Below are positions 1 through 64,000 of a DNA stretch of 64,000 nt, piece by piece (the stretch's first letter is position 1; each line of letters opens with the position of its first letter). The position numbers and the translations under genes are program-made. This DNA comes from a virus, in the IMG/VR virus record IMGVR_UViG_3300037454_000906, positions 96,001 to 160,000 of that record. One strand, written 5' to 3'. The notes below the pieces were generated by a model. The model did not search any database and was not told where the DNA came from. It saw nothing but the letters and a program-made list of their open reading frames with translations.

Positions 1-501
1 CACGTAGCGCAGATGGTAGCCGCACGGGATTGTCTTGTAGTAGTCATAATCCCTGTAGGGGAATTCACCGAAACGAAACACCTTGCCGATGAAGCGCACA
101 TTCGCCACGCTGAACACGTCCGTCTTCTGGTGGTCCCAGGTCCAGTATGTTTCCTCATGGCAATGGCGGTCCTTGCCCTCGCCCTCGCACACGGTGCGGT
201 GATGCTTGGTGTACCTTTCCAGTTCGCGCCTGATGGACATGACCCCGCTTACGTTCTCGTCCTTCGCCTCGCCGATGGCGGACAGGGTTCCGTAGGCGAA
301 AGTGGAACCGTAGTTCGTGGCGAAAACGTAGTTGAACTGCAAGGAGTCGTTGTTAATCTGGACGGCCTTGGTGTACACGGCATTCTTGTCGCGCATGTGG
401 TTGTCGATCGTGTCGGAAATCTTGATGCCGAACATCAGGGCCAGACCGACAATGCCGATGGAGAAGATTACTTCTCGGAATGTGACTTCAAAATCGTTCA
501 T
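1..501 (-). CDS. LemA-associated membrane protein (runs off window start)
   Basis: Hand-translated open frame MNDFEVTFREVIFSIGIVGLALMFGIKIS...; N-terminal TM; ATG 1 nt after the lemA stop. Confidence 0.7.
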   Translation of the reverse strand, partial: MNDFEVTFREVIFSIGIVGLALMFGIKISDTIDNHMRDKNAVYTKAVQINNDSLQFNYVFATNYGSTFAYGTLSAIGEAKDENVSGVMSIRRELERYTKHHRTVCEGEGKDRHCHEETYWTWDHQKTDVFSVANVRFIGKVFRFGEFPYRDYDYYKTIPCGYHLRYV

Positions 502-502
502 G

Positions 503-1048
503 TTAGAGGAGGTTTCTCGGTGCGTCTACAGGTGCGTCGTATTTCAGGTAATCGAATGACTGGATTTCATATCCGGTAAGGGAGAGGAAAATTGATGCCG
601 GGAAGGAACGGACATAGCGCTTGTATTCCTTCACGCTCTGGTTGTAGTTCTCACGCACGGCAGCAATCTTGTTCTCGGTCAATGCCAGTTCCGTCATGTA
701 CTGGCGGTAATTCTGGTTTGCCTTCAATTCCGGGTAGCGTTCTGCCACGGCCTGGATGTAGGCACTGGCGTTAACCTGCTGGTTGGAATTTTCCTTGGGG
801 CCGCGGGCCTTGGCGAGTTCCACGATGACCTCGCTTTCGTGCTTGTTGTAGCTCTTGACGGCATCCGCCAGGTTGTAGAGGAGGTCCACTCGGCGCTTCT
901 GGTACACGTCGATGTCCGAGAAGGCGGTGTTCACCTGTTCTTCCATGGAGATTGCGGAGTTGCGGTAGGAGAAGCATCCCACGACACAGGCGCCAACGAG
1001 GGCAGCGATTGCGAAGAGGAAGATGAGGGTGATCTTGAGGTATTGCAT
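503..1048 (-). CDS. lemA: LemA family protein
   Basis: N-terminal TM, then YQKRRVDLLYNL, AERYPELKAN and LTENKIAAVRENYN..V..Y..Y...FP motifs. Confidence 0.9.
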   Translation of the reverse strand: MQYLKITLIFLFAIAALVGACVVGCFSYRNSAISMEEQVNTAFSDIDVYQKRRVDLLYNLADAVKSYNKHESEVIVELAKARGPKENSNQQVNASAYIQAVAERYPELKANQNYRQYMTELALTENKIAAVRENYNQSVKEYKRYVRSFPASIFLSLTGYEIQSFDYLKYDAPVDAPRNLL

Positions 1049-1073
1049 TTTTGTTTCCTTTGTGATTTATTGA

Positions 1074-1643
1074 TTAAACTTTATCCTTCGGGTTGGACGA
1101 CATCGCCTGATATTGCTCCAACGGATGCACGGGTTCCAGTCCTTCGACGATTTCCACGACCATGCCGGCATCACGTGCCTCGCGTACCGTTTTTAACAGG
1201 TCTTTCAACATCTTCCGTGAATTGAACAGCTCCCTGGTGACTTCCGAAATCACGAAGGTATCTTTCAGCGGTTCGGGTTCCGGAAACCCGTCATTACATG
1301 GAACTTCCACTACAGGTATTTCCTCGCCGGTTTCCGCATTCACCTCAATCAGATGTTCAGAAGGATCTTCATGGCACATCTGCAACGTGCGTTCCGTGGT
1401 GATATACTTGACATTGCTGATGAGTATAGCACAATTACCACGCATTTCTTTGGGGGTTTCACGCAACAGAAGCAGTATTGCACGCTTGCAATCCTCGTAG
1501 GTATTGAATTTCCACAGATGGAAATTGCGATCACCGAGTTCCTTCTCGACATCCTCGTCAAGCAGCTCATTCATCGTGTCGATAATGAATACGTATTTCC
1601 CGGAATCGTGGAGCCTCTTGGCATTGAGCATGGTATCTGACAT
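1074..1643 (-). CDS. hypothetical protein
   Basis: 189-aa ORF with AAGGA RBS and upstream promoter. Confidence 0.7.
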   Translation of the reverse strand: MSDTMLNAKRLHDSGKYVFIIDTMNELLDEDVEKELGDRNFHLWKFNTYEDCKRAILLLLRETPKEMRGNCAILISNVKYITTERTLQMCHEDPSEHLIEVNAETGEEIPVVEVPCNDGFPEPEPLKDTFVISEVTRELFNSRKMLKDLLKTVREARDAGMVVEIVEGLEPVHPLEQYQAMSSNPKDKV

Positions 1644-1667
1644 CTTTATTCCTTATTTTACACGGTA

Positions 1668-1696
1668 AATATAGCAAACTCGGGAATGTATGGCAA
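1668..1696 (-). promoter_or_regulatory. sigma70-type phage early promoter
   Basis: TTGCCA-N17-TATATT. Confidence 0.75.
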
Positions 1697-2218
1697 CTAT
1701 CGGGAGAATGCCTGTACCTCCATGAAGTCGTTCTTATTCAGTGGAGAACCCTTCTCCTTGGCCGACTGAATCAATTCTTCAAGAAATGCATCCTTGTACA
1801 CACCGCGAATTATTGCAGAAACGACAGCGGCATGATGCTGACACTCGTTAGTGTTTACCCCATGGCACTGGTAGCACCATCCATTCACTTCCTCAAATTT
1901 TAGGTTTCCCTCATCTCCCCATTCCTTCCCGGTTCGTATATTCCACGTGAACATGGGACGTACCTTGTTATCAAGTATGCGCAATGCATCGATGAAACGA
2001 CGCATATCAGAATCAATAGTGTCCGGAATGAAACGGTAATGTACCTCGGGGCTATACGAAGTACGCCCTTCGTAATAATAACAGCCGGTTCGGTAAAATG
2101 GGTAACAATATTTACCTTTGTATTGAGTGCCGTGCATTTTATCAAATACGATCTTGGCAGACTCTTTGAGTTCAGCAAACGCTGTCTCGATGTCTTCAAT
2201 TACTTTCGAAAAATCCAT
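1697..2218 (-). CDS. hypothetical protein
   Basis: ORF; start MDFSKV follows AAGGAG. Confidence 0.7.
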   Translation of the reverse strand: MDFSKVIEDIETAFAELKESAKIVFDKMHGTQYKGKYCYPFYRTGCYYYEGRTSYSPEVHYRFIPDTIDSDMRRFIDALRILDNKVRPMFTWNIRTGKEWGDEGNLKFEEVNGWCYQCHGVNTNECQHHAAVVSAIIRGVYKDAFLEELIQSAKEKGSPLNKNDFMEVQAFSR

Positions 2219-2228
2219 GATTTTCTCC

Positions 2229-3230
2229 TTATACAATGTAATCGGTCACCACCTCGTTCGTCACGGCACCCTTGCGCCTGTATGCGAAGTGCGCCTTGAC
2301 GAGTACGGTCTTGCCGCGCATCCGCGCATAGTGCGCATGGACGAGCCAGCAGGGGACATTGAAGTTCGAGTATTCCCTAGTGCTCGTTAGTGCAGGTGAA
2401 TACTTCTTCCAGTTGTCGTCGGTGATGTGGATGTAGCGGTATGCCACGGAATGCTTCAACGGCTTCTTGCCGGCGTAGATTGCCTTGCGGTCCGTCTCGT
2501 TCCTGGAATCCTGAGGCTCGGATACAGGCTGGCAAGTACGCAGCTCCTCGGCAATCCATAGGTTGGCCAGCAGGCCCTCCACGTCGAATATGTTGCCTGT
2601 CTTGGAGTTGTCGTATTCGTCGTCGTATACGATGTCCGCCCCCTTCATGTCCTTGTCGCGCACTTCCTCGGCGACCGGGATGTTGAAGAATTCGTTCTCT
2701 CCCTGCTTCGGGTCACGACGGTGGACGAGGTAGCACATCTCCTGGGAAGCCATGAGGTAGATGTAGTCGAGGTGGCCGTTGAGCGGAAGCTCGATAAGTT
2801 CCTCGTAGAAGGAGGAACGGATTCCGGGCTGCACCTCTTCTTCGGGGTTCGCCTTGGCCATGTCGGCCAGGTGTTTCCTGTATTCCATGCGGAGCTCCTT
2901 GGTGGGGGCTCCCAGGGACATAAGGAACTCGGTGGCCCTGAGGGACAGCTTGCGCATGCGGCACCGTTCGCCAGGGTAGATGTAGGAATCGCAGAGGTAC
3001 GGGTTGATGTCGACGTTAAAGGCACCGCTGAGATCGACCTTCTCGTGGGTCTTCTCGTACTCATGTACCGTGAACGGCAGGACTTTGAGTCTGCGTTTGC
3101 GGTTGATGGACTTGTCCGCCGTCAGGGCCTCCTTCACCATGGGAATGGTATCAGACACCCCGAGTACCTGGTGTACGCGGCGCAGGACTAAGTCGTTGCA
3201 GTTGAAGACGATAGGGTTTACGGTTTCCAT
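2229..3230 (-). CDS. conserved phage hypothetical protein (C-terminal VxxH..R motif type)
   Basis: Long ORF ending WLVHAHYARMRGKTVLVKAHFAYRRKG; ATG 6 nt after the -10 box. Confidence 0.75.
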   Translation of the reverse strand: METVNPIVFNCNDLVLRRVHQVLGVSDTIPMVKEALTADKSINRKRRLKVLPFTVHEYEKTHEKVDLSGAFNVDINPYLCDSYIYPGERCRMRKLSLRATEFLMSLGAPTKELRMEYRKHLADMAKANPEEEVQPGIRSSFYEELIELPLNGHLDYIYLMASQEMCYLVHRRDPKQGENEFFNIPVAEEVRDKDMKGADIVYDDEYDNSKTGNIFDVEGLLANLWIAEELRTCQPVSEPQDSRNETDRKAIYAGKKPLKHSVAYRYIHITDDNWKKYSPALTSTREYSNFNVPCWLVHAHYARMRGKTVLVKAHFAYRRKGAVTNEVVTDYIV

Positions 3231-3236
3231 GCTCAA

Positions 3237-3265
3237 AATGTAGCATTGTGCGAATCGGATGGCAA
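3237..3265 (-). promoter_or_regulatory. early promoter, leaderless
   Basis: TTGCCA-N17-TACATT-N6-ATG. Confidence 0.75.
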
Positions 3266-3359
3266 CTTATGTCGGATTTTTGAAAAAATCGACACAATTT
3301 TTCGAATTTCCGGTGCGTTTTGATGTAGTTTCCCGGTAAGAAATAATATAGGAGGTACC

Positions 3360-4739
3360 ATGGGATACCGAGGAAACGACCATCTTCGTCCGGCCACAGA
3401 GGAAATCTCGCTACTGCCTTGGCAGCAAGAGGAAATCATGAAGTGTGCCGATGACCCGGAATACTTCATCCGGAACTACTGCTACATCCACACGAAGGAT
3501 GCCGGGATGCAGCTATTCAACCTGCGACCAAGGCAGGCACAGGAACTGAAAAACATGCAGGAACACCGCTTCATAAAGGGAGACTGGTACAGGCAATCCG
3601 GCTATTCGACAACCGTACTGGCTTACATGCTATGGGATACCATATTCTCGGAAACCCCGCACTTCAACGTCTACATGGGCGAAAAGGAAGACAGGGCCAA
3701 GGAAGAATTCTACAAGGTGAAGCAGATGTACCTTAACTTGCCATACTGGATGCAACCGGGTGTGAAACATTGGACGAATGAAGCCATATGTATGGCTGAC
3801 GGCAGGCGTTTCATTGCAACCGTACCGTCCCCGGACACCGTTCGAGGATTTTCGCCGTACATACTGTTTGTCGACGACTTTGGGTTATACACGGACAATC
3901 GCGCATTGAACCTGGTACAATCCGTGTTCCCGACCATCATGTCCGGCAACAGCAGGCACCTGATTACTGGCAGCAGTCACAAGTTCGGAAACCAGACACC
4001 ATTCAACCTCACGTTCTGGAAAAACTCAGAGAAGCACTTCTTCGTATCCGAGAACACCTGGGACACCGATACCCAACATGATGAAGAATGGGCCAGGGCA
4101 GAACGCCAAAAAATCGGCGACTTCAAGTTCGAACGCTTCTACTGCGGCAAGATTGTCCAGGATGTCATGGACCAGCCGGAAAAGGAAGAACCGCCCAAAA
4201 TCTTCTGGTCCAACAAGATCGACCAAATACCGGACCTGATTCGCCGTACCCGCTGGAATGCAAAGTTCCATTCCCGCAACGATGACTGGGAGACCATAAA
4301 CGACCACCTGTCCGTCATCAACATGGCACATGACAGTGTAGAGTACATGGGCCACAGTTATCCCGCCCTACGGTTCTTCGTAAGGAATGACGAGGGAATG
4401 ATACCCACCGCAATGTTCCTGGAAGGGTACGTGACGGTGGACCTGAATATCTACGACTTTAAGTTGGGTAACATCGTGGCGACTACACGATACAGGTGTC
4501 TGTGCCTCAGGTCCCTTATCCAGCCTGACCCGCTCGTGTATGAAGGTGATAACCCGAAATACATGAACACAGTGATTACCCTGATTGTCCTGGATACCTG
4601 CCCAATCATCGAAGGCGCCGGCGGTATGCGTGAACTACCCGACGAAGCGGATGAGATATCGCTGAACCGTATACTACAGGAACGAAGCGGACGAAGGGCG
4701 GCAATATCGGAATTCCTGGAAGATGCTTGCATGCCATAA
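3360..4739 (+). CDS. T4 gp17-like terminase ATPase paralogue with degenerate Walker motifs and an unrelated C-terminus
   Basis: EIMKCADDPEYFIRNY; RQSGYST in place of RQxGKS/T; VRGFSPYILFVDDF in place of YxDE; no nuclease DxxxG motif seen. Confidence 0.8.
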   Translation: MGYRGNDHLRPATEEISLLPWQQEEIMKCADDPEYFIRNYCYIHTKDAGMQLFNLRPRQAQELKNMQEHRFIKGDWYRQSGYSTTVLAYMLWDTIFSETPHFNVYMGEKEDRAKEEFYKVKQMYLNLPYWMQPGVKHWTNEAICMADGRRFIATVPSPDTVRGFSPYILFVDDFGLYTDNRALNLVQSVFPTIMSGNSRHLITGSSHKFGNQTPFNLTFWKNSEKHFFVSENTWDTDTQHDEEWARAERQKIGDFKFERFYCGKIVQDVMDQPEKEEPPKIFWSNKIDQIPDLIRRTRWNAKFHSRNDDWETINDHLSVINMAHDSVEYMGHSYPALRFFVRNDEGMIPTAMFLEGYVTVDLNIYDFKLGNIVATTRYRCLCLRSLIQPDPLVYEGDNPKYMNTVITLIVLDTCPIIEGAGGMRELPDEADEISLNRILQERSGRRAAISEFLEDACMP

Positions 4740-4746
4740 CGAAAAA

Positions 4747-4764
4747 GGCCCGGAAATCCGGGCC
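4747..4764. terminator. bidirectional intrinsic terminator
   Basis: GGCCCGG-AAAT-CCGGGCC between convergent genes, T-rich tails on both strands. Confidence 0.8.
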
Positions 4765-4767
4765 ATT

Positions 4768-5232
4768 TCATTTTGCCTTGCTGAGGAGCGAATTGTACAA
4801 GTTCATCAGTGATCGCAGATGTTCGACTTCCATGGGCAGGAAAGGAAGCCTCAGATTAACGTTTTCGTATTCAATGGGTTGGATATCGACATACCGGAAC
4901 GTGTAAGTAACCCCAGTGGGATGACTGAAAGAACCCAAATGTTCATTGCACCACCTGGAAATCAGCTCATCACATACCGGCCCAAGCGATTTTCCTATGT
5001 TGAAATATGACAGGTGCTCCCTATTGCTGCAATGGAAGAACAGTAGAATATTCCATCCCGGTGCAACTTCGGCGGCTGCTGCGGCAGTCTCGTACGCATC
5101 CGGCTCCACGCCTATAAGGCGGGCAAGGGAGTACGCGTCATCGGAACGCCTCTCGTTTTTGAACTTCGCGATGACCTTCATGATGAACTTCGTTACAATC
5201 ATGGTGCAGATGGAAAGTTTCAGGTACTTCAT
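4768..5232 (-). CDS. hypothetical protein
   Basis: 154-aa ORF. Confidence 0.65.
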   Translation of the reverse strand: MKYLKLSICTMIVTKFIMKVIAKFKNERRSDDAYSLARLIGVEPDAYETAAAAAEVAPGWNILLFFHCSNREHLSYFNIGKSLGPVCDELISRWCNEHLGSFSHPTGVTYTFRYVDIQPIEYENVNLRLPFLPMEVEHLRSLMNLYNSLLSKAK

Positions 5233-5301
5233 GTATTATTTCGTTCCTTGTCCATGGCGGTAAACATGGGCCGGTTGTATACGTTGAGAAGCGCGGGCTG
5301 C

Positions 5302-5847
5302 TTATTGCCCTTCCTGCATCTGCATGGACAGGTCGATCGCATTCGCAATTTCGGTGGGCACCGGTACTTCGTCTAAGGGGACACGATACTTGACCATTTC
5401 CCTAACGAGCGTACTGGAGATGCACCTGTGCTGCGGCTTGGCGATGAGAGGAATGAACTCGAATCTGGTGCCGTGGCTGAACATCGAATACTGTTCGGAA
5501 AGCATGATTTCGGACGATGCGTCTTCCATAGTCCGGATTCCACGGACGATGTTCTTGCAACCGCCCAGATCATCGGCGTGTGCAATCATGTATCCCGGAA
5601 CCGTAGTATCTTCGGGGAGGATGTCAACCACGTATTTCTCCGGCTTGTTAAACGTGCGCAAGAGAGTGGCTTCGATGGCGGATTTCATGACATTTACCGG
5701 GATAAACCTCCCGGACTTGGCCGAGTTGGTGGAGATTAGTATGACGACCTTGTCGAACAGGACTCCCGCCCTAGCCACAATGTCGAGATGCCCGTTGGTG
5801 AACGGGTCAAATGACCCCGGGTATACGCATGTACGTTTGATTTCCAT
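5302..5847 (-). CDS. coaD: phosphopantetheine adenylyltransferase
   Basis: YPGSFDPFTNGHLDIVARA, IVRGIR..D...E, ISSTLVRE. Confidence 0.9.
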   Translation of the reverse strand: MEIKRTCVYPGSFDPFTNGHLDIVARAGVLFDKVVILISTNSAKSGRFIPVNVMKSAIEATLLRTFNKPEKYVVDILPEDTTVPGYMIAHADDLGGCKNIVRGIRTMEDASSEIMLSEQYSMFSHGTRFEFIPLIAKPQHRCISSTLVREMVKYRVPLDEVPVPTEIANAIDLSMQMQEGQ

Positions 5848-5857
5848 AATTATCTCC

Positions 5858-6619
5858 TTATTTTCCGTTTAACGTGTCACAAATCTGGTTCACGAGTGAA
5901 TCCAGCAGTTCCGGATCATCGTTGCGCAGTACAACCGGCATGATGACATTGGAATGGGAAGAATCGATGACTTCCTGGCAGTTTCTGTCAAGGTTTTCTT
6001 GCAGTGCCAAGGTCCTTCGGATCATCATTCCGTAATCGTCGAGTAGTTCCGCGTTGCGGCTGATTTCATCCGTTGTGGAACTATCATTCGCGTCACCTGT
6101 CCGTTCTACCCGGATGCCGAGGCGTTTACGGTATCTCTCCACGACACGGCTTACCTGTTCGTTTGGATCGCTTACCGTTATCCTGAATTGATGGATGCAC
6201 TCGGATGGGACGATATCCAGAATGGTCTTGATAATCCAGTTGAACCGATGCGGCGCCTCGATGAACACGGTACCCTCCAGACTGTACGTGGGATCGGGGG
6301 ACTGCGGTTCAAGCGCATAGGTGATAGCTTCCTTCAATGCGCAGATCAATGCATTTCGACTAATCCGGTCAAGCCATATGTAAGTGTCCATACTTTCCAT
6401 GGCTTCGTCGCGGATACCAGTGCTTAGGGAACCATCCGGCCCGATGACGCTCTGGTTGTACTTACCGAACAATACGGCGCGTACAGCGGGATTCACACGG
6501 AATACATCCTTGCGGAGCTGATCAGTATCAATTACCACATATCCACGCCTGCGGAGCATGTCTGAAATTGTACTCTTGCCGGTACCGATATGGCCCGTGA
6601 TTAATACTATGTTCTTCAT
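5858..6619 (-). CDS. coaE: dephospho-CoA kinase-like
   Basis: ITGHIGTGKSTISDML...G..VIDTD; adjacent to coaD. Confidence 0.8.
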   Translation of the reverse strand: MKNIVLITGHIGTGKSTISDMLRRRGYVVIDTDQLRKDVFRVNPAVRAVLFGKYNQSVIGPDGSLSTGIRDEAMESMDTYIWLDRISRNALICALKEAITYALEPQSPDPTYSLEGTVFIEAPHRFNWIIKTILDIVPSECIHQFRITVSDPNEQVSRVVERYRKRLGIRVERTGDANDSSTTDEISRNAELLDDYGMMIRRTLALQENLDRNCQEVIDSSHSNVIMPVVLRNDDPELLDSLVNQICDTLNGK

Positions 6620-7092
6620 TGTTGGTTTCCTTGTGTCTGGCGCAATGCAGCTAAGTCATTCTCCTCGGCACTACGTAAAAGGTTGTTGTATACGTTGTTC
6701 AATGCGAACAACAATTCGGACTGTAGTGGCCATATGGTGTGCTGCCACATGTCGCATTTCCGGTAGGTTGACCGCACGCCGGTATATGTCACTTCTCCGG
6801 TGGTTGGGAGGTGTCCATAACACCAGATGTTCAACAGGATGTCCGCCGATGTGCCGAGCGAGTACCCGAGCTCGTAATCCATGCGCTGTCCGGACTTGTC
6901 ACGGAAGCATACGTACAGATAGAGATTGTCGAACCGTCTCGCACGGTTGTTGGCACTCCGCCACATGTCGGGTGATATGCCATCGGGAACATTGGTATAT
7001 CCAGAACGGCCAATGGTGGCCATGCAATACATCTTCTTAGCGAAGGCGCCAAGTATGCATCCATATATTGTCAGGATGAACCATTTCTTCAT
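6616..7092 (-). CDS. hypothetical protein
   Basis: ORF with ATGA overlaps at both ends. Confidence 0.65.
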   Translation of the reverse strand: MKKWFILTIYGCILGAFAKKMYCMATIGRSGYTNVPDGISPDMWRSANNRARRFDNLYLYVCFRDKSGQRMDYELGYSLGTSADILLNIWCYGHLPTTGEVTYTGVRSTYRKCDMWQHTIWPLQSELLFALNNVYNNLLRSAEENDLAALRQTQGNQQ

Positions 7093-7868
7093 GATAGGGT
7101 AGTATCCTGGAATATCCGTTCCACGGGGTTACCCTCGCATGTCTCGTTTCCGCGGTAGCGATGGGTGTCATAGCGAGGATCCTGTCCGATGATGCCGTAT
7201 GTGGCGGAATCCGCGAGCGGCGAAGTCTTGCATATGCTGAACAAGGCATTGTCAAGGTATGGATACCTCCGCATCTCATTGAGCAGGTGGTCTATTATGA
7301 AATCGACATAGCCCAGATACGCCCCGTTGAAGCAGATGAACCCCTTGTTGATCCCAACCATAAGCAGCTTGAACTCCTTGCGCCTGGACACGAAATCATA
7401 TACCGCCTCGGTGATGTGCGGATATGTCGCGGAAAACACGTCATCCAGTACCATGAGGCCACCAGGTTTCAAGAGACGCGAGCACATTTCCAGGTCCTGC
7501 TCCACGCATTCGAGGGAATGCCCCCCGTCAATATGGATGAAGTCCATACAACGACCCACTACCTTGTCCAGGTCGGCAAAACAGGACATTGCCTGGTACC
7601 CATGTATCTTGTCCTCGGGAAGCCCGGCATGCTTCGTCACGTTTTCATATGTTGCCTTCCAGTGTCCAGGGTCACATTCAATGTACCTGAACTCCCCGGA
7701 CGTATTTGACGCAATTATGACCGATGTTCTCCCATCCCATGTACCGATTTCCAGGGTATTCTCAGGTTCAATATACCTCAGGAAACAATCCATCAGGACC
7801 ATGGCTTCGTAGTTGTTGAACCCATGTATGGTCTCGATGGAATGCATGTCGAATATTTGGTTACGCAT
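7089..7868 (-). CDS. class I SAM-dependent methyltransferase (Methyltransf_24-like)
   Basis: LEIGTWDGRT, DFIHIDGGHS, LKPGGLMVLDD. Confidence 0.85.
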   Translation of the reverse strand: MRNQIFDMHSIETIHGFNNYEAMVLMDCFLRYIEPENTLEIGTWDGRTSVIIASNTSGEFRYIECDPGHWKATYENVTKHAGLPEDKIHGYQAMSCFADLDKVVGRCMDFIHIDGGHSLECVEQDLEMCSRLLKPGGLMVLDDVFSATYPHITEAVYDFVSRRKEFKLLMVGINKGFICFNGAYLGYVDFIIDHLLNEMRRYPYLDNALFSICKTSPLADSATYGIIGQDPRYDTHRYRGNETCEGNPVERIFQDTTLS

Positions 7869-8792
7869 CTTCGCGAATCTCTTTGTAGAAGTTATGTTCC
7901 GGGCGTATGTCGAACTCGATGTCAATATATTTAAGGGGGTGACCATATTCACCCTTGCGGTGGCACGAGTGGCAGTAACCGCATTCCGCAAAGCGGATTA
8001 GCCCTTTCCCGGGTTTGTCCGTTATCTCGTCATTCACGTAAACCGCACAATCGCTCTGGTCTTCGCAGGACACGGTGAGTGATTCGACACCAAAGGCCTT
8101 AAGATTCTCGTAAATTTCCTTTTTGTCGGTGTGCGCCAAGGGGAATTTCAACGGGGGTACACGGAATATCTTCTCGTTGGGATGATATATCGCATGGGAA
8201 ATCTTCATTACGGACTTGTACATACCCCTCAGTTCGGGAACATAGTACAGCGCATCGTCTCCGTCGACGAATCCAGCCTGGATTGATTCGAGCTTTCCAA
8301 GATATCCCTTGCCATGAACCCGAGCGAGAATATGTTGATTGGCTGTTGAATCAATCCATGCTTGTCTGCCATGCCGGCGCGCCACCCATTGATTGCACAA
8401 TATGGATCCTGCAACAAGTGGCCGTACTTACGATTCAGGGACTGTAGGGCCACCATGGTCATGAGACGATAAACCGGAAAGTCGCTATTGATTTCGTTGA
8501 TAATGGGGAGGACGTTCTTGCCCTGTTCCATTTCTCTAGCGGCGAGGTAGGTGCTATCCATGCCCCCGCTAAACAGAATGCCCACCGTGCCAATCGGTAC
8601 ATTACGCGGAACGTGCCGGGTGCTGATCGTGTCGTCGGATTCCATTTGGAATTCGTCCTTCAGCACGGCCTCAACTGCCGATTTCCAGCAATATACCCTT
8701 CTCCACGGAGGTTCGGGTGCTTTCATCTCCGATTTCGGGTGTTCAGATACTCTGATCACAGGCGCACCTTCTTGCTCTTCAGTTTCCCGCAT
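7861..8792 (-). pseudogene. QueC/ExsB-like PP-loop ATPase split by a 1-nt frameshift near 8295
   Basis: SGGMDS in one frame; GFVDGDDA, PL...K, SC and CGYCHSC in the other; one extra A in GGAAAG would fuse them. Confidence 0.7.
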
Positions 8793-8938
8793 TTTACGCA
8801 GCGCATGACATACACGCGGTACCCGTCATGGTCCTTCTTGTCAATGATTTCATAAGAATGGATGCAGAACTTGTGGGTGAGCCAGACGACCATGGCGAGC
8901 GTAATCGCCGCCAGGGTCGCAATTATGATAATATTCAT
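8756..8938 (-). CDS. small membrane protein with C-terminal CxxC
   Basis: TM helix followed by RCVKCGK. Confidence 0.65.
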   Translation of the reverse strand: MNIIIIATLAAITLAMVVWLTHKFCIHSYEIIDKKDHDGYRVYVMRCVKCGKLKSKKVRL

Positions 8939-8948
8939 TTTGCTGTCC

Positions 8949-9578
8949 TTATGCCATTATGTAGATTGGTGTATTCTCGTCCGTGTGAATGGAGACGATG
9001 TCCTTGCGCTCGCCGTACACCTCGGTAAACTTCTGGTACAAGCATCTCTTGAAGAGAATATGGTAACCCGTCTTGCTTTGTAGGACGAGCGAAACCTTTT
9101 CGCCTGCGGGGAGACAGTTTTCTTCGAGGAACTTCACATACTCAAGTGTCCTCGAGGAAATGGCCTCGTCGCTTTCGCCGGGAGCCCGGTCGACATCCAC
9201 CAGGTAGACACCGCGACGGCTGGGCTTGGTTTCGTCGAACACGGACGGATAAATCACCCCCGCGAACGGGAAGTTGTTGGACGTTGCATTCATTGCGAGC
9301 TGGTAGGCGAGCTTGGCGTTCACCTCGCGAAGGTCCTTCGCGTTCACGCCAATGACAATGCGTCCACCGCGGGACACATGTTCGATCATGCTGGGCTTGA
9401 TCTGTTCAAGCTCCTGCACGTTGTGAATGTACCAGTGCTTTCCCGCCTGCGAACCACGGTCGGTGACTCCGTCCTTGCGACGTTTGAGCCACATGATGTG
9501 GAATGCCTCGTAGGGCCTGATGTCCTGGGATTCAATCCAGGACCGAATGATATCGTAATTGTTTCTAATAAGTTCCAT
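8949..9578 (-). CDS. phage protein with AEP/primpol-like motifs
   Basis: LKRRKD, LVDVD (DxD), SKTGYHIL (sxxGxH). Confidence 0.45.
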   Translation of the reverse strand: MELIRNNYDIIRSWIESQDIRPYEAFHIMWLKRRKDGVTDRGSQAGKHWYIHNVQELEQIKPSMIEHVSRGGRIVIGVNAKDLREVNAKLAYQLAMNATSNNFPFAGVIYPSVFDETKPSRRGVYLVDVDRAPGESDEAISSRTLEYVKFLEENCLPAGEKVSLVLQSKTGYHILFKRCLYQKFTEVYGERKDIVSIHTDENTPIYIMA

Positions 9579-9584
9579 GTCGGT

Positions 9585-9637
9585 AATATAGCAAAAAAGT
9601 TAACCGGCGGCAACGGCTTCCCCGTTATTGCCGCCCG
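9585..9637 (-). promoter_or_regulatory. terminator hairpin overlapping a leaderless early promoter
   Basis: Hairpin 9604-9637 followed by a T6 tract; TTGCCG-N17-TATATT-N6-ATG. Confidence 0.7.
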
Positions 9638-9670
9638 GCATGTCCTCCGATACTGTCGCGAGGAATTTTA

Positions 9671-9919
9671 TCAATACTCCTTCATCACGGTGGTGCGTGA
9701 CAGTTGCCCACCCATCATGCCTACCTGGTCAAGGAAGTTTTTGGCTTCATCGAAGGTCTTGAAAGACCTGGGCCCGATAATTTCGCTGTTGAAAAAGGGG
9801 AACGGGCTCCAATTGGACCAGAAGAGGAATCTGGTTCGTTTTTGGGGAACGTATTCCACGTGCAGCTTGCTGTTGTCGTCGAACCATTCGCTTTTCACGA
9901 TGCGGTACCTACTCTGCAT
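9671..9919 (-). CDS. hypothetical protein
   Basis: 82-aa ORF with GGAGG RBS. Confidence 0.65.
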   Translation of the reverse strand: MQSRYRIVKSEWFDDNSKLHVEYVPQKRTRFLFWSNWSPFPFFNSEIIGPRSFKTFDEAKNFLDQVGMMGGQLSRTTVMKEY

Positions 9920-10784
9920 TTTTTACCTCCGTATCCGCGTTAGATTCAGGGATGAACTTGAACTTTGCCTTGATCTGCTCATCCAGGTCGATGACCGCGT
10001 AACCCGGGTAGTTCCCGCTCGGTACGCATTCGTCGGAGAACGGATCAAGCTGTCCTTGGGAAGAAGGGGCCACGTATTGAGTCCAGCGGTCCCAGGAATC
10101 GATGCTGGGGCAGTGATAGTGGCCACAGAAAATCCCACAAATGTGGAGCCCCTGTGTTGCCAAAAGGAACGTTTTTGCCACGTCCTCGTCGATGGAATAC
10201 TGCGGGCCGTTCATAAAACGATGGAACGGCTTGATAAGCGGCTTGTGGACGAACAGGTAATAGGCGTGTTCGGGTGTGCACGGAGCCATTTTAAGGAGTT
10301 CCTGCATGGCCTTGTGGGGAACGTCGTTATGCGCGTTGTCCATGCCTACCAGGTACTCAAACCCGTAACCATTTACGGGATTTCGCATCTTCAGTACAAC
10401 GAACTTACTCCCGGGTTCTTCAAATGAACCGCCATATGTCGCTATTGCGGCGTATTGCTTGTACGTATACCCGCGGGCCAAATATGCCTCATACGCGGCA
10501 TCGAGAGTCTTGCGGTTGTCATGGTTCCCGGGAACCACGAGCAACGGGGTGTCGGCCCCGAAGGTATCGACAATCCGGTCAAAGATGTAGGTATAGTCCT
10601 CGACCGTGGGCTCGATCGGATTATACTCGCTCTTGTCGTCTACCAGGTCGCCCGTCAGGACAACCGCGGCGAAGTCCTGGCCCCTGGTGTCGGCAAGGAT
10701 CCTCTCAAAGTGCTCCTTGACGTTAAATCGACCGTCATATTCGCCATGCAGGTGAATGTCGGTAATCTGTAGAATCTTCCTCAT
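9909..10784 (-). CDS. calcineurin-like metallophosphoesterase (Icc/CpdA-like)
   Basis: DIH, GDLVD, GNHD, H, GHYH motifs. Confidence 0.85.
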   Translation of the reverse strand: MRKILQITDIHLHGEYDGRFNVKEHFERILADTRGQDFAAVVLTGDLVDDKSEYNPIEPTVEDYTYIFDRIVDTFGADTPLLVVPGNHDNRKTLDAAYEAYLARGYTYKQYAAIATYGGSFEEPGSKFVVLKMRNPVNGYGFEYLVGMDNAHNDVPHKAMQELLKMAPCTPEHAYYLFVHKPLIKPFHRFMNGPQYSIDEDVAKTFLLATQGLHICGIFCGHYHCPSIDSWDRWTQYVAPSSQGQLDPFSDECVPSGNYPGYAVIDLDEQIKAKFKFIPESNADTEVKNAE

Positions 10785-10785
10785 G

Positions 10786-11166
10786 TTACCACCTATTGTA
10801 GTATTCCGGTTTATAGTCGCCAAAGCCATGCTCCTCAGCATACTTGATGGCGACCTCTTTCAGTTTCTTGTGAATGGCGGCCTCAGTGCCGCCACATTCC
10901 TTCGCCAGGTAGAACGCCTCGTCCTCGAGAAATTCACGGAACTCCCTGTGTTCGGGTTTCTTCCACCATGCGACCGCCTCGTCGACCTTCTGCTTGCCCC
11001 CGCATAACTTGTACCACCCGGCGCGATACGCGTTGGTCTTGTTCTTGTAGCCGTACCCGTTGGCGTTGTCGACAATTTCCCCGGTATCGATATCGACTAT
11101 CTCGAACCTTCCCGGCTTGCCGACCATCTCGACCACATCGAACGGCGCCTTTTTACCTTCGTCCAT
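10786..11166 (-). CDS. hypothetical protein
   Basis: ORF; start uncertain. Confidence 0.65.
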   Translation of the reverse strand: MDEGKKAPFDVVEMVGKPGRFEIVDIDTGEIVDNANGYGYKNKTNAYRAGWYKLCGGKQKVDEAVAWWKKPEHREFREFLEDEAFYLAKECGGTEAAIHKKLKEVAIKYAEEHGFGDYKPEYYNRW

Positions 11167-11521
11167 CGTCGCCTCGATTGGAGAACAGGTGCGCGTCATT
11201 AACACCTGCTTGTGGCCCGGAAAGGGAATGCCGCTTTTCCCTGGGGAGCACGGTGTACATCCCCTGCTCCTTCAGGATGTCGTCTAGCTGCCCAAATGGG
11301 CACTTAAATTCCTTGATCTCGGGTTCCTTGGAAAAGATTGATTTACGGGGAATCGCGATCTTCAGGGTAGCCACCTCGGCTGCGTAGTCGTAATGGATCC
11401 ATGATACCAGGCCGGTGCGGGGACTGACATACTTTGTCGTTCGCACGTCATACGAGTTCATGCCCTCAAGGAGTCCCTCGACGTAGCGAAATTTCCAGAT
11501 GGCGAAATTGACAATGTCCAT
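11153..11521 (-). CDS. hypothetical protein
   Basis: ORF after GAGG RBS. Confidence 0.6.
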   Translation of the reverse strand: MDIVNFAIWKFRYVEGLLEGMNSYDVRTTKYVSPRTGLVSWIHYDYAAEVATLKIAIPRKSIFSKEPEIKEFKCPFGQLDDILKEQGMYTVLPREKRHSLSGPQAGVNDAHLFSNRGDDGRR

Positions 11522-11532
11522 TGTTTTGTTCC

Positions 11533-11937
11533 TCAATTGCAGTTCTTGCTGCGGAGAATGAGCTCCACGGTGTCCGATAACTTGCTCTTCTTGGCGGCCT
11601 TATACACGTGCTGCACCTTGATAACGTCGTATTCCCCGCTGTCCCTGAGTGTTTCCACCAGGCGCGTGGTGGCACCGTCCTTGGCGCAGCTCGACAGCAC
11701 ATACTTGTACTCCTTGTGCCCCAGCATGAACCCGGCCAGCCTGGAATCGTCATTGACCGTCCACGTCGAGTTGTATCCGGCCTCCGTATTGGAATAGGGC
11801 GGATCGAGATATACGACGGCGCCGGAACCGCCGAACACGTCGATCAGGGTATTGCCCTGTGGAATCGCGGAATCCAGGTGTTCCATGAGGTTGAATTTGC
11901 ATCCCGCATAGGGAAACGGTGAATTGATATATTCCAT
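11533..11937 (-). CDS. internally deleted Dam-family DNA adenine methyltransferase
   Basis: SPFPYAGCK, DVFGGSGAV fused directly to VYLDPPY. Confidence 0.75.
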   Translation of the reverse strand: MEYINSPFPYAGCKFNLMEHLDSAIPQGNTLIDVFGGSGAVVYLDPPYSNTEAGYNSTWTVNDDSRLAGFMLGHKEYKYVLSSCAKDGATTRLVETLRDSGEYDVIKVQHVYKAAKKSKLSDTVELILRSKNCN

Positions 11938-11944
11938 ATCACCA

Positions 11945-11973
11945 AATATAGCAACAAAACCGCGCGTTGTCAA
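11945..11973 (-). promoter_or_regulatory. early promoter, leaderless
   Basis: TTGACA-N17-TATATT-N7-ATG. Confidence 0.8.
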
Positions 11974-12275
11974 TCAACGGCACTATATTTCCTGTATAGA
12001 TGCAATAGCCAGATGCAGCATATGAGGGCGAATCCGTAGTTGCCGTACAGTGGATACTGCCATTCGCCGGTGATCAGGTTGCTGTCAAGCACAAACAGGC
12101 CGCAGCATATGTTGGCGGCGAGCGACAGCAGTATCCACCCGAGGGACACCCCCTGCACACTGTGAGTCTTGCGGATCTTGAATATGGCGGGGAGGTTACA
12201 TATTGCGAACATGAACGAGCCCCCGTACCCGATAATTACGCATATAATGTGGACGATTAAGCGAAACGTCGTCAT
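11970..12275 (-). CDS. PQ-loop/SemiSWEET family membrane protein
   Basis: LPAIFKIRKTHSVQGVSL motif and three TM helices. Confidence 0.75.
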   Translation of the reverse strand: MTTFRLIVHIICVIIGYGGSFMFAICNLPAIFKIRKTHSVQGVSLGWILLSLAANICCGLFVLDSNLITGEWQYPLYGNYGFALICCIWLLHLYRKYSAVD

Positions 12276-12314
12276 GCGGGCAGTTTATAATAGGAATACT
12301 GTTCGGCTTCCGCG

Positions 12315-12590
12315 TCAGTCATTTCGTCCCCTTTTCCTGAGTAACGGGCAGCGATTAGGTATGCCAAACTCCCATTCATAATAATCCTGTGTACGTAACA
12401 CGTTCTTCCCGTGGGTGTTCTGTTCCACCTTGAAGCTGGTGCGGCTGATATTGAAGTTTCCAAGGCCGCAATACTGCCTCCAACCGGGTTTCTTTTCGGT
12501 CCCGTGGGTTTCAACGAAGTGCTTGCAGTGTTCACACCCCGTTATGCCCTGTTCACGTCGGACACGGTCTTTTTCCTTTTCCAGTTCCAT
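12315..12590 (-). CDS. Cys-rich hypothetical protein
   Basis: CEHCKHF...C...CPL. Confidence 0.65.
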   Translation of the reverse strand: MELEKEKDRVRREQGITGCEHCKHFVETHGTEKKPGWRQYCGLGNFNISRTSFKVEQNTHGKNVLRTQDYYEWEFGIPNRCPLLRKRGRND

Positions 12591-12841
12591 TAAGTTTCCT
12601 CTACCGGTTCCATCAGGGTTTTGTCCTCGTCAAGGGCGAGTTCCTTTTTAAGTTCTTCTTCGTCCCAGATTTCGTGGTAGTAGTTGCAGTCTGGTGTGCA
12701 CTTGTCGGAGTCTGACCATAGGCCGTATGGTTCGGGGAATGGACATTCATCCACCTCGATGATTAGTTTGTGGCAGGCAGTGCAGCAGGTGCAGTCCGGG
12801 AGGCAGTATGCGATTTCGCCGTCAACTATTACGTCTACCAT
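12590..12841 (-). CDS. Cys-rich hypothetical protein
   Basis: CTCCTAC, CP, CTPDC. Confidence 0.65.
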   Translation of the reverse strand: MVDVIVDGEIAYCLPDCTCCTACHKLIIEVDECPFPEPYGLWSDSDKCTPDCNYYHEIWDEEELKKELALDEDKTLMEPVEET

Positions 12842-12889
12842 GGGTCTTTATTCCTTGTGTTAGATTTACATCTCCCCAACGCCAATGAG

Positions 12890-13060
12890 GTGAACTACCC
12901 ACAGCCTAAAGGCTGTGAGCTTCGAGTTTTCGCTTCGACGGAGCCACTTGTGCTAACTCAGTATAACTGGGAGACATAGAGGCAGCTACCTCAGCGGAGG
13001 CGTGTTCCACGCACTCAGCACGTTTAGTCGTGCCAAACAAGAGTACATTACAGGCGGAAT
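12890..13060 (-). ncRNA. predicted omegaRNA scaffold of element 1 (guide 12889-12870)
   Basis: Overlaps the tnpB 3' end and right-end hairpin as in IS605 elements; 5' limit approximate. Confidence 0.55.
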
Positions 13061-14192
13061 GCCAATCCCTCGGCTTGGTATAACCGCAATCACAGTGATA
13101 TGTGCGCTCATCCAAGCTAATGGTATTTACTGCACCGCAAGCTGGACACATCTTGGTCGTCGGTAGCCACTTTGACAACACGAATGCGCGGTCTGCCTTG
13201 ACCAGCATCTTGATACGCTGTTTAAGGTCTCCCATGCAAGAGTGTTGCACTTGCTTACCGAACCAGGTCTGGTGCCAGTTCTTGATCTGCTCGTCCTGTA
13301 TGTATATGACATCGTAGCTGGACACAAGGTCGTGGTAGATTTTGTTGCAGATGTCCTTGCGGACATTCGCAACATGTTCATGCTCACGGGCAAGCTGCTT
13401 CCTACAATTCCATCGCCGCTTGGAGTCCTTCTGCTTCTTGTGCCTATTGAGCATCTTGCTCAGGTACTTCAGGTACTCGGTTTCTTGCACTTTGCAATCG
13501 TAGGTCTTGTTGTCCGATGTCGTTATCGTATTCTTGATGCCGAAGTCCAGGCCGACACTCTTGCGGGTGCGGTTTCTCGGTTCCTTCGGCAACATAATGG
13601 TGAGTTTTACATAGTAACCTGATGCCTTGCGAATGAGCTTGGCATCGGCTATCTCGTATTCCTCAAACTCTATCTGATGCAAGCCGTTCACTTTCAATTT
13701 CCTGAAACCAGGAATGGTGATATGGCTTGCATCCAAAATCTTCGTGAAACCCGTAATGATGGGAATGCAGTTCACTTCGCTTTTGAACTTCAACGCGCCA
13801 ACCTTGATACCTTTCTTCTTGGCCTTGGTGAGGTTGACAATGTCGGTCTTCTTCTGGGCTACAGTAGCCCTGTGGAGAACGGACGGCAGTGTAATGGATG
13901 AAGTGACCGGGTTCTTGTCCTTGTCGTAGTGGACTACATCCCTATGCTCGGTGTACTTGTAATCGAACATGCTGTTGTCGGGATTATCCTTGGACAACGA
14001 CAACATGTCGTTGATTACCCACTTAGCTTCCTTGAAACAGTTGGATAATTTCTCAAACACCGATTTGGGATTGTGCCGTATGGACACCTTAAGCTCGAAG
14101 ACACGGCATGTCTGCGTCTTACGACGGGCATGCGTTTCCGCCATGCTCGCCTTAATCCTCGCCTTCGTATCTTCGCTTCTTATCAGTTCCAT
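12906..14192 (-). CDS. tnpB: TnpB RNA-guided endonuclease with atypical RuvC-II
   Basis: GLDFGIK, YIQDEQ, CPACG/CDCG zinc finger, RDWHSACN. Confidence 0.9.
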   Translation of the reverse strand: MELIRSEDTKARIKASMAETHARRKTQTCRVFELKVSIRHNPKSVFEKLSNCFKEAKWVINDMLSLSKDNPDNSMFDYKYTEHRDVVHYDKDKNPVTSSITLPSVLHRATVAQKKTDIVNLTKAKKKGIKVGALKFKSEVNCIPIITGFTKILDASHITIPGFRKLKVNGLHQIEFEEYEIADAKLIRKASGYYVKLTIMLPKEPRNRTRKSVGLDFGIKNTITTSDNKTYDCKVQETEYLKYLSKMLNRHKKQKDSKRRWNCRKQLAREHEHVANVRKDICNKIYHDLVSSYDVIYIQDEQIKNWHQTWFGKQVQHSCMGDLKQRIKMLVKADRAFVLSKWLPTTKMCPACGAVNTISLDERTYHCDCGYTKPRDWHSACNVLLFGTTKRAECVEHASAEVAASMSPSYTELAQVAPSKRKLEAHSL

Positions 14193-14300
14193 AACAAGAT
14201 TCTTGACTATACTTATAGTTTAGAAGTTTTACTCAATAAATATATCTATTTTAGTGCCCATAAAATGTTATTTATTTCTTACATTTGCTATCGGCGGGTC

Positions 14301-14663
14301 TTACCCACGCCCTAAAGGGCGTGAGCTTGCGACCGCCCATTCCTCCTTAAACCTCAGCTTGCTAACTCGCTTCGCATATTGCGAATTCTTGGCGGTGGCT
14401 CGGTCGGGCACTGTCGACAGCCGAACCATTCGCCGCACCCGGAACGCATTAAACGGGCCGGCCTTCACCGCAACGCACGGGGGTTCCTCTTCACCCGGTA
14501 ATCGGAAAAACACCCAGACCTCTCCGTTACCAGAAAAATAGCGAAGCACCTCACGATTATGGGCTATTAGCGAAACGACGCCACCCCTGTCTCGAGAAAA
14601 GGTGGCGAAAATATCTTCGGCAGCCTTGGTCGCGATATCAATTACTTTACCGGCGGTAAGCAT
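14301..14663 (-). CDS. hypothetical protein whose 3' end reads into the IS left end
   Basis: Last ~10 codons are encoded by the element hairpin. Confidence 0.6.
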   Translation of the reverse strand: MLTAGKVIDIATKAAEDIFATFSRDRGGVVSLIAHNREVLRYFSGNGEVWVFFRLPGEEEPPCVAVKAGPFNAFRVRRMVRLSTVPDRATAKNSQYAKRVSKLRFKEEWAVASSRPLGRG

Positions 14664-14695
14664 TTAATCTCCTTTGTATTAAATATATTCATTTA

Positions 14696-14872
14696 TTATC
14701 TCCTGTATGTTTCCTTGTATATCAAATCCAGCAGGGTCCAGAAGGAAGCGGTATTGAAGATGACGAATATGACGAGGCCGATTATTTGGAGGATGGAGAG
14801 GTCTACGGTATGTAGGAGGTAGATACCTAATACGACTGCAAGCATATTGATTAGGCAGATGTAGTCTTTCAT
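14696..14872 (-). CDS. 58-aa membrane protein
   Basis: Hand translation MKDYICLINMLAVVLGIYLL...; two TM helices. Confidence 0.6.
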   Translation of the reverse strand: MKDYICLINMLAVVLGIYLLHTVDLSILQIIGLVIFVIFNTASFWTLLDLIYKETYRR

Positions 14873-14958
14873 GTTGGTACTCTGTGGTTAGAATGTGTCG
14901 TGCTTCTTGTTTTTATTCCTCGTTATGGAAGCCCCGTTAAACCGTAAGTGCATCATTT

Positions 14959-15042
14959 CTCCTCTGGCGCGGGGAGTATGGTATCATTTTGTTGGCATCA
15001 ACAAAATGATCTTTCATTCCTCCTCTGGCGCGGGGAGTATGG
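14959..15042. repeat. 23-bp direct repeat with a 61-bp period
   Basis: CTCCTCTGGCGCGGGGAGTATGG at 14959-14981 and 15020-15042. Confidence 0.85.
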
Positions 15043-15325
15043 GCATCCAATACTCTACTCCATAATCATAAAAACTAAAACCCATACGTCCTTTATGGTT
15101 TATATGCGTCCATTTATCGGCATTTCTGAATCCGCTAGAACCGCAAATTATGTAATAGCCTTCTTCGCTAGGTTTTTCCTCGCTAAACTTTCTCCAGCGG
15201 GTAGCCTCTCGCAACGAGGCGAGTTCTTTTTCCATGCTATCCACCCGTTCCATAGCTTGCAACAGAAACTCCCGCAGAATAGACGGCTTGTTGCAGTTTT
15301 CAACAAATTCTTTTGTGAGCTCCAT
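15014..15325 (-). CDS. DUF551-like phage protein
   Basis: WRKFSEEKP...YWMPILPAP. Confidence 0.65.
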   Translation of the reverse strand: MELTKEFVENCNKPSILREFLLQAMERVDSMEKELASLREATRWRKFSEEKPSEEGYYIICGSSGFRNADKWTHINHKGRMGFSFYDYGVEYWMPILPAPEEE

Positions 15326-15399
15326 ACTCAATCCTCCAAAAGATTATTTTCTATATGTTTTTATTCCTCGTTATGGAAGCACCGTTAAACCGATAGCTC

Positions 15400-15609
15400 T
15401 TACTGCTTCACAAATCGAAACTTGAAATGCTTGCCTTTATGCCGCTTCAACGGCTTGACGCAAGGTAGTGAATTTATCATCTTCTCGTGCCAGTCGGCGA
15501 ACGCTTGCCACTGTTCAGGCGTCTTCGGCTTGTACTCCTCAGCCTTGGCATGTAGCTTCTCCGACTGTTCGTCAAGGCATTTCAACCATTGTTCGTCGGG
15601 TGTTGTCAT
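15400..15609 (-). CDS. hypothetical cassette protein
   Basis: ORF between repeats 2 and 3. Confidence 0.65.
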   Translation of the reverse strand: MTTPDEQWLKCLDEQSEKLHAKAEEYKPKTPEQWQAFADWHEKMINSLPCVKPLKRHKGKHFKFRFVKQ

Positions 15610-15648
15610 ACTAAGTTTTTATTCCTCGTTATAGAATCCTCGTTAAAC

Positions 15649-15862
15649 CTAACCAAGAATTTCTTGGACGGCTAATCTTCCGCTATCGCCGTCTCCGAGG
15701 ACTTCGGCGATCTTTGACCAGCCTCACAGTGAAGCCGCTGCCGGGTCCTGGATCGGCAATGTCCTGCAGCATCTGGTACCGCAACGCGTCAAGCGCTTTC
15801 TCGTCCGTATTGCCATGGGCGTCTATCTCTACGATACGTGTATATTTTGCTCGGTATTTCAT
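15649..15862 (-). pseudogene. hypothetical cassette protein with probable 1-nt frameshift near 15714
   Basis: MKYRAKYTRIVEID...VRLVK continues as IAEVLGDGDSGRLAVQEILG* to a TAG at the repeat if one A is removed. Confidence 0.5.
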
Positions 15863-15923
15863 GTACCCTGTTCCCTTATTAGTTTTTATTCCTCGTTATG
15901 TAAGCCCATTAAACCCTGCCAAT

Positions 15924-16271
15924 CTAGGCTATATTATGTTCTTTTCGGTATTTGGGTGTACCGGGGTCACCGTCCTTGACTACCTCGGCGGTCAGCAGTT
16001 CATCCAGCGGACATGATGTCTGAATACCGTTGATGAACTTTATCCCATAATGTCCACTATACGGAAAATAATGTACTTCGGCAATGATACTTACCGAATG
16101 TTTCTGGTGGCAGTGGTCGGTAAACCAATGGTCATTATGTATGAGCGCATACCGGTCAACCGGTACCGGAATCATATCGGGCAATTCTTCGCATGGCATA
16201 CGATTATACTCACCTCGCCTACTTGGGTTTTTATCATCTCGTTGTGGAAGCCCCGTTAAAACCTTAATCAT
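15924..16271 (-). CDS. hypothetical cassette protein (true start probably near 16170-16200)
   Basis: ORF between repeats 4 and 5. Confidence 0.5.
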   Translation of the reverse strand: MIKVLTGLPQRDDKNPSRRGEYNRMPCEELPDMIPVPVDRYALIHNDHWFTDHCHQKHSVSIIAEVHYFPYSGHYGIKFINGIQTSCPLDELLTAEVVKDGDPGTPKYRKEHNIA

Positions 16272-16491
16272 TTTTCTCCACCTTTATTACCTCAAATTCA
16301 TCACAGTAACTGTCATATATTTCATTAGACCACTTATATGCTTCGCTTTCAGTAAATCGTTGGGCTTGTTCTATATCTTCGGTAATGTTATACCCACTAA
16401 ATCCATCTTTGTCTGTGTCAATATGTAAAACATATACGGGGACTTCTCTATCTTCCCATTCTTTGCAAACCAATACAAATCCATTTTGCAT
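16264..16491 (-). CDS. hypothetical cassette protein
   Basis: ATG immediately follows repeat 6; stop abuts repeat 5. Confidence 0.7.
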   Translation of the reverse strand: MQNGFVLVCKEWEDREVPVYVLHIDTDKDGFSGYNITEDIEQAQRFTESEAYKWSNEIYDSYCDEFEVIKVEKND

Positions 16492-16519
16492 GTTTTTATT
16501 CCTCGTTATGGAAGCCCCG

Positions 16520-16906
16520 TTAAGCCATAGGAGATTCAATCTTGCGCAATTCGGTTAAATAATCAACAGACTGCTCGCCCAATTCATCTAGGAATACCTC
16601 TTTGTCCGGTAAATCCAATTCATCAAAAGTTCCATCTATTTTTCTAGCACAACTGTTTTCGACTTTCCACTTTTCATTAGATTCCTGAAAAATACAAAAC
16701 ATCGTGATACGGTTTTCTAGCAAATCAATTAAAGATCTTATTGTTGTTGCGGCAAGAACATACTCTTTCAAATCAACATCACAGCAATACGCAATGTAAT
16801 ACTTGCCACCATGATTTTTACATACGAACAAAAGAGGTCCATCATAATAGACAAGAACCTTATCCGTTTTCAAATCGTTCAGATTAAAAGTTTCGTTATC
16901 ACTCAT
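16520..16906 (-). CDS. DUF6575-like protein, AT-rich
   Basis: VLVYYDGPLLF...Y.A; stop codon lies inside repeat 6. Confidence 0.6.
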   Translation of the reverse strand: MSDNETFNLNDLKTDKVLVYYDGPLLFVCKNHGGKYYIAYCCDVDLKEYVLAATTIRSLIDLLENRITMFCIFQESNEKWKVENSCARKIDGTFDELDLPDKEVFLDELGEQSVDYLTELRKIESPMA

Positions 16907-16957
16907 TATCTTTCCGGTAACACTTTGGGTGGACATAACCTTATTATAAACACGTGG

Positions 16958-17608
16958 CTATATATAGAACGTTGATTCACCGGACTCGAATTCACGCTTG
17001 ATGAGGCCGGTGACTTTCAATCCGTCGGGACTCTTGTCGAACCACGCCTCTATCATATCCAGGTTCTTGAATACGAATCCGTTGCTGTTGATGAGATCAT
17101 ATGCACTTTTGTTCAGTGCACATTTGCACAGTGCAACCCTGGCGTCAATGGATTCCTTGAACCACCACCACATCGCCCTGATGAACATGCCGTGCCCGAT
17201 GACCACGGCGTTTTCCTCGCGCATCGGAGTGGAAATTGACGAAATGGCTTCATCGATCCTGCCGAGCATGGTGTCCTTGCCCAGCGGGACCAGGGATGCA
17301 AATTTGTCCTCGGAAATTTCCCAAAACTTGACGTTCCCGAGGCCGGAGCAGTCGAATTCACGGAATTCATCGAGAGGCACCGTTTCCATCCAGGGGAACA
17401 ATGCATTCGCGGTCTCCCTGCATCGCAACGCGGGGGAGACGTGTATCTTGGACGGGAACCCGCAGATATGGATTCCGACGCTAAGCCGCCACCTTTCAAT
17501 GTCGGCTTTGGATAGCGGAAGTATACTGGACCCGTCGTAGTTCCGCAATATGCTGCCGCTGAGGTTCGCCTTCGTAGGGGCGTGCCTGATCAAGTAAAGC
17601 CTGTACAT
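16958..17608 (-). CDS. histidine phosphatase (phosphoglycerate mutase-like)
   Basis: LIRHA, SPALRCRETA, FREFD.G, GHG. Confidence 0.85.
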   Translation of the reverse strand: MYRLYLIRHAPTKANLSGSILRNYDGSSILPLSKADIERWRLSVGIHICGFPSKIHVSPALRCRETANALFPWMETVPLDEFREFDCSGLGNVKFWEISEDKFASLVPLGKDTMLGRIDEAISSISTPMREENAVVIGHGMFIRAMWWWFKESIDARVALCKCALNKSAYDLINSNGFVFKNLDMIEAWFDKSPDGLKVTGLIKREFESGESTFYI

Positions 17609-17615
17609 ATGAAGA

Positions 17616-17644
17616 AATATAGTAAACTGGCCCCGCCCCGGCAA
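17616..17644 (-). promoter_or_regulatory. early promoter, leaderless
   Basis: TTGCCG-N17-TATATT-N7-ATG. Confidence 0.7.
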
Positions 17645-17660
17645 CATATAAACTGTGTAC

Positions 17661-18717
17661 ATGAATTTCCTTGAGTCAATCGCCACACTGGATATCCCGA
17701 AACCGTTCATGGAAGCATGCGTTTACGGGTACAAGACCATATTCGAGTCCAGCACAAAAATGGAGAGGGCCATCGAGAAAGCGTGCGAGATTGCCGGCGT
17801 CAAGGACGAGGGCGACCTATCCGATGGAAACCATACCTTCAACGACCTGTACTGGCAGCGCTGCGTACTGTTCGCGGTGCTGGTGAACCTGTTCCCCAAG
17901 TTGGCCTGGAAGAGTAAAAAGCACGAGGACGGCGAACCCTGCCATGATGGCAAGAACTTCCTCGTGTGCATCGAGACGCCAAAGGGACCATATTCCTACC
18001 ACTACCCCCTAAAGAACTGGGACTTGTTCAAATGCGTTGAGCTTGAAAGGGCCAAGAAGTTCGACGGGCACACCGACAAGGATGTGGAACGTCTACTCTC
18101 CCTCGTGCCCGAGAATATGCCCAGAAGCGTGCTGAGTGACCTATGGAATAAGAGGGGCGACCACAACATGCGGAACTACCAGAAGCCGGCTCCGCTAGTG
18201 GAAGGCACTTACAATCAGTACAAGTGCTTCCCGCGCAACCAGGTACGCGCCATCTATAGCGGGCATAGCCTGCAACTTTCCGACGGGACGGTGGTTGACG
18301 GGTTTCCGATCGGTATCCGCGGTTCAGTCGAGGTGATTGTCGATGGATGCGAAAAGGGGAATTTCGAGTACACGCCGTTCAGGTGGCCAAGCGACCCGGA
18401 AGAACCGACCCCATCATACTACCAGTACAGAATCACATCCCACATACCGGAAGACAGCCCGAACAGGCCGGCGAACCATGTCCACCTGACGAATTCCCCG
18501 GAAAGCGGACAAGCTGCTCAAATGGGTTTCCTTTTCCAAGGGATGTCCCATCATGGAATCGGTCAGGTACAAGGAAGGACACAAGGATTCCAACGGAGAG
18601 GATGCTCCGTGGACCATAGTGTCGCACAAGACCGGCAAAATCCTCTCGTCACACAAGAGCAAAAAAGCCGCAGAGAAACACCTGCGGCAAATGGAATACC
18701 ACAAGCACAAAGGCTAG
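17661..18717 (+). CDS. multidomain phage protein with SDG.HTF..LY (WDGH-like) domain; probable frameshift near 18492
   Basis: SDGNHTFNDLYWQR...FDGHT; the +1 frame supplies KDSNGEDAPWTIVSHKTGKILSSHK ending at TAG 18717. Confidence 0.65.
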
Positions 18718-19097
18718 TACCTGTTGAAGCATGCACACAGTTCGAGGATGCGTTTGCGACAAACCACGGGAATACGGTAGTCTAGGACCCGCACATATGG
18801 ATAGTGTGGCGAAAGTAATCCACGAAAGGTTATGTGTTGACTCGCATCCTTGGTGAAATTGGGCTCGATGTCAGGCGCACGGCGTTTCAGAAAATCTTTG
18901 AATATCTCCCACACCTCGGCGTTCTTCACAAAACCAATTGACAGTTCCCTGTCTCCATAAAACATAGTGATAATACACGGTTCATAATGCGTTAGCTGAG
19001 AGAGCATGCTCGGCTGCAATTTAGCGGTTCCGAAAAGTTTCCTCAGGAAATTCCCAAAAATGATCCCATATAGTATGCAAAAAATTCTATTCACCAT
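18714..19097 (-). CDS. hypothetical protein
   Basis: ORF. Confidence 0.6.
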   Translation of the reverse strand: MVNRIFCILYGIIFGNFLRKLFGTAKLQPSMLSQLTHYEPCIITMFYGDRELSIGFVKNAEVWEIFKDFLKRRAPDIEPNFTKDASQHITFRGLLSPHYPYVRVLDYRIPVVCRKRILELCACFNRY

Positions 19098-19269
19098 AGT
19101 AGAACTTTTTCTTTATGTGCCCACCCGCGCGGTCGTATATCCTGTCGTTAAACCTTCCCGCGTTGTACTGTCCGCACTTTCCGCATATGAATTCCACCTT
19201 GGGCGACCTACCGAGCAGCATTGCCGGACTCCAGTTCCAGAGCTGAGCTTTCTTGCACCTTACACTCAT
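19087..19269 (-). CDS. small zinc-ribbon-like protein
   Basis: FICGKCG. Confidence 0.5.
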   Translation of the reverse strand: MSVRCKKAQLWNWSPAMLLGRSPKVEFICGKCGQYNAGRFNDRIYDRAGGHIKKKFYYGE

Positions 19270-19278
19270 GATATCTTC

Positions 19279-19719
19279 CTATACGAACGCTGATGGCTTG
19301 GTTTCCGACGGGGTTTCAAGGAACACCTTGCAAGGTTTGCCCATCTTCTTGCAACGCTCTATGTTACACTTGACACCATACGATGTGCCGTTCCAGAACG
19401 CGATCGCCATGTCGCAGTCTTCGGTCATGGCGGCATCTTTGACCTGGTAGAATTCCTCGCCGGATTTGCCTTGCGCCCGGTCCCACAGGGACTTTACTCG
19501 ATCGTAACATACACGACGGGCATGCGGCTTTTCCTGGGAACAATACACGGTAACGTTCTCGTAGCCCTTGGACTTCAGGTATCTCTGGGCCATCTCGTCG
19601 GCTCCATAGCAGTCACCCACCAAGAATTCAACCCCCCTGTCCATGAACCGGTCCAGGGCGTCGGTCATCTCCTTGGTCAATGATTTCAGATGCGAACTGC
19701 CGGAAACGAATACTTTCAT
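19279..19719 (-). CDS. SLOG-superfamily (YspA/DprA-like) protein
   Basis: VFVSGS, VGDCYGAD, KD.AM...CD.AIAFWNG.S.G. Confidence 0.75.
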   Translation of the reverse strand: MKVFVSGSSHLKSLTKEMTDALDRFMDRGVEFLVGDCYGADEMAQRYLKSKGYENVTVYCSQEKPHARRVCYDRVKSLWDRAQGKSGEEFYQVKDAAMTEDCDMAIAFWNGTSYGVKCNIERCKKMGKPCKVFLETPSETKPSAFV

Positions 19720-19728
19720 GGACAACCT

Positions 19729-19950
19729 CTAAGGTGTGGTGGACATCAACGGCAACATTAGCATGTACACTATGGCCATCGGTATCAATGCGTCGATGGC
19801 AAACAGGAGCCGTTCCCAGCGTGACTTGCTGTATCTGTCTATGCAGCTACCGACGATGCAGCCGTTGAACACCGAGTAAGCCACAGTCAGCATGAGTGCC
19901 GCACCAAGCATCATGCGGTAATCTTCGAGCGTGGGGATGGTTTCCATCAT
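19729..19950 (-). CDS. membrane protein
   Basis: Two TM helices. Confidence 0.6.
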   Translation of the reverse strand: MMETIPTLEDYRMMLGAALMLTVAYSVFNGCIVGSCIDRYSKSRWERLLFAIDALIPMAIVYMLMLPLMSTTP

Positions 19951-20447
19951 AAGTTCTCCTTATTCAGGTTGTCGGCCTCTTTCATGATGCGATCAATGTA
20001 TTCCTGCCTGAAACTCGGACCTATGCGGCGAAGTATTTCCCTGAACAGGATGCCGACACTACACAATTCGTTGTGGAACTGCCGGTTGAACTCAATCGCC
20101 TTAGTGGCCATCATCATATCAAGATTCCGGTATTCTTCGGTATACTTTCGGAGTGCGCGCTTCAACATGAAACGCCAGCTTACCTCGATATCATAACTAC
20201 TGGAGGTGACACCGTACTTCCTGATGTATACTGTGGATGTTCCGTCCGAGAATATATAGAGCCGCGAAACTTCAAACTCTTTCTCAGTGCCGCCGAACCG
20301 ATACTGATAGTCGTAGTAACAGCTCACCGCGGACACGATGTGACATTTATTATCGTCCAGTTCGCTAATCGGGACGGTGCGAAAGCGGCAGCCCGATAGT
20401 CCGAACACGTCCCTACATGCTTCCTTGTAATAATCCACCGAAATCAT
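19947..20447 (-). CDS. hypothetical protein
   Basis: ORF with ATGA overlaps. Confidence 0.65.
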   Translation of the reverse strand: MISVDYYKEACRDVFGLSGCRFRTVPISELDDNKCHIVSAVSCYYDYQYRFGGTEKEFEVSRLYIFSDGTSTVYIRKYGVTSSSYDIEVSWRFMLKRALRKYTEEYRNLDMMMATKAIEFNRQFHNELCSVGILFREILRRIGPSFRQEYIDRIMKEADNLNKENL

Positions 20448-20938
20448 TGCACTACATCCTCTTTGGCATCGGGGTTCTTCAGTTTCTCGATTTTCTGGTC
20501 GATTTTTGTCAATTCTTTGTCCAGGGGGGCAACCATGAATTTCTTTTTGTCCTGGATGGACTTGCGCTTCTTCCTCAGGTCGGCCAGCATCCGTTTACGG
20601 AACTCCCTTGACAGCTCATCCTCGGTCATGCCGAGAAAGCCCAGATTGATCTTGATGATGCACTTTTCCTGACGGTACTTATGGAAATGCACATGTAGAC
20701 AATAGATGTCTTTATGGCCTTTTGAGTACATCCACTGGTGAGAGGCAATCTTGTCGACATCGTTCCTGATCTTGTCAATCGATTCGGGAGGATCGACGGA
20801 CAGCGCGTTGCACTCGAGGAGGATTGGGATGACCATCTTCAACTTAGCTACCAACGCATTCTTCGCATTAATATAGTTGGCGAAAAGCTCGTCGCCGGAT
20901 GGCGCTTTCGCCGGTTTGCTTCTTTGGTTAGTTTTCAT
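20444..20938 (-). CDS. hypothetical coiled-coil protein
   Basis: ATG 6 nt after promoter at 20945-20973. Confidence 0.7.
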   Translation of the reverse strand: MKTNQRSKPAKAPSGDELFANYINAKNALVAKLKMVIPILLECNALSVDPPESIDKIRNDVDKIASHQWMYSKGHKDIYCLHVHFHKYRQEKCIIKINLGFLGMTEDELSREFRKRMLADLRKKRKSIQDKKKFMVAPLDKELTKIDQKIEKLKNPDAKEDVVQ

Positions 20939-20944
20939 GAAGGA

Positions 20945-20973
20945 TATATAGCAATTTCTGTGCGCCGTGGCAA
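20945..20973 (-). promoter_or_regulatory. early promoter, leaderless
   Basis: TTGCCA-N17-TATATA-N6-ATG. Confidence 0.75.
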
Positions 20974-20975
20974 CG

Positions 20976-21176
20976 TTACCACTCACAGACATGCCCATCC
21001 TCGAACTTAATTCGATAGACGCAGACATCCCATTTGCCGCTCGGTGTCTTCCAGAACCTCGCCCACACTTCGTGGTACTCGCCGAGGTGTGTCCCGGGTG
21101 CGCAGCGGGACACATAGTGCACCCGATGGCCGAATTCATCCAGTTCGGGTACCATATTCGGATCGATACTATTCAT
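20976..21176 (-). CDS. hypothetical protein
   Basis: ORF. Confidence 0.55.
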   Translation of the reverse strand: MNSIDPNMVPELDEFGHRVHYVSRCAPGTHLGEYHEVWARFWKTPSGKWDVCVYRIKFEDGHVCEW

Positions 21177-21645
21177 GCGAAACTCCCAGCAGCTTGCGTG
21201 GATCCTGGATCAGGTATCCGCGATTGTCCAGATAGTCCATTATGTTGTTGACTATCTTGCAGAAGGTGTCCTTGTCACCCAGGGTGGTTTCCATGATGAC
21301 CGCTTCGCCCTGGTCCGCCCTCAGTTCAAGGGTCTTCCGCCCGAGAGCGCAGACATCAATGCTCGCATGTACTTCATTGCCCCCGTCCTTCTTCGTGAGC
21401 ATGGGGCGATCGAACCTGGCGATAATAATGCCGTTGTCGGTCTCGATGATGCCACTTAGGATTAGTCCAATGCCCCTGGATCCATAACAACGTCCCGTTG
21501 CATACTTGATCGTTGTATCTAATGGCAACTTGCGCTTTGCCTTCTCGTTGATCTTCTTCAACAGGTTCGCATAGTCGACATCGTTCGACTGCGCCAACAG
21601 TTCGCGTGATTCTTGCCTGTATTTTTCCTCTTCTTCGTCCGTCAT
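21169..21645 (-). CDS. hypothetical protein (ETTLGDK motif shared with 41273-41947)
   Basis: ORF. Confidence 0.65.
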   Translation of the reverse strand: MTDEEEEKYRQESRELLAQSNDVDYANLLKKINEKAKRKLPLDTTIKYATGRCYGSRGIGLILSGIIETDNGIIIARFDRPMLTKKDGGNEVHASIDVCALGRKTLELRADQGEAVIMETTLGDKDTFCKIVNNIMDYLDNRGYLIQDPRKLLGVSHE

Positions 21646-21711
21646 GGGATGTCCTTCATTGCAACCGGTATTTGGGATCCGGCAAATTTAGTATTCTGTT
21701 TAAGTGCGGTA

Positions 21712-22092
21712 CTACAGTTTGAGGATGGTTTCAAGGACGGACGCAAGGGCCCGGGGCTCGATCAGAACGCCATGGAATTCCCCGCCGGGGTTGACCGCGG
21801 TGATTCCCGGCGTGTCCAACGGGAGCTTGCCAATACGGACACAGTGTGACGCGAGGTCAATAACTGCACTCATGAGCTGCAAGTCGAGATAGTCCTGCAT
21901 CGGGTCCGCCGATCCAGCAAAGGCACGCGGGACACCGAAATCGAACATGTTCTCCATGCAGATGTCGAAACTGCACCGCGTGTTGTCCTTGATGCCCGAA
22001 TATTTCCAGAACTCATCGTATCCGAATTCGCGTGCCTTCTCAAGAAGTGCCTTGTGGCGATTGCTAAACAGGTATTTTTCCGGTATTTCCAT
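21712..22092 (-). CDS. hypothetical protein
   Basis: ORF with AAGGGG RBS. Confidence 0.65.
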   Translation of the reverse strand: MEIPEKYLFSNRHKALLEKAREFGYDEFWKYSGIKDNTRCSFDICMENMFDFGVPRAFAGSADPMQDYLDLQLMSAVIDLASHCVRIGKLPLDTPGITAVNPGGEFHGVLIEPRALASVLETILKL

Positions 22093-22148
22093 ATTTTCCC
22101 CTTTGATACATTGGTTTATCGCTTTCGATGGCGCCGGGCCGAATGGGT

Positions 22149-22490
22149 TTAGGCCCCACCCAGGACACCCAGAACATCAGTGACAAGCTGTTCTATTGCA
22201 ATTTCGGATTCATGCATAATAATGCGGCCAGCACATACCCTAACATTAAACATAGAACCCATATCATAGTTCTTGTATCTTTCCGGATGGGTCTGACTAT
22301 CCAATTTTGCCATTATTCCTACTGCACAACGGTACGCACTTTCCTTGCCCCCCGGGAAATGCGTTGCACAATATTTTATGAACTCGTTGGAGTCGTTTGC
22401 CAAGTTGCTAACTTGGTCCACTCCAGCCGACTTCAGCATCTGAAAAAGTCTATCCCTAACCGCCCGTTTGAATGCGAGGATGGGTGTCAT
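22149..22490 (-). CDS. hypothetical protein
   Basis: ORF coupled to the yqeY stop. Confidence 0.6.
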   Translation of the reverse strand: MTPILAFKRAVRDRLFQMLKSAGVDQVSNLANDSNEFIKYCATHFPGGKESAYRCAVGIMAKLDSQTHPERYKNYDMGSMFNVRVCAGRIIMHESEIAIEQLVTDVLGVLGGA

Positions 22491-22945
22491 CAGTTGCCCC
22501 TCTTCGCCTGTAGCGCATTGACCACCAATTGGCTTGCCGTCTTGCCATCGAAACGGCCCTTGATGATGGGGGTAAGAATCTTCATGACCTTGCCCATATC
22601 CTTCTGTTCCCGGGCACCAGTTTCATCAATGGCCTTGTCAATTTCGGCCACCACCTCAGCTTCGGACATCTGCGCCGGCATATACTGCTTGTATAAGTCA
22701 AGTGTCTTCTGTTCCTCTCCGGCTCGCTCGGTCTTGCTGGCCTTCATATAGCCATCGATGGTTTCGGTCTTCTGCTTGATGGCCTTGTCGATGACGGCAA
22801 TGCACATCGCGTCATCAATCGGCTTCTGTGCAGAGATCGACGCATTCTTGATATCAGCGACCAACGTACGGAGGGCGGTCAGAGCCACCATGTCATGAGC
22901 CTTCATCAGTTCCTTGATCTTGTCGTTTAGTGTATCTATCAGCAT
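22490..22945 (-). CDS. yqeY: GatB/YqeY domain protein
   Basis: MKA.D...L..LR.L.A.IKN...KQ..E.I..Y...E...Y.P.QMSE.E...KDMGKVM..GRFDGK. Confidence 0.9.
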   Translation of the reverse strand: MLIDTLNDKIKELMKAHDMVALTALRTLVADIKNASISAQKPIDDAMCIAVIDKAIKQKTETIDGYMKASKTERAGEEQKTLDLYKQYMPAQMSEAEVVAEIDKAIDETGAREQKDMGKVMKILTPIIKGRFDGKTASQLVVNALQAKRGN

Positions 22946-22985
22946 ATTGTCTCCTTTTTATGCCATGTACTTCGTGAACACCAAA

Positions 22986-23345
22986 TTAGGTGGACGCGGT
23001 ATCCCCATTTGAAATCAAATTCGACGAACTCGGCCTCTCCAGGCGCCTGGCACCCAGGTCATGGATGATGTCATCCACGAGGATGTCCCACTTGTGTTCG
23101 GCGGCGCCGCCGATGACCGAACCGATGGAAAAACTGCCACAGTCGGGATCATAGTTGTAATCCTGCGTGAGGATCAGGTGGCAAGACGCGTTTGGGAACG
23201 TGCGGAACATGTTCTCAAATTGCAGCATCCTGGCATATGCCTGCCCGAGTGCATCAAGGTCAGTGGACCTGAACACGCCATATCGCACTCCCTTCTCGTT
23301 CTCGTATAGAATCTCGTAGTGGTCGGTATTGTCTGTTTTGCTCAT
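22986..23345 (-). CDS. hypothetical protein
   Basis: ORF. Confidence 0.6.
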   Translation of the reverse strand: MSKTDNTDHYEILYENEKGVRYGVFRSTDLDALGQAYARMLQFENMFRTFPNASCHLILTQDYNYDPDCGSFSIGSVIGGAAEHKWDILVDDIIHDLGARRLERPSSSNLISNGDTAST

Positions 23346-23809
23346 ATTTTTATTCCTTCTAATTTGCATGCCTCCGCGACGTTTCGGAGTATGGTTTTCC
23401 GTTCGTCATCGGATAACGGGGGCAACCTTGAATATTCGTTCTCGATGTTCCATGCGCTATTGACGAGCCAATAAAAGTCCCGCATTCTGTAATACGTGTC
23501 ATCCAGTAAAGATTCCGCATCCCCCTTTTCATAGAATGCCACGATTCCGGAATCGAGGCGCTTGCGCGCGTGCTTACCGGGTATGACTTGCCCGCATTCC
23601 AGGGCGTGCTTCATGGCGTCTTCCCTGTCCAGAAACACGATTTTCCCGTCAATGCACGCCATGAAACCCATGCATACATTGCTGAACACGCCAAAGACAT
23701 GAAAGAGTTCCGCACGCGCTTCCCCGAGGGTCCTACCGCGCCCGAACGGGCACATCACCGGTTGGCCGGACTCGGTAGCCTTAGCTAAACATGCTGCCGT
23801 TACGATCAT
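23342..23809 (-). CDS. phage hypothetical protein (GF...FLDRE.A..A...GQ type)
   Basis: ORF motif. Confidence 0.65.
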   Translation of the reverse strand: MIVTAACLAKATESGQPVMCPFGRGRTLGEARAELFHVFGVFSNVCMGFMACIDGKIVFLDREDAMKHALECGQVIPGKHARKRLDSGIVAFYEKGDAESLLDDTYYRMRDFYWLVNSAWNIENEYSRLPPLSDDERKTILRNVAEACKLEGIKI

Positions 23810-23811
23810 TG

Positions 23812-24417
23812 CTACACCAATTTCGCCGTTTCATTGCCGAAACTATCACAGAAGCCCTTCGGGTAATGGTCGCACGCGCCGTCCTTGGACACCATAATCT
23901 TCTCGCGACCCTCATCGAAAAGCCAGTAGTAGCCTTCGAGTTGCTTTTCCTTGATCTGCGCAAGGGCATTCTGGATGGCAGTGTCGTTGGTGGCCTCCCC
24001 TACCAGGTTGCCTTCCGGGTCAAACAGGAATGCCGGCTTGGCAATATAGTTGTCAATCGTGATGCTGCAGTTCCTCCGCGAACGCACCACCGCGGCAATT
24101 TTCTCGATGTCCTCGCCAATGTGAGCATCACAGCGTCCACTAAGCATGGCGAGCATTGGGTCGATTTTGTATATGGCATCCCTGAAGGCACTATCCGGGG
24201 CACGTTTCACCTTGCCAAAGAGAGATACCGACTTTGGGTCCCGATCAAACTTCTCCTGCCATTTGATTTCGTCCTTCGTATGGGTCATGTCGAAGATAGT
24301 CTTCTTAATTTCATCCAGGTATCCCGGAATGGATGCCAGCATCTCAATTGCATTTGCAATCGGTGTCGGGCAGCCATTCGAGTCGAACAATGTCACGGTT
24401 GTTGGGCTGTCATTCAT
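23812..24417 (-). CDS. hypothetical protein
   Basis: Start MNDSP follows AGGAG. Confidence 0.65.
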   Translation of the reverse strand: MNDSPTTVTLFDSNGCPTPIANAIEMLASIPGYLDEIKKTIFDMTHTKDEIKWQEKFDRDPKSVSLFGKVKRAPDSAFRDAIYKIDPMLAMLSGRCDAHIGEDIEKIAAVVRSRRNCSITIDNYIAKPAFLFDPEGNLVGEATNDTAIQNALAQIKEKQLEGYYWLFDEGREKIMVSKDGACDHYPKGFCDSFGNETAKLV

Positions 24418-24425
24418 ATGTACTC

Positions 24426-24659
24426 CTAGTATAATGCAGCGCTCATCTCGTAGAGGGCCGCGTAAATGTTGTTTAGTTCCCGTTCGGTCATTGCGCCGAG
24501 TTCCCCTTCGCCGAATACCCGGTTCATGACGTAGAACGGATCGTACCACGATTCGCTGCACCCCATCCTGTTCTTGCCGGGAACGGGCTTCGCATCATGG
24601 CACTCCTTGAGGATATGCTCCTTCGTGTAATATTCTGCTCTGCTATTGATCATGGCCAA
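24426..24659 (-). CDS. hypothetical protein
   Basis: ORF. Confidence 0.6.
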   Translation of the reverse strand: MAMINSRAEYYTKEHILKECHDAKPVPGKNRMGCSESWYDPFYVMNRVFGEGELGAMTERELNNIYAALYEMSAALY

Positions 24660-24682
24660 GTGTCCCTGAATACCCGGTTAAC

Positions 24683-25252
24683 TCACGTGCTCTCCCGGAC
24701 CGGGTTCCGCTTGACTACGCGGAAGAGGTTCCCCATGTCCTTGTTGAAACGGGCGACCTCTTCGGGATGGAACGTGAAGTTGCGAAGGTTCTTGAAACGC
24801 TGGGTGGGGTCGGACTTACCGGAGTCCCAGAAGATGTACTTGCCGTAGTTGTCGATTGAAAGTTCCGAAATCATGCGTTCTCGGTCGAAATTCTCGCCAC
24901 CCCTGCATCCAATGAGGATGGTAAGCCAGTCACCGACATACGTTTCGCCCTTGCGCTTGATAAGTTTCGTGACCCCGTACAGCAAGGTGTAAATATAGAG
25001 AGGGTCCTTGTTTATCTTCCTGTAATCTCTCGGTTCGACTAAGTGGATATACTGGAGTTTGTGTTTCGTTTTCTTTTTCGTCTTGATGTCGATTACGGTA
25101 TATGTCGCCGCGATATTCTGAAGGATGACACTACGGTATATCGAGTTGTCGAGATTGGTATGGATGTTATCACCCTTCCGGAGTGACGGCTTTTTAGGCA
25201 TTGTCTTGCATTTCATGGTCAATTTCCCGTAATTAGTCGTCATGGAAAACAT
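24683..25252 (-). CDS. hypothetical basic protein
   Basis: ORF. Confidence 0.65.
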   Translation of the reverse strand: MFSMTTNYGKLTMKCKTMPKKPSLRKGDNIHTNLDNSIYRSVILQNIAATYTVIDIKTKKKTKHKLQYIHLVEPRDYRKINKDPLYIYTLLYGVTKLIKRKGETYVGDWLTILIGCRGGENFDRERMISELSIDNYGKYIFWDSGKSDPTQRFKNLRNFTFHPEEVARFNKDMGNLFRVVKRNPVREST

Positions 25253-25406
25253 TGAATGGATCCAGGATATCGGATAGCAGGTTTTCTGTATCCTCGGCCA
25301 CTTTACGCGCGCCTTTCATTCCCGCCTTGACCGGGGTAGCCGCCATGTCCACAGCCGTTTCCACGGTGTCGGTCACGATGTTAACGAAGCTCGATAATAG
25401 TCCCAT
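25233..25406 (-). CDS. 57-aa hypothetical protein
   Basis: Hand translation MGLLSSFVNIVTDTVETAVDMAATPVKAG...; AAGGAG RBS. Confidence 0.6.
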   Translation of the reverse strand: MGLLSSFVNIVTDTVETAVDMAATPVKAGMKGARKVAEDTENLLSDILDPFNVFHDD

Positions 25407-25453
25407 GGTTCACTCCTTTATTGTGTTTACAGAATATGTACACTTCCTATGGA

Positions 25454-25482
25454 AATATAACAAAACATGTTCACTTTGACAA
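25454..25482 (-). promoter_or_regulatory. early promoter
   Basis: TTGTCA-N17-TATATT. Confidence 0.7.
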
Positions 25483-26049
25483 CATCGGAATATCATGGAC
25501 GCGATGCCATGAGACGTATTCCTTGCATGCCACCCTCTCGCGGAGTTCCTTCTTCAATTGCGTAGCAATACGTTTGATGGAGAAATGGTTGACGTAGTAG
25601 CCAAGAATCGTGCGATTATCGTCGTTTTTTGACTTGAAATGTTCCTTGCCATAACACCAAGAATTGGCCTCACGGTTATACATGATGGTGCATCGGGCGA
25701 ACTCGTACATTGTCGAGCACGGTTGCAGTATGCCCCCCGATTTGCGCAGGATGAACATCACGTTATCGCCACCAAATTCCCGACGTATCTCCAGATAGAT
25801 TCCGTTCCACAGGGTTACAGGGGCTATGAACGCGTTACCCGTGACACCATCACGCCGCGGATGCTTCAATACCTCTTCGATCAGGCACTTATACGTTGAG
25901 AAAACATGGGACATCAATTGCATGAACTTGGTGTCAATGATATCCTTGCGCTTCTCTGCAGCCACGATGCTATCGCGGTCGTTAATGAATGATCGCAAAC
26001 TTTGTTCAATCAATTCATTGACTTCTTGTGGATCATCAATCTTTTTCAT
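25471..26049 (-). CDS. hypothetical protein
   Basis: Leaderless start MKKIDD. Confidence 0.7.
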   Translation of the reverse strand: MKKIDDPQEVNELIEQSLRSFINDRDSIVAAEKRKDIIDTKFMQLMSHVFSTYKCLIEEVLKHPRRDGVTGNAFIAPVTLWNGIYLEIRREFGGDNVMFILRKSGGILQPCSTMYEFARCTIMYNREANSWCYGKEHFKSKNDDNRTILGYYVNHFSIKRIATQLKKELRERVACKEYVSWHRVHDIPMLSK

Positions 26050-26055
26050 GTTCAA

Positions 26056-26117
26056 AATGTAGCAAAAGATGCGACAAGTGGCAACCGGTTGCCGAAATGT
26101 GCCGTTATTGCTACATT
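26056..26117. promoter_or_regulatory. divergent promoter pair with palindromic -35 region
   Basis: Minus TTGCCA-N17-TACATT-N6-ATG; plus TTGCCG-N17-TACATT; GGCAACCGGTTGCC palindrome. Confidence 0.8.
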
Positions 26118-26142
26118 TTGGAAAAACAGGAGAAAAAACGAC

Positions 26143-26796
26143 ATGCTCGCATCAATCAACACCAATCTCAGCGTCTACATCGAACCCAACGAGCGCACCT
26201 GGGAAATAATCCGCGAAAACAAGAAGAAGTATTACAGTCCCGAGGAACTCGACGCACACATCGCCGACATGAAGGAACACCTGGTAGCCGTGAACGTCCG
26301 GGGAGAGACAAAGAAGCTACTGAAGATGCAGATTTGGGGTTTCATGTCGGACTTCGGGGAGCACATGTACATGGACATGCCCGGCCCCTGTTTCGAACAC
26401 AACCAGGTATTCTTCGAGACCGCCGAGCTCTGTCCCATCTACGATGTGTCACCCAAGGTACCGGAACCGGTTACCTATTCAGTCACCAAGGGAAGCGACG
26501 TTGTCATCGAGACCGATTTCAAGGATGGTGAAACGGTTCGGGTTAACTTCGAGAACCTGGAAGAGGAAGGTCTCGACCTGCAACAGGAATTGAATAGACT
26601 GGAAGAAGGACCCCATCACGTGTTCGCCTACTGGGGAATCCCCGGCGAACCGTTGTCGCCATGGAGTGATCAGATCGTAGACGGTGAGCAGGACTACATC
26701 ATACACGAAGGAAAGAACAAGATTATCATTCACAACCAGTATGACGGGGTACTCAAATGCAAGCTCAGTTTCGCGCCATACAGAAAGAAGGACTAA
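26143..26796 (+). CDS. hypothetical protein
   Basis: AGGAG RBS and own promoter. Confidence 0.7.
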   Translation: MLASINTNLSVYIEPNERTWEIIRENKKKYYSPEELDAHIADMKEHLVAVNVRGETKKLLKMQIWGFMSDFGEHMYMDMPGPCFEHNQVFFETAELCPIYDVSPKVPEPVTYSVTKGSDVVIETDFKDGETVRVNFENLEEEGLDLQQELNRLEEGPHHVFAYWGIPGEPLSPWSDQIVDGEQDYIIHEGKNKIIIHNQYDGVLKCKLSFAPYRKKD

Positions 26797-26797
26797 C

Positions 26798-27556
26798 CTA
26801 GTCCTTCCAGAAACAGTATAAACAGCCGTGCGGACACCTGCGCGGCTTTACGTTTAATATCTGTTTCTTCGCTAGGCATTTACAGTCCCCACGCTGCTTT
26901 TTGTCTGGAGCCCCATATTCTTCCCGGACATTAAAGTCAATTCCGAGAAGCGCCAAGTCCTTGTCACTCGCACACCCGCAGCTCACAAAATTATACGGGA
27001 ACAGTTTCGGCTCGGCACAGCATTCGAACTGGAACGTATGGTAATATGGACAGAAAATCGAATCGATGCGCCGGAATACAGCATCCGGTGCAGTGAAAGT
27101 ATCGTAGAAGACCTTGTAGCCTACCGCCGCAAGTCGTTCTTTTACATGGGGATACAGGTCCACCACGGACACTCGGCACCTAATATATCTCTGATACTCC
27201 TCGACCACGGGCTTCCACAGTTCCAGTACCTTGATGATGTTGTCCTGTGTTTCCTTGGACCACAGGATAATCGGATCAAGCCGGAGGACATAGTGGGTCA
27301 GCGGGAAACCTCGGGACAGGAGCTTCCTAAACTGTGCAAATTCGTGTTCCGGTGTCTGGACATTGGGTTCGAGGATAGTACCGCCCTGACCGGTGACCGT
27401 GTGGTGAAAGATTACCCTGTCCTGCACGAGGAGCAGCTTCTCTATCATCTCGTCGGTCAGTTCCTTGGAGATGACTATGTTCGCTTCCAGGAGCTTGGTT
27501 TCCCAGTCCGGCACAAAGCACGGGTCGTATGTTTCGGTGATACCAATTCGTTTCAT
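26798..27556 (-). CDS. DUF1848-like (SP-lyase/radical SAM-related) protein
   Basis: T.TG.G...LEPNV, RLDPI, R..C.C, CPHGCLYC. Confidence 0.7.
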   Translation of the reverse strand: MKRIGITETYDPCFVPDWETKLLEANIVISKELTDEMIEKLLLVQDRVIFHHTVTGQGGTILEPNVQTPEHEFAQFRKLLSRGFPLTHYVLRLDPIILWSKETQDNIIKVLELWKPVVEEYQRYIRCRVSVVDLYPHVKERLAAVGYKVFYDTFTAPDAVFRRIDSIFCPYYHTFQFECCAEPKLFPYNFVSCGCASDKDLALLGIDFNVREEYGAPDKKQRGDCKCLAKKQILNVKPRRCPHGCLYCFWKD

Positions 27557-27572
27557 AAAAATCCCTTATTTT

Positions 27573-27770
27573 TCACGGTTTTCCGGTAGCCCAGATGATG
27601 GAATCCAGTTCAGCCTGCCGCATCTTCGCCAAGGTCGCGTGGTTGTACCGGCAACCCGCCTCGCCCTTCCGGTTCTCGGTTATCTCGTCCTCGCCCCACC
27701 CGAAGATAGCGCATAGCTGGACATTGTCCGAGTAGTCGAAAGTCGTGAAAGGACAGAACTTACACCGCAT
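27573..27770 (-). CDS. Cys-rich small protein
   Basis: MRCKFCPF...C...GC. Confidence 0.6.
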   Translation of the reverse strand: MRCKFCPFTTFDYSDNVQLCAIFGWGEDEITENRKGEAGCRYNHATLAKMRQAELDSIIWATGKP

Positions 27771-27936
27771 GTTTCTTCCTGTATTCTGCGACCACTTCCT
27801 TGACGTGTGTAATCCACTCGTCAAAGGTGGGTAGACCCGGGCCGCTCACGTAATCCAGATCCGGATGGGAGATGAAGGGGCTGTATCCGAGCGCCATTGC
27901 GTATTCCTGCATGAGAGTAGGTGTCCATTTATTCAT
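27760..27936 (-). CDS. 58-aa hypothetical protein
   Basis: Hand translation MNKWTPTLMQEYAMALGY... Confidence 0.5.
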   Translation of the reverse strand: MNKWTPTLMQEYAMALGYSPFISHPDLDYVSGPGLPTFDEWITHVKEVVAEYRKKHAV

Positions 27937-28008
27937 TTCAATGTCTCCAATCTACATTTCTTCAAAGTATTCCCGTTTCATTAGACCGTCCCTAAACATG
28001 AACCCATG

Positions 28009-28422
28009 TCACATGTCACTCATGTCAGTGAACCAGTATACCGGTTGTTCCGTGTCCTCTTTCCGTTCCATTTTTTCGTCCAACATCTTTTGAACATACG
28101 CATCCAGCATATTGATGCAATCTCGGATACCACGAATTTCCGTACAATATACTCCGCCATCCGGGTCAACATCACAGTGAAACTTGCCCGGATTGCACTG
28201 ATACAGTTTACGCAGGTAGCCGCTTATTTCTTTCGCCTTGGATTGTAGATAAATCAGACTCTTCTCGGTTTCATCCAGATCAAATAGTTTCGCGAACATT
28301 TCGGACTCATCCCGGGACATCGCATCAACATTTGATAAGGTCATGTCATCCAGGTTTTTGGAACAACTGGCAAGCCATTCCTCAAAATGGGTGGTTCTCG
28401 CGTCAATTTGTTTAATATCCAT
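28009..28422 (-). CDS. hypothetical protein
   Basis: Leaderless start MDIKQ. Confidence 0.65.
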   Translation of the reverse strand: MDIKQIDARTTHFEEWLASCSKNLDDMTLSNVDAMSRDESEMFAKLFDLDETEKSLIYLQSKAKEISGYLRKLYQCNPGKFHCDVDPDGGVYCTEIRGIRDCINMLDAYVQKMLDEKMERKEDTEQPVYWFTDMSDM

Positions 28423-28457
28423 ATTCCAAATATAGTAAAATTTGCTATATTTTGTAC

Positions 28458-28895
28458 ATGAAACCTTTAAAAACAGAAGACACCATATCCGCGGACAAGC
28501 TGAGGGAAGCAATCGACCTCCTTTGCCCAGAAAAGAAACAGGAACTTATCGACGCATCGTACGACATACGAGGCAGCAGTTTGCTAACCGATACCGAACG
28601 TGATGCAGAGGAATACACCCTGTGCGTGATGGCCCTGTTCGAACGAATCATCAAGGCCGTCCCCATGGATGCCGACAACATGTGCCAGTATATCAGGAAC
28701 ATGGAACCCAAGAAGGAAGAGGACGAGAATAACCTACCACCACCCTGGCAGGCCAACGAAACGGTCGATCCGTTGCTCATGGCGCAAATCCAGCTCGAAA
28801 CCGCTTATAGATTCGAGAATCCGAAGGAACAGGCGGAAGCCGTCAAGAACCTGGTAGTTGCCGTACAGGAGAAGAGAAATGCTGAAGCTCACTAA
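28458..28895 (+). CDS. hypothetical protein
   Basis: Leaderless start; overlapping divergent -10 boxes at 28429-28451. Confidence 0.65.
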   Translation: MKPLKTEDTISADKLREAIDLLCPEKKQELIDASYDIRGSSLLTDTERDAEEYTLCVMALFERIIKAVPMDADNMCQYIRNMEPKKEEDENNLPPPWQANETVDPLLMAQIQLETAYRFENPKEQAEAVKNLVVAVQEKRNAEAH

Positions 28896-29286
28896 GCTAA
28901 TCGACGTATACGAAAAACATGAAAATGGTTATTACATCATGACCTGGGCGTATGGCCTGCTTGCGCTAAGTGGGCCAATAATTTGCTACATATATGACGG
29001 GATTGGTATACTGTTCGTGCTCGCGGCGTGCAATTTTATCAACCTATTCCAGATGCTGGTCCGGATAGACCCGGACAATTTCGATTTCGACCGGCGTGAG
29101 GCTCGGATATTCAGGTACCGGGTGTTCAGAGTTGCATTGGTGTTCACTCCGGTACTATTCCCGTACTGGATATGCCTGGGGCTCGCCATCCCCCTCGACA
29201 TGCTGCTGACCGGGACCGGACGCGCCTACCTGTACATACGCGACAAGATTGTGAATCCGGACGAGGAAGCTGCCTTGAAGAAATAA
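28879..29286 (+). CDS. membrane protein
   Basis: About four hydrophobic segments. Confidence 0.65.
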   Translation: MLKLTKLIDVYEKHENGYYIMTWAYGLLALSGPIICYIYDGIGILFVLAACNFINLFQMLVRIDPDNFDFDRREARIFRYRVFRVALVFTPVLFPYWICLGLAIPLDMLLTGTGRAYLYIRDKIVNPDEEAALKK

Positions 29287-29396
29287 TGTACTCGCTTGCC
29301 GCACTCCCCATCTATGGCTTTACGTTGCCGCCCATTTATTTATTTGCTACATTTCCAGCACGAAGATGACAGAACAGGGACGGGACAACAATCCAT

Positions 29397-29678
29397 ATGG
29401 AGGACTTTATGGTTAAAGCGATCAGATTCATGTACAGCGTCGTAGTTCTCACCACCGCCTTCCTCGTACTCATGACAATCGGGTGCATGCTGGTCGGCAT
29501 ACTAAAACACTTCGGCGTGGACGATGCAATCACGTACACCTGGTATGGTGGCATACTGGGGTTTGGGGGTGGTGAAATTCCCACGCTGCATGACCGGTTC
29601 CGGAAGCAGATCGATGCCCCGCTGAACTGGATACTTGGCAAAATCAGGAAGGAGTTGGCTGCCGAGATTAAGCAGTGA
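29397..29678 (+). CDS. membrane protein
   Basis: TM helix; promoter at 29324-29353. Confidence 0.6.
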   Translation: MEDFMVKAIRFMYSVVVLTTAFLVLMTIGCMLVGILKHFGVDDAITYTWYGGILGFGGGEIPTLHDRFRKQIDAPLNWILGKIRKELAAEIKQ

Positions 29679-29688
29679 CGCTCGATGG

Positions 29689-29717
29689 TTGCCACCCAGC
29701 AATCAATTTGCTATATA
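29689..29717 (+). promoter_or_regulatory. early promoter upstream of a non-coding tRNA-like region
   Basis: TTGCCA-N17-TATATA. Confidence 0.75.
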
Positions 29718-29812
29718 TTAAACGTGAAGGCACGCCGGCCAGGAAGGCAAACCCGCCGCACCGCCATGCTCAGTGCACAGAGAGGCACCAGGTTCGCGAA
29801 CTGGAAAAGTGT

Positions 29813-29875
29813 GTGTTGCTGCCGGAGTGGCCAATAGGCTCAGTCTTCACAACTCGCCCCGGAGAGGGCAACGCC
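29813..29875 (+). ncRNA. highly degenerate tRNA-like cloverleaf, possible anticodon TCA
   Basis: GTGTTGC/GCAACGC stem, D-arm-like GCCGGAGTGG..GGC, loop CTTCACA, truncated T arm. Confidence 0.25.
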
Positions 29876-29905
29876 TCCTACTTGGATTAAATTCCATAGG
29901 AGGTG

Positions 29906-29981
29906 GCCGCATTAGCTCAGTTGGTAGAGCACCCGCCTACATTTGGTGTGGAGGTCACCGGATCGTCCTCGGTATGCGGCA
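29906..29981 (+). tRNA. degenerate tRNA (pseudo-tRNA, CAT anticodon)
   Basis: Acceptor GCCGCAT/ATGCGGC; canonical TAGCTCAGTTGGTAGAGC D arm; non-canonical anticodon loop TACATTT and T loop; no CCA. Confidence 0.65.
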
Positions 29982-30003
29982 TTAATTTTAATCCAGGAAA
30001 CCC

Positions 30004-30186
30004 ATGACCGACTTCGAACTCAAATTAAAGCTGCTGGAAAATCAGGAGAAAATGATCACAATCCTGGAAGATATCCGATGGATTTGCGCCTATACAGGGC
30101 GGGAGAGCCTTCCCGAGTTGCAACTGAAAATCCTGGGAATCCCTCTAGGCAAAGTGAACAACATTAAAATTCCGAAGAGAAAATAA
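30004..30186 (+). CDS. hypothetical protein
   Basis: ORF with AGGA RBS. Confidence 0.6.
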   Translation: MTDFELKLKLLENQEKMITILEDIRWICAYTGRESLPELQLKILGIPLGKVNNIKIPKRK

Positions 30187-30194
30187 GCATAGCC

Positions 30195-30932
30195 ATGTCA
30201 TTAAAGACCATCAGCATCACACCGAACCAAGGTTTCCTATCAGACACCACCAAGGCGCTGTTCGCTAAGTTCGTCGAAGCGAACAAAGCCGACGATAGCC
30301 ACTATTACCAGACGAACGCCAAGGCGACCAAGATATGCAACGCGATAGGTAGCCTGGAATCCCTCAAGTCCGCTGTCAGAAGTTATGCCACCAGAGATGA
30401 TGCAACCCGCGCCGCTATATACGAAAATGTTAAGTCGAACGCCCGGGAACTCTTGGCCGCATGTGACGAGGATGACACGGTGTCCCATGAGGAGCTCCCG
30501 AAAAAATACGATGTGCTGAAGGGCATCGGGGAGCAGATTGCGGAACAGTTGCATAAAGACCTAGCAGGCAAATATCTATGTGTCAAACCCAACCTCAACC
30601 ATACTGTCACCATAATTGAAGTGTACAGCATCCGCAGCACATTAGAATTAGTGGACTACACGGAATATGATCTCGGGTTGAAGATTTACGGGGCTGGAGT
30701 GCGGCGCACCGATGAAGTCAACGAGTGGTCGAACGAGGCGAACAGCCTGTCATTCGGCACGTTCAACGTCAATCTGGAATTGTGCAATTTCGTTGCCCCG
30801 AGAAAAGGTTTCGCCATGGGAGTCGTTACGGCGAAACAGTTTGCCGAATACATTGCCAAGGCCACTAAGGAAATGAGCGATGCAGTTGGACTCAAAAAGG
30901 AATTATCTAATGCTACCGGACAAGAAATATGA
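30195..30932 (+). CDS. hypothetical protein (helical N-terminus plus L.GK beta-domain family)
   Basis: ORF. Confidence 0.7.
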   Translation: MSLKTISITPNQGFLSDTTKALFAKFVEANKADDSHYYQTNAKATKICNAIGSLESLKSAVRSYATRDDATRAAIYENVKSNARELLAACDEDDTVSHEELPKKYDVLKGIGEQIAEQLHKDLAGKYLCVKPNLNHTVTIIEVYSIRSTLELVDYTEYDLGLKIYGAGVRRTDEVNEWSNEANSLSFGTFNVNLELCNFVAPRKGFAMGVVTAKQFAEYIAKATKEMSDAVGLKKELSNATGQEI

Positions 30933-31116
30933 TCTATGCATCATGCGCTTGGGAAAATCCAGGCTGATTGTGCTCAATAACCGTCTGGTACATGGGGAAT
31001 TCCCGAATTCGGCAACAGTCGAATATGAAGGCAAGATTCCCCTGAAACGACTAGCCGATGCATTGCCAGTGGAAGACCTGGAGGCAATGCTCGCATACCG
31101 GAAAAGCGATAAGTAG
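30910..31116 (+). CDS. hypothetical protein
   Basis: ORF. Confidence 0.6.
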   Translation: MLPDKKYDLCIMRLGKSRLIVLNNRLVHGEFPNSATVEYEGKIPLKRLADALPVEDLEAMLAYRKSDK

Positions 31117-31118
31117 GG

Positions 31119-31150
31119 TGGTTGCCGAAAGGCAACCATTTTGCTATATA
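31119..31150 (+). promoter_or_regulatory. terminator hairpin overlapping a promoter
   Basis: TGGTTGCC-GAAA-GGCAACCA then TTTT; TTGCCG-N17-TATATA. Confidence 0.75.
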
Positions 31151-31189
31151 TTGGATATGATTGGAGAGACAATCTAGGAGAATCCCGTC

Positions 31190-31489
31190 ATGCGCACCGC
31201 CAAAGAATTGACAAAAATATACGAGGCCATCCGCGAGTTAGTAAAGTCCCGCCGGTGCACCGTGGTGACTGCGACACAGCCGCCTAGCCACGGCATCGGT
31301 TTTCTCAGTCCCGAGGAAATGGCCGAAGTGAGCAACAAGCCGTTATTTTGTGACTACATTAACGTATTCACGCCTGATTCACATGAACCATCCGGTGCAT
31401 CAATGAACGCCCAGCCGATGCCCATTCCGCTCATCAGCATCGACATGCAGCATGACTTTAGACCGGCACTCGCCGGAACGGAGGAATAG
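31190..31489 (+). CDS. hypothetical protein with a gp41/DnaB-like ATQ segment
   Basis: YEAIRELVKSRRCTVVTATQ. Confidence 0.5.
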   Translation: MRTAKELTKIYEAIRELVKSRRCTVVTATQPPSHGIGFLSPEEMAEVSNKPLFCDYINVFTPDSHEPSGASMNAQPMPIPLISIDMQHDFRPALAGTEE

Positions 31490-31493
31490 TTAC

Positions 31494-31781
31494 ATGGCAA
31501 CGACAAAACACAAATATATTGACCCGCCGGTGATTACCCCGGATGTATTGGCGCAATTAGCCAAAATCCATGACATCATAACGGAAAAGGAAGCCGAAAT
31601 AGAGACATTAATGACCCAGGCCGACAACTTGGTAAAGAAATGCACCATCGAAGAATGCCGTGCGATGGGATGCAGGCACGCCAAAGGCTGCCGGTACCAA
31701 TGTGTGTTGCGTGGAAGTTGCTGTCGGTCCAAGTGGGCGCACGGCGGATGTAAGGACATGTTCCGGCGGGAGTCCAAATAA
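31494..31781 (+). CDS. Cys-rich hypothetical protein
   Basis: Coiled coil followed by seven or more Cys. Confidence 0.65.
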   Translation: MATTKHKYIDPPVITPDVLAQLAKIHDIITEKEAEIETLMTQADNLVKKCTIEECRAMGCRHAKGCRYQCVLRGSCCRSKWAHGGCKDMFRRESK

Positions 31782-31837
31782 CGATCTAATATACGGGAAG
31801 CCGCAATCATGGAACGACACTCAGATAAAGGCAAGAC

Positions 31838-32395
31838 ATGAAATTGACAGAACTTTCAAAGGAAATCTCCTATGCACTGCGGCATGCGCCGTGGGAATAC
31901 GAACTGGAATTGGACGAAGCCGGTTTCGTCCCCGTGGACCAGCTCCTGCATGCAATCAACGAATCCGGGAACTATGATCAGACGGTAACCCGGGCCGACC
32001 TTGAAGACATTATCCGCACTTCCGACAAGAAGCGCCACGAAATCGTCGAGGACCGCATCCGCGCCCTGTACGGCCACAGCGTACCTATGTTCATCAGGAA
32101 GGACCCCGGGATACCCCCCGATGTCCTGTACCACGGAACCAACGACATTGCCATGGATGCAATCGCGGAGACGGGGCTTCTCCCCATGAGCCGCCAATAC
32201 GTCCATATGTCCATCACTCCGGATATCGCGGTGATGGTGGCAAAGAGACGTAAGGGAAACATTGTTATCCTGGAAATAGACACCGTGAAGGCAAGGAAAG
32301 CCGGCGTGGAATTCTATGTCGGCAACGACAAGGTATGGCTCGCCAAGGCTATCCCGGCGGAATATTTGCGGCCCGTTGCGGTGCCCGGGCCGTAA
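31838..32395 (+). CDS. kptA: RNA 2'-phosphotransferase
   Basis: LSK..S..LRH.P, DK.R, IRA.YGHS, LYHGT, M.RQYVH.S. Confidence 0.92.
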   Translation: MKLTELSKEISYALRHAPWEYELELDEAGFVPVDQLLHAINESGNYDQTVTRADLEDIIRTSDKKRHEIVEDRIRALYGHSVPMFIRKDPGIPPDVLYHGTNDIAMDAIAETGLLPMSRQYVHMSITPDIAVMVAKRRKGNIVILEIDTVKARKAGVEFYVGNDKVWLAKAIPAEYLRPVAVPGP

Positions 32396-32418
32396 GGCAA
32401 TTCACCCAATTCAACCAA

Positions 32419-33792
32419 GTCAACTACCCACGCCCTAAAGGGCGTGAGCTTGTACGGCTCCCGTTGTTACCGCAGGGAGGCTTATGTACGATTGGGCGGT
32501 TGACATACACCCTGCCTTCCAAGTTCTCAATGCACCATCAAGGGGCGTCTTGAACGAGGAAGGATGTTTGCTCTTCCGAGCTATATTGATTGCGGCATTC
32601 CAGTCGGCATCCAGGACAGTACCGTTCTTGCAATAGAATCTACGATTCTTGCGAGTACCTTCCTTCTTGCCGGTGGTGCAATCTGTTTGGCTTGTCATGA
32701 ACGGAGAAACCGTTTCCACTGTCTTACCGTACAGCGGTGCCTTGTATGACAAAATTTGCTTGAACTTGTAGAATGGAATTTGGTACATCCTACGATTATG
32801 GGATTTCCGTTTGAATCCCTCTTTAGACTTTGAAGTCTTCTGCTTAATTCCGCTTAAATCTTCCATTACGATAATGGAAGCCGCTGTGCTTTGAATTACC
32901 GCATTGGCAATCTTTCTGCACATATCGGTAGACTGGTTATGTTCCTTGATGGATAGCTTACGAAAATGCCTATGAGCTGACTTGGTTCCTTTCTTCTGCA
33001 AGCATCGTTTCAAGTAACGTAGTTTGCGTTTACGCTTGTTATATTCCTTGTCATGGAACATGATGCCATCGGAGGAAATTGCGAAACGGCGTTCGCCCAT
33101 ATCCAATCCGATGCAGTTGTCATCATATAGAGGTACATCGGGAACATTGAATGTTATCGAAAGGAAGAAACGCCCATTTCGCATGAAAATCAACGGGTCG
33201 GCGGTGGTATATTGCACAAACAGCGACTCCAGCCTGTCATAGCCGACCATATCCGCTACGGCTCTTTTGCAAGCCTTGCCGGAGCACAATGCAATGCTCT
33301 TGCGATTGAACTTGGAATACAGCCGCTTGTCCAGCCTCATTGATAGACCATGCTTTTCTGGTATTTTGTGCTTCTTATGACCGTTGCTCTTGATGGAACG
33401 AAATGCCGATATACATTCCTTGTATATTTTGATTACGGCTTGGCTTGGAATTGTTGGATATTCTTCTCGGAGAATATCATACACGGCTTTATGGACTGAA
33501 CGCAAGTCTATATGGACATTGTTGGAATCTAATATGTTAGCACACTTGTTATAGGCTTCCCTGGACAATGCAAGAATACTAGACCAGTATTCGTGGTCTT
33601 CCTTGGTACGGAACCGTATCTCTGCATTGTAGGTCAGTTCTACCATATAACTTTCACCCGTGTTCACCTATAAGTTTAGATAATTTCGGTTTGCAAAGCA
33701 AGTATTTTAGGCACAATATTGGAATAAATTGTTCCCAAAGTGTTCTCGTGGGCATTCCTATGCCGCCCTAAAGGGACGGCATCTTCCTACCC
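32419..33792 (-). mobile_element. tnpA-less IS200/IS605-family element 2
   Basis: Right end GTAGTTGAC with hairpin 32429-32446; left-end hairpin ATGCCGCCCTAAAGGGACGGCAT 33760-33782. Confidence 0.85.
32435..33646 (-). CDS. tnpB: TnpB RNA-guided endonuclease
   Basis: GLDMG, VMEDL, DADWNAAIN (D-E-D intact); reduced zinc finger. Confidence 0.9.
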   Translation of the reverse strand: MVELTYNAEIRFRTKEDHEYWSSILALSREAYNKCANILDSNNVHIDLRSVHKAVYDILREEYPTIPSQAVIKIYKECISAFRSIKSNGHKKHKIPEKHGLSMRLDKRLYSKFNRKSIALCSGKACKRAVADMVGYDRLESLFVQYTTADPLIFMRNGRFFLSITFNVPDVPLYDDNCIGLDMGERRFAISSDGIMFHDKEYNKRKRKLRYLKRCLQKKGTKSAHRHFRKLSIKEHNQSTDMCRKIANAVIQSTAASIIVMEDLSGIKQKTSKSKEGFKRKSHNRRMYQIPFYKFKQILSYKAPLYGKTVETVSPFMTSQTDCTTGKKEGTRKNRRFYCKNGTVLDADWNAAINIARKSKHPSSFKTPLDGALRTWKAGCMSTAQSYISLPAVTTGAVQAHAL

Positions 33793-33806
33793 ACTCTTTC
33801 TGTGAA

Positions 33807-35036
33807 CTACTCCTTGTCGTTGAGTATGTCGTCGAGTATACCATTCTGAATTTTGGGAATCCACTTCTCCGCCATTTTCAATGCGGATTCGATGCAATCA
33901 TCCATGTCGAAATACCGGTACAGGCCGAGCCGTCCACACAGGTGTACTTTACTCCCGAAACGGTACTTTTCCGCCCCGTTTTCACCCTGTTCCACCCATC
34001 TCGCATACTTCCGATATACTTTGTCATTTTCCGGGTTGTTTATCGGGTAGTATGGCTCATCGGTCTCTTTAAGACATGGGACTGGCGTTTCAACCGTAAC
34101 GACGGTCGTGTTGTTGCGGATACCGTAACGATCGGAATCGCGCCACGGCTGGAAATGCTTGTGCTCGATGGTCCGGGTGTATGGAACGTCCAGTGTGGTA
34201 TGGTTCACCACGGCGGTTCCCTGGAAATCGGGTACGGGGTACACGTTCGTCGTGAAGTCGAGACCCCTGAATTCCAGGGTATTCAATCCGAGCAGGAGGT
34301 CGGGACGACCGGAATAGAATATGTGGTCAGCCAATGGAAACAGGTCCGGGAGGCTCTTCACGAAATCCGTATTGAGCATCAAGTGCACCCGGGAGGGGGC
34401 GTCGCGGAAGATCATGTTCTCGATCCATTTGGTGTACCCCTCTTCCGGAATTCCCTGGTATTTGTCGTTGAAATAGTTGTTGTCCCATGTGAAACGCATC
34501 GGCAGGCGCTTGATTAGGTTAGCCGGCAGCTCGTCGCAGGAACGGTTCCACTGCTTCTCGGTATAGCCCTTGACAAGAAGTTCGAACACCGTTTTCCCCA
34601 CCATGCGCATGCAGCATCCGGAAAGGGTGTCCGGATCGCTGTTCGCCTTGGCCTCTTCGATTTCCTCGTCAATCTTCGCGGTGATTTCCTCGGGGGAAAG
34701 ACCGGGCCAGATACGGGAATACGTGTTCATGTTGAACGGGAGGTTCAGGTACAGGTACTTGTCATTCTGCTTGGTCATGGCGATGGGCGAGTTCTGGAAC
34801 GGCACGAAATTGGCGAAGTTGGTAGCGAATCGCCATACTTCCTCGTTGGATGTATGGAAGATGTGCGCTCCATACTTGTGCACGGTGATGCCGTTGAGTT
34901 CATACGTATGGCAATTTCCACCGATCTCGTTCCTTTTTTCTACAATGAGCACGGAGAATCCGTGGTTTGCAAACTTATTGGCCAGGACGGCATTATACAG
35001 GCCGGCGCCAACTAGCATTATGTCATATTTTTCCAT
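33807..35036 (-). CDS. glf: UDP-galactopyranose mutase
   Basis: VGAG, EKR..IGGNC, HKYGAHIFHT, YQGIP, RTIEHKHF, EPYYP, GRLG.YRY.DMD. Confidence 0.95.
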   Translation of the reverse strand: MEKYDIMLVGAGLYNAVLANKFANHGFSVLIVEKRNEIGGNCHTYELNGITVHKYGAHIFHTSNEEVWRFATNFANFVPFQNSPIAMTKQNDKYLYLNLPFNMNTYSRIWPGLSPEEITAKIDEEIEEAKANSDPDTLSGCCMRMVGKTVFELLVKGYTEKQWNRSCDELPANLIKRLPMRFTWDNNYFNDKYQGIPEEGYTKWIENMIFRDAPSRVHLMLNTDFVKSLPDLFPLADHIFYSGRPDLLLGLNTLEFRGLDFTTNVYPVPDFQGTAVVNHTTLDVPYTRTIEHKHFQPWRDSDRYGIRNNTTVVTVETPVPCLKETDEPYYPINNPENDKVYRKYARWVEQGENGAEKYRFGSKVHLCGRLGLYRYFDMDDCIESALKMAEKWIPKIQNGILDDILNDKE

Positions 35037-35089
35037 GAAAGTTTCCTTTTTATTGGGCTATACCCGCCCAAAATGTTGACTGTAGTTTT

Positions 35090-35362
35090 TTAGCATATCG
35101 TTTTGTAGGCAGCACTTGGATGGGCATAACCGTTGAAACGAAGAGTCGCAGTGGCCCACCCCGGTATAGACCCGAGTACAATGGCCCGGGCGATTTCTTC
35201 CGCCGTCATGGTTTCCTGTGCCATGTATAGAAGTGCGTCCATGTGCTCTTCCGAACGCTCCAAGCGTTCCCGAGGCACGTCCTCGTTACGGGAAAGCCAT
35301 TGCATCACCTCGGTGCGCTTGACTTCATCATCTTCACACAGAAACCTACTATATCTCGACAT
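35090..35362 (-). CDS. hypothetical protein
   Basis: ATG immediately follows repeat 7. Confidence 0.65.
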   Translation of the reverse strand: MSRYSRFLCEDDEVKRTEVMQWLSRNEDVPRERLERSEEHMDALLYMAQETMTAEEIARAIVLGSIPGWATATLRFNGYAHPSAAYKTIC

Positions 35363-35399
35363 CGGATTTTAACCTCTTGGTTAGGGAGCACCGTTAAAC

Positions 35400-35570
35400 C
35401 TATAAACTTCCAACTTCTTTTAGCCTATCATACTCTGCTAAGGCATTTGCAAAAGCTCCATGTTCTCGTTCTTGATTAATTCTTTTCATTTCCTTAGCAA
35501 TATCTTCAACAGAAGGTCCATTGTAATTCGGCGTTTTGGAAAGAAAATCGAATATCGATCTCTTCTTCAT
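35400..35570 (-). CDS. small hypothetical protein
   Basis: MKKRSIFDF...; stop at the repeat. Confidence 0.6.
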   Translation of the reverse strand: MKKRSIFDFLSKTPNYNGPSVEDIAKEMKRINQEREHGAFANALAEYDRLKEVGSL

Positions 35571-35584
35571 TTTTATTTTCCTTT

Positions 35585-35764
35585 TCAGTCCTTGAAGGAG
35601 TGTCCACACTGCGGGCACGTATGGTATTCCGAGCGGTCGGGGCACAGCCGTCCGAGTTCTTCCTGCATCTTGGCAAGGAATTTCGGGGCTATGAGCGGGT
35701 AGTCGTTCACTTGCCTGATGCGGCCTTTCAGATCTTTTTCACGTTTGCCGTGCATGGCGGTCAT
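35585..35764 (-). CDS. small zinc-ribbon protein
   Basis: Hand translation ending HTCPQCGHSFKD. Confidence 0.6.
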   Translation of the reverse strand: MTAMHGKREKDLKGRIRQVNDYPLIAPKFLAKMQEELGRLCPDRSEYHTCPQCGHSFKD

Positions 35765-35816
35765 GGGTGTTTCCTTTATTTGATTTTAACTTCTTGGTTA
35801 GGGAGCGCCGTTAAAC

Positions 35817-36410
35817 CTAGATACTCTTCGATATATAGCAGAACGAGTTTACGAAGTTCCTGATGCGGTTGACCGCATCGGCGTCGTTGGCGAAATAGCA
35901 ATGAAGATTGGCCACCTTCTTAACTTCCCGGCTGGTCCTGTCGACACGCTGATACTTTTCAAATGTTACGCACCATACACGCGGGGCATCGAGGTCATAT
36001 CCGGTGGCGGACTGGTGTATGCTCACCTGTTCGAACGGGAACATCTCAAATTGTTCGACGCCCTCGACCCTAACAGAGCCCTGCCGGGAAATGTGTACGT
36101 CGGTGTTAGAATCGCCATAACTCGATACACGGTACGAAAAATCGGATCCATCGGCAGTGCGCCGGTCGTTGTCAATTCTGTCGATATGGTCAAAGAACTG
36201 TTCCACGTTTACCGTGACAAGCTGTTTGGTAAGACCTTCATCGCCTTCAGACGAGTTCTTGATGAAGTCCGCCTGCTTCATGAACATCTGTATCGCGGCA
36301 TGCTTGACCTGATTAAGCTCGGTTTCTGAAAGCGGGCTCGGGTAGATTTTCATCTTCCCGTCGTCAATCTCCACATCATATGAGTGGTCGTTTTCCAGGG
36401 TTACTTTCAT
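35817..36410 (-). CDS. hypothetical protein
   Basis: ORF; stop at the repeat. Confidence 0.7.
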   Translation of the reverse strand: MKVTLENDHSYDVEIDDGKMKIYPSPLSETELNQVKHAAIQMFMKQADFIKNSSEGDEGLTKQLVTVNVEQFFDHIDRIDNDRRTADGSDFSYRVSSYGDSNTDVHISRQGSVRVEGVEQFEMFPFEQVSIHQSATGYDLDAPRVWCVTFEKYQRVDRTSREVKKVANLHCYFANDADAVNRIRNFVNSFCYISKSI

Positions 36411-36426
36411 TCGTCACCCCCGCCAG

Positions 36427-36741
36427 CTATCTACATTCGGGACGGCTGACCGTCGTCTTGTTCGTAACAGTGACCTTCAGCTTGGAGAAGTCGCCGTTGA
36501 AAATGAGCGAACCGGGCTTCCAGTGGTTCGAGATTTCGGACCCGATCGACTGGGATTCCCAGAAGCTCTTTTCGACGGGGATGTTGAACTCGATCGCGTT
36601 CATGCTGTTCTTGATATGCTCGCTGATGCTGAGCGTAAAGGTGGACTGCTTGACCTTGAGGGTCAATACATAGTAATACGGGTCCGAGCACGCGGCGGAA
36701 ATTCCAACGGCTGTGAGAATGGCCAATGCGATTTTCTTCAT
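36427..36741 (-). CDS. putative lipoprotein
   Basis: MKK signal peptide with ISAAC lipobox. Confidence 0.7.
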   Translation of the reverse strand: MKKIALAILTAVGISAACSDPYYYVLTLKVKQSTFTLSISEHIKNSMNAIEFNIPVEKSFWESQSIGSEISNHWKPGSLIFNGDFSKLKVTVTNKTTVSRPECR

Positions 36742-36875
36742 TTTATTATCCTTGTTGGTTGTCTGCACATTTTGGGTGGGCATAGACTTTTACTAAATAT
36801 AGTAAAAATGCGAACAAAAATTGCCATTTCCGCAACATTTTTATTATATTTCGGACATATGCAACGGAGGCCACG

Positions 36876-37319
36876 ATGAGGCGAAAGAAGGACCTATTGT
36901 CCAGCATTCATATGCTCGATTACAGATTTTATGACTCCACGGGAAAGCCGTACAACCCCAAAGGAAAACCGAAAACCCAACGGGGAACTGTACCGGCTGC
37001 GATAATGCGTGACGCGAACGAATACAAGTTCCCCGAAATGTTCTATATAGTGCAAAACCTCATCGAAGTGTATGGAAATGATTCCACGCTCGGTGAAATC
37101 ATCTGCAAATTCCGTCCACTCGGCTTCAAATGCCCGCAATGCAACGGGAGCGGCAAAATACAGGAAAAGTATGATGCGTATCCAGCCGGCATGCCCGATT
37201 CCGGGTGCGTGCACGATTGGCAGTATCGGGACGTGGAATGCTCCCTTTGTAACGGGTCCGGCGCGCTCGAAAAGAAAATGAAGCCGCGCATGGTCCGGGA
37301 TGGATGGGAGGAGGCGTGA
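36876..37319 (+). CDS. DnaJ-type zinc-finger-containing protein
   Basis: CPQCNGSG and CSLCNGSG. Confidence 0.7.
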   Translation: MRRKKDLLSSIHMLDYRFYDSTGKPYNPKGKPKTQRGTVPAAIMRDANEYKFPEMFYIVQNLIEVYGNDSTLGEIICKFRPLGFKCPQCNGSGKIQEKYDAYPAGMPDSGCVHDWQYRDVECSLCNGSGALEKKMKPRMVRDGWEEA

Positions 37320-37702
37320 ACCACAAGGAATGGATTCTCCATGAAGTCGAGGAGGCCGAACGGCGTTATTGGACCTTCGGTGTCCATTTCGGTTGCGGAA
37401 TCGAGCAGCTTTTTGCCGATCTTCCATATGAGTTCAAACTGAATCCATCAAAGGAATTTATGGCCAAGTATGCCGGCGCGGTAGAACGGTACCTTCCGAT
37501 AACCCCGGTCGCCCCGCCACCTCGACTCCGACCGGGTACCCTGGAATATGTCATAGAGACCACCGAATACGGCCACGTCATGAAAGAAATGTATGACCTG
37601 GGGATAGAGCTTTCCGTTGAGTCGATTCGGGACTATATTGATGGTATTCGACGCGCAGACTGGGCTCGACGCGCGGCCCGGGCATCACTTTCCACCATAT
37701 AG
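37304..37702 (+). CDS. hypothetical protein
   Basis: ORF; start uncertain. Confidence 0.6.
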   Translation: MGGGVNHKEWILHEVEEAERRYWTFGVHFGCGIEQLFADLPYEFKLNPSKEFMAKYAGAVERYLPITPVAPPPRLRPGTLEYVIETTEYGHVMKEMYDLGIELSVESIRDYIDGIRRADWARRAARASLSTI

Positions 37703-38386
37703 TTCACGGAGGGATTTGGGAAATTCCACCGGACCGGCAACCGGGGTAACGCCTATTATGTGGTTCGCCAGCAGGTCCGGATGTCGCCTTTCATTGCGAT
37801 TCCTCGGTACGTTCGGAATTTTCAGGGAATCATCCGGAAACATTGGGGGAAATTTTCTACATCCGCGTACACGGGGACGTTCGAATGGAACAATATCCCG
37901 ACTCGTTCTGCACAGTTCCTTGCGGTAAGCATCGGCCTCAGCTTTCCTTGCCGTGGCAAGCTCATCCAGGAGATTGAGATATCTCCTGTATGCCTCGACG
38001 TTCCTGCGGAACACGATGCGGTCGCCGCAGATGGTATATTCGCCGAATGCCGGGGAACCCCCGTCCGCGCCATGTGCCGTGTCACAGATGAACACCGGAA
38101 CGTCTATGTAGCCACCCCACTGCCCGAATGATTCGTTAACCATGCCCACCGCGTCGGAGCAATCCCCCGGATGGAGTTCCCAACGGTAACTGTGCATGAA
38201 ATCATGTATCCGGGTGAACCTCCCGGGCACCTCGTCGTTATGCGCATCCACCAGGTAGATTTGCTTATCACCGTAACGGCGGCAGATGTCCCGGAGTTCG
38301 CCGCAGGTAATCTGGTGATATTCTCGACCGAGTGACCTGATTTCGGTCCTTATTTCGTTGCTTTTTCTCATGGTTATCCCCAACAA
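37685..38386 (-). CDS. hypothetical protein
   Basis: ORF. Confidence 0.65.
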   Translation of the reverse strand: MLGITMRKSNEIRTEIRSLGREYHQITCGELRDICRRYGDKQIYLVDAHNDEVPGRFTRIHDFMHSYRWELHPGDCSDAVGMVNESFGQWGGYIDVPVFICDTAHGADGGSPAFGEYTICGDRIVFRRNVEAYRRYLNLLDELATARKAEADAYRKELCRTSRDIVPFERPRVRGCRKFPPMFPDDSLKIPNVPRNRNERRHPDLLANHIIGVTPVAGPVEFPKSLRELYGGK

Positions 38387-38653
38387 TCAGTAATCCCGAA
38401 CGGATTCGGGCTCGTGTCCAATATATGCCGTGATTTTCGCCTGCAGTGCATCCGTTGCGTCGACCGCGGTAACCTTCTTCCCGTTGACAAGCACAACATG
38501 CTTGCAGTTGTTCGGCAATTTCATGGAGTACGATTCCATGAACACCGATGCCACCGCATTCGGGATCGGGTGATGCGGGGAGTCCTCCATGGCAATGATG
38601 TGGCAGAACTTAATCGTCTCGTAAGCTATGCGGCGCTTCATACTCACCACCAC
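38387..38653 (-). CDS. hypothetical protein
   Basis: ORF. Confidence 0.6.
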   Translation of the reverse strand: MVVSMKRRIAYETIKFCHIIAMEDSPHHPIPNAVASVFMESYSMKLPNNCKHVVLVNGKKVTAVDATDALQAKITAYIGHEPESVRDY

Positions 38654-39306
38654 TCCTCTGGATGGAACGGCTTCGGGTCGGGGAATTTCGATGAGGGGAA
38701 TGCCCTCACGCGATCCAGCATTTGGTCGAATTTTTGTTCGGTTTCGGCCTTCTTCTGTGTCAGGACATCCGTAACGTCAGAGAAATCGGCCATCTTGAAC
38801 CGTCTCGACATTATCGCCATATATTCCAAAAAGTCACGTTCAAGATCATGCAATTCAAATATGCTTTCATCGCGATGAGTCAGGCATATATTCCAGAGGT
38901 TCTTATCCACGCCCGGGCCGGAAATCATCAGTGTCCCGCCCCCGTCTTGGTAAAGGTCAACCGAGTTGACCATAATGTACGTGCAATCGTCAGCGAGCAC
39001 CACCTTCCCAAGAAGCCATTCGCGACACTCCTTTAAGATCGTCTTGTAGCACTCGAACACTTTAACCTGCAGGGCATTTCTTTTCGAGTTTATCTTGTTC
39101 TCCTTTTTTCTCATTGTTTCCAGCAGCCGCCTCTCTTCTTCGGTCGGATCCTTGAGCTGGGACAACGAGAACCGGACATCTGCCCGGATTCTGCACGAGC
39201 CACCCGTTGCGTACGCATCGGTAAACTCGGATTCTTGGTTTTTGCTCGCGAACAGCTTCATTATTGCGGTCCGCACGGAATTGGGCATAGAAAATTCAGC
39301 TATCAT
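38644..39306 (-). CDS. hypothetical protein (coiled coil plus LLGK family)
   Basis: Leaderless start. Confidence 0.7.
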   Translation of the reverse strand: MIAEFSMPNSVRTAIMKLFASKNQESEFTDAYATGGSCRIRADVRFSLSQLKDPTEEERRLLETMRKKENKINSKRNALQVKVFECYKTILKECREWLLGKVVLADDCTYIMVNSVDLYQDGGGTLMISGPGVDKNLWNICLTHRDESIFELHDLERDFLEYMAIMSRRFKMADFSDVTDVLTQKKAETEQKFDQMLDRVRAFPSSKFPDPKPFHPEEWW

Positions 39307-39312
39307 ATCCCA

Positions 39313-39362
39313 AATATAGCAAAAAATTCAGAATTGACACCGGTGATGGTTTTTGCTATATT
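39313..39362. promoter_or_regulatory. divergent promoter pair
   Basis: Plus TTGACA-N17-TATATT; minus TGC-TATATT-N6-ATG. Confidence 0.75.
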
Positions 39363-39404
39363 CATGTACAAGGAGAGAGCAATTCCTCTCACCCACTAAA
39401 AACA

Positions 39405-39620
39405 ATGACCATATCATGTATCATCCTCATGGCAGCCATGTATCTCGGGCTGCTTTCGGCGGTAATCCTGGGTGGATTCCTTCTGTTTACAAAGCCAGAC
39501 CCCAGGGTCCCGGCGTTTAACGCCAGCCGCAGGTTCTGGATCCGGCAATGCGCTACGATGCTCTGCATCTGCGTGGTGGCAATCATCTGGTGCCTGGCGA
39601 ACATCACCGGAGTTCTATGA
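39405..39620 (+). CDS. membrane protein
   Basis: Two TM helices. Confidence 0.65.
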   Translation: MTISCIILMAAMYLGLLSAVILGGFLLFTKPDPRVPAFNASRRFWIRQCATMLCICVVAIIWCLANITGVL

Positions 39621-39621
39621 C

Positions 39622-40335
39622 ATGAGTTCGACGCGGACCAACAGAAAGTTCAAGATAGCAAGCCCGTTCCTTAACCAGCGGGAGATTTCGTCCAATTTCC
39701 ATGGACAGGAAGTGTATAAGTCCGACACATGGCACCCGTATTACCGTTACGAGGAACGGGATGAACTTGGAAGGCTTACCGGCATCTACTACGCCGACGA
39801 AAACAAGAAGCCGAGGCCGAGGAGGCTCGTGGTCAAGTATTCCGACGACAGCAAGCGCCCGTATGCAATATGGTTCTGCTACGACGGGACCGAAGACATG
39901 CACTTCTGCTTCAAGTACACGAAAACCGGGGACCTCGACACGATTTACTTCTGGGGCAACGCCGGGAATACATGCAACGAGTTCCATTACAAGAAGGCGA
40001 CACAGACAACCACGGTCAAGGAAGGCCGCCGGACGACATACAAGGAGAGCTGGTCGGCGGTCACGATCAACGGCCACCCCGCGCTGTTCCTCCGTAAACT
40101 GCCGGACATGACCGATGTCGCCGGGTTCTTCCATACCCACATGAAGGACCCTCCCTACCCCCAGACCCTGCTCGAAAACGACCGGGCAATCCACGACTGG
40201 CTGGGCATAAGCGCGGAAATCCTGCACGACAGGTACCCGAAGGAACCCCCGCGCCCCTTTGACCCGAAACTGGACGGTTACTGGCTGCGGCAGATGAATG
40301 ACATCCAGAATACCATCAACAAGCCGCACCCGTAA
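39622..40335 (+). CDS. hypothetical protein
   Basis: ORF. Confidence 0.7.
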   Translation: MSSTRTNRKFKIASPFLNQREISSNFHGQEVYKSDTWHPYYRYEERDELGRLTGIYYADENKKPRPRRLVVKYSDDSKRPYAIWFCYDGTEDMHFCFKYTKTGDLDTIYFWGNAGNTCNEFHYKKATQTTTVKEGRRTTYKESWSAVTINGHPALFLRKLPDMTDVAGFFHTHMKDPPYPQTLLENDRAIHDWLGISAEILHDRYPKEPPRPFDPKLDGYWLRQMNDIQNTINKPHP

Positions 40336-40363
40336 ATAAATTTTAACTTTTTCTGAGGTCACA

Positions 40364-40795
40364 ATGCAACAGCAACCAGTCCAAAATCCGCTAGTCCATG
40401 TAATCATCCCCAAGTGGGTGACGGCGGAATACACATTCCAGCCGGTGCCGCGGTTCGTCATACTGCTGGAAGCCGCGATTCCCGTAGGGACCGCGCACAA
40501 GCTGCGCAGCTCTGGGCGCGTCACCGACTACTTCATCGAGACCTGGCGGACGCCCGCCGAGATCCGCGAATACATCCACAAGTTCGACATGGTGGTGGCA
40601 CCGGTCCACTTAGCCTATACCGAAATAGAGAAGTGCCCCCGGAAGCTGTCCATCGCGCTCTCCAGGGAACGGGCCAAATACTGCGTGACCCGTTCCGACG
40701 AGGACGAGAAAAGAAAATCATTCCTGCTCTCGCTTTCATGCGGGCTCAACAGCGGACGGAGAATCCCAGATGACACCGAGAAGACAACACGCTAA
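40364..40795 (+). CDS. hypothetical protein
   Basis: ORF with GAGG RBS. Confidence 0.6.
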   Translation: MQQQPVQNPLVHVIIPKWVTAEYTFQPVPRFVILLEAAIPVGTAHKLRSSGRVTDYFIETWRTPAEIREYIHKFDMVVAPVHLAYTEIEKCPRKLSIALSRERAKYCVTRSDEDEKRKSFLLSLSCGLNSGRRIPDDTEKTTR

Positions 40796-41276
40796 AGCAC
40801 CGAACGGCATGAGCGGCCTCAGGGCACGAGCGAATTGGAACACGACCACCATAGTGAATCCTTACAGGAAGGCCCTCGTGTTAGCAATCGGGAAATTGAT
40901 CTGGCCACACATAAGGAGCATGTCGGGGTTCTGTGGACGCTGTTCGTCTGATGTCATCCTTACATATGCCAATGTTGGCGGATACAAGGCATTCAAGAAG
41001 AGATTCGGTATAGACTTCGTGGAGAGCAAAACGGTATACTTCGGGCCGAACACGATTTCGTCTGAACTTGTCGAGACAATCGACCATGTCCTCCCCCGCG
41101 ACGAGGACATGTCATACGTTGCCTCGATAGATGTCACCAAGCCATTCAATGAAAATGAGACGGTACGGATAGCCAACCCGTATCCGCCTCCCCCGAAATA
41201 CCCGAGGTGCAGAGACGAGCAGGGTGATGGCGGCGAATTAAAGCATCGGAATACTAATCAAAGGAGCGATACATGA
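40770..41276 (+). CDS. hypothetical protein
   Basis: ORF. Confidence 0.6.
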   Translation: MTPRRQHAKAPNGMSGLRARANWNTTTIVNPYRKALVLAIGKLIWPHIRSMSGFCGRCSSDVILTYANVGGYKAFKKRFGIDFVESKTVYFGPNTISSELVETIDHVLPRDEDMSYVASIDVTKPFNENETVRIANPYPPPPKYPRCRDEQGDGGELKHRNTNQRSDT

Positions 41277-41947
41277 GCGAAGAGCTGAGAACATACGACT
41301 TTCCTGTTGACCATGGGGACTTCACGACTACCGTTGAGCTGTTCTACCTGAAATCCGATGTCGACGAGCGTATACGCTCGATGAAGCAGGAAATTGGCGA
41401 ACTGAAGGACAAGCTGCGCCACTATCCGATGATGGTGTCAATCATCGCATCGGGCAATAAGAAAATCACCGAACTGGAAGCCGAACTCAGTGAACTGCGC
41501 GGCGGCAACAAGGATGTGCCGGCGAGCGCCGATTTAAACTCGACCCCAAAAACGCCGGAGGTTAACGAGACAACCAGTACGAAACCCAAGAAAACACCGG
41601 AAGAGCAAAAATTGGCCGACTACAATACGATGCTGAAAGACATCGAAAGGACAGCCGCACGCCCAATCCCGCCCGATACACAAGTACAGTACATCGGCGG
41701 CGTGCTGGATTGCTGGGAAGAACGGGGTATCCAGGTGAGCATGGTGCTTAATGCCGGAACCACAAATATATCGTGCCATCTTGTCTGGGGGCGGGAGATC
41801 AGTGTATTCCAGTATCGCCGCGAGGAACACCACGATGGGGCGCAGTTGTTGGTGGAAACTACCCTCGGGGACAAGGAAACATTCTTCAAGGCCTGGGATG
41901 CCGTTTATGGCAACGGCGACGCCAGTAAATTGTTCGGCAAATCGTAG
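41273..41947 (+). CDS. coiled-coil protein with C-terminal ETTLGDK domain
   Basis: ORF with AAGGAG RBS. Confidence 0.7.
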   Translation: MSEELRTYDFPVDHGDFTTTVELFYLKSDVDERIRSMKQEIGELKDKLRHYPMMVSIIASGNKKITELEAELSELRGGNKDVPASADLNSTPKTPEVNETTSTKPKKTPEEQKLADYNTMLKDIERTAARPIPPDTQVQYIGGVLDCWEERGIQVSMVLNAGTTNISCHLVWGREISVFQYRREEHHDGAQLLVETTLGDKETFFKAWDAVYGNGDASKLFGKS

Positions 41948-41962
41948 AAAGGAGTCAGCGCA

Positions 41963-42490
41963 ATGGGAAGAGACGCCGAGAAAACCAGAATCAAGGAACT
42001 ACGCGAGTCCGTCATAGAGGCCATGCGGAATTCAGTAAAGGATCATCCGGAAAAGTACGATCCGGACCGGCTCCAGGCGGCGATTGACGCCATCGACAAG
42101 GTCAAGGACAGTAACCTTGACGCATGGCTCATTCTAGGCAAGCATATGGCCATACTCATGCGCCAGATTTCCTTCAGCAAAGAAGAACTCGACAAGATCC
42201 GTGCCGTGTTCAAGGAACTGGATTGCGAGGTGCTGATGGACTTCCAGGGCAAACAGGAGCGACGGGACCGCGACGACTGGTACTGGAAACTGAAGACTCC
42301 CACAATCGCCAAATATGCCGTCTCGGTAACCAAATGGAACCACAAGGATCCGTATGTCCTCGGGGCATGCGGCAAGTGTGGATGGGGATGGAGAGCACTG
42401 TGCACCTTCGAGCACAAGGACATCGATACTCTCGTGAAGCGTATCCGCTGCATACTCAACGAAGACATCCAGTACGGGGAGGACGACTAA
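41963..42490 (+). CDS. hypothetical protein
   Basis: ORF with AAGGAG RBS. Confidence 0.7.
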   Translation: MGRDAEKTRIKELRESVIEAMRNSVKDHPEKYDPDRLQAAIDAIDKVKDSNLDAWLILGKHMAILMRQISFSKEELDKIRAVFKELDCEVLMDFQGKQERRDRDDWYWKLKTPTIAKYAVSVTKWNHKDPYVLGACGKCGWGWRALCTFEHKDIDTLVKRIRCILNEDIQYGEDD

Positions 42491-43035
42491 TGCTTGACAG
42501 AATTTATCCCAAGCCAGAAAACCAGTTTCTCAAGCACGGTGTCGACCAGTTCACCTATGACGAGACCGAGAAACTGCCGTATGACACGTGCGACTACTCG
42601 AGCGACCTGCTGACTCTTGAAGACTACATCAGCATATCGCGTGAATACGGCTTGAAGATTCTCATCTATCGCGGCTATGGCATATATTGCAACGGGTACG
42701 AACACAACCGTCGATACTTGGCATTATACAAGGATGTACCGGTATGGACATGCACATTCCCTCGCTACGAATGGCGTTTGTTCAATAACGAAATGCGTCT
42801 GCTTGATGACGTGGAACATAACGAAGATTGGACTGACGGGCATGCGTGGATGATTCCCCTGGACCGTTGCTACATACGCGAACCGGTGTTCCGCAAGTGT
42901 ATCGAGCTGATCAAGAAGTACATCGACGAATCCGGGTTCAGCCGAGAAAAGTTCGCCTCGCTAGGTGGCGAACGTGCCATCGGCCTCGACGAAATCACAA
43001 ACCCCAAGATTCAAGACATCACGGATCCGAAATAG
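42490..43035 (+). CDS. hypothetical protein
   Basis: TAATG-coupled start MLDRIY. Confidence 0.7.
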   Translation: MLDRIYPKPENQFLKHGVDQFTYDETEKLPYDTCDYSSDLLTLEDYISISREYGLKILIYRGYGIYCNGYEHNRRYLALYKDVPVWTCTFPRYEWRLFNNEMRLLDDVEHNEDWTDGHAWMIPLDRCYIREPVFRKCIELIKKYIDESGFSREKFASLGGERAIGLDEITNPKIQDITDPK

Positions 43036-43110
43036 GGGAACCCGGGCAACTTACGGCCACAGCTCCGATCTTGTCCAAGGACAGTGAATGGCCTAAGGAA
43101 AACGCGCGGT

Positions 43111-43989
43111 TTACCCAAACTCGTGTAATACTATCGACTCGTTTGACCATCCACCGGTAAGCCGACCGTCGGCATGCAATACGAAGTTTCTTATGTATGA
43201 ACCGGACATTTCGATTCTTCGTTCAAGCGCAACGTCAACATCACGGTATTCCACCATGACATCCCCCATGTGCCCATGCATGCAGTGGCACTTGGTTGAA
43301 TCCTTGCGACCGGCAAGGTTATTGGCGAACCAATTCAATATGGTGGGATTCCGTGTGCCGAAGTAGTCGGGGCGGAATAGTATGGATTTGATATCATGTT
43401 CCGATGCTGACTTTATGTAAGACTGTATCCATTCCGGGTTGATGTCAGCCGTATGCATTGTGCAGTTCAACCGGCTCCGTATTACATCCGGTTTCAACAT
43501 GTGCAATATGGCGGCCACCGTATCCAGCCCGGGAATATCCCTGTCACCGAATACGTCACGATTCGCCTCATCGTCGTAATGGTGACGGCTGATGTTCAGG
43601 TATTTCAATTTGGTCAGCCCATCAAGAAGTACAAAATTTTTCGCCAGGTATCTACCGTTGGTCGTCACTGCATAGTAGTCCAGTCCGCCGTTGTCCAATA
43701 CGTTGAACAGATTGGACAGGGTGATATAATCGGGGACGATAAGCGGTTCACCCCCGGTGACGGATACGCGGTCAACCACGCCAGCTGACACGAGTTCGGC
43801 CAAGCATTTCTCCAACGATTTCGGCGATAGTACCCTCGTGCCATGTTGCGCCGAGCAAAATGGGCAGTGGGCATTACATACGTCGGTAAACTCAACATAT
43901 AGGGTGCGCTTGGGGGAGTTGCTTGTGCAACACGAACCGTAAAACACTTGGTATTCGTTGCCAAATAGAGTCACATTATTGTATTCCAT
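43111..43989 (-). CDS. radical SAM protein
   Basis: CNAHCPFC, TGGEPL, TTNG, NISRH. Confidence 0.88.
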   Translation of the reverse strand: MEYNNVTLFGNEYQVFYGSCCTSNSPKRTLYVEFTDVCNAHCPFCSAQHGTRVLSPKSLEKCLAELVSAGVVDRVSVTGGEPLIVPDYITLSNLFNVLDNGGLDYYAVTTNGRYLAKNFVLLDGLTKLKYLNISRHHYDDEANRDVFGDRDIPGLDTVAAILHMLKPDVIRSRLNCTMHTADINPEWIQSYIKSASEHDIKSILFRPDYFGTRNPTILNWFANNLAGRKDSTKCHCMHGHMGDVMVEYRDVDVALERRIEMSGSYIRNFVLHADGRLTGGWSNESIVLHEFG

Positions 43990-43995
43990 GATCCA

Positions 43996-44024
43996 TATAT
44001 AGCAATTTTTGTCCCCCTGGGCAA
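43996..44024 (-). promoter_or_regulatory. early promoter, leaderless
   Basis: TTGCCC-N17-TATATA-N6-ATG. Confidence 0.75.
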
Positions 44025-44241
44025 CCGGTGGCATGGCCACGCATATATTTATATATGGCGCGTGCCCGGTATAAACTGATCGTGGAAGTCAGTGCTCATT
44101 TTTCGAGGATTTGTGAATAAGAATAACCAGCTCGTCCTTGGTAAGCGGTCGGAACGTTGAGTGAGTTGCAAAATACTTAATTTTTGCTATATTAAATGTT
44201 GACATGTAATGAAGTATGTCAATATTTAAAGGAATGCCCAA

Positions 44242-44823
44242 ATGGATATCAATTTAACCGAATTAGGTAAATTTTCAATAGGTGCATTATGCTTTGTAAT
44301 CTGTGTATATCTTATTTGTAAATCAAAATGGACTGGCCCGATAGAAGCGGTAAAACTGGCGGTATCATATTTAACCAGTATTGGAACACGAATAAAAAAT
44401 ATATTGAAACACATTGCTTACCGACAGTTGTATGATATGGCTTGGTTCTTTAAGGAAACCGGTTACGGTGCATTACATGATTTTTTAACCGAGCTTCGTG
44501 ATAAAGCTCGAACCAAGCACGTATCGGCAAATGAGATTATTGACGGTATTAGAGAGTACGAGACCAGAGTTGATTTGACCGGCTTTGATTTTTTACACAG
44601 ATGCATTCGAATAGCAAAGAAACATTCAACGACAATTCATACGTTACTCGAACAATTATCTAAACACATTGAAACTTGTGCAAAAACTAAATATAACATC
44701 GAGGAGCTTTCCGACAACGATCGAAACACTCTCATATCGGATTGCACTAAATTGATTGACGTTCTGCAAGGATTTGTAGAATCAATCAATGAGCACCATA
44801 TACAAGTATTAATGCTATACTAA
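44242..44823 (+). CDS. membrane-anchored helical protein, AT-rich
   Basis: N-terminal TM; promoter at 44166-44193. Confidence 0.65.
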   Translation: MDINLTELGKFSIGALCFVICVYLICKSKWTGPIEAVKLAVSYLTSIGTRIKNILKHIAYRQLYDMAWFFKETGYGALHDFLTELRDKARTKHVSANEIIDGIREYETRVDLTGFDFLHRCIRIAKKHSTTIHTLLEQLSKHIETCAKTKYNIEELSDNDRNTLISDCTKLIDVLQGFVESINEHHIQVLMLY

Positions 44824-46592
44824 ATCTGCATCAATCCACGCCGTAAGAAATCTAGGCTTCCTTGGCGGAAGTACAAGATATAATTCTGGACGTTAGGTGT
44901 CGCATTCAGCAAGTCTGTGTTACATATATCAGCGACTTTGGTTACGAACTGGTTCCTAATTGGTTTGAACCGGAAGCACAAGTCATCGAACCTGTCGTTC
45001 CCACGAGCGACGTTACGATACGTTATGAATGGCTTGTTGAATATCAAACTGAATACAGTACCGTGGTATGAATCGGTTATGACATACTTAGCTTTGTTCA
45101 TATTGCTGATAAACTGCTCACAGCTCCCATCAAATGGAAGAACTTGCGTTCCTAGTGTATTGGCTAGTTTGTTCAATGAAGACTGCCATTCGGTACTGTC
45201 GTCAAGTATATAGGCAAATATACCGTCATTATCAAGGCAAGGTGACTCATTGATAGTATTTAAGTAGAAATTAGCGTCGTGCAACATCGTCGGATCGAGC
45301 ACCGGCGTCGAGTCGACGTGGAACCATCGCCGGGTCATTACCTGACCAAACAGCTCGCGAGTCGATATGTACTTGACTTGTTTAAGCGACTCTCTAATAC
45401 GACGTATTTCGTCATCACTATATAAGTAGTCGTGATGACCGAACGAAGCTGCATAGACAACTTTTTTGATGGTTGGATGAATACAATATTTATCATTAAA
45501 TGGTACCGGCGTACAGTAAAGTCGATTCCATACTTGATCGCTACCAACCACCATCACCTGGTAACTATCATTTATTGAGTTAGACTCCCATTTACAGTGC
45601 TTATCAAAGTATTTAAGATGCCCATTGTCAATTTGGTTAGGAAATACTGGTTGGAATCCAGTATATTCTTGAATTATGCTGGAAAGCGACACCGCCTGTA
45701 AAATTCCGCCAACATTTTTGTACACTTGATCCGTGACGATGCCAATTTTCGGTTGTGTTGTGAGTTTAGTGTAAAATGAATGATATGGTGGAACCGTCAG
45801 TTTCATATCAATACAGTTGTTCTTGGTAACAAAGGAATAATCAATTTGTACCTTGTTGATATCAGCCAACTCAACCAGTTTCTGACCCTTCTCAGTATGA
45901 ATGACGACAGCGGATAACCCTCGATTGTCGCTAGGCACTTTGTCACCGAGTTGTGTGTAACCCCACAGGTCGCCAATACTAATATCGGCCACGCTGTTCG
46001 CTCTATATTTACACTCGAAACACGACTTATTTAAAATGGTATTATTTAAGAATAACTGTATATAACGATTAGTATTATGGGATTCGTATAGCTCGGTTCC
46101 ATCCTTGAACTTAATCGAAATACCATAATTTGTCCACCCGTTTCGCTTGTCACGAAAATTAACTGATTCAATTGGTTTTCCAAGTTCCCTTAAATAGCGT
46201 TGCCATGCGTTCGCATTCGGTGTTCCATGGCAAAATATATCGACCGTGTACAAGTTTTCATAGTCTTTCTTTAGGAAGGCTTTTAAACCATATATTTGGC
46301 ACGGGGTTCCCGTGTATAACACCGTCGTACCAGCTTCCAATAAGTCTTCGCAATCCTTGAATGAGGTACCAGGTTTAGCCCTCAAATATTTCGACCCCAT
46401 CATAGGCGTGATATCGGAGTTAGTTCCTTTCATAACCACACTAAAGTCCGTATCGAACACCGCGCCGAATACGTACCCATCATCGGCTAAAACTTTGCTG
46501 GCAAAAGCTGAAAACATACCCCCGCTGCTACTATTAAACCGATCGATATCATGACGATTGTATGCGGCATAGACTTGCATAATTTTAGACAT
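44820..46592 (-). CDS. FrhB/FdhB C-terminal domain fused to polysaccharide pyruvyl transferase
   Basis: SSSGG, GSKY, GTPCQI, CHG; then GILQA, VGSDQVWN, YAASFG, STRE, DPT, TDSYHG..FS.IF.KPF. Confidence 0.85.
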   Translation of the reverse strand: MSKIMQVYAAYNRHDIDRFNSSSGGMFSAFASKVLADDGYVFGAVFDTDFSVVMKGTNSDITPMMGSKYLRAKPGTSFKDCEDLLEAGTTVLYTGTPCQIYGLKAFLKKDYENLYTVDIFCHGTPNANAWQRYLRELGKPIESVNFRDKRNGWTNYGISIKFKDGTELYESHNTNRYIQLFLNNTILNKSCFECKYRANSVADISIGDLWGYTQLGDKVPSDNRGLSAVVIHTEKGQKLVELADINKVQIDYSFVTKNNCIDMKLTVPPYHSFYTKLTTQPKIGIVTDQVYKNVGGILQAVSLSSIIQEYTGFQPVFPNQIDNGHLKYFDKHCKWESNSINDSYQVMVVGSDQVWNRLYCTPVPFNDKYCIHPTIKKVVYAASFGHHDYLYSDDEIRRIRESLKQVKYISTRELFGQVMTRRWFHVDSTPVLDPTMLHDANFYLNTINESPCLDNDGIFAYILDDSTEWQSSLNKLANTLGTQVLPFDGSCEQFISNMNKAKYVITDSYHGTVFSLIFNKPFITYRNVARGNDRFDDLCFRFKPIRNQFVTKVADICNTDLLNATPNVQNYILYFRQGSLDFLRRGLMQI

Positions 46593-46622
46593 ATTATCCT
46601 CGGATAAATAGGTTGAATGATG

Positions 46623-47417
46623 TTAGTAATTTTGAATACATTTATTCTTATCCCAAATCTTCTTCAATTCTGGGGAAACCTTCCACAGCTTATTCCACAT
46701 AGATGAAATCTGCCCCCACTGGTCACTCATAATTCGACCCATAGCGACATCTTGATTACTAGCTTGCATATGCAAGATCGAATAAGCGTCAACCGCTCTA
46801 TATCGTGTACCATTCAGAACATGCAACAGCCGCATAAATTCGTCATCCATATCCTTAAAGAACTCATGACCAAAAGTCTCATCCAACGGATAAAGTGAAT
46901 TAGGCGGATAAAGGGCAACACCATACCGAACATTGTCGATACAGCCGTTAAGTGTTAAATCGGGTAATACGTGGTTATACCCATAGATAACTCGATCTGG
47001 ATCCTTGGTATGGAGTTCCCACAGCGTAGTCAAGAAATTGTTCTTCGCCGGGGAATCGTCGTCGACCGTGATGATAGGAACATCTGGGTAAGCACGAGCC
47101 ACTGGGAAGTATTTTTTGTAAGCCTTAGTATTCGCACCAGTCCACATCAACTCAGCGTTCGGGGCTAATTTTATAACAGTAACCAGTTCGGCGGGCAGCT
47201 CAACTTCCTTCATAGGAAACTCGTCCGTACTAAGCACCAAGATAACCTTAAAGTTACACACCTTGGGCTGCTTTATAAAACTAAAAAGAGTTAATCGAAG
47301 GATTTCGCTATTGATGCGGCCCTTCCATGAAGTCATTGCAATTATGCAGTCTAGTCTTTCGCTCATACCACCAAGTTTATACAGTCGCTTAACCGGATCG
47401 TAGCGAGGCGTAGACAC
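46623..47417 (-). CDS. GT-A fold glycosyltransferase-like
   Basis: MTSW..RI, LS.DEFP, YKK..P, IITVDDD. Confidence 0.7.
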   Translation of the reverse strand: MSTPRYDPVKRLYKLGGMSERLDCIIAMTSWKGRINSEILRLTLFSFIKQPKVCNFKVILVLSTDEFPMKEVELPAELVTVIKLAPNAELMWTGANTKAYKKYFPVARAYPDVPIITVDDDSPAKNNFLTTLWELHTKDPDRVIYGYNHVLPDLTLNGCIDNVRYGVALYPPNSLYPLDETFGHEFFKDMDDEFMRLLHVLNGTRYRAVDAYSILHMQASNQDVAMGRIMSDQWGQISSMWNKLWKVSPELKKIWDKNKCIQNY

Positions 47418-47618
47418 GCCGATACGAATTTGCTATAAAGCACTGCTACATACTCTCGGAGACCGACTGGACGCACATCAGCCCGTACGTGGCAACTACG
47501 CACCGGTTCGAGCAAGTAGGCAACCCTTCGCAAGTCCGGAACTATGGGTACCATAGTCTCGAATGCATGGACACCCGCGAAAGTAGCCAGATTGAGCATT
47601 TGTTGCTATATTAGTGGC

Positions 47619-48368
47619 ATGAAGGTATACAGAGAAGACAAACTGGTATGGGAAGGCGAACTTTCCATACGCGATGGGAAACCCTTTCCGTTATTCATCA
47701 TAGGAGAAATCCTGACCATCATAAAAAAGGATGGGACGGTGGTAGAAGGGGCCGTCCAGTCAAGAGCATGGAGCAATTCGGAAGACTTCGCCGCGGTCAT
47801 ATTGGTGTTACCCGGCGGAACAGCCGAGAAGGTCATGATCAATCCTGGGGAGATTGACACCCTCACCATCACGTACCCCGAAGTAAAGCTGGAGTTCACG
47901 GTAGAGTCCAAGACGGTTCCGCACAATGAAGGTTCGTTCTATGTCGCGGAATTCCACATAGACCAGAACGACCGGAAGAATATCGTGATTTCGTCCGTCC
48001 GCAAGCCGGGAAAGCCGAGCAGGGAGGAACTGGGCAGGTTCAGCCTCATGAGCGGAAAGTACACGGAATTGATCAAGAGCAACCCCGCGAGCGGCAAGTA
48101 TAGAGAACTGGGCTTCTATGGAAAATGGGACGATGTCCCCCTGATGCAGAACGCACTCGCGTCATATCTGTATGGGCGCATTTATAACCCGGCCAGCGGG
48201 TTCAAGATCATATCGGTCCAAGTATGGGGATACGACGCTGACCTCGGTGAGTTCATTGAATACAAGCTGCCCACGCTGGAAGATATGAATATCGTACCTG
48301 GAGGAATTACGCTGGAACAGGCCTATGCTACCCTGTTCAAGGATTTCAACGTCGACCACTGGAGGTAG
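47619..48368 (+). CDS. hypothetical protein
   Basis: Leaderless: TAGCCA-N17-TATATT-N6-ATG at 47584-47621. Confidence 0.7.
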   Translation: MKVYREDKLVWEGELSIRDGKPFPLFIIGEILTIIKKDGTVVEGAVQSRAWSNSEDFAAVILVLPGGTAEKVMINPGEIDTLTITYPEVKLEFTVESKTVPHNEGSFYVAEFHIDQNDRKNIVISSVRKPGKPSREELGRFSLMSGKYTELIKSNPASGKYRELGFYGKWDDVPLMQNALASYLYGRIYNPASGFKIISVQVWGYDADLGEFIEYKLPTLEDMNIVPGGITLEQAYATLFKDFNVDHWR

Positions 48369-48372
48369 TTCT

Positions 48373-48672
48373 ATGGCAACCGAATCCGAACTCCGTGTCC
48401 TTTCAAGGTTGCAGACCTACTTCAACCAGCCCAACCACTTGCATACAGTCACCCAGCACTCGCGTTGTGTCCAAATCCAGAATTGGGACTGCGACATCTA
48501 CGGAGACCTATATTTGATAACACTGAATGGTCGTCTGTCATCATTGGCAAAGCTGCTCAACAATAATGGATTTTCCATAAGCTATCAAGCAAACGATATG
48601 TGCGGTGGGAAATGCTGGCACGTCTGGAAACCAACCTTTAACGAGAAACCGGCATTCCTATATTCCCCATAG
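48373..48672 (+). CDS. hypothetical protein
   Basis: GGAGG RBS. Confidence 0.65.
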   Translation: MATESELRVLSRLQTYFNQPNHLHTVTQHSRCVQIQNWDCDIYGDLYLITLNGRLSSLAKLLNNNGFSISYQANDMCGGKCWHVWKPTFNEKPAFLYSP

Positions 48673-48673
48673 G

Positions 48674-49291
48674 TCAGTCTTCGTTGGAAGTCTCATCTTC
48701 TTCCGGCTCATCCTCTTCGGGTTCAGGTTCTGCCTCGTACCAGTGGACTCCGATGTTCTCTTCGTTGTATTCGAGGAACGGCCACCCGAAACTGTCCTCG
48801 CAGTTGAACTCGTCTCCGTCCGGACCGTAGTCGGGTGAGTACACGAACTTGGAATACGTGTCCTTATGTTCCACCTCTGTGTCGTTGATGATGGTAGTGT
48901 AGGTATATTCAAAACTCGTGAGCAGTTCCGGACAATTCTTCTCGACCCATTCGCGAGGAGCCGATACCAGATAGTTCTGGCTCATATCGATGTAGCCACA
49001 GCGGACACAGAGCTTGTTTTCCTTCACCCATTCCTCGTTGCGAAACGTCTGGTTGAGGTCGTTTCCTAGCCACTTGCGGAAGTTCTCGGTCGGAGGATAG
49101 TCTTGGCCGTACATCCAGTTGTTCACCGAGAAATAGATGATACCGCTGTCCATACGGTTAAAGTCTTGAAGCACGGCGTCCGGCAACCAGTCGGAATCGA
49201 ACAAGTGTTCGGAGCCGAATAACTTGTCAAGCTCGTATAGCACGTTCTGCGGGGTGTAGAGCCTGGAAAGCAGCTCCATCGAGAACTTCGT
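48674..49291 (-). CDS. C-terminal part (205 aa) of the gene interrupted by IS607
   Basis: In frame with 53698-53808 across the TCGGAC junction. Confidence 0.75.
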   Translation of the reverse strand, partial: TKFSMELLSRLYTPQNVLYELDKLFGSEHLFDSDWLPDAVLQDFNRMDSGIIYFSVNNWMYGQDYPPTENFRKWLGNDLNQTFRNEEWVKENKLCVRCGYIDMSQNYLVSAPREWVEKNCPELLTSFEYTYTTIINDTEVEHKDTYSKFVYSPDYGPDGDEFNCEDSFGWPFLEYNEENIGVHWYEAEPEPEEDEPEEDETSNED

Positions 49292-49500
49292 CCGATAAAT
49301 CATTTCTACACATTTCTACCAATTAAATATGTATTGGTGATTTCTTGCTTCATCGCCATGCACTGCTCTTGTGTTTCAAAGAACTGCAACCTCATGTCTT
49401 TGGGGCTGGTGTAAACCATACCTTCCCGATAGGTGACACATTGTATGTCGCCGTGGGGGCAAGCATTCGCAACGGAATTGTCGCTTACGGTGTATCTCAC
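49292..49500 (-). ncRNA. predicted omegaRNA scaffold of the IS607 TnpB
   Basis: Lies in the low-complexity tnpB C-terminal extension; GCAG...GATGAAGCAAGAA motif; limits approximate. Confidence 0.5.
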
Positions 49501-50697
49501 CGCATTGTCATTAGTCGGGACTACTAGGTTTAGTAGCCACAGGCCATAGAACTGCAAGTTCCTGGCTGCATTGTAATCTCTGTCATGGTGATGCCCACAT
49601 ACCGGGCATACCCATTCCCTGTCATCCAGGGCCAAATCCTTGTTGTAGTATTGCCCGCAATGCGAACAGTAACGGCTAGAAGCGTAGAACTGCGGAGCGA
49701 AGAACAGCAGTATGCCTAGCCAAGCACACTTGTATTCCAGGAACTGCCGCATCCTACCGAAGTTGGCATCGAGGATAGCGGAGGCCAGCTTGTGATTTTT
49801 GGACATATTCTTCGGCTTCAAGTCTTCAAGAACAATAGCTTTTGGCTTCGTATGCTTTGCGAGGTCAGCCGTAAGCTGGTGAGCCGCATTGACTCGGATA
49901 TTGGTTATCCTTCTGTGGATTCTAGCCAGCAACTTGCGGCACCGTTCACGGTTCTTGGAGTGTTTCTTCTTGCGTGATAATGCTCGCTGGAATCTGCGGA
50001 GTCTAGCCTTTGCGTGTCGGTAGGCTTTCGGGTTGGTGTAAACGATACCGTCGCTAGTGATTGCTAAGTCCTTCACACCGAAATCGACGCCTACGATGTC
50101 CTGCTCATCGAATGAGGAGATAGATTCGTGGAATGGAACGATGTCAGCCACATAGGCGAAGGAAACATACCACTTCCCAGCAGCATCGACCGATACTGTC
50201 GCCATTGCAAGCGGTATCTTCTCGGAATCCTTCGGAATCTTGATGTAGTCCTTCTCACGGAGCTTAATTCTGCCGAGGGTAGGTATCTGTACGAAATCAC
50301 GACCGATGAACACCCCACCGGAGCAGCGGAACGAGTTGTCCTGGTTATATCGGTGGAAGCGTGGGTGCTTGGCTAGACCCTTGAAGAACCGCTTCCATGC
50401 GGAGCCGAGGTCGATGAGGGCTTCCTGGCCGCAGAACTTGGAGACTTCCGTCATCCACTTGTTATCAGGGAGCTTCTTGTAGATGCACCATTCCTTGTGC
50501 CAGTCCCTCGGCGTTCCGAGGGTGCATTTGACCTTCTCGCCTTCCGGCGTGTTGACCTTGGCTTCCTCGTAAGCCTTGTTCTGCTCGGCCAGTTTCCAGT
50601 TGTAGGCACGGCGGGAAACGGCACACATACGGTACATCGTCCGTACCTGTGCCTTGCTCGGTTTCAAGCATATCTTCCTTCCGCACTGCTGTTCCAT
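49306..50697 (-). CDS. tnpB: TnpB (IS607-type) with N-terminal HTH
   Basis: GVDFGVK, IVLEDL, CSHCG/CPVCG, DRDYNAARN. Confidence 0.92.
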   Translation of the reverse strand: MEQQCGRKICLKPSKAQVRTMYRMCAVSRRAYNWKLAEQNKAYEEAKVNTPEGEKVKCTLGTPRDWHKEWCIYKKLPDNKWMTEVSKFCGQEALIDLGSAWKRFFKGLAKHPRFHRYNQDNSFRCSGGVFIGRDFVQIPTLGRIKLREKDYIKIPKDSEKIPLAMATVSVDAAGKWYVSFAYVADIVPFHESISSFDEQDIVGVDFGVKDLAITSDGIVYTNPKAYRHAKARLRRFQRALSRKKKHSKNRERCRKLLARIHRRITNIRVNAAHQLTADLAKHTKPKAIVLEDLKPKNMSKNHKLASAILDANFGRMRQFLEYKCAWLGILLFFAPQFYASSRYCSHCGQYYNKDLALDDREWVCPVCGHHHDRDYNAARNLQFYGLWLLNLVVPTNDNAVRYTVSDNSVANACPHGDIQCVTYREGMVYTSPKDMRLQFFETQEQCMAMKQEITNTYLIGRNV

Positions 50698-50707
50698 AAC
50701 TTAGCCC

Positions 50708-52780
50708 TTATGCTGCATCAGCGTAAGCCCACTTATAACCACCGGCAGTTTTATTACGCCCAGTTAATACTTCATGTATAGAAGATGTATGGATACCTAC
50801 GGCATCCGCAGCGGCTTTAATAGAATCGTAAATTTGGACGACATGATTATTTTTAGATATCTGTTTAATAGCGCGTTTTGTATTTTTGGGCTTATAATTC
50901 ATACCAGGAAATACAATATCGCTTATCGGGGTTGTGCTGTATGCCCATACATATCCGCCCGCCATGTGGTGTTCGCCCATCAAAACTTTTCGAATTGATG
51001 TTACTGATACTTTGCATTCACGCGAGGCTTCATTAACTGACCCAAATTGGTTAATACGGTCACCATCTAAGTTGTATTGAATCACAGGCCGTTTAGAAGA
51101 TGGTGGGATATATTGGCTCCCTGGAAATTTAATATCAGATATATCGGTCGTACTATATGCCCAGACATAACCACCTGCCGTCATTGCATCCCCTCTAAGA
51201 ACTGAACCAATGTTAGATTGTGCTATTCCAACCGCCTTGGCGGCATCCTTTATTGAATTATATTGGCGAATAAGTGTTCCATCATAATTATACTGGGAAA
51301 CTGGTTTTCTCGGTCGAGATTTCGAACGATAATCATAACCAGGAAATACGATGGTTGCTTTAGGAACCGATTCATATACCCACACATAGTTTTTTAATGT
51401 TCTCTGACGGCCAGATAAGCATTCGCAAATGGCACTTGTTTGTACATCGACTGCCCTAGCAGCCGCTGCAATAGAGACATGAGTCGCAACAAATTTACCA
51501 TCCAAAGTATATTGGCATACTCGCTTGGGTGCCGATAAGTTGTCAGAAAACCATTCATCAATCCAGCCTCGCTTACTACAATGGTCTGCCAGTGTTTTAT
51601 AGGCATCCCTAAATTCGCGTCGTGTATTGAATTGCATTGCATAATGGTAAGCATCGTCCTTAGACATATTAGACCACATACCATTGTTCGATTTCTTTAA
51701 TTTCAACCAAGGAAACTTTCCGCGAAGATGCTTATGACAAATAGAGCTATATAATCCTGGATACGCTTTTGCAAAGTCGTTCCAATACTTGAACGGCTTA
51801 GCCACTTTCAGTAATTTTGGCATTGTCCATTTACCAAAGCCAATGCTACCCATACTTCCGCCTCTTGCCTTATTTAGCAGAGTCCACCCTAAACTTCGAT
51901 ATAAAGCAATCATCTTGCATTCCATTTCCCCATGCTTATCGCCCTTTGTCTTTATTGCAAATGTGGCAAGAATGCGAGGCTCCGGTATCGAGACGCCAAT
52001 AGATTTAGCATATTGAACAATAGAATCGTTATCGTTATGACAATGGTCGTAATGGCGGCGTTTTAGGTCGATAGTTCTACCAATGTATGCTACATTCGTC
52101 ATCGGAAATTCATATACATATACGGTATCATATAGTAAACCATTCTTATAGCCATTAGATTGTTCCAAGAATGCTATTTTTTCGTGCCAATGATTTTTAG
52201 ATACAACAGAATACATACCCGGATATTTTTCGCGGAAATACTTGAGGGTAGGGCATTGCTTCGCCGTATTAACTATCACTTCTTCCGTATATATCCGTCT
52301 GCGTTCGATTTCTTGCCGACGAGTTGTGAGTGCATCTTGTAGTCCAAGTTTGTCTAGCCATTTTTCTCTAACAGCAATTCTATACATCTGGGGTTCAGCT
52401 TGCTTAAAATCTATTCGTTTACAGCAGCCAGCTGCTAATAATTTATCCACAACAGCTTTACATTTTTCAAAAGTAATTGCAGTTTTTCTCCAATGATATT
52501 CAGGTATCCATTTATCAAGCCATCCAGACCGCATAGCTTTATAATATGCAGCATGGTCCATTTTGAAGAACTCGGTTCTAGTTTTGCATTGTTTGGCAAT
52601 GTTATGACAGGTGTCATAATCCAAGGTTTTGAATACAGTATGGGGTATGAGAGTTTCAATCCATCCCATTTTGCATGCCTTGCGATATGCTTGCCTATCC
52701 AATCGCTTAAACTCATAGCGAGTGTTACACTTGCTTGCCGATGCAAGACAGGTTTCATAATCTAACTTTCTATTAGTCAT
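50708..52780 (-). CDS. GIY-YIG endonuclease with six helical repeats and four NUMOD1 repeats
   Basis: VYVY...AYIGRT..LKRRH..H, E, LLN; repeats K.V.QY..DG...F.SI..AA...W.Y; AT-rich. Confidence 0.85.
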   Translation of the reverse strand: MTNRKLDYETCLASASKCNTRYEFKRLDRQAYRKACKMGWIETLIPHTVFKTLDYDTCHNIAKQCKTRTEFFKMDHAAYYKAMRSGWLDKWIPEYHWRKTAITFEKCKAVVDKLLAAGCCKRIDFKQAEPQMYRIAVREKWLDKLGLQDALTTRRQEIERRRIYTEEVIVNTAKQCPTLKYFREKYPGMYSVVSKNHWHEKIAFLEQSNGYKNGLLYDTVYVYEFPMTNVAYIGRTIDLKRRHYDHCHNDNDSIVQYAKSIGVSIPEPRILATFAIKTKGDKHGEMECKMIALYRSLGWTLLNKARGGSMGSIGFGKWTMPKLLKVAKPFKYWNDFAKAYPGLYSSICHKHLRGKFPWLKLKKSNNGMWSNMSKDDAYHYAMQFNTRREFRDAYKTLADHCSKRGWIDEWFSDNLSAPKRVCQYTLDGKFVATHVSIAAAARAVDVQTSAICECLSGRQRTLKNYVWVYESVPKATIVFPGYDYRSKSRPRKPVSQYNYDGTLIRQYNSIKDAAKAVGIAQSNIGSVLRGDAMTAGGYVWAYSTTDISDIKFPGSQYIPPSSKRPVIQYNLDGDRINQFGSVNEASRECKVSVTSIRKVLMGEHHMAGGYVWAYSTTPISDIVFPGMNYKPKNTKRAIKQISKNNHVVQIYDSIKAAADAVGIHTSSIHEVLTGRNKTAGGYKWAYADAA

Positions 52781-53429
52781 TAGTAACCTCGCTTATTGTT
52801 TTAGCTTCTTTTCGTTTCTTGCGGTTCTCCTTACCGCGTCTGCTGTATAGTTTCGCCGAGAAGACGGCAAGGAGTGACAGCATGTCCTTCACCAGGTCTG
52901 CCTCGAACGACTCGCTCAAGACGGACTCGGTATATTCCACATCGACCCCGTGGGAGCGGAAGTATTCGACCAATAGATTGTAGTTGAACCTGGTCAGTCG
53001 GTCGTAGTGCTCGATAACCACCTTGTCGAACTTGTGCTCGGCAGCGAGACGCATCATTCGGAGCAGCTTCTTGCGGTTGTCGTTCAGACCCGAACCCACT
53101 TCCTCGAAGATTTCCACCACCGAATACTTCTTGCTGACGCAGTATTCCATCAGGCGGAGCTTCTGACGGTCAAGGTCTCCGTGGGACTTTTGGTCGGAGG
53201 TCGATACTCGGCAGTAGATGACCACACGGGTTCCGGCCTTGTTTTCAACCTCCGGTTCATCCACCTTCTCGCCCAGGTAGCGGCGAAGGTCGTCCTCGTC
53301 CCAGCGTCTATTCCCGCTCTTGCCGGAGCGGTAGACCTTGAACTTGCCTTCTTCCGTCCATCTGCGAAGAGTGTTCGGGCAGCAGCCGAGAATATCGCAG
53401 GCAGCCTTAGTTCTTACTTTCTTCCCCAT
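52773..53429 (-). CDS. tnpA: IS607 serine recombinase TnpA
   Basis: MerR-like HTH NTLRRW, IYCRVST..Q..DL.RQ, EVGSGLN..R, DRL.RF, FSAKLYSRR. Confidence 0.93.
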   Translation of the reverse strand: MGKKVRTKAACDILGCCPNTLRRWTEEGKFKVYRSGKSGNRRWDEDDLRRYLGEKVDEPEVENKAGTRVVIYCRVSTSDQKSHGDLDRQKLRLMEYCVSKKYSVVEIFEEVGSGLNDNRKKLLRMMRLAAEHKFDKVVIEHYDRLTRFNYNLLVEYFRSHGVDVEYTESVLSESFEADLVKDMLSLLAVFSAKLYSRRGKENRKKRKEAKTISEVTND

Positions 53430-53589
53430 CTTCCACCTCGATACCCATATATTCGGCTGCGTTGTCGAGATACTTCTGGAACTCTTCCAAGGTCGGAAGA
53501 GGGTCAATGTCCAGCATCATCGGCTGGATGGTGCCGTCTTCCAGCTCAAACTCGTCTTTAGTCAGTCGCACTACTTTCATACGCTTCAT
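53407..53589 (-). CDS. 60-aa acidic protein inside the IS607 left end
   Basis: AAGGA RBS; overlaps the tnpA start and contains its GAGGTG RBS. Confidence 0.65.
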   Translation of the reverse strand: MKRMKVVRLTKDEFELEDGTIQPMMLDIDPLPTLEEFQKYLDNAAEYMGIEVEDGEESKN

Positions 53590-53697
53590 TGTGGTTGTCC
53601 TTGATAAAGTTTATAGCGTGATGACTAAAATATAGTTAATTTTTGGTAGAAAAGGTTAGAAATTATGAAAAAATTTGTTTACAGTTGACTTCCCAGT

Positions 53698-53808
53698 CCG
53701 AGTGTCGCGGATGACGTTGCACCACGACTCCGTCGACTTGTCGAGCGCGATTTCGAGAATACCTTCCCACTTGTCGATAAGCGGTTTGAGCATTTCGGGT
53801 GTAATCAT
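53698..53808 (-). CDS. N-terminal part (37 aa) of the gene interrupted by IS607
   Basis: GGAGG RBS; MITPEMLK...IRDTR. Confidence 0.75.
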
Positions 53809-53988
53809 ATATACCTCCAATTTCATTATACGCAGTCCCAGAGATACTCTTCGATAATCCCTGCGGCATCCTACTAAATTACACGTTAATTTTAAAACAA
53901 TCGAGCGTGGTTGGATTTTAACCAACATCTGAGTCCAATAAGGACATTCCGCACTCTCCTACAGCATTTAACTGCATTAACACTTGTG

Positions 53989-54252
53989 CTACACGCCCAA
54001 TAGCTTCACCAAAACAATTAACCCAACAAATGCCGCAAATCCAATAGGTGTATATATTATCCCTACATGGCCCTGGCTATCGTAATCGGCTTTGGCATCG
54101 TCCATGGTATCAAAGGATTTGCCTTTACCGCAAGCATGATGCCATTTACCCTTACCGTCTTGCCAATACATCTCACGTGGACCTTCTCCTATATCGGGGC
54201 ATTCATTATTCTCCTTATACAGGTGATAATCTAGTAAATCAACCGTTTCCAT
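53989..54252 (-). CDS. hypothetical protein with C-terminal TM
   Basis: ORF. Confidence 0.6.
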   Translation of the reverse strand: METVDLLDYHLYKENNECPDIGEGPREMYWQDGKGKWHHACGKGKSFDTMDDAKADYDSQGHVGIIYTPIGFAAFVGLIVLVKLLGV

Positions 54253-54255
54253 ATC

Positions 54256-54759
54256 CTACAGTACCATGGATTCCGCTTCTTGAATCTTTACCGGATCGGC
54301 GTCACCGGCCTCTTTCATGCGATCCGCAATAAATTTCTGCATCCCTTCACGTGTTAGCCCCGTCAGGTGTTCCTCGTTGACCCAGCCGCACCACAGCTCA
54401 ACGTGCCTGTCGTGGTTTTCGTGAATGGTGACGTACGTGGTCGGCGGAAAATCGTGGTATGTGAACACTTCCATCGCCAGGCCGCGAATTTCTATGTCGG
54501 ATGAATCAGTGGGCGGGTTGCATGCAACATATTCGCTCTTCAGTACATACTGTTCTGTACGGGAGCCCACCTCGAGCATGTTCCGTATGCATATGACGAC
54601 ATATGGAAACTTTTCCGCGACGTGCTTGACCAAATTATACGCCTCGGCCTTGCTATCCTCAAGCGCTATATTTTTCCTGACCGAGGCCAGCCGTTTGGCC
54701 AGTTCCGCTTCCTCGGATACCAACAAATCTCGTCTCGACCTATCGTACTCTTGGACCAT
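54256..54759 (-). CDS. hypothetical protein
   Basis: ORF. Confidence 0.65.
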   Translation of the reverse strand: MVQEYDRSRRDLLVSEEAELAKRLASVRKNIALEDSKAEAYNLVKHVAEKFPYVVICIRNMLEVGSRTEQYVLKSEYVACNPPTDSSDIEIRGLAMEVFTYHDFPPTTYVTIHENHDRHVELWCGWVNEEHLTGLTREGMQKFIADRMKEAGDADPVKIQEAESMVL

Positions 54760-54813
54760 GATCCCGCTCCACTCGTTTCAACATGTATAGCCGGCATTTC
54801 GCGGCTTTGGCAT

Positions 54814-55512
54814 CTAATCAACTTTTTCGAATAATTCCCTGGCGCTGACACCCGGCCAGAACTCCCTGACTTCGGCACGTTCGTTATCACGCAGGTTTTC
54901 GAAGTGCTTGTCGATTTCTGCCAGCATGAGCTCGTACAAGTCCGGTCGCTTGCATTTAAGGCCGTTCATAACACCCAAAACGTCGTAGAAGGACGCCTTA
55001 TCCCCGTCATCATACTTTACGTAGAATACGGAATCCTTGAACAGGTGGTTGTTGTCCTTCACCCATTTGTATTCAATGCTCTTTATGCTCGTCACGTCCA
55101 CCCAGCTATTCCAGTTCGGGTTCCGCAACATGACAAAATCATGCGGCGGGCTGGACTGGGTATACTCGTCGGATACCTGGTAGGTATCGGTCCCCCAGTC
55201 ATAGTAGTACAGGTGCTGCTCGTAATCGGGATCATCGGAAACCATGTGGCAACCCTTTTCGCCCTTCCAGGTAATGCCGAAAATGTCGGTGAAGGTACAC
55301 GAGCGCATTCCAAACTGGTTCGCGTCCTTCTCGATGGAATCGAAGAACGGGACCTTGTCCATGTTGCGGCAATTCTTGTCCTTCCGGGCACGATAGCGGA
55401 TGTACAGGTCATTGTCCTTATTAGGATTCTCGATGGACCAGCGCCACTTGCTATCGTCATAGTAGGGGTAGGCGCTCATATACTCGTGGATTGTGTTCAT
55501 AGTGTCATCCAT
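54814..55512 (-). CDS. hypothetical protein
   Basis: ORF. Confidence 0.7.
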   Translation of the reverse strand: MDDTMNTIHEYMSAYPYYDDSKWRWSIENPNKDNDLYIRYRARKDKNCRNMDKVPFFDSIEKDANQFGMRSCTFTDIFGITWKGEKGCHMVSDDPDYEQHLYYYDWGTDTYQVSDEYTQSSPPHDFVMLRNPNWNSWVDVTSIKSIEYKWVKDNNHLFKDSVFYVKYDDGDKASFYDVLGVMNGLKCKRPDLYELMLAEIDKHFENLRDNERAEVREFWPGVSARELFEKVD

Positions 55513-55615
55513 GTGGTTTAACCGTTATCCGTTTTGGATGCGGTGCGGAAATTCGCATTTATATGCCAAATATAGTATTTTTGGAGCGCAAGCGTCATGA
55601 GAAAAATACAATTTT

Positions 55616-56068
55616 TTACTTAAAGAGTTCCGGGTGCTTCCGGTATTCGGCGCTGTACTTATTGTTGAGCATGATGAACTCGTCGTATTCTTTCTCCGTC
55701 AGCTTCTCTTTTTCGGCCCGCATCTTTTTATCTTCTTTCGCCCGACGTTTTTCTTCTTGCTTGGCGCGAATCGCCTCCCACCTTTTCAGCGCATCCTTGT
55801 GGGTATCCGGGTTTGCGATGAGCTTGAGCCACTTCTTGGGTAGAGCCATCCATTCATCAGTGGTCATGCACCAGCTCAGGATGCCCTGCATCTCTGTCAA
55901 GAGATATACCAGGTTTCCCGTCTCGGGAATTGCCACCATTCGCACCGTCTGGTAAATCGGGTCTTTACGCGAGCGGCGCGCAACCATGTCCTGACAAGCA
56001 TGAATGACTTTATTAAGTGCCTCGTTGCGATTATTGGCCAGTTCTATGAGTTCGGCAATTTTCCCCAT
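55616..56068 (-). CDS. hypothetical coiled-coil protein
   Basis: ORF. Confidence 0.65.
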   Translation of the reverse strand: MGKIAELIELANNRNEALNKVIHACQDMVARRSRKDPIYQTVRMVAIPETGNLVYLLTEMQGILSWCMTTDEWMALPKKWLKLIANPDTHKDALKRWEAIRAKQEEKRRAKEDKKMRAEKEKLTEKEYDEFIMLNNKYSAEYRKHPELFK

Positions 56069-56070
56069 GA

Positions 56071-56598
56071 TCATCCCCCGACAAACTTCTTCCGCAGTTC
56101 TATGAACCGCTTGCGTTCCCGGCACTTTTCTTCTTCCGCGGCACAACGGCGCGATTCGTCTATCTCCGCCTTCTTTTTCCTGAAAAGCTCGATGATCAAG
56201 GCGTCCTGTTCAGCCTTCTTACTGACACTAAGCCACTTTTCCAGGAAATCAGTCTGGACCCGATATGCCCGGCGGCCATTGATACTGACGGTGACATAGA
56301 AACCGTCGTTGGATATGGACACGCTACTCAGGGCGCCGAGACGCTTGCTGCCATTCATCACGTTATTGGATTTGCCATCAACGACATATTTGAAGTGAGC
56401 GCTGACTTCGCCGAGATTCTTCCTGACGCTCTTCCGTACGGAGGATACCGCCTTCGGTATGTCAGACATCTCCACGGTATCAAACCAGTCATATGCATAT
56501 TGGTATACCAGTTCGGCATATCCAATCTTTTCAATGCTCTCCTTCACCTTCTTGTCGAGTTGGAAGAATTCGTCCACTACGTCTTCTTTCGGTTGCAA
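56071..56598 (-). CDS. hypothetical protein
   Basis: AGGAG RBS. Confidence 0.7.
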   Translation of the reverse strand: MQPKEDVVDEFFQLDKKVKESIEKIGYAELVYQYAYDWFDTVEMSDIPKAVSSVRKSVRKNLGEVSAHFKYVVDGKSNNVMNGSKRLGALSSVSISNDGFYVTVSINGRRAYRVQTDFLEKWLSVSKKAEQDALIIELFRKKKAEIDESRRCAAEEEKCRERKRFIELRKKFVGG

Positions 56599-56641
56599 TG
56601 TCTTTACTCCTATAATTTACCGGGATTCAGTGCCCGCGCCA

Positions 56642-56953
56642 TTAGAACCATCCCGACGCCGCGCTTATTGGTAGGCGAATACGTGCATTGTATGACATGC
56701 ACGACCGTTGCATGGATTCAATGGCCGCCTTGACCTTCTCCTTCTCGCCCCGGAACCTGATGTTGTATTCGGTGCGGTAGTCCTTGAATATCAGCCCACC
56801 CGCGCAATAGGTATCGGCGTCGACGCTCACGGAAAGGCCGTACTCGTCGGCAAGTTCGTTTGCAACCCGTCTAATGCCCCGTGTCCTGCTGCCCGCGCGG
56901 ATGCAACAGCTCTCGCTATACTGTTCCGGCATCGCTCCCCTCCTCGGTGTCAT
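56642..56953 (-). CDS. hypothetical protein
   Basis: ORF; start and end uncertain. Confidence 0.5.
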   Translation of the reverse strand: MTPRRGAMPEQYSESCCIRAGSRTRGIRRVANELADEYGLSVSVDADTYCAGGLIFKDYRTEYNIRFRGEKEKVKAAIESMQRSCMSYNARIRLPISAASGWF

Positions 56954-57113
56954 GGATGCACTTCTGCTCAGATGAACACTTGCACATGAACACCTTGACC
57001 AGTTCCAGAATGAAGTTGAATGTACCCGACAGGCCGACCAACATCACTATGGCTACGAAGATGCTGGTCCACGGATGGCATGATATAAAAGTCAGTAATG
57101 TTATTGCGTTCAT
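56916..57113 (-). CDS. small membrane protein
   Basis: TM helix. Confidence 0.6.
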   Translation of the reverse strand: MNAITLLTFISCHPWTSIFVAIVMLVGLSGTFNFILELVKVFMCKCSSEQKCIHDTEEGSDAGTV

Positions 57114-57133
57114 GGTGAAAAACTAGCATAAAG

Positions 57134-57162
57134 TTGCCATACGGTGCTCCCTTTGCTACATT
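57134..57162 (+). promoter_or_regulatory. early promoter
   Basis: TTGCCA-N17-TACATT. Confidence 0.75.
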
Positions 57163-57208
57163 TCGCGCATAAGAATATTCATTTACCGACCGGTTCAGGA
57201 TACATCAC

Positions 57209-57343
57209 ATGAGCATTTTGGACGATTTCAAATCCATAGAGGAACGCCACAAGACCGATATTGAAAAATGTGAGCGCACTCTGCAGCTGGCAAGAGAAGC
57301 CATCATGGAATACGACAGCATCATGGAACAGGAGCAAAAATAG
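57209..57343 (+). CDS. 44-aa coiled-coil protein
   Basis: MSILDDFKSIEERHK...; own promoter. Confidence 0.55.
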   Translation: MSILDDFKSIEERHKTDIEKCERTLQLAREAIMEYDSIMEQEQK

Positions 57344-57344
57344 A

Positions 57345-57992
57345 CTACCGGATCATCTTCCAGTTGGAAAAGAACATCTTCCTGCCGGTGTATTCGAGCC
57401 ATGCTCCGAACAGGAACTCGGTGAAGTAACCGCATGCCCTGTCGGGGATCACCCGCCCGTGCCGGCTCTCGCAATCCATGAACGACAAGACCGCAGGGAA
57501 GATATATGAACAGTACGCATCAACGAGGTTCTTGCGGGCAATGAACATGTTGCCGAGACAGTGATAGTCGCCATCCAGGTGGTCGATGCATTTCCGGTAG
57601 AACCTGTCGCCGCAGGTCGCGTGTATCCATGCGAGGAACTTGATCATGTCCAGGTATTTACCGTTGCGTATCAGCCATGTCTTCGGGGGCCTCGCTCGAG
57701 AGTAGTTCGCCCTGGGCACGATTATGTCGTAGTCGGTCAGTATGGAGTGAATGTCCCCTTTCGACAACAGACTGCCGTCCGGGTCGGCGAAGTGCCTCCG
57801 GTAATGCTCCAGGCCGAGGATGTCCTCCGGTTCATTTTTCCACATGTAATATAGGCCAGTCATCTCACACAGCCACCGGTTGAGTTGGTCGATGTTGTCC
57901 CCGGGGTGTGGGGAATCGATGAGGAATTTCTTCCGGATCCCGTCTAGCTGAAAAAACCGATTCCTTGAACTGCCGACTACATAAATCTTCAT
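57345..57992 (-). CDS. DUF4422 (GT111-like) glycosyltransferase
   Basis: N..LCEMTGLYY.WKN, GLEHYRR.F, GNMFI, ER/DR...FTE. Confidence 0.8.
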   Translation of the reverse strand: MKIYVVGSSRNRFFQLDGIRKKFLIDSPHPGDNIDQLNRWLCEMTGLYYMWKNEPEDILGLEHYRRHFADPDGSLLSKGDIHSILTDYDIIVPRANYSRARPPKTWLIRNGKYLDMIKFLAWIHATCGDRFYRKCIDHLDGDYHCLGNMFIARKNLVDAYCSYIFPAVLSFMDCESRHGRVIPDRACGYFTEFLFGAWLEYTGRKMFFSNWKMIR

Positions 57993-58050
57993 GTTACCGC
58001 CGCGATTACCTGTCGTTTCGAGTTTATACGCGATTGCCCGGTGCATCCTG

Positions 58051-58079
58051 TTGCCACCCGTCCCGCATTTTGCTACATA
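58051..58079 (+). promoter_or_regulatory. early promoter, leaderless
   Basis: TTGCCA-N17-TACATA-N6-ATG. Confidence 0.75.
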
Positions 58080-58085
58080 TCCACC

Positions 58086-58541
58086 ATGAAAACTACTATC
58101 GTATTGTCCTCCGACGTTCCAAACGAGAAACCCCGCGTCCTGCGTATCGCGGTCGAAGTTGTGTCCCCGGACGGGAAACCACCTTGCCCGGGCAAGCCCG
58201 ACGCAAGCATAACATGTGTCGCCGTGAACTGCTCGTCGGAGGAACGGACCGTCGTTTACGGCCACGTCGAGTATAATGGCGACCCGTTCTCCGGTACATA
58301 CGTGAAGTGCGAATCTGAGACAGATGTCATAGCCAAGGCGCTCGGGTACATTGATGCCACCAAGTGCAACTGGATCCACGCGGACACCACCGACCTGAAA
58401 TACTTGTATGCCAGGGCCGCCAAGCTCCGGGTACGGTCATGTTTCCCGTACATCGAGAAACTGTTCCGTCAGTATGACCGGTATCCGTCAACGCGGACGA
58501 GGGCCGTCGGCCAGATGGATGGCGTCTCATTGAACCGATAG
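58086..58541 (+). CDS. stand-alone degenerate PolB 3'-5' exonuclease-like domain
   Basis: VLRIAVEV (cf. LSFDIE), P.P..D.I.C, ESE, DLKYLYARA. Confidence 0.5.
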   Translation: MKTTIVLSSDVPNEKPRVLRIAVEVVSPDGKPPCPGKPDASITCVAVNCSSEERTVVYGHVEYNGDPFSGTYVKCESETDVIAKALGYIDATKCNWIHADTTDLKYLYARAAKLRVRSCFPYIEKLFRQYDRYPSTRTRAVGQMDGVSLNR

Positions 58542-58547
58542 TCGAGC

Positions 58548-58883
58548 ATGATGTCCAATATGGAGAAACTGAAATACTGCATCTACGGCCTCATCACGGG
58601 CGTGATGGTAAACCGGCTAGTCAGACGGGTTCTGTCGCTGCATGTCACCGATCCGTTCGACCGTTTCATCGAATACAACAACCTAGTATACGAAAGTCCA
58701 AGCGGGGATGCCGGTGACATCGACCCCTGCCGGAGATTGTACAACATGCCGGCTCATAGGGAGACGACCGTGCGGGTCATGCTGAGACACGGATACCTTT
58801 ACATGAAAGGACCCGGAGGGAAACCGACTACACGTCTCGCGGAGTCCGATTTCCACAACGGCAGTGTAAAAATTGTCAACTGA
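58548..58883 (+). CDS. hypothetical protein
   Basis: ORF. Confidence 0.55.
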   Translation: MMSNMEKLKYCIYGLITGVMVNRLVRRVLSLHVTDPFDRFIEYNNLVYESPSGDAGDIDPCRRLYNMPAHRETTVRVMLRHGYLYMKGPGGKPTTRLAESDFHNGSVKIVN

Positions 58884-58920
58884 CCGCCTCGACGGCACCA
58901 AAAATTGCTATATTAATGCC

Positions 58921-59103
58921 ATGGAACCAACTGAACAGACCAGGAAGGAACAACGGGCGGCCATGAAGCGCCTGCGCGATGCACTTGTGGAGATGAACGT
59001 ACTCAGCATGCTTCAGCGCTTCAGTGTACCCGAAGAACTCATCACCAAGCTGGAATCGGTCGAGCGGGAATGCCGCGCGGCCATAGCCGGCCATGTAAAA
59101 TAA
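58921..59103 (+). CDS. small helical protein
   Basis: Leaderless TATATT-N6-ATG. Confidence 0.6.
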   Translation: MEPTEQTRKEQRAAMKRLRDALVEMNVLSMLQRFSVPEELITKLESVERECRAAIAGHVK

Positions 59104-59123
59104 CCTTTACACAAGGAGACATC

Positions 59124-59726
59124 ATGGACAAGAACGACATCGAAATCCTAGCAGTAATCGACATGCAGCCAGACTTTATCGACGGGGTGCTCCCCAACCT
59201 GGCTGCCCAGAAGATCATCCCCGCGATAATCCGCGAAATCAACGCTTGGGACGGCGCCATCATCGCCACCAGGGACACCCACCTCGTGGAAGACTACAAG
59301 AACTCCATCGAGGGCCAGAGGCTCCCGATCCATTGCATCAAGGGCACCGAGGGCTGGGAGGTCCAGAAGGACATCAAGGCTGCCCTGGACAAGAAGGGCG
59401 CCACCTACGTGGACAAGCACAACTTCGGCTTCATCAACTGGCCGAAGGTCCTCTTCAATATCGACTCCACGGACCAAGATGCCGTTGCCGCGCTCACCGC
59501 CGGCAAGAAGATCCGCATCAGGATCGTCGGCACCTGCACCGACATTTGCAACATGGCCTTCCTCGTTATCTGCCGAACGTGGTTCCCGAACGCCATCATC
59601 GAACTGGTGGCTGATGCCAGTGCCGCATCCGGCCTCACCGAGGAGGACGTGGCGAAGAACCAGGAAGCCGCGCTCCGCATCGCCAGAAGCATGCTCTGCG
59701 ACGTAGTGCAATCCGTGGCCGCCTAG
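59124..59726 (+). CDS. pncA: cysteine hydrolase, nicotinamidase-like
   Basis: IDMQPDF, TRDTH, P.HC..GT.GW, DK, GTCTDIC (D-K-C triad plus metal ligands). Confidence 0.8.
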   Translation: MDKNDIEILAVIDMQPDFIDGVLPNLAAQKIIPAIIREINAWDGAIIATRDTHLVEDYKNSIEGQRLPIHCIKGTEGWEVQKDIKAALDKKGATYVDKHNFGFINWPKVLFNIDSTDQDAVAALTAGKKIRIRIVGTCTDICNMAFLVICRTWFPNAIIELVADASAASGLTEEDVAKNQEAALRIARSMLCDVVQSVAA

Positions 59727-59789
59727 TAATCCCTGGCGAATTCATGAAAATGCAGTCTGAACACAAACCCACTGAGAAGGAGGACCAGA

Positions 59790-60254
59790 ATGTTCGGTAA
59801 GACACCCGAAGACGAGGTGGCCGATCTCGACCGCCAGATCAAGGACCTCGAAGCCAAGAGGCAAGGTATAATCGACTCGGTAAAGGGCCGAAAGCTCAAC
59901 AAGATGCTTGAACCCCGTATGGGCAAGTGGGTCATCATTCACGGATGGGGACACCATGACGAGGCGAATGGAGAACTTTCTGATACCGGTCATTACCGAA
60001 TTTTCAAACTGGTCGCGGTCAACGGCTGGGAAGGCAACAGGAGCTTCCGTGTTGTCGCGCAGCATATTCTCATGGTTTCCCCCACTTGCGAGATTATCGG
60101 GGCGTATGTTGTTGATCCAAACATGCTCATCAGCAACATCGATCACTGCACAATCATCGAGCCCGAAGATGCCAAGCGCATCTACGACAAGGTCACCGCC
60201 AAGCAGGGGCGCGCGATGAAAAAGATCATGGATGCACTGGAAAAGGACATATGA
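59790..60254 (+). CDS. hypothetical protein (coiled coil plus MGKW beta domain)
   Basis: GGAGG RBS. Confidence 0.7.
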   Translation: MFGKTPEDEVADLDRQIKDLEAKRQGIIDSVKGRKLNKMLEPRMGKWVIIHGWGHHDEANGELSDTGHYRIFKLVAVNGWEGNRSFRVVAQHILMVSPTCEIIGAYVVDPNMLISNIDHCTIIEPEDAKRIYDKVTAKQGRAMKKIMDALEKDI

Positions 60255-60269
60255 AAAGGCACGATTACA

Positions 60270-60668
60270 TTAGGATGAAGAAGCTGAGTGGCCGCGCACT
60301 TCAGTGCGCGGCCACTCAGCTTCGTCTCTATCGGGATGTCCGTCGTACTGATCATCAAAGGTACGTCCAGGTAGTCGTGCTCCACGTCCAGTATCTTTCC
60401 AGGCGTCCATTCCCTTGCGAGGCATTCCATCAGTTGTATGTTCGTCACCATACAAAAGTTCTTTCAATATGTCTGGTTTAACGGAAACTACATCAGTGAT
60501 GGATTCAATCCCGTGTGCAGCAATCATTCGTCTAGCCACATCCGAGTCGTGGATTATTTTTGCTTTCAAATCATTTAGATGATCCGCACACACTAAGTGC
60601 TCTATTCCACTATATGTAAACCCTCTAATGATTCGTACCGATTTAGAATCACAATAGCAGCAATGCAT
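60270..60668 (-). CDS. hypothetical protein with N-terminal CxxC; 3' frame uncertain
   Basis: MHCCYCDS...VCADH. Confidence 0.5.
   Translation of the reverse strand: MHCCYCDSKSVRIIRGFTYSGIEHLVCADHLNDLKAKIIHDSDVARRMIAAHGIESITDVVSVKPDILKELLYGDEHTTDGMPRKGMDAWKDTGRGARLPGRTFDDQYDGHPDRDEAEWPRTEVRGHSASSS
60280..60323. repeat. perfect 21-bp inverted repeat with a 2-nt spacer
   Basis: GAAGCTGAGTGGCCGCGCACT-TC-AGTGCGCGGCCACTCAGCTTC. Confidence 0.95.
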
Positions 60669-60724
60669 GACTACTCTCCTACATATATCTCTGTATCACA
60701 ATATAGTTTATGACATCTCACAAG

Positions 60725-61366
60725 TCAACCGTTTGTGTCACCCACACTTTGAGGGACAGAGCCTAACTTATTTACACACTTCTCTATTGTATGAATTATT
60801 CCGCAGGTTTCAACAACATCATTATCCTTAATTAGCCTTACTCGGTAACACCTTGAACTAGAGTCACGACCAATCCATATATCGTCTTTATCGGTAATAG
60901 TTACAAAATGATGGGCTCTTGACATTGTTGTTTCAGTGTCTTTTGCCAAATCACTACACCAGTAGCGTGCCCAGTCTTTAGATATAAATCCTGTATCAAC
61001 TTGAATACCACTAATGGTATATGCCGAATGGCCAAATTCATATCCGGCACCGGGAATAAACCCAAACTTTTTCTTAAAGGATTCGATCCCAGTGTACGAG
61101 AAATTCCAAATTTGTTCACACGGTTCATACTTACACTTACACAGTTCGATGGCTTTCATAAATTCTTCGTGTGATGGAATGTGATAGCCCTTTATCTGAG
61201 ACGCTACCCTCATCGCGGCATCCCATTCATAATAGTATATTCCGTCAATAACTTTAATGCCGCCTAGACCGTCATCAATAGACAAATCTTTCTTTTGCCA
61301 TTGCTGATAGCCAATTTTAATTTTTGAGAACATAGCTATTCTATCTCCTTTATTCAACCGCCGCAT
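60725..61366 (-). CDS. FISUMP (Fib_succ_major)-like domain protein
   Basis: YYY.WDAAM, GYHIPS.EEF, GF..GAG, YW.S, RVRLIKD. Confidence 0.75.
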   Translation of the reverse strand: MRRLNKGDRIAMFSKIKIGYQQWQKKDLSIDDGLGGIKVIDGIYYYEWDAAMRVASQIKGYHIPSHEEFMKAIELCKCKYEPCEQIWNFSYTGIESFKKKFGFIPGAGYEFGHSAYTISGIQVDTGFISKDWARYWCSDLAKDTETTMSRAHHFVTITDKDDIWIGRDSSSRCYRVRLIKDNDVVETCGIIHTIEKCVNKLGSVPQSVGDTNG

Positions 61367-61733
61367 GGTCGAACTTCTGTAAACAAAGGTTTACATTCTC
61401 GCATACCCATTGACCCCGGCAATAACCTATGATAGTGACATCGTGCTTATATCCATCAGAATCATCCCACGCCTTTCCTGCTACCGGTTTACCATTCCAG
61501 TCTTCAAAGAATAGTTCTCCAGGCATCTTAACTGCCACTATATCATACTTGTCGCCACGTTGAAATCTATGAATCAACTTCAGATTGTCATCATATTCTT
61601 CTTCATCTACAAATGAACCATCCCAGGTTTTACCAGGCTGTCTAAATTTGGCACTTTTTCCTTTAACGGTATATACATTGCCACTATTGTCAATGAGCTG
61701 ATATCCGTCTTTCCAGTAAGTTTTCTTATCCAT
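61350..61733 (-). CDS. hypothetical protein
   Basis: ORF. Confidence 0.65.
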   Translation of the reverse strand: MDKKTYWKDGYQLIDNSGNVYTVKGKSAKFRQPGKTWDGSFVDEEEYDDNLKLIHRFQRGDKYDIVAVKMPGELFFEDWNGKPVAGKAWDDSDGYKHDVTIIGYCRGQWVCENVNLCLQKFDHAAVE

Positions 61734-61738
61734 TTTAG

Positions 61739-62386
61739 TTATCCTCGAGTAATGGGTTCAACGCCCGTCACATCCCGCCCATACATTTCTAAAGCGAGCC
61801 GTGCCGCCCAGTATGCGGTATGCCACTCCATACAGGTATTGCATGGCTTAGGGCCGCACTTTTCATGGGTATCGTTGCGGATACCATCACACTTGAAACA
61901 CCTGCATCTTTCATTTGCCGCTTGTTGAGCATACTTGTCGCGTGTCTTTTCGTCGATCATCCCCACTGCCGGTTCTGATGGAATGTTGACGGCTTTCCAA
62001 TACTTGATTTCAGCCCCGTTGCAGCAATGGAAATTTCCTACTGGGAGATCGTAGCAGAGAGCATCGCCTTCTTTGTTTTCAGTCCATGTGAGGGACTTGG
62101 CTGGGTGCATCTTGGCGACGATGACTGCAGGTCTGAGTTTTTCGGGGTCCATCCTGTCTTCTAGCAGGGCGAAGATTTCCTCGTTGAGTGGGATTTTCGT
62201 GTTGGATGCATCGTTCCAGTCGTTGAATTTCTTCATTGTGTTTAATGCATCCTTGCCCCTTTCGGCAAGAACCGCAGCGACTTCGGACAGGAACTTGTCC
62301 ATCTCTTCTTTCTCGTATCCGGCAACAAACCCATCACTGTTGTTGTGTCGGAATTGCAGTGCGGCAGGTTTCTTCAGTTCGCTCAT
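61739..62386 (-). CDS. hypothetical protein with Cys-rich C-terminus
   Basis: ATGA-coupled start MSELKK. Confidence 0.65.
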   Translation of the reverse strand: MSELKKPAALQFRHNNSDGFVAGYEKEEMDKFLSEVAAVLAERGKDALNTMKKFNDWNDASNTKIPLNEEIFALLEDRMDPEKLRPAVIVAKMHPAKSLTWTENKEGDALCYDLPVGNFHCCNGAEIKYWKAVNIPSEPAVGMIDEKTRDKYAQQAANERCRCFKCDGIRNDTHEKCGPKPCNTCMEWHTAYWAARLALEMYGRDVTGVEPITRG

Positions 62387-63024
62387 TGTCTTTTTCCTTT
62401 TATAGTTGCTACATTTATGTCCGGCCACGGAATCCACATCAACGCTTTCCACTGGTCCATGTCGAACTTATGGCCGTGCACGTCGGTGAAGCCGGTTCCG
62501 TCGAAGTTTATTCTCAGTGGTGACGGGCATGCGTCAAAGATAAACACGTAGTCACCTGGGCTGGCCACCTTCTTCCATTCGTCCAGACCGGGGAAAGCAT
62601 TCCATGTAGGACGGATGTTCAGCTTGATTTCTAGTGCCACCTTTTCCGCGTACAGCTCGTTCTCACGTTCAAGTGCCTCGTCCAGTTTCCTCTCCCAGAT
62701 TGCTAACCGCTTTTCCGCAGATAACTGATTCTCCTGGTCATATTTGTCCAGTTCGGTCGCCATCGGACCCCACGGATTGCTGTCCGCTGTGTAACCTACG
62801 AGAATTCTGTCACGGTCATCACCGGGGAAGGTGATGAGGAACCCCTCCGTATCGCCGGATTTGTGTTCCTCCAACGAGAACGCGGTTGTTCCGAGCCACG
62901 TATCCGTGACATCGATTACCTTGTCCCCGTCCCTTTCCACCACAGACGACGCATAGCGGTCCTCGTAGCCTTCCTCGATAAGGAAGTCGAACGTCTTCTT
63001 GATTTCTTCCATTGTACACGTCAT
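62383..63024 (-). CDS. hypothetical protein
   Basis: Leaderless start MTCTM. Confidence 0.7.
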   Translation of the reverse strand: MTCTMEEIKKTFDFLIEEGYEDRYASSVVERDGDKVIDVTDTWLGTTAFSLEEHKSGDTEGFLITFPGDDRDRILVGYTADSNPWGPMATELDKYDQENQLSAEKRLAIWERKLDEALERENELYAEKVALEIKLNIRPTWNAFPGLDEWKKVASPGDYVFIFDACPSPLRINFDGTGFTDVHGHKFDMDQWKALMWIPWPDINVATIKGKRQ

Positions 63025-63031
63025 AGTAATA

Positions 63032-63082
63032 AATATAGCATTGTTTCCTTCTGTTGGCAACCGGGAACATTTTTGCTACATT
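63032..63082. promoter_or_regulatory. divergent promoters with overlapping -35 boxes
   Basis: Minus TTGCCA-N17-TATATT-N7-ATG; plus TTGGCA-N17-TACATT. Confidence 0.8.
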
Positions 63083-63108
63083 TGTAACATCCAGCACAAG
63101 GAGTAAAC

Positions 63109-63792
63109 ATGAGCAACATAGTAATACCCAAGGAACTGCCGGAACTAATCGACGGCATCCACTATTGGAGAAGCAAGCGCCGGGACATCAGAAATCGGTG
63201 CATAGATTCGGAACGTCATCATATTCTCGATAAACTCCGCAGCCTAAGTACGCCAAGTGAACTGGAAAAGCGCCTTATTGAACAACTTGCAGCCGAAGAG
63301 CAAAAATTCATGCTTAACGGTCCAGAAACCGACAAGGAATACCGGGAAAAGGAAATTTCCCTGTACGAGAAAGTGCGTCTGGTATGCAAGGACATGCTCC
63401 TGGGTAAATACATCAAGCACATTACCGCATGGTACACCATATACATGCGGGTGGATAAGGTATCCATGACAAGCGGAAACACCGTGTACATTTCCGGCAA
63501 AAGCATCAGCTTTTACCGGGAACACGACACTTTCCAGTGGGCATGCGAGCAGCAATATGACCTACTCGACATCGGGAAAGTCATGTACGGGCACTCCACG
63601 CCTACCATGGAATCCATCGCAGATGAATTGAAACTGTATGATATCATGAGCCGTGAAGAAGTAATCAACATTATGAAAAAATACAAGGACAAGCTGGTAA
63701 AGGAATGCGACCACGTCATCGACTATGCCGAAAAGATGGAAGATGACCCCTTTCCGGCAGATGAACCTGTAGATACAAGCAAATTGGAGTAA
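63109..63792 (+). CDS. hypothetical protein (coiled coil plus LLGK family)
   Basis: AAGGAG RBS. Confidence 0.7.
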   Translation: MSNIVIPKELPELIDGIHYWRSKRRDIRNRCIDSERHHILDKLRSLSTPSELEKRLIEQLAAEEQKFMLNGPETDKEYREKEISLYEKVRLVCKDMLLGKYIKHITAWYTIYMRVDKVSMTSGNTVYISGKSISFYREHDTFQWACEQQYDLLDIGKVMYGHSTPTMESIADELKLYDIMSREEVINIMKKYKDKLVKECDHVIDYAEKMEDDPFPADEPVDTSKLE

Positions 63793-63803
63793 AGGAGTAA
63801 CCC

Positions 63804-64000
63804 ATGGGAAAAAGCAAGTATTGGAACTGGTGTGGAAACGACCCGATGCCTGAGGTGGCAGAACGGTACTACGACCTTCTCGAAGAGGTGAACAACTCGT
63901 TTCCCGACGAGATGTGGGATGCCGACAAGGTACCGGGCGTGGAATCCGGACGGTACGAGGGATACGTGTCCGTCTACCATATATGCCATGACGGTCCGGA
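63804..64000 (+). CDS. hypothetical protein (runs off window end)
   Basis: AAGGAG RBS, open to the end. Confidence 0.6.
   Translation, partial: MGKSKYWNWCGNDPMPEVAERYYDLLEEVNNSFPDEMWDADKVPGVESGRYEGYVSVYHICHDGP

What the first reader, a model, noticed from the sequence alone, without database searches (positions are those of the whole stretch)
3360..4739. Catalytically degenerate terminase-ATPase paralogue among early genes (possible anti-defence decoy)
Seen: the first ~265 aa follow T4 gp17, but the Walker A Lys is Tyr (RQSGYST) and the Walker B catalytic Glu is Asp (FVDDF). The RNase H nuclease domain is replaced by ~190 aa of unrelated sequence. The gene is a lone plus-strand unit with no packaging genes nearby. 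Known: Avs1-3 STAND receptors detect the large terminase, partly through its ATPase domain. Inference: this is an intact but inactive mimic that could titrate terminase sensors or regulate packaging.
Basis: partly seen in the sequence, partly recalled or inferred. Interest (0 to 1): 0.7.

Follow-up and report, generated by a model that had tools for sequence, protein, structure and literature searches.

The report
Dead terminase copy with tube-fold tail
A giant rumen phage keeps, besides its real DNA-packaging enzyme, a well-conserved copy whose ATP-burning site is dead and whose DNA-cutting half is replaced by a tail-tube-like domain; I found no paper on this family, and its job (packaging helper or immune decoy) is open.

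Summary
ORF 3360-4739 (+) encodes 459 aa. Residues 1-265 are a T4 gp17-type terminase ATPase domain. The Walker A Lys is Tyr, the catalytic Glu is Asp, and the adenine-stacking Tyr is Arg. In 37 homologues the Lys is never present (Y19/F15/H3).

The C-terminal ~165 aa are not an RNase H nuclease. They model as a beta-sandwich closest to tail-tube and tube-terminator proteins (Z up to 9.2).

The family is one clade, full length, under purifying selection (dN/dS about 0.12-0.5). It always sits as a lone plus-strand gene with its own RBS and terminator.

It is the only TerL-like gene in this 253-kb record, but the record is truncated. Its last gene is cut, and 17.8 kb adjoining that end in a 98.8%-identical contig are missing. 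Relatives whose paralogue is 79%, 57% and 37% identical carry an intact canonical TerL on the same contig. Two 81-91% complete relatives have only TerL, so the gene is accessory.

The paralogue reading is supported. The Avs-decoy idea is untested, and the ATP and active-site features that Avs2/Avs3 read are those lost here. I favour a non-enzymatic packaging-vertex role (about 0.35). The scan also flagged this family in another genome.

The parts
3360..4739 (+). CDS of the 459-aa dead-terminase paralogue (P0001), stop codon included
3360..4154 (+). N-terminal domain, residues 1-265: gp17-type TerL ATPase fold, including the region aligned to gp17 322-358 (subdomain II)
3531..3533 (+). Codon of R58, the position of T4 gp17 Y142 (adenine-stacking aromatic). 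R in 35 of 37 family members
3588..3611 (+). Walker A remnant YRQSGYST (residues 77-84). Y82 replaces the P-loop Lys; R78, Q79 and G81 are kept
3861..3881 (+). Walker B remnant ILFVDDF (residues 168-174). D172 is kept; D173 replaces the catalytic Glu
3960..3977 (+). C-motif region LITGSS (residues 201-206). GSS stands in place of the TTT/TST coupling motif
4155..4247 (+). Low-confidence linker, residues 266-296 (pLDDT below 50 for 268-296)
4248..4736 (+). C-terminal domain, residues 297-459: beta-sandwich plus two terminal helices. Nearest folds are tail tube, tube terminator (T4 gp3-like) and Hcp. No nuclease motifs
3320..3339 (+). Conserved promoter-like box TTGATGTAGTTTCCCGGTAA (the box starts one T earlier, at 3319). 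Similar boxes stand at the same distance before two genes in the morphogenesis region. It can also be read as a weak sigma-70 -35 element
3350..3355 (+). Shine-Dalgarno AGGAGG, 4 nt before the ATG
4747..4764 (.). Bidirectional intrinsic-terminator hairpin GGCCCGGAAATCCGGGCC, shared with the convergent 154-aa gene
2229..3236 (-). Divergently transcribed 335-aa gene of unknown family. It is always the upstream neighbour of the paralogue in the five contigs of the close clade examined (54-96% identity)
4768..5232 (-). Convergent 154-aa gene of unknown family. It is always the downstream neighbour in those same contigs

Best explanation
Shown: the gene is a conserved, non-catalytic paralogue of the phage lineage's own large terminase. 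It keeps the gp17-type ATPase fold, including the segment that aligns to gp17 subdomain II, the LPYWMQPG loop and the R/Q of the P-loop. It has lost the three residues needed to bind and hydrolyse ATP. The nuclease domain is replaced by a beta-sandwich of tail-tube or tube-terminator type. A separate canonical TerL does the packaging.

Inferred: it works by binding, not by catalysis. It probably uses the retained terminase surfaces to dock on a natural terminase partner (portal, TerL ring, or DNA at the packaging vertex). The tube-fold domain may supply ring-type oligomerisation. On this reading it is an accessory adaptor or regulator of packaging initiation or head completion, in a phage group where no classical small terminase was detected.
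For: Homology and fold of the N-domain.

Dead site conserved across 37 members: Lys position Y19/F15/H3/K0; Y142 position R35/K1/Q1; Glu position D27/N5/E4/Y1.

The family is one clade on a long stem, with support 100/98. dN/dS is 0.12-0.5 in both domains, and reading frames are intact from 96% down to 37% identity.

An intact TerL lies on the same contig in G015, G012, G001 and G002.

Many non-catalytic columns stay invariant or nearly so between paralogue and canonical TerLs. These include P128, W130, Q132 and G134, and W234, D241, W244, G253 and F257, which align to gp17 322-358.

Domain-association clues. In G003 and G004, a ribbon-helix-helix (RHH) plus a dead TerL ATPase domain sits in the small-terminase position, overlapping the TerL start. 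In G007, the same beta domain is fused to an RHH-like N-terminus.

The T4-type TerS family PF11053 was not found in five genomes of the group.

The promoter-like box is shared with two genes in the morphogenesis region.
Against: The gene is absent from two fairly complete relatives that have TerL (G005 at 81%, G010 at 91%). It therefore cannot be a core packaging part.

It diverges far faster than TerL in the same genome pairs. For G015 and G012 the paralogue is 71% identical and TerL 95.5%; the paralogue N-domain is 57% and the TerL ATPase domain 98.9%. Its two domains recombine independently. It also sits among auxiliary genes. All of this is more typical of conflict genes.

The RHH-fused paralogues are a separate clade, so their genomic position cannot simply be transferred to this family.

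The tube-fold assignment is only moderate (Z 7-9, TM below 0.5). The promoter class is ambiguous.
Confidence: 0.35

Rival explanations
1. Anti-defence decoy or inhibitor. The dead terminase look-alike engages host sensors that recognise the TerL ATPase fold (Avs1-3, Upx or unknown ones). It either sequesters them or blocks their oligomerisation, so the real TerL goes unnoticed.
For: It is patchy and accessory. It diverges fast and its domains recombine as modules. It lies in an auxiliary-gene region. An 892-aa gene stands about 7-10 kb upstream, and earlier scan notes read it as a Cas-lambda-like nuclease. Methyltransferase genes lie a few kb downstream.

Terminase ATPase domains are established triggers of Avs2, Avs3 and Upx. 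Upx needs only the ATPase domain and, in most cases tested, no intact catalytic aspartates (PMC13601566).
Against: No sensor, host or binding data exist. Avs3 and Avs2 read the terminase-bound ATP, active-site residues and (Avs3) the native nuclease domain (PMC13601566), all of which are lost here. [quoted passage not shown] Binding a STAND sensor normally triggers it, so extra assumptions are needed. The loss of the ATP site could equally be a way to avoid detection.
Confidence: 0.2
2. Inter-phage or anti-satellite weapon. A dominant-negative terminase mimic that occupies portals or poisons TerL rings of co-infecting relatives or of satellites that hijack packaging.
For: The same signals of conflict-type evolution apply. 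TerL interaction surfaces are retained while catalysis is lost, which is the classic design of a dominant-negative subunit.
Against: It is closest to the lineage's own TerL (35% identity; tree), so it would be expected to poison its own motor. There is no evidence of satellites or of specificity determinants.
Confidence: 0.1
3. It is the phage's real and only large terminase, working with an unconventional ATP site and a nuclease supplied in trans.
For: It is the only TerL-like sequence in the 253-kb record, which CheckV rates 99% complete.
Against: The record is cut. Its last gene lacks about 40 codons, and 17.8 kb contiguous in a 98.8%-identical contig are absent. Contigs carrying the paralogue at 96% and 54% identity are 334.6 and 399.9 kb long. 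An IS605-type tnpB sits where the TerL 3' end lies in G015. Relatives carry both genes. Lys, the adenine-stacking aromatic and the catalytic Glu are all lost.
Confidence: 0.03
4. A decaying duplicate (pseudogene) with no function.
For: Catalytic residues are lost, and it diverges faster than TerL.
Against: The frame is intact in dozens of variants down to 37% identity. dN/dS is 0.12-0.5 in both domains. There are 60 invariant columns across 16 sequences. The RBS, terminator, upstream box and microsynteny are all conserved.
Confidence: 0.02

Closest known systems
T4 gp17-type large terminase (TerL; Pfam Terminase_6N + Terminase_6C), in particular the canonical TerL of the same huge-phage group (P0183, P0030, G012/G015 TerL)
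   Same: The N-terminal 265 aa share the ATPase fold and about 35% identity with the group's own TerL. The similarity runs from the first residue and includes the LPYWMQPG loop, the P-loop Arg/Gln/Gly, the Walker B Asp and the segment aligned to gp17 322-358.
   Different: There is no Walker A Lys, no adenine-stacking aromatic, Asp or Asn for the catalytic Glu, and an altered C-motif. The nuclease domain is replaced by a beta-sandwich. The gene lies away from the TerL/NrdDG block. It diverges much faster than TerL. The Pfam Terminase_6N model does not even report it.
T4 vs.8, an uncharacterised TerL-ATPase-like protein encoded among T4 early-region genes (PMC13601566)
   Same: A second, stand-alone terminase-ATPase-like protein encoded away from the packaging genes of a T4-type phage. 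Function unknown.
   Different: vs.8 is 216 aa and is only an ATPase core. It keeps Walker A (GRQSGKS) and Walker B (IIDE) and triggers EcAvs2. It has no detectable BLASTP similarity to P0001 and no tube-fold domain.
RHH + dead TerL-ATPase proteins in the small-terminase position of related huge phages
   Same: Degenerate copies of the same TerL ATPase domain (K to M or I, E to Q in one) kept beside an intact TerL. They suggest a non-catalytic role for TerL-derived domains in this phage group.
   Different: They form a separate clade. They have an N-terminal ribbon-helix-helix and no C-terminal beta domain, and they lie immediately upstream of TerL.
Tail tube, tube-terminator and Hcp fold family (T4 gp19/gp3, PVC/AFP tube, T6SS Hcp)
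   Same: The C-terminal domain model aligns best to these: 9mkb_AC Z 9.2; PVC, T4 and P1 tube proteins Z about 8; BFVD tail tube and gp3 at E about 1e-6.
   Different: There is no sequence-level family match. TM-scores are below 0.5. The domain is fused to a terminase domain and encoded outside the tail module.

Membership tests
Large terminase TerL (T4 gp17 type) | N-terminal ASCE P-loop ATPase fold homologous to gp17 | tested here: met
   phrog_5989 E 1.2e-40. PDB gp17 E 2e-15. Foldseek 2o0j E 1e-16, TM 0.65 normalised to the target.
Large terminase TerL (T4 gp17 type) | Walker A with the P-loop Lys (gp17 K166) | tested here: not met
   Y82 in P0001. Across 37 family members the position is Y19/F15/H3/K0.
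Large terminase TerL (T4 gp17 type) | Catalytic Glu after the Walker B Asp (gp17 E256) and adenine-stacking aromatic (gp17 Y142; role recalled from the T4 literature) | tested here: not met
   D173 and R58 in P0001. Family counts: Glu position D27/N5/E4/Y1; Y142 position R35/K1/Q1.
Large terminase TerL (T4 gp17 type) | C-terminal RNase H-like nuclease domain with catalytic Asp motifs | tested here: not met
   No PF17289 match. The D-x-G-Y-G and G-x-x-D-D motifs of canonical relatives fall in gaps of the family alignment. The fold search lists tube-type folds; on its own that does not exclude RNase H.
Large terminase TerL (T4 gp17 type) | Sole packaging ATPase of the genome | tested here: not met
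   Four relatives carry an intact TerL on the same contig as the paralogue. This record is truncated.
T4 vs.8-like TerL-ATPase paralogues | Sequence similarity to vs.8 and intact Walker A/B | tested here: not met
   BLASTP best E 1.7. vs.8 keeps GKS and DE; P0001 does not.
Small terminase (TerS) | N-terminal DNA-binding domain (HTH or RHH) and a gene directly upstream of TerL | tested here: not met
   No such domain in the model or in Pfam. In G015 the gene lies about 33 kb from TerL, and much farther in G012 and G001. The G003/G004 paralogues do meet both features.
Small terminase (TerS) | Ring oligomer that binds TerL | not testable with these tools
Tail tube / tube terminator / Hcp fold (C-terminal domain only) | Beta-sandwich fold superposable on tube proteins | tested here: inconclusive
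   Model pLDDT 79.5. VIA Z 9.2 down to 7, with nearly all of the top 35 rows from the tube family. Foldseek PDB E 5e-4, BFVD E 1.5e-6, but TM 0.35-0.47.
Tail tube / tube terminator / Hcp fold (C-terminal domain only) | Sequence-family membership and location in the tail module | tested here: not met
   No Pfam or PHROG tube family matched. An HMM of the domain hits nothing else in G000 or G001. The neighbours are auxiliary genes.
Anti-Avs decoy (hypothetical class) | Binds a terminase sensor and prevents its activation; expressed before TerL | not testable with these tools
   No host or sensor is known. The promoter class is ambiguous. The features read by Avs2/Avs3 are lost.

The most novel reading that the evidence does not exclude
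Huge phages of this group have turned copies of their own packaging ATPase into a family of pseudo-enzymes. These copies combine modularly with a tube-fold ring domain (this family) or with RHH DNA-binding domains (G003, G004, G007). Together they would form a previously unrecognised, terminase-derived replacement for the classical small terminase or portal adaptor. Alternatively, they would be a terminase mimic that has shed the ATP-site features read by Avs2/Avs3, letting it act on host terminase sensors without setting them off.
Probability: 0.3. Interest if true: 0.8.

Novelty: new variant of a known kind. Interest (0 to 1): 0.55.

Why it matters
Large terminases are among the most conserved phage proteins and are a main target of bacterial pattern-recognition immunity. 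Here a whole clade copies the terminase ATPase fold, abolishes ATP binding and swaps the nuclease for a tube-type domain, yet stays under selection in several huge-phage lineages. That shows the fold has a second, non-enzymatic use.

If it is a packaging adaptor, it could explain how these huge phages, in which no classical small terminase was detected, start or finish packaging.

If it is an immune decoy or stealth mimic, it would be a counter-defence aimed at terminase sensors, which the papers I could search do not describe. It would also give a natural panel of variants showing which terminase features the sensors need.

A practical point also follows. Automatic annotation calls this gene 'terminase large subunit' (PHROG 5989). 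That could mislead phylogenies and completeness estimates built on TerL. For this very record the true TerL is missing, although CheckV rates the record 99% complete.

Tried and rejected
1. Second TerL in G000. PF03237, PF17289 and phrog_2 were searched, plus tblastn with T4, S13, S-P4, P0030/32/33 and the G012/G015 TerLs. Only the paralogue was found. A phrog_2 hit at G000 140461-140919 (E 0.006, two stops) was rejected as chance, because no TerL query reproduces it.

2. Whole-record search of the 334.6-kb and 399.9-kb NCBI contigs was not possible; the records are not held. Matching contig lengths between the TerL and paralogue hit lists gave no overlap within the 120 rows shown.

3. Two scans of genome contigs found no relative. 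The family was not seen in the bacterial and archaeal species genomes scanned.

4. Walking beyond the right end of G000 by exact-protein look-ups gained 17.8 kb. All three contigs read stop at the same place, and no TerL lies in that stretch.

6. The protein atlas search on the C-terminal domain gave only scores below 0.9.

7. The Pfam TDH hit (E 0.018, 15 bits against a cut-off of 27) was rejected as noise.

8. The sigma-70 reading of the upstream box (TTGATG, 16 nt, AATAAT; 9 of 12 matches) is no more frequent than in shuffled sequence. It would also start the mRNA inside the Shine-Dalgarno sequence. It is kept only as an alternative.

9. The 20-nt box at up to 5 mismatches is no more frequent than in shuffles. 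Only its position before three genes is suggestive.

10. The T4-type TerS family PF11053 was not found in five genomes. TerS proteins diverge fast, so this is weak evidence.

11. Literature searches for terminase paralogues, decoys or inactive terminase-like proteins found nothing on this family.

12. The phage isolate collection has no member of the family. All 2557 hits are below 60% identity, and nearly all the rows shown lie on canonical TerL genes.
Full report
**1. The observation**

The window holds an uninterrupted ORF at 3360-4739 (+) of 459 aa. An AGGAGG ribosome site lies 4 nt before the ATG. A GC-rich hairpin at 4747-4764 serves as a terminator on both strands.

Residues 3-262 match PHROG 5989 'terminase large subunit' at E 1.2e-40. 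Residues 9-202 match the T4 gp17 ATPase domain in the PDB at E about 2e-15. An AlphaFold2 model (mean pLDDT 82) superposes on gp17 (2o0j) with TM 0.65 normalised to the target and rmsd 2.9 A over 276 columns.

gp17 K166 is Y82 (YRQSGYST), and the catalytic E256 is D173 (ILFVDDF). There are two more. The aromatic that stacks on adenine in gp17 (Y142; role recalled from the T4 literature) is R58. The C-motif TTT is GSS. Pfam's curated Terminase_6N model does not report the protein at all.

**2. The C-terminal part**

No Terminase_6C match exists. In alignments with canonical relatives, the two nuclease Asp motifs fall into gaps of this family.

Folded alone with 22 homologues, residues 262-459 give a confident beta-sandwich with two terminal helices (pLDDT 79.5, pTM 0.74). 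Foldseek against the PDB and against BFVD, and an independent all-against-all structural search, all put tail-tube family proteins on top. The best matches are a 175-residue chain of the T4 portal-neck-tail complex (Z 9.2), then PVC, AFP, P1 and T4 tube proteins and Hcp (Z 7-8.4), and BFVD 'tail tube' and 'gp3 tail completion' proteins (E about 1e-6).

TM-scores stay below 0.5, and Z of 7-8 is common for unmatched models. I therefore treat 'tube-type fold' as likely, not proven. An RNase H nuclease it is not, judging by its sequence motifs.

**3. A real family, not decay**

About 30 full-length homologues of 441-476 aa were found, at 96% to 35% identity over the whole length. A search without a word index added more distant members and some of about 260-360 aa that lack the C-terminal domain.

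Among 37 members the Walker A Lys is never present (Y19, F15, H3). The Y142 position is R in 35. The catalytic Glu position is D27/N5/E4/Y1.

In a maximum-likelihood tree of ATPase domains the family is one clade on a long stem (support 100/98), apart from all canonical TerLs.

Nei-Gojobori dN/dS between five orthologues is 0.12-0.5 in both domains.

The gene always sits alone on the plus strand, between the same 333-335-aa and 153-154-aa minus-strand genes. Its upstream region is conserved too.

**4. Is there a real terminase?**

In this record there is none. Pfam, PHROG and tblastn searches with eight different TerLs hit only this ORF.

But the record (253,117 bp, 'linear', CheckV 99%) is truncated:
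- Its last gene is open to the final base. It is 577 aa where orthologues, one of them 99% identical, are 617 aa.
- Contigs from other samples that overlap the right end at 98.8% identity continue for 17.8 kb that G000 lacks entirely.
- Contigs carrying the paralogue at 96% and 54% identity are 334.6 and 399.9 kb long.

Searching IMG/VR records that can be read whole gave the decisive result. G015 (paralogue 79% identical to P0001) has a 641-aa TerL on the same contig. G012 (57%) has a 627-aa TerL with both Pfam domains. G001 (37%, 355 kb, 93% complete) and G002 have both genes too. All these TerLs keep SRQVGKST, LDEF and the nuclease Asp motifs.

In G015 and G001, TerL lies in a conserved block with NrdD, NrdG and glycosyltransferase-like genes. 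None of that block is in G000. In G000 an IS605-type tnpB sits directly upstream of the late-promoter-like TATAAACT. In G015 that motif lies within the last codons of TerL, just before the next gene.

The paralogue reading stands.

**5. Distribution and tempo**

Of 15 records of this TerL group searched with the family profile, five have the paralogue: G001, G002, G007, G012 and G015. G005 (81% complete) and G010 (91%) have only TerL. The gene is therefore accessory.

In the same genome pairs it diverges much faster than TerL. For G015 and G012 the paralogue is 71% identical against 95.5% for TerL. Its N-domain is 57% against 98.9% for the TerL ATPase domain. For G015 and G001 the figures are 35% against 66%.

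The two domains have separate histories. One relative (L119) has an N-domain nearly identical to the window's (dS 0.06) but a C-domain saturated at synonymous sites and close to that of a 54% relative.

**6. Related inventions in the same phage group**

In G004 a 332-aa protein made of a ribbon-helix-helix (RHH; PF01402) plus a TerL ATPase domain overlaps the start of the canonical TerL, the classical small-terminase position. Its motifs read ARQMGMTT and LDQF.

G003 has three TerL-like genes in tandem: RHH plus ATPase-like (SRQAGIST), a 234-aa very degenerate copy, and the canonical TerL. These form a clade separate from the present family.

In G007 the family's beta domain recurs inside a 537-aa protein with an RHH-like N-terminus. 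The paralogue there is 362 aa, without that domain.

T4-type TerS (PF11053) was not detected in five genomes of the group. These domain combinations link dead TerL ATPase domains, the beta domain and sequence-specific DNA-binding modules.

**7. What it most likely does**

Shown: a selected, non-catalytic terminase paralogue with a new C-terminal domain, co-existing with an intact TerL.

Inferred: it acts by binding. Many non-catalytic columns stay invariant or nearly so between paralogue and TerL. They include the LPYWMQPG loop, the P-loop Arg/Gln/Gly, and the block aligned to gp17 322-358. From my memory of the T4 literature, that block lies in the subdomain implicated in portal contact.

Together with the domain associations in section 6, and a promoter-like box shared with two genes in the morphogenesis region, I favour an accessory adaptor or regulator at the packaging vertex (about 0.35).

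Against this stand the patchy distribution, the fast divergence and the auxiliary-gene neighbourhood. These fit a conflict role: a decoy for terminase sensors (about 0.2) or a dominant-negative weapon against competing phages or satellites (about 0.1).

For the decoy specifically, Evans et al. (PMC13601566) report three relevant points:
- SeAvs3 reads active-site residues, the bound ATP and the native nuclease domain.
- EcAvs2 uses a bridging ATP that contacts the terminase ATP.
- The T4 TerL-like protein vs.8 triggers EcAvs2.

This family has lost every one of those features. It looks more like a mimic that avoids these sensors than one that titrates them. Upx-type sensors need only the ATPase domain and, in most cases tested, no intact catalytic aspartates, so they remain possible targets.

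The timing of expression could not be settled. The upstream box resembles the TATAAACT(A/G)GTT late-type motif of this phage in position, and in 9 of 13 bases by my own count. It can also be read as a weak sigma-70 promoter with awkward geometry.

**8. Comparison with the known**

It is a derivative of gp17-type TerL but fails four defining features of that family (see the membership test). The nearest described analogue is T4 vs.8, a stand-alone TerL-ATPase-like protein of unknown function. vs.8 keeps its Walker motifs, has no extra domain, and shows no BLASTP similarity to P0001.

I found no paper on a dead terminase paralogue, on this domain architecture or on a terminase decoy. No cultured phage in the isolate collection carries the family.

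The scan itself flagged the same family in another genome (note e1-5482877, the RQSGFTT variant) and this same stretch twice.

**9. Verdict**

This is a new variant of a known kind. It is a previously undescribed pseudo-terminase family with a tube-fold domain, found in huge phages known only from metagenomes. Interest is moderate to high. The mechanism is open and testable with ordinary biochemistry.

Noticed in passing
G000:C1:251382-253117 (outside the window; L120:10385-12115): The 253-kb record ends inside a gene: 577 aa against 617-aa orthologues. It also lacks at least 17.8 kb that follow in 98.8%-identical contigs. CheckV's '99% complete' is therefore misleading for this record.
   Followed up: yes
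G000:C1:182349-183835 (outside the window): An IS605-type tnpB (423 aa) with a terminal hairpin abuts the TATAAACT promoter of gene 183836-184309. In relative G015 that spot is the 3' end of the canonical TerL. The whole TerL/NrdD/NrdG/glycosyltransferase block is missing from G000, which suggests an IS-mediated rearrangement or an assembly join at IS copies.
   Followed up: partly
L095:1222-2220 (G004); L096:1498-2463 and 804-1508 (G003): Related huge phages carry ribbon-helix-helix plus degenerate TerL-ATPase proteins (K to M or I, E to Q in one), and a third very degenerate copy. These lie in tandem directly upstream of, and overlapping, the canonical TerL, which is the small-terminase position.
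   Followed up: partly
L167:1784-3394 (G007): A 537-aa protein with an RHH-like N-terminus contains the same beta domain as the paralogue's C-terminus (HMM E 2.5e-12). In that genome the paralogue is only 362 aa and lacks the domain.
   Followed up: partly
window 3360-4739 compared with L119:10001-11383 and L008:10001-11386: The paralogue is mosaic. In L119 the N-domain is nearly identical to the window's (dS 0.06). The C-domain is saturated at synonymous sites and groups with a 54% relative. This indicates recombination at the inter-domain linker.
   Followed up: partly
G015 46015-47688 and 51272-53101 (L170); homologue at G000:C1:82792-84528: In G015 the segment with the 333-aa gene and the paralogue is flanked by two copies of a 558-610-aa ORF (83-90% identical to a G000 gene) and lies next to the structural block. 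This is either a mobile-element-bounded transposition or an assembly chimera.
   Followed up: no
window 3237-3275: A strongly conserved box, CAAAATGTAGCATT...GAATGGCAACTT, lies in the divergent intergenic region at the start of the 335-aa minus-strand gene. It is invariant from 96% to 54% relatives. It may be a shared operator or promoter element.
   Followed up: no
G000 genome-wide, e.g. 203844, 211572, 220225, 227880, 232172 (outside the window): TATAAACT occurs 26 times. Most copies in the 184-253 kb morphogenesis region lie about 20-50 nt before an ATG, like a T4-type late promoter with a different last base pair.
   Followed up: partly
window 503-1048, 5302-5847, 5858-6619, 7089-7991 (all minus strand): Neighbours of the paralogue are a LemA-family protein (which PHROG calls a virion structural protein), an NMN-adenylyltransferase-like cytidylyltransferase, a CoaE-like P-loop kinase and a class I methyltransferase. 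This is an auxiliary-metabolism cluster.
   Followed up: partly
L171:10137-10787 (T4 strain 147, KJ477685.1): The feature table returned for this T4 record lists no feature for vs.8 (216 aa, GRQSGKS / IIDE), although the ORF is intact.
   Followed up: no

What the first reader, a model, noticed from the sequence alone, without database searches (positions are those of the whole stretch)
14909..16526. Cassette-like array: small unrelated genes each delimited by a conserved ~35-bp repeat
Seen: six copies of GGTTTAACGGGGCTTCCATAACGAGGAATAAAAAC (minus strand) spaced 258-448 bp apart, each interval holding one short ORF. For five copies the upstream stop codon lies in, on or within 8 nt of the GTTTAAC end, and the other end supplies an SD (GAGG), immediately before the ATG in the best case. 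The GTTTAAC-N9-ATAAC part is conserved beyond what an RBS needs. Cassette genes are heterogeneous (DUF551-like, DUF6575-like, a membrane peptide), with local decay. Known: stop-adjacent RYYYAAC is an integron attC hallmark, but these repeats are too short and not palindromic. Inference: an undescribed gene-capture/shuffling array, either recombinase sites or homology-driven expression cassettes, or a repeated phage promoter/operator.
Basis: partly seen in the sequence, partly recalled or inferred. Interest (0 to 1): 0.8.

Follow-up and report, generated by a model that had tools for sequence, protein, structure and literature searches.

The report
Portable gene-junction repeat in huge phages
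A 35-base sequence repeated between small orphan genes of a 253-kb rumen phage is a conserved stop-to-start junction carrying a ribosome-binding site, and related huge phages swap unrelated genes at exactly this sequence, so it resembles the gene-shuffling cassettes of T4-like phages more than an integron.

Summary
Six minus-strand copies of a 35-nt motif lie at window 14909-16526, none expected by chance. Five diverged copies lie elsewhere in the 253-kb phage genome.

The motif is a family. About 68 copies occur in roughly 17 huge-phage contigs, with consensus GGTTTAACGGnGCTyCCAAAACGAGGAATTAAAAC (about 50 bits). Every copy points the same way as the next ORF.

It is not an attC site, a sigma-70 promoter, a hairpin or an Rfam RNA. 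No tyrosine recombinase was found in four phage genomes.

Arrays start with a hairpin/extended -10 promoter plus a leader, so the motif lies inside operons. The upstream stop often falls in or beside it, and its GAGGA sits 9-15 nt before the ATG in about a third of copies.

Between contigs, 97-100% identity starts and ends inside the motif. Two phages with a 99.97% identical 9.2-kb flank carry 13 and 8 wholly different cassettes. Fifty cassette proteins form 48 families, almost all orphans.

Best reading (0.55): a portable intercistronic expression junction whose conservation makes it the homology patch for cassette shuffling. It behaves like PeSLs in evolution and like start-associated sequences in anatomy. 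What reads its 5' half is unknown.

This scan has found similar junction modules on other phage DNA, and a different hairpin module in this same genome.

The parts
16492..16526 (-). Motif copy 6 (1 mismatch). The TAA of the upstream 127/138-aa gene lies inside it, and the ATG of the next gene follows it directly.
16227..16263 (-). Motif copy 5, degenerate (37 nt with small insertions, GAGG lost), read through by a 115-codon ORF.
   Evidence: PWM score 28
15882..15916 (-). Motif copy 4. The 5' half is shifted by 1 nt and the 3' half is exact. It heads the 59-aa cassette shared with relative G001.
15615..15649 (-). Motif copy 3 (3 mismatches).
15357..15391 (-). Motif copy 2 (1 mismatch). The downstream gene has its own GGAGGA SD 31 nt later.
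14909..14943 (-). Motif copy 1 (exact), the last in the array.
16520..16936 (-). First gene of the operon (138-aa ORF; the start is probably the ATG at 16903). It has no motif in front and a weak DUF6575 hit.
16264..16491 (-). Cassette gene, 75 aa, orphan.
15924..16199 (-). Cassette gene, 91 aa from the ATG at 16199 (115 aa if read from 16271 through copy 5), orphan.
15683..15862 (-). Cassette gene, 59 aa. It is 86% nt identical to a cassette in G001, although the two genomes are only about 66-70% identical in structural genes.
15400..15609 (-). Cassette gene, 69 aa, orphan.
15014..15325 (-). Cassette gene, 103 aa. It hits PHROG 924 (unknown function) and has no Pfam DUF551 hit.
14696..14872 (-). 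Last cassette gene, 58 aa, hydrophobic small protein.
16921..16950 (-). Head of the array: TATAAT-like box followed by GGTTATGTCCACCCAAAGTG. It is homologous to the heads of the L060 and L074 arrays and is the putative promoter and start of the operon.
35365..35400 (-). Diverged family member. It keeps GGTTTAACGGTGCTCCC and TTAAAA at the same spacing but has a different middle.
35782..35817 (-). Diverged family member, as the one above.

Best explanation
The repeat is a portable intercistronic junction module. It is a 35-nt unstructured sequence inside a polycistronic transcript. It takes the stop of the upstream gene (a TAA at positions 5-7, or a stop abutting it). It supplies a GAGGA ribosome-binding site and an A-rich spacer to whatever gene follows.

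Because the module is nearly identical in many copies and in many related huge phages, it is the only homology between unrelated neighbouring genes. General homologous recombination therefore exchanges, inserts and deletes single-gene cassettes at exactly this point. That makes the array a hypervariable island of small orphan genes.

Shown here: the anatomy, the cross-phage conservation, the position within operons, the homology breakpoints in the motif, and the complete turnover of cassette content.

Inferred: use of GAGGA as the SD sequence, and recombination by homology rather than by a dedicated enzyme.

Unknown: what reads the strongly conserved 5' half GGTTTAACsGnGCTyCC. Diverged copies keep this half, together with TTAAAA at fixed spacing, even where GAGG is lost. 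That points to an additional sequence-specific reader, which could be a phage or host protein acting on RNA or DNA.
For: (1) Family and conservation. About 68 copies were found in roughly 17 contigs. All 35 positions except 11 and 34 are highly informative. The best score in shuffled genomes was below 0, against 17-66 for real copies.

(2) Orientation and position. Every copy is co-directional with the next ORF. The gap to the ATG is 0-6 nt in 23 of 62 copies (37%); many of the longer gaps hold an SD of their own. The upstream stop is the motif's own TAA (offset +4) in 15 copies and abuts the motif (offsets -2 to -4) in 10 more.

(3) The phage uses SDs of this type. Half of 256 ORFs have GGAG/GAGG/AGGA upstream, against 13% at random positions, and GAGGA is among the top words.

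(4) No structure. Fold z-scores run from -1.1 to +1.4 and there is no Rfam match.

(5) Position in operons. Arrays are headed by a hairpin plus extended -10 promoter and a conserved leader of about 125 nt. There are no such promoter units between cassettes.

(6) Junction evidence.
- L069 and L072 are 99.5-100% identical through two cassettes but unrelated upstream, and the switch lies inside the motif.
- L063 and L070 share one cassette at 97% with unrelated flanks on both sides.
- ODAJ012184254.1 and ODAI014706426.1 share a 9.2-kb flank at 99.97%, yet their arrays of 13 and 8 cassettes share only the motif.
- G000 and G001 share one cassette at 86% in different neighbourhoods.

(7) Cassette content. 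Fifty cassette proteins form 48 families, and almost none hit Pfam or PHROGs.

(8) Crossovers map to different parts of the motif. Left boundaries lie after position 21 or 34, and one right boundary lies before position 13.
Against: There are no expression data, so transcription start sites, RNA processing and translation are all untested.

A pure ribosome-site role does not explain the near-invariant 5' half. It also does not explain why diverged copies keep that half while losing GAGG.

In about 60% of copies the ATG lies 10-74 nt downstream, often with its own SD, so the motif's GAGGA is not always the working ribosome site.

No RecA-family recombinase was detected in G000 or G001 by Pfam, so the recombination machinery is not identified.

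Crossover mapping rests on three junctions only. The high copy-to-copy identity could partly reflect recent spread or gene conversion rather than selection on each base.
Confidence: 0.55

Rival explanations
1. The motif is a phage-specific promoter of a middle or late class, read by a phage sigma-like factor or a modified host polymerase. Each cassette would then carry its own promoter, as early genes of T4-type phages do.
For: All four phages examined encode a Sigma70_r2-like protein (256 aa in G000). In G001 it lies just upstream of a second cluster of motif-like copies. Diverged copies keep three blocks at fixed spacing (GGTTTAAC, GCTTCC and TTAAAA at positions 29-34), which looks promoter-like. 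PeSLs set a precedent for per-gene promoters that double as recombination patches (PMC2839356).
Against: None of the sigma-70-like matches in the array coincides with the motif. TTTAAC and TAAAAC are 21 nt apart. In 14 of 62 copies the ATG lies within 3 nt of the motif end (7 at exactly 0), so a start site 6-8 nt after a TAAAAC '-10' would fall inside the ORF. The gap to the ATG varies from 0 to 6 nt, which is unlike this phage's fixed leaderless design. Arrays have their own hairpin/extended -10 promoter and leader. The whole 35 nt is conserved, not two short boxes.
Confidence: 0.2
2. The motif is a binding site (operator) for a phage regulator that switches the whole set of cassettes together. 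The regulator could act on DNA, like the stoperators of Cluster A mycobacteriophages, or on mRNA as a translational repressor or a nuclease target.
For: The sequence is long, asymmetric, orientation-locked, placed between stop and start, and conserved beyond what a ribosome site needs. Head copies carry a palindromic extension, GGAAGyAs-GGTTTAACG-GnGCTTCC, that could bind a dimer or form a hairpin. Diverged copies retain the 5' half.
Against: No candidate regulator was identified. The phages have no integrase, so there is no sign of a temperate, repressor-based lifestyle. The palindromic extension is imperfect and is not compensated in G001 or L069. This reading is compatible with the best explanation rather than exclusive of it.
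Confidence: 0.12
3. The motif is the site of a dedicated site-specific recombination system, an integron-like gene-capture device with an unrecognised recombinase.
For: Cassettes are single genes bounded by the repeat and expressed from a common upstream promoter. Their content turns over completely between near-identical phages. The 5' end matches RYYYAAC, the inverse core of attC.
Against: No tyrosine recombinase was found in G000, G001, G003 or G004, while the same search hit all 14 control genomes. The serine recombinase is the TnpA of an IS607 element about 36 kb from the array within the window, and G001 has none. The motif has no palindrome or single-strand fold. The three mapped junctions need crossover points on both sides of the motif's middle, which does not fit one fixed cut. 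G001 is only 78% complete, so absence there is not proof.
Confidence: 0.06
4. The motif is a functionless by-product: an intergenic segment copied along by recent tandem duplication of one gene unit.
For: Copies within one genome share private variants. G000 has T19 and A30; G001 has CTCCCAAAG. This shows local copying or gene conversion.
Against: The genes between copies are unrelated: 48 families among 50 proteins. The motif is conserved in phages whose core genes are only about 66-70% identical. It is present in about 17 contigs.
Confidence: 0.03

Closest known systems
PeSL (promoter-early stem-loop) regulatory cassettes of T4-type phages (Arbiol et al. 2010, PMC2839356; Comeau et al. 2014, PMC4122927)
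   Same: Both are conserved short intergenic elements that flank small orphan genes in hyperplastic regions of large myophages. In both, homology between related phages breaks at the elements. Recombination between copies, with no known dedicated recombinase, accounts for insertion, deletion and replacement of single genes.
   Different: This motif has no sigma-70 promoter and no stem-loop terminator. It sits inside operons that are headed by a separate hairpin/promoter unit. It carries the ribosome-binding site and takes the upstream stop. The sequence is unrelated. Mini-circles were not tested.
Start-associated sequences (SAS/ESAS) of Cluster K mycobacteriophages (Pope et al. 2011, PMC3203893)
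   Same: Both are asymmetric, orientation-locked repeats that contain an SD core plus conserved non-SD positions. Both lie a few nt before start codons of non-structural genes, sometimes overlap the upstream stop, are conserved across subclusters in front of unrelated genes, and have no known reader. A subset has an inverted-repeat extension upstream, comparable to the head copies here.
   Different: SAS is 13 bp (GGGATAGGAGCCC) and lies 3-7 bp from the start. This motif is 35 nt, has a different sequence, is 0-6 nt from the ATG in only about 37% of copies, occurs in tandem arrays, and shows direct evidence of cassette exchange.
Integron attC sites and cassette arrays
   Same: Both are arrays of promoterless single-gene cassettes behind one promoter with highly variable content, and both have an RYYYAAC-like word at the cassette border.
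   Different: There is no IntI or any tyrosine recombinase, no imperfect palindrome or folded bottom strand, no GTTRRRY partner, and no single crossover point.
Stoperators of Cluster A mycobacteriophages (as contrasted with SAS in PMC3203893; other details from my own knowledge of L5 gp71)
   Same: Both are asymmetric sites in short intergenic regions near stop codons, all in one orientation relative to transcription, with many copies per genome.
   Different: Stoperators are 13 bp, bind a known repressor and belong to temperate phages. Here no repressor or integrase is seen, and the motif includes the ribosome site.

Membership tests
Integron (attC cassette array) | An IntI-type tyrosine recombinase encoded with the array | tested here: not met
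   PF00589 gave no match in G000, G001, G003 or G004, while all 14 control genomes matched.
Integron (attC cassette array) | attC is an imperfect palindrome (RYYYAAC ... GTTRRRY) that folds as a single strand | tested here: not met
   Only the RYYYAAC-like word is present. Folding of 8 copies gave z-scores from -1.1 to +1.4 and no shared hairpin.
Integron (attC cassette array) | Cassette content varies between close relatives while the flanks are conserved | tested here: met
   The ODAJ and ODAI contigs share a 99.97% identical 9.2-kb flank, but their 13 and 8 cassettes share only the motif.
PeSL cassettes of T4-type phages | A strong sigma-70-like early promoter inside the repeat | tested here: not met
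   No promoter-like match coincides with a motif copy. The candidate hexamers are 21 nt apart. In 14 of 62 copies the ATG lies within 3 nt of the motif end.
PeSL cassettes of T4-type phages | An adjacent stem-loop that acts as a terminator | tested here: not met
   No significant fold. The terminator-like hairpins belong to the separate promoter units at array heads.
PeSL cassettes of T4-type phages | Flanks orphan genes, with homology breakpoints between related phages at the repeat | tested here: met
   for the breakpoints; for orphan content.
PeSL cassettes of T4-type phages | Recombination between copies yields mini-circles | not testable with these tools
   This needs inverse PCR or read-level data from infected cultures.
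Start-associated sequences (Cluster K) | An asymmetric repeat with an SD core a few nt upstream of start codons, in one orientation | tested here: inconclusive
   All 68 copies are co-directional with the next ORF, and GAGGA lies 9-15 nt before the ATG in 23 of 62 copies. The rest lie 10-74 nt away, often with their own SD.
Start-associated sequences (Cluster K) | Restricted to non-structural genes | tested here: met
   G000 copies lie at 25.9, 77.7, 110.9-112.5, 131.4-131.8 and 168.1 kb. The large virion genes lie at 187-240 kb.
Start-associated sequences (Cluster K) | The 13-bp consensus GGGATAGGAGCCC | tested here: not met
   The consensus here is a different 35-mer.
CRISPR array | Repeats of 28-37 nt separated by non-coding spacers of similar length | tested here: not met
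   The intervals are 223-413 nt and each holds an ORF. The phage's real CRISPR repeat is unrelated, and none of its 7 spacers matches the motif.

The most novel reading that the evidence does not exclude
The invariant 5' half (GGTTTAACsGnGCTyCC, with TTAAAA at fixed spacing) is the docking site of a dedicated, still unrecognised phage factor that both controls expression of all cassettes and promotes their capture. This would be an integron-like gene-acquisition system in huge phages that works without a tyrosine recombinase.
Probability: 0.08. Interest if true: 0.85.

Novelty: new variant of a known kind. Interest (0 to 1): 0.55.

Why it matters
Huge phages carry long stretches of small orphan genes, many of them probably host-takeover or anti-defence functions, and how these sets turn over so quickly is poorly understood.

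This motif gives a concrete, searchable marker of the exchange points in one lineage of rumen huge phages. Two phages that are 99.97% identical next door carry completely different gene sets between the same 35-nt junctions.

It also extends the PeSL idea, in which conserved regulatory linkers act as recombination patches, to a linker that is neither a promoter nor a hairpin but a stop-to-start translation junction.

In practical terms, the motif can be used to pull accessory-gene cassettes out of metagenomes. It could also be tested as a natural context-insulating junction for expressing arbitrary genes in operons.

Tried and rejected
- **RNA structure.** Eight copies folded no better than shuffles, and there was no Rfam match in three arrays.
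- **Covariation C15:G21 / U15:A21.** Exceptions exist and the neighbouring pairs do not form, so this was dropped.
- **Sigma-70 promoter.** No match coincides with the motif.
- **T7-type RNA polymerase.** PF00940 found nothing, but the controls could not ring, so this is uninformative. Pfam on the largest proteins showed no polymerase.
- **Site-specific recombinase.** None was found apart from the IS607 TnpA.
- **Guide RNA of the adjacent TnpB, or of the other TnpB tails, targeting the motif.** The sequences after the conserved tail hairpin do not match the motif.
- **The phage's own CRISPR spacers targeting the motif.** None of 7 spacers matches.
- **Antisense partner elsewhere in G000 or G001.** Only chance-level half-site matches were found on the other strand.
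- **Pairing with 16S rRNA.** A 9-nt complement to E. coli 16S 497-505 is matched by 10% of shuffles and is absent in a Bacilli 16S.
- **Likeness to the rrn boxA antiterminator.** No better than shuffles.
- **Close relatives through single proteins.** The 250-aa phosphatase found none. The 59-aa cassette protein found only G001.
- **Host from TnpB.** A copy 93% identical lies in a sheep-reticulum 'Bacteroidaceae' MAG, but that genome has no motif, and the contig may be host or binned phage. The host stays open.
- **RecA-family recombinase.** Absent by Pfam in G000 and G001.
Full report
**What is there.** The window is bases 96001-160000 of a 253-kb IMG/VR virus record that is about 99% complete. 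It has T4-like baseplate and tail-sheath-stabiliser genes, and earlier notes of this scan call it a rumen jumbo phage.

Six minus-strand copies of GGTTTAACGGGGCTTCCATAACGAGGAATAAAAAC lie between window 14909 and 16526. Four have 0-3 mismatches, with none expected in shuffles. Two are degenerate. Start-to-start spacing is 258-448 nt, and each interval holds one short minus-strand ORF.

A position weight matrix finds five further, more diverged minus-strand copies in the genome. They lie at 25.9, 77.7, 131.4, 131.8 and 168.1 kb. They score 17-49, while the best score in shuffled genomes is below 0.

**It is a family shared by huge phages.** A pattern scan of IMG/VR found a 222-kb relative, G001, with 13 copies in two arrays. 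It also found single copies in a 419-kb and a 279-kb phage.

A metagenome scan found 16 more stretches. These include ODAJ012184254.1 with 13 copies, ODAI014706426.1 with 8 and JAEEGL011936831.1 with 5.

From 45 distinct copies the consensus is GGTTTAACGGnGCTyCCAAAACGAGGAATTAAAAC. Nearly every position carries 1.2-1.7 bits; only positions 11 and 34 are loose.

G000 and G001 align over only about 17 kb. Their structural genes are about 66-70% identical. The motif, at about 30 of 35, is therefore far better conserved than the genomes around it.

**Anatomy.**
- All 68 copies point the same way as the next ORF.
- In 23 of 62 copies the ATG follows within 0-6 nt, which puts GAGGA 9-15 nt upstream of it.
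- In the other copies the ATG is 10-74 nt away, often behind a stronger SD of its own.
- The upstream stop is the motif's own TAA (positions 5-7) in 15 copies. It abuts the motif (offsets -2 to -4) in 10 more.
- The phage uses SDs of this type. Half of 256 ORFs have one, against 13% at random positions, and GAGGA is among the top words.
- The motif does not fold (z-scores from -1.1 to +1.4) and matches no Rfam family.
- Diverged copies keep GGTTTAACsGnGCTyCC, with TTAAAA exactly at positions 29-34, while the GAGG region changes. The 5' half therefore has a sequence-specific role that a ribosome site does not explain.

**Position in transcription units.** In G001, ODAI, ODAJ, L070 and L072 each array begins with three things. 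First comes a GC hairpin plus T-run plus extended -10 box, for example CCACCGGT..ACCGGTGG-ATATTTTTGCTATATTTG. Next comes a conserved, foldable leader of about 125 nt that holds a 10-codon mini-ORF. The first motif copy follows.

No such promoter units lie between cassettes. The G000 array begins with a different head, a TATAAT-like box and GGTTATGTCCACCCAAAGTG at window 16921-16950. This head is homologous to those of the L060 and L074 arrays. It is followed by one gene without a motif and then the six motif-led genes.

None of the sigma-70-like matches in the G000 array coincides with the motif. The motif is thus an element inside operons, not their promoter.

**Cassette exchange.**
- L069 and L072 are 99.5-100% identical through two cassettes but unrelated in the cassette before. 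The two motif copies at the switch differ at positions 2, 11, 15 and 21 and are identical from position 22 onward.
- L063 and L070 share one 343-nt cassette at 97%, with unrelated DNA on both sides. On the left the motifs differ up to position 34. On the right they are identical to position 12 and differ from position 13.
- Many BLAST alignments between contigs end at motif position 33-36 or begin at position 0-1.
- ODAJ and ODAI share 9.2 kb at 99.97% next to the arrays, and 494 nt at 89% on the other side. Their 13 and 8 cassettes share only the motif and one 95-nt patch.
- G000 and G001 share the 59-aa cassette at 86% in different neighbourhoods.
- Fifty first-gene cassette proteins form 48 families. 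They give 2 weak Pfam hits and 2 PHROG hits in all.

**Mechanism.** No tyrosine recombinase is found in four phages, although the controls ring. The only serine recombinase is an IS607 TnpA elsewhere in the window, and G001 has none.

The three mapped boundaries need crossovers both after position 21-34 and before position 13. That does not fit a single cut site. The simplest reading is homologous recombination on the 35-nt patch, as proposed for PeSLs, where patches under 50 bp are said to suffice (PMC2839356).

I did not find a RecA-family gene in G000 or G001, so the enzymes involved remain unidentified.

For expression, the stop-in-motif, SD and A-rich spacer layout suggests a context-independent translation junction for whatever gene lands behind it. 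This step is inferred, not shown.

**Comparison with known systems.** In evolutionary role the motif matches PeSLs, but it fails two of their defining features, the promoter and the stem-loop. In anatomy it is closest to the start-associated sequences of Cluster K mycobacteriophages (PMC3203893). Those also have an SD core, conserved non-SD positions, a single orientation, placement before unrelated non-structural genes and an unknown reader. The motif here is longer, differs in sequence and occurs in arrays.

It fails the integron tests, since it has no IntI and no attC fold, and it fails the CRISPR test. I therefore class it as a new variant of a known kind.

This scan has reported similar junction modules in other phages. 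It has also reported a different hairpin-type module in front of about 70 genes elsewhere in this same genome. The general phenomenon looks widespread, and this sequence family is one more instance of it, with unusually clean comparative evidence.

**Limits.**
- Everything about transcription, processing and translation is inference from sequence.
- Crossover mapping rests on three junctions.
- The host is unknown. The phage's SD usage and extended -10 promoters argue against a typical Bacteroidota host, but a TnpB 93% identical sits in a 'Bacteroidaceae' MAG.
- Several contigs are related to each other, so the 68 copies are not 68 independent observations.

Noticed in passing
L069:989-1030; window 31120-31155, 29688-29728, 26087-26122 and others (families D2, D5, D8-D10): Transcription units in this phage group start with a GC hairpin, a T-run and an extended -10 box (TTTTGCTATATTT). 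Many have the ATG 6 nt after the -10, which implies leaderless mRNAs. This is probably the hairpin module that other follow-ups described for the 72-kb orphan-gene block.
   Followed up: partly
L041:2066-2192, L041:3830-3956, L069:1017-1143, L070:6862-6988(-), L072:3854-3980, L064:5225-5351(-): A conserved leader of about 125 nt lies between the head promoter and the first motif copy. Its consensus fold has 37 pairs (-29 kcal/mol, 3 compensatory pairs). It holds a 10-codon mini-ORF, MSEPRNNRQ(P/Q/H), that varies mostly by synonymous or conservative changes. It has no Rfam match and may be an attenuator or antiterminator leader.
   Followed up: partly
window 16921-16940 (-); L060, L074 heads; reversed in L071:~880-910, L067:~475-500, G001:~153940-153975, G000:~77650-77680: A second conserved element, GGCTATGTCCACCCAAAGTG, heads some arrays. 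It also occurs in the opposite orientation 10-40 nt after terminal, gene-less motif copies. Its function is unknown.
   Followed up: no
window 14950-15037: A 27-nt direct duplication of the 3' end of gene 15014-15325 flanks a perfect 12-bp hairpin (14983-15010). It looks like a small insertion with a target duplication, or a recombination scar, just before motif copy 1.
   Followed up: no
window 14289-14328 and 12883-12922, 32412-32451: Three copies of a TnpB omega-RNA-like tail hairpin (AAGCTCACGCCCTTTAGGGCGTGGGTA). The copy at 14289-14328 has no tnpB and lies inside ORF 14301-14663, which is probably a TnpB remnant that bounds the array. The intact tnpB at 12906-14192 is 93% identical at the protein level to one in a sheep-reticulum MAG (L083).
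   Followed up: partly
G001 62277-62305 (L041:2277-2305): A motif-like sequence, GGTTTACCGGTGCTTCCAAAAGCAGG, lies inside the coding region of the first cassette gene of G001. It may be a relic of an old junction absorbed into an ORF.
   Followed up: no
G003 5898-5923 and G004 17608-17633 (L051, L052, L065, L075): Two much larger phages (419 and 279 kb), which have RecA-like genes that G000 and G001 lack, carry one perfect 26-nt copy of the motif before a 108-aa gene. This suggests that a motif-plus-gene unit moved between phage lineages.
   Followed up: partly

What the first reader, a model, noticed from the sequence alone, without database searches (positions are those of the whole stretch)
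49292..53699. Four-gene IS607 carrying a large GIY-YIG/NUMOD1 endonuclease between tnpA and tnpB
Seen: within defined IS607 ends the order is a 60-aa ORF, serine tnpA, a 690-aa endonuclease and tnpB. The endonuclease has four helical repeats, an intact GIY-YIG, two more repeats and four NUMOD1 units. It overlaps the tnpA stop (ATGACTAA), ends 10 nt before tnpB, and is much more AT-rich than its neighbours. Known: IS607 is normally tnpA-tnpB only; TnpB drives RNA-guided homing; GIY-YIG/NUMOD1 proteins are protein-guided homing nucleases. Inference: a composite selfish element with two homing nucleases, or a free-standing homing gene that has parasitised the IS operon.
Basis: partly seen in the sequence, partly recalled or inferred. 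Interest (0 to 1): 0.8.

Follow-up and report, generated by a model that had tools for sequence, protein, structure and literature searches.

The report
Phage IS607 transposon with swappable homing-endonuclease slot
A 4.4-kb jumping gene in a giant phage carries, between its transposase and its RNA-guided nuclease, a second protein-guided DNA-cutting gene; related copies hold different cutting genes at exactly the same spot, a layout I did not find described in the papers I could search.

Summary
Window 49292-53691 (minus strand, 4400 bp) is an IS607-family element. Its ends are fixed to the base by two related phages with the empty site. It sits at a TGGG target with GG cores and splits a phage gene.

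It encodes four genes, all under purifying selection:
- a conserved 60-aa ORF;
- serine TnpA;
- a 690-aa GIY-YIG/NUMOD endonuclease (I-TevI catalytic fold, Z 10.1);
- an intact TnpB with an omega-RNA-like 3' region ending AUCGG.

This is not a one-off. All ten sampled contigs (78-466 kb) carrying the identical 60-aa ORF have a gene between tnpA and tnpB:
- The arms are 90-97% identical.
- The cassette differs: at least five GIY-YIG types only 27-48% alike, an HNH type, degenerate forms and one non-nuclease.
- Every element with a readable end sits at its own insertion site.
- A cargo-less sister lineage and free-standing relatives of the 690-aa gene also exist.

Best reading: an active phage IS607 lineage whose tnpA-tnpB junction is a slot for interchangeable homing endonuclease genes. 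What the endonuclease cuts is inferred, not shown. I found no description of this architecture in the searchable literature. Other first-reader notes of this scan cover this same stretch.

The parts
49292..53691 (-). Whole IS607-family element, 4400 bp. The left end starts AAGTCAACTGTAAAC at 53691. The right end finishes ...GAAATGATTTATCGG at 49292.
   Evidence: Empty-site phages L027 and L028 align without a break to window 53817->53691 and 49293->48693. The cargo-less and other copies share the same end sequences.
53692..53695 (-). TGGG target motif (expected TAM) just outside the left end. Its last GG is the crossover core, and the right end also finishes in GG.
   Evidence: Left-end flanks are TGGG in 7 of 8 copies and CGGG in one. 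This matches the published TGGG target and TAM, and the omega-RNA scaffold end ...UCGG, of an IS607-family element (PMC10690162, read).
53590..53691 (-). Non-coding left end, 102 nt. It is too short to hold a group I intron.
   Evidence: Sequence read. Rfam at E<=1 found no intron anywhere in 48500-54500.
53407..53589 (-). orf60: a conserved small acidic accessory protein of unknown function. Its end overlaps the tnpA start.
   Evidence: It is 100% identical in L012, 88% in the cargo-less L023 and 58% in a nested sister IS. dN/dS is 0-0.16. The exact sequence is indexed in 441 blocks of the collection. The model is beta-beta-beta-alpha with pLDDT 83. The best structural match reaches only Z 3.1.
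52773..53429 (-). tnpA: IS607-type serine transposase with an N-terminal MerR-like HTH and a C-terminal resolvase catalytic domain.
   Evidence: Pfam HTH_17/MerR_1 at 32-78 and Resolvase at 95-235 of the 244-aa ORF scanned. phrog_6620 transposase. It is 97% identical in L012 and 98.6% in L056.
50698..52795 (-). Variable cassette slot between the conserved left arm and right arm. Here it holds the 690-aa endonuclease gene plus the conserved 10-nt spacer (50698-50707), which carries a Shine-Dalgarno-like AAGG before the tnpB ATG.
   Evidence: In L187-L192 homology to the window stops at element positions 886-896 and resumes at 2951-2995. The spacer follows TAAGGnnTAGnnn-ATG in every cassette type, with A for G at one position in the window's own copy.
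50708..52780 (-). 690-aa GIY-YIG/NUMOD homing endonuclease gene. Residues 1-205: four helical repeats. Residues 216-307: GIY-YIG domain (51860-52135). Residues 318-411: two more helical repeats. Residues 417-688: four NUMOD-type units (50717-51532).
   Evidence: Domain hits. Invariant residues. Model. Fold matches. dN/dS is 0.11 against L012 and 0.15 against the free-standing L013.
49306..50697 (-). tnpB: 463-aa RNA-guided nuclease with an intact RuvC D-E-D triad and CxxC...CxxC zinc finger. Residues about 400-463 are read through the omega-RNA region.
   Evidence: E 2.5e-50 to ISDra2 TnpB structures 8bf8/8exa. In the printed alignment, to a 408-aa designed TnpB (9yyg), the window protein has acidic residues opposite chain positions 191, 278 and 361. 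Pfam and PHROG hits.
49292..49472 (-). Omega-RNA-like scaffold that overlaps the tnpB 3' end and finishes ...AUCGG at the right end.
   Evidence: The last 180 nt or so are far more conserved than the upstream coding sequence across 8 copies. The consensus fold has 71 pairs, 11 of them with compensatory changes.
49272..49291 (-). Flank that would be transcribed as the guide (ACGAAGTTCTCGATGGAGCT...). It is identical to the intact target gene of the empty-site phages, directly after their TGGG.
   Evidence: Eight copies have eight different flanks.
48674..49291 (-). C-terminal part of the phage gene split by the element. The right end supplies an in-frame ATG at 49303.
   Evidence: In L027 the gene is one ORF that reads ...RDTRTG-TKFSMELL....
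53692..53808 (-). N-terminal part of the same split phage gene (MITPEML...RDTRTG). In the window it runs on into 10 IS-encoded codons.

Best explanation
This is an active IS607-family transposon of giant phages. Its tnpA-tnpB junction serves as a slot for interchangeable homing endonuclease genes.

**Shown by comparison**
- The element is bounded by GG cores and sits at a TGGG site inside a phage gene.
- Sister copies share arms that are 90-97% identical but hold different cassettes in the same place. The cassettes are several distant GIY-YIG/NUMOD types, an HNH type, decayed forms, one non-nuclease gene, or nothing in a sister lineage.
- Every copy with a readable end lies at its own insertion site.
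- The window's 690-aa cassette has an intact, conserved GIY-YIG core and is under purifying selection.
- TnpB and its guide-RNA region look functional.

**Inferred**
1. Serine TnpA moves the whole composite as a double-stranded circle to new TGGG sites.
2. TnpB with its guide RNA cuts the TGGG-flanked empty allele in co-infecting sister phages or after excision. Repair then copies the element back.
3. The endonuclease gene is expressed from the same operon.
4. The endonuclease spreads by cutting IS607 copies whose slot lacks it. Repair from a cassette-bearing copy installs it there. The IS thus plays the part that a conserved host gene plays for ordinary phage homing genes.

This would explain repeated invasion, swapping and decay of cassettes at one fixed junction.
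For: **Ends and target**
- Empty-site phages L027 and L028 fix the ends to the base.
- The TGGG target, GG cores and a right end finishing ...ATCGG match the experimentally studied IS607-family element of PMC10690162.

**Mobility of the composite**
- The composite with the 690-aa gene lies at three different sites: the window, L012 and L193.
- Elements of 3476-4410 bp with other cassettes lie at further sites.

**The slot**
- All 10 sampled contigs with the identical orf60 carry a gene between tnpA and tnpB.
- Arm homology stops and restarts at the same points in each.
- Arms are 94-97% (left) and 90-93% (right) identical whatever the cassette. The window's arms are closest to L189, an HNH-bearing copy.
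- Cassette types are only 27-48% identical to one another, or unrelated.

**Stages of a homing-gene life cycle**
- Intact cassettes of 690, 504, 478, 442, 414 and 378 aa.
- Shortened: 545 aa in L056.
- Truncated: L191.
- Interrupted by another IS: L019.
- Absent: L023.

**The endonuclease and its relatives**
- Free-standing relatives exist, with homology limited to the ORF.
- Fold and invariant residues are. dN/dS is 0.11.

**TnpB and guide**
- The TnpB catalytic triad is intact.
- The omega-RNA region is conserved with compensatory pairs.
- The guide-template flank is identical to the empty allele.
Against: - No cleavage site is known for any of these endonucleases. Nothing here shows that the cassette cuts IS607 DNA rather than phage or host DNA.
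- Cassette swapping could come from ordinary recombination between co-infecting phages, without nuclease help.
- All four intact cassette ORFs compared stop 10 nt before tnpB, separated from it by a conserved spacer. That could equally mean the slot is an adapted, stable part of the operon and that the endonuclease serves the IS or the phage.
- The free-standing L013 copy keeps 16 nt that resemble the tnpA tail and 9 nt of the spacer. The direction of transfer, into or out of the IS, is therefore unresolved.
- Only 10 of the hundreds of contigs that carry orf60 were sampled.
- Expression was not tested.
Confidence: 0.6

Rival explanations
1. The endonuclease is cargo that pays its way for the phage. 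It cuts the genomes of competing related phages (marker exclusion or killing, as with the T4 Seg and Mob enzymes). Selection on the phage then keeps an otherwise costly IS, and different cassettes target different competitors.
For: - The family is otherwise free-standing in large phage genomes.
- All cassette-bearing copies sampled lie in large phage contigs, and none was found in bacterial species genomes.
- The cassette is under purifying selection.
- The IS here disrupts a phage gene, so some compensating benefit is plausible.
- The review PMC13565253 describes this competitive role for free-standing homing genes.
Against: - It does not by itself explain why unrelated endonuclease types always land at one exact junction of the IS.
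- It does not explain why decayed and interrupted cassettes persist there.
- No target is known.
Confidence: 0.22
2. The endonuclease is a working part of the transposon. For example, it could make a break that aids homing of the whole IS to a fixed site, or back up TnpB where the guide fails. The slot would then be an adapted module position.
For: - The 10-nt spacer with a ribosome-binding motif is conserved, and gene packing is tight and co-directional in every variant.
- A cassette is present in 10 of 10 sampled copies of this sub-lineage.
Against: - Solo-tnpB and cargo-less relatives have the same right end at different sites, so they can move or once did.
- Unrelated nuclease folds, truncated forms and a non-nuclease gene occupy the slot. 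That is hard to square with one required function.
- The base composition is foreign.
Confidence: 0.12
3. The arrangement is an assembly chimera, or the cassette is dead passenger DNA.
For: - The window comes from a metagenome-derived virus record.
Against: - The same junctions occur in independent assemblies from different sources (L012 Logan, L056, L193 ENA, and others).
- The ORF is intact, its catalytic residues are invariant, and dN/dS is 0.11-0.15.
Confidence: 0.02

Closest known systems
IS607-family elements (serine TnpA plus TnpB and omega RNA), such as IS607 of Helicobacter pylori and the IS607 module of CboIStron (PMC10690162)
   Same: - TnpA has the HTH before the resolvase domain.
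- GG core at both ends, with no target duplication.
- TGGG target, which is also the expected TAM.
- tnpB lies downstream, and its guide-RNA scaffold overlaps the tnpB 3' end and finishes ...UCGG.
- The empty site is scarless.
   Different: - A third, variable gene (a homing endonuclease) sits between tnpA and tnpB.
- A conserved 60-aa ORF precedes tnpA.
- In the collections searched, the lineage was found only in large phage contigs.
Free-standing GIY-YIG homing endonucleases of phages (T4 SegA-G) and intron-encoded I-TevI / I-BmoI
   Same: - GIY-YIG catalytic fold with conserved Tyr, Tyr, Gly, Arg, His, Glu and Asn.
- C-terminal NUMOD-type DNA-binding units.
- AT-rich relative to neighbours.
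- Free-standing relatives occur between phage genes.
   Different: - Much larger, at 690 aa.
- Six extra helical repeats of about 42 aa flank the catalytic domain, and there are four NUMOD units.
- It is housed inside a transposon operon rather than between conserved phage genes or in an intron.
- Its target is unknown.
IStrons (group I intron fused to an IS605 or IS607 module)
   Same: - A nested selfish element that includes TnpB and its guide RNA.
- Found in phage genes.
- The element interrupts a coding sequence.
   Different: - No group I intron was detected, and there is no room for one (102-nt left end, genes packed).
- The insertion therefore really splits the phage gene.
- The partner here is a protein homing endonuclease gene, not a ribozyme.
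Replacement of one free-standing homing gene by another at the same locus in T4-related phages (segH and hef in place of mobC and mobE; recalled from Sandegren, Nord and Sjoberg 2005, not re-read here), and the invasion-decay-loss cycle of homing genes (Goddard and Burt 1999, from memory)
   Same: - Unrelated endonuclease families occupy one fixed position between conserved flanks.
- Intact, decayed and empty states coexist.
   Different: - The conserved flanks here are the two genes of a transposon.
- The 'locus' is therefore multi-copy and mobile, and moves between genomic sites.

Membership tests
IS607 family (serine-transposase IS) | TnpA is a small serine recombinase with the HTH N-terminal to the catalytic domain | tested here: met
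   Pfam HTH_17/MerR_1 at 32-78 and Resolvase at 95-235 of the 244-aa ORF scanned.
IS607 family (serine-transposase IS) | Scarless insertion at a GG core present at both ends, with no target-site duplication | tested here: met
   Empty sites in L027 and L028, against the window junctions ...TGGG|AAGTC... and ...ATCGG|ACGAAG.
IS607 family (serine-transposase IS) | Preference for a TGGG target that matches the TnpB TAM (PMC10690162) | tested here: met
   7 of 8 left-end flanks are TGGG and one is CGGG. The paper was read. TAM activity itself was not tested.
IS607 family (serine-transposase IS) | Canonical two-gene tnpA-tnpB content | tested here: not met
   There are four genes. The cargo-less sister L023 has three: orf60, tnpA and tnpB.
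TnpB (OMEGA RNA-guided nuclease) | RuvC D-E-D triad and zinc finger | tested here: met
   E 2.5e-50 to ISDra2 TnpB structures (8bf8/8exa). In the printed alignment, to a 408-aa designed TnpB (9yyg), the window protein has acidic residues opposite chain positions 191, 278 and 361. CSHCG...CPVCG is present.
TnpB (OMEGA RNA-guided nuclease) | Structured guide-RNA scaffold overlapping the gene's 3' end and ending at the transposon's right end | tested here: met
   Conserved terminal region of about 180 nt. 71 predicted pairs, 11 with compensatory changes. It ends AUCGG. No Rfam family matched, and RNA expression was not tested.
GIY-YIG homing endonucleases | GIY-YIG alpha/beta catalytic fold | tested here: met
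   I-TevI catalytic domain 1ln0_B at Z 10.1, rmsd 2.4 A, 85 residues aligned. UvrC GIY-YIG domains at Z 5.0-5.2.
GIY-YIG homing endonucleases | Conserved motif residues (Tyr of GIY, Tyr-x-Gly of YIG, Arg, Glu, Asn) | tested here: met
   Y221, Y223, Y232, G234, R235, R242, H246, E287 and N303 are invariant in 20 homologues. Residue-by-residue superposition on I-TevI was not done.
GIY-YIG homing endonucleases | Pfam PF01541 score at or above the gathering threshold | tested here: not met
   20.0 bits against a cut-off of 22.6 for the window protein. The sister cassette in L190 reaches 23.6.
GIY-YIG homing endonucleases | Site-specific cleavage of an allele that lacks the gene, followed by homing | not testable with these tools
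   Needs the enzyme and DNA substrates.
IStron | Group I intron ribozyme joined to the IS | tested here: not met
   Rfam at E<=1 over 48500-54500 gave only a tRNA-like hit outside the element. The left end is 102 nt and the genes are packed.
Arc-like ribbon-helix-helix accessory ORF of IS605/IS607/IStrons | Beta-alpha-alpha RHH fold | tested here: inconclusive
   The orf60 model is beta-beta-beta-alpha with pLDDT 83. There is no Pfam or PHROG hit. The best structural match is Z 3.1.

The most novel reading that the evidence does not exclude
This IS607 lineage is a distinct kind of compound mobile element: a transposon backbone (orf60, tnpA, tnpB and guide RNA) with a dedicated cassette position. 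Protein-guided homing endonuclease genes of different folds invade that position, compete for it and replace one another. The transposon itself would then be the homing site, and three DNA-breaking or DNA-joining systems would cooperate or conflict within 3.5-4.4 kb. If the endonucleases do recognise the unoccupied junction, this would be homing into a mobile, multi-copy target. It would also be a natural system for studying conflict between RNA-guided and protein-guided drives.
Probability: 0.4. Interest if true: 0.85.

Novelty: new variant of a known kind. Interest (0 to 1): 0.76.

Why it matters
IS607/TnpB elements and homing endonuclease genes are the two textbook ways in which selfish DNA uses double-strand breaks to copy itself. 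They have been studied separately.

Here they are physically nested in a recurrent, apparently successful architecture in giant gut- or rumen-type phages.
- One backbone carries many different endonuclease cassettes.
- A natural allelic series exists: intact, shortened, interrupted and empty slots, plus free-standing copies and empty insertion sites.

This makes several questions directly testable:
- whether homing genes can use a transposon as their target;
- how protein-guided and RNA-guided drives interact;
- whether such cargo helps a transposon persist in a lytic phage.

The element also offers compact, naturally paired nuclease modules, and a set of TnpB guides with known natural targets.

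Tried and rejected
- **Phage records:** megablast of the region against GenBank phage records gave no match.
- **IMG/VR protein scans:**
  - The single endonuclease protein gave nothing.
  - Its family profile gave only distant free-standing relatives.
  - The JGI metagenome scan gave one free-standing copy and the composite L056.
- **Left-end 15-mer:** a scan of IMG/VR returned 120 loci, all chance matches with no TnpA, TnpB or endonuclease.
- **tnpB-start pattern:** this found only one further copy, a solo tnpB.
- **Bacterial and archaeal species genomes:**
  - The TnpA scan found no relative.
  - The 13 right-end 18-mer hits were chance.
  - No bacterial copy was seen, which is not proof of absence.
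- **Structure searches for the endonuclease:**
  - The family profile matched no PDB sequence at E<=1.
  - Foldseek with the whole 690-aa model gave only weak rows.
  - The domain matches became clear only after re-alignment.
- **orf60:** no family and no convincing fold match.
- **Promoters and terminators:** the scan gave counts no higher than shuffled sequence.
- **tRNA:** ARAGORN found no tRNA near the element or in related loci.
- **Split HNH cassette of L019:** I tried to rejoin it across the nested IS. I could not fix a joint that agrees with the GG cores and keeps the frame, so I left it as 'interrupted'.
- **L012 flank:** it is absent from the window's own genome. Whether that copy sits in a related phage is unknown.
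- **IStron reading:** rejected.

Full report
**What is there.** The window is bases 96001-160000 of a 253-kb, 99%-complete virus record, a giant phage. Four co-directional ORFs lie on the minus strand:
- a 60-aa ORF (53407-53589);
- tnpA (52773-53429; the ATG was read);
- a 690-aa ORF (50708-52780);
- tnpB (49306-50697).

Pfam gives TnpA a MerR-type HTH followed by a resolvase domain. It gives the 690-aa protein four I-HmuI/NUMOD-like units plus a sub-threshold GIY-YIG hit, and TnpB the three usual domains. PHROGs agrees. The tnpA stop overlaps the 690-aa start, and 10 nt separate its stop from tnpB. The 690-aa gene has 40% GC (33% at third positions). tnpA has 54% (72% at third positions) and tnpB 51%. 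The element is single-copy in this genome, which also holds at least six other tnpB-like ORFs.

**Exact ends and target.** Two IMG/VR phages, L027 and L028, carry the downstream gene at 90-91% identity.
- They align without a break to window 53817->53691 and 49293->48693. They are therefore empty sites.
- The element is 49292-53691, 4400 bp. It runs from AAGTCAACTGTAAAC... to ...GAAATGATTTATCGG.
- It is inserted at ...ACTGGG|ACGAAG..., with GG on both sides and no duplication.
- In L027 the site lies inside one ORF (...RDTRTG-TKFSMELL...), so the element splits a phage gene.
- Zedaveinyte et al. (PMC10690162) showed three things for an IS607-family element: a strict GG requirement, a TGGG target equal to the TnpB TAM, and a guide-RNA scaffold ending ...UCGG. 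All three features are seen here.
- Left-end flanks are TGGG in 7 of 8 copies.
- Rfam finds no group I intron, so this is not an IStron.

**The nucleases look functional.**
- TnpB matches ISDra2 TnpB structures at E 2.5e-50. In the printed alignment, to a 408-aa designed TnpB, the RuvC D-E-D positions and the zinc finger are conserved.
- The last 180 nt or so before the right end are much more conserved than the coding sequence upstream. They fold into a consensus structure with 11 compensatory pairs.
- The flank that would form the guide is identical to the empty allele, directly after its TGGG.
- An AlphaFold model of the 690-aa protein has mean pLDDT 80. Residues 216-307 align to the I-TevI catalytic domain at Z 10.1 (rmsd 2.4 A, 85 residues). 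Residues 631-690 align to the I-HmuI DNA-binding domain at Z 8.5.
- Y221, Y223, Y232, G234, R235, R242, H246, E287 and N303 are invariant in 20 homologues with a mean column identity of 30%.
- Between the window and L012, dN/dS is 0 for orf60, 0.11 for tnpA, 0.11 for the endonuclease gene and 0.05 for tnpB.

**Relatives of the parts.**
- The 690-aa protein has a 94% relative in L012 with the same orf60-tnpA-X-tnpB order.
- Nucleotide identity to L012 is 92% from the contig start to exactly 49291. Beyond that point the flank differs.
- Relatives at 78% identity (L013-L015) and 53% identity (L016) are free-standing in phage contigs, without tnpA or tnpB. In L013-L015, homology to the window is confined to 52793-50702.
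- TnpB relatives at 82% identity (L023-L025) belong to a cargo-less element of about 2.3 kb. It has orf60, tnpA and tnpB, and the tnpA stop overlaps the tnpB ATG.
- Other relatives are solo tnpB copies.

**The slot.**
- TnpB relatives at 95% identity (L019, L020) follow a window-like tnpA 3' end. Between the two they hold a different gene, with an HHIIP...EH..AH motif and PHROG hits to homing and HNH endonucleases.
- That gene is itself interrupted by a nested sister IS607 on the opposite strand.
- The exact orf60 sequence is indexed in 441 blocks of the collection. All ten places shown, in contigs of 78-466 kb, have a gene between tnpA and tnpB: 690, 504, 478, 442 (twice), 414 (twice), 378, 233 and 202+67 aa.
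- Homology to the window covers the left arm up to element positions 886-896, and the right arm from 2951-2995 to the end. Only L193 shares the 690-aa gene.
- The cassettes fall into these groups:
  - GIY-YIG/NUMOD relatives that are mutually 27-48% identical;
  - an HNH group (378 aa, the L019 gene, and a truncated L191 form);
  - one 233-aa protein with no nuclease hit.
- L056 has a 545-aa version with two NUMOD units, beside arms that are 96-99% identical at the protein level.
- Arm identities are 94-97% (left) and 90-93% (right) whatever the cassette. The window's arms are closest to the HNH-bearing L189.
- In every loaded copy compared, the cassette stop codon is followed by a conserved 10-nt spacer and then the tnpB ATG.
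- Every element with readable ends has its own flanks.

**Interpretation.**
- Distinct sites with exact GG-bounded ends argue that TnpA transposes the composite as a unit.
- The guide, the TAM and the empty alleles make TnpB homing into sister phages plausible.
- The cassette pattern is what homing genes produce at a favoured locus. It shows one fixed junction, conserved flanks, deeply divergent or unrelated occupants, and decayed and empty states. Here that locus is a transposon.
- I therefore favour endonuclease homing into unoccupied IS607 junctions (confidence about 0.6).
- The rivals are a phage-competition role for the cargo (about 0.22) and a function within transposition (about 0.12). 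An artefact or dead cargo is effectively excluded.
- The direction of the original transfer is open. L013 keeps 16 nt resembling the tnpA tail and part of the spacer, which could mean escape from the IS.

**Novelty.** Full-text searches combining IS607 or TnpB with GIY-YIG, homing endonuclease, passenger gene or jumbo phage found nothing describing this architecture.
- Two papers treat the two systems side by side but not nested: a 2026 review of homing endonucleases and OMEGA systems, and the IStron paper.
- A 2026 survey of gut jumbo phages counts stand-alone homing genes but does not mention IS607 or TnpB.
- I could not consult ISfinder.
- No copy was found in bacterial species genomes.
- I class it as a new variant of a known kind.
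- Other first-reader notes of this scan cover the same stretch and the split gene. The IStron cases noted on other genomes are a different arrangement.

Noticed in passing
window 48674-49303 and 53692-53808 (minus strand): The element splits a phage gene of about 245 aa that is intact in L027 and L028. The right end (ATGATTTATCGG) supplies an ATG in frame with the downstream part. In L012 and L023 the same ATG runs into a stop, so this looks like chance at this site.
   Followed up: partly
window 53902-53998 (minus strand): Rfam tRNA hit (33.9 bits against a gathering score of 29; 97 nt for a 71-position model) just upstream of the split gene. ARAGORN does not call it. It could be a tRNA with an insert, or a tRNA-like remnant.
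   Followed up: no
L019 608-3241 (also L020): Three-level nesting. A sister IS607 (64-aa ORF, tnpA, 579-aa TnpB-like protein, no cassette) is inserted on the opposite strand. It sits at a TGGG site inside the HNH cassette of another IS607, which itself lies in a phage.
   Followed up: partly
L179 10903-11577: A different 224-aa HNH endonuclease gene (EDHHIVPRSLGG...REHF) lies 220 nt upstream of a 95%-identical tnpB that has no tnpA of its own, next to the sister IS607 on the opposite strand.
   Followed up: no
L192 6310-7011: One cassette is a 233-aa protein with no nuclease signature and only a weak SUKH-1/SMI1 hit (E 0.007). The slot is therefore not restricted to endonucleases.
   Followed up: no
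L186 7798-7849: This copy has the left arm, a 504-aa GIY-YIG cassette and the spacer. It then ends at the tnpB start codon, so tnpB and the right end are missing.
   Followed up: no
L013 about 2770-2800 and 4871-4882: The free-standing 78% relative keeps TAAACAAGAACACTAG upstream, which resembles the tnpA tail of L012, and TAAGGACTA downstream, which resembles the spacer before tnpB. It may therefore have left an IS607 rather than being its source.
   Followed up: partly
Cassette borders in L019 and L187-L191: Most cassettes are flanked on both sides by a short direct repeat (ATAAGGAA, a stop codon plus a ribosome-binding motif). It may be purely translational, or a recombination point for cassette exchange.
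   Followed up: no
Own genome G000:C1 around 18572, 28603-29853, 109029 (window about 13029), 128582 (window about 32582), 182526 and 185015: At least six further tnpB-like ORFs of 410-439 aa lie in the same phage genome, but there is no second serine tnpA and no second copy of the 690-aa gene.
   Followed up: no
window 53407-53589: orf60 is more conserved than tnpA (88% against 74% protein identity to the cargo-less lineage) and is very abundant in metagenomes. Its predicted small beta-beta-beta-alpha fold has no match, and it does not look like the Arc-type repressors described for IS605 elements and IStrons.
   Followed up: partly
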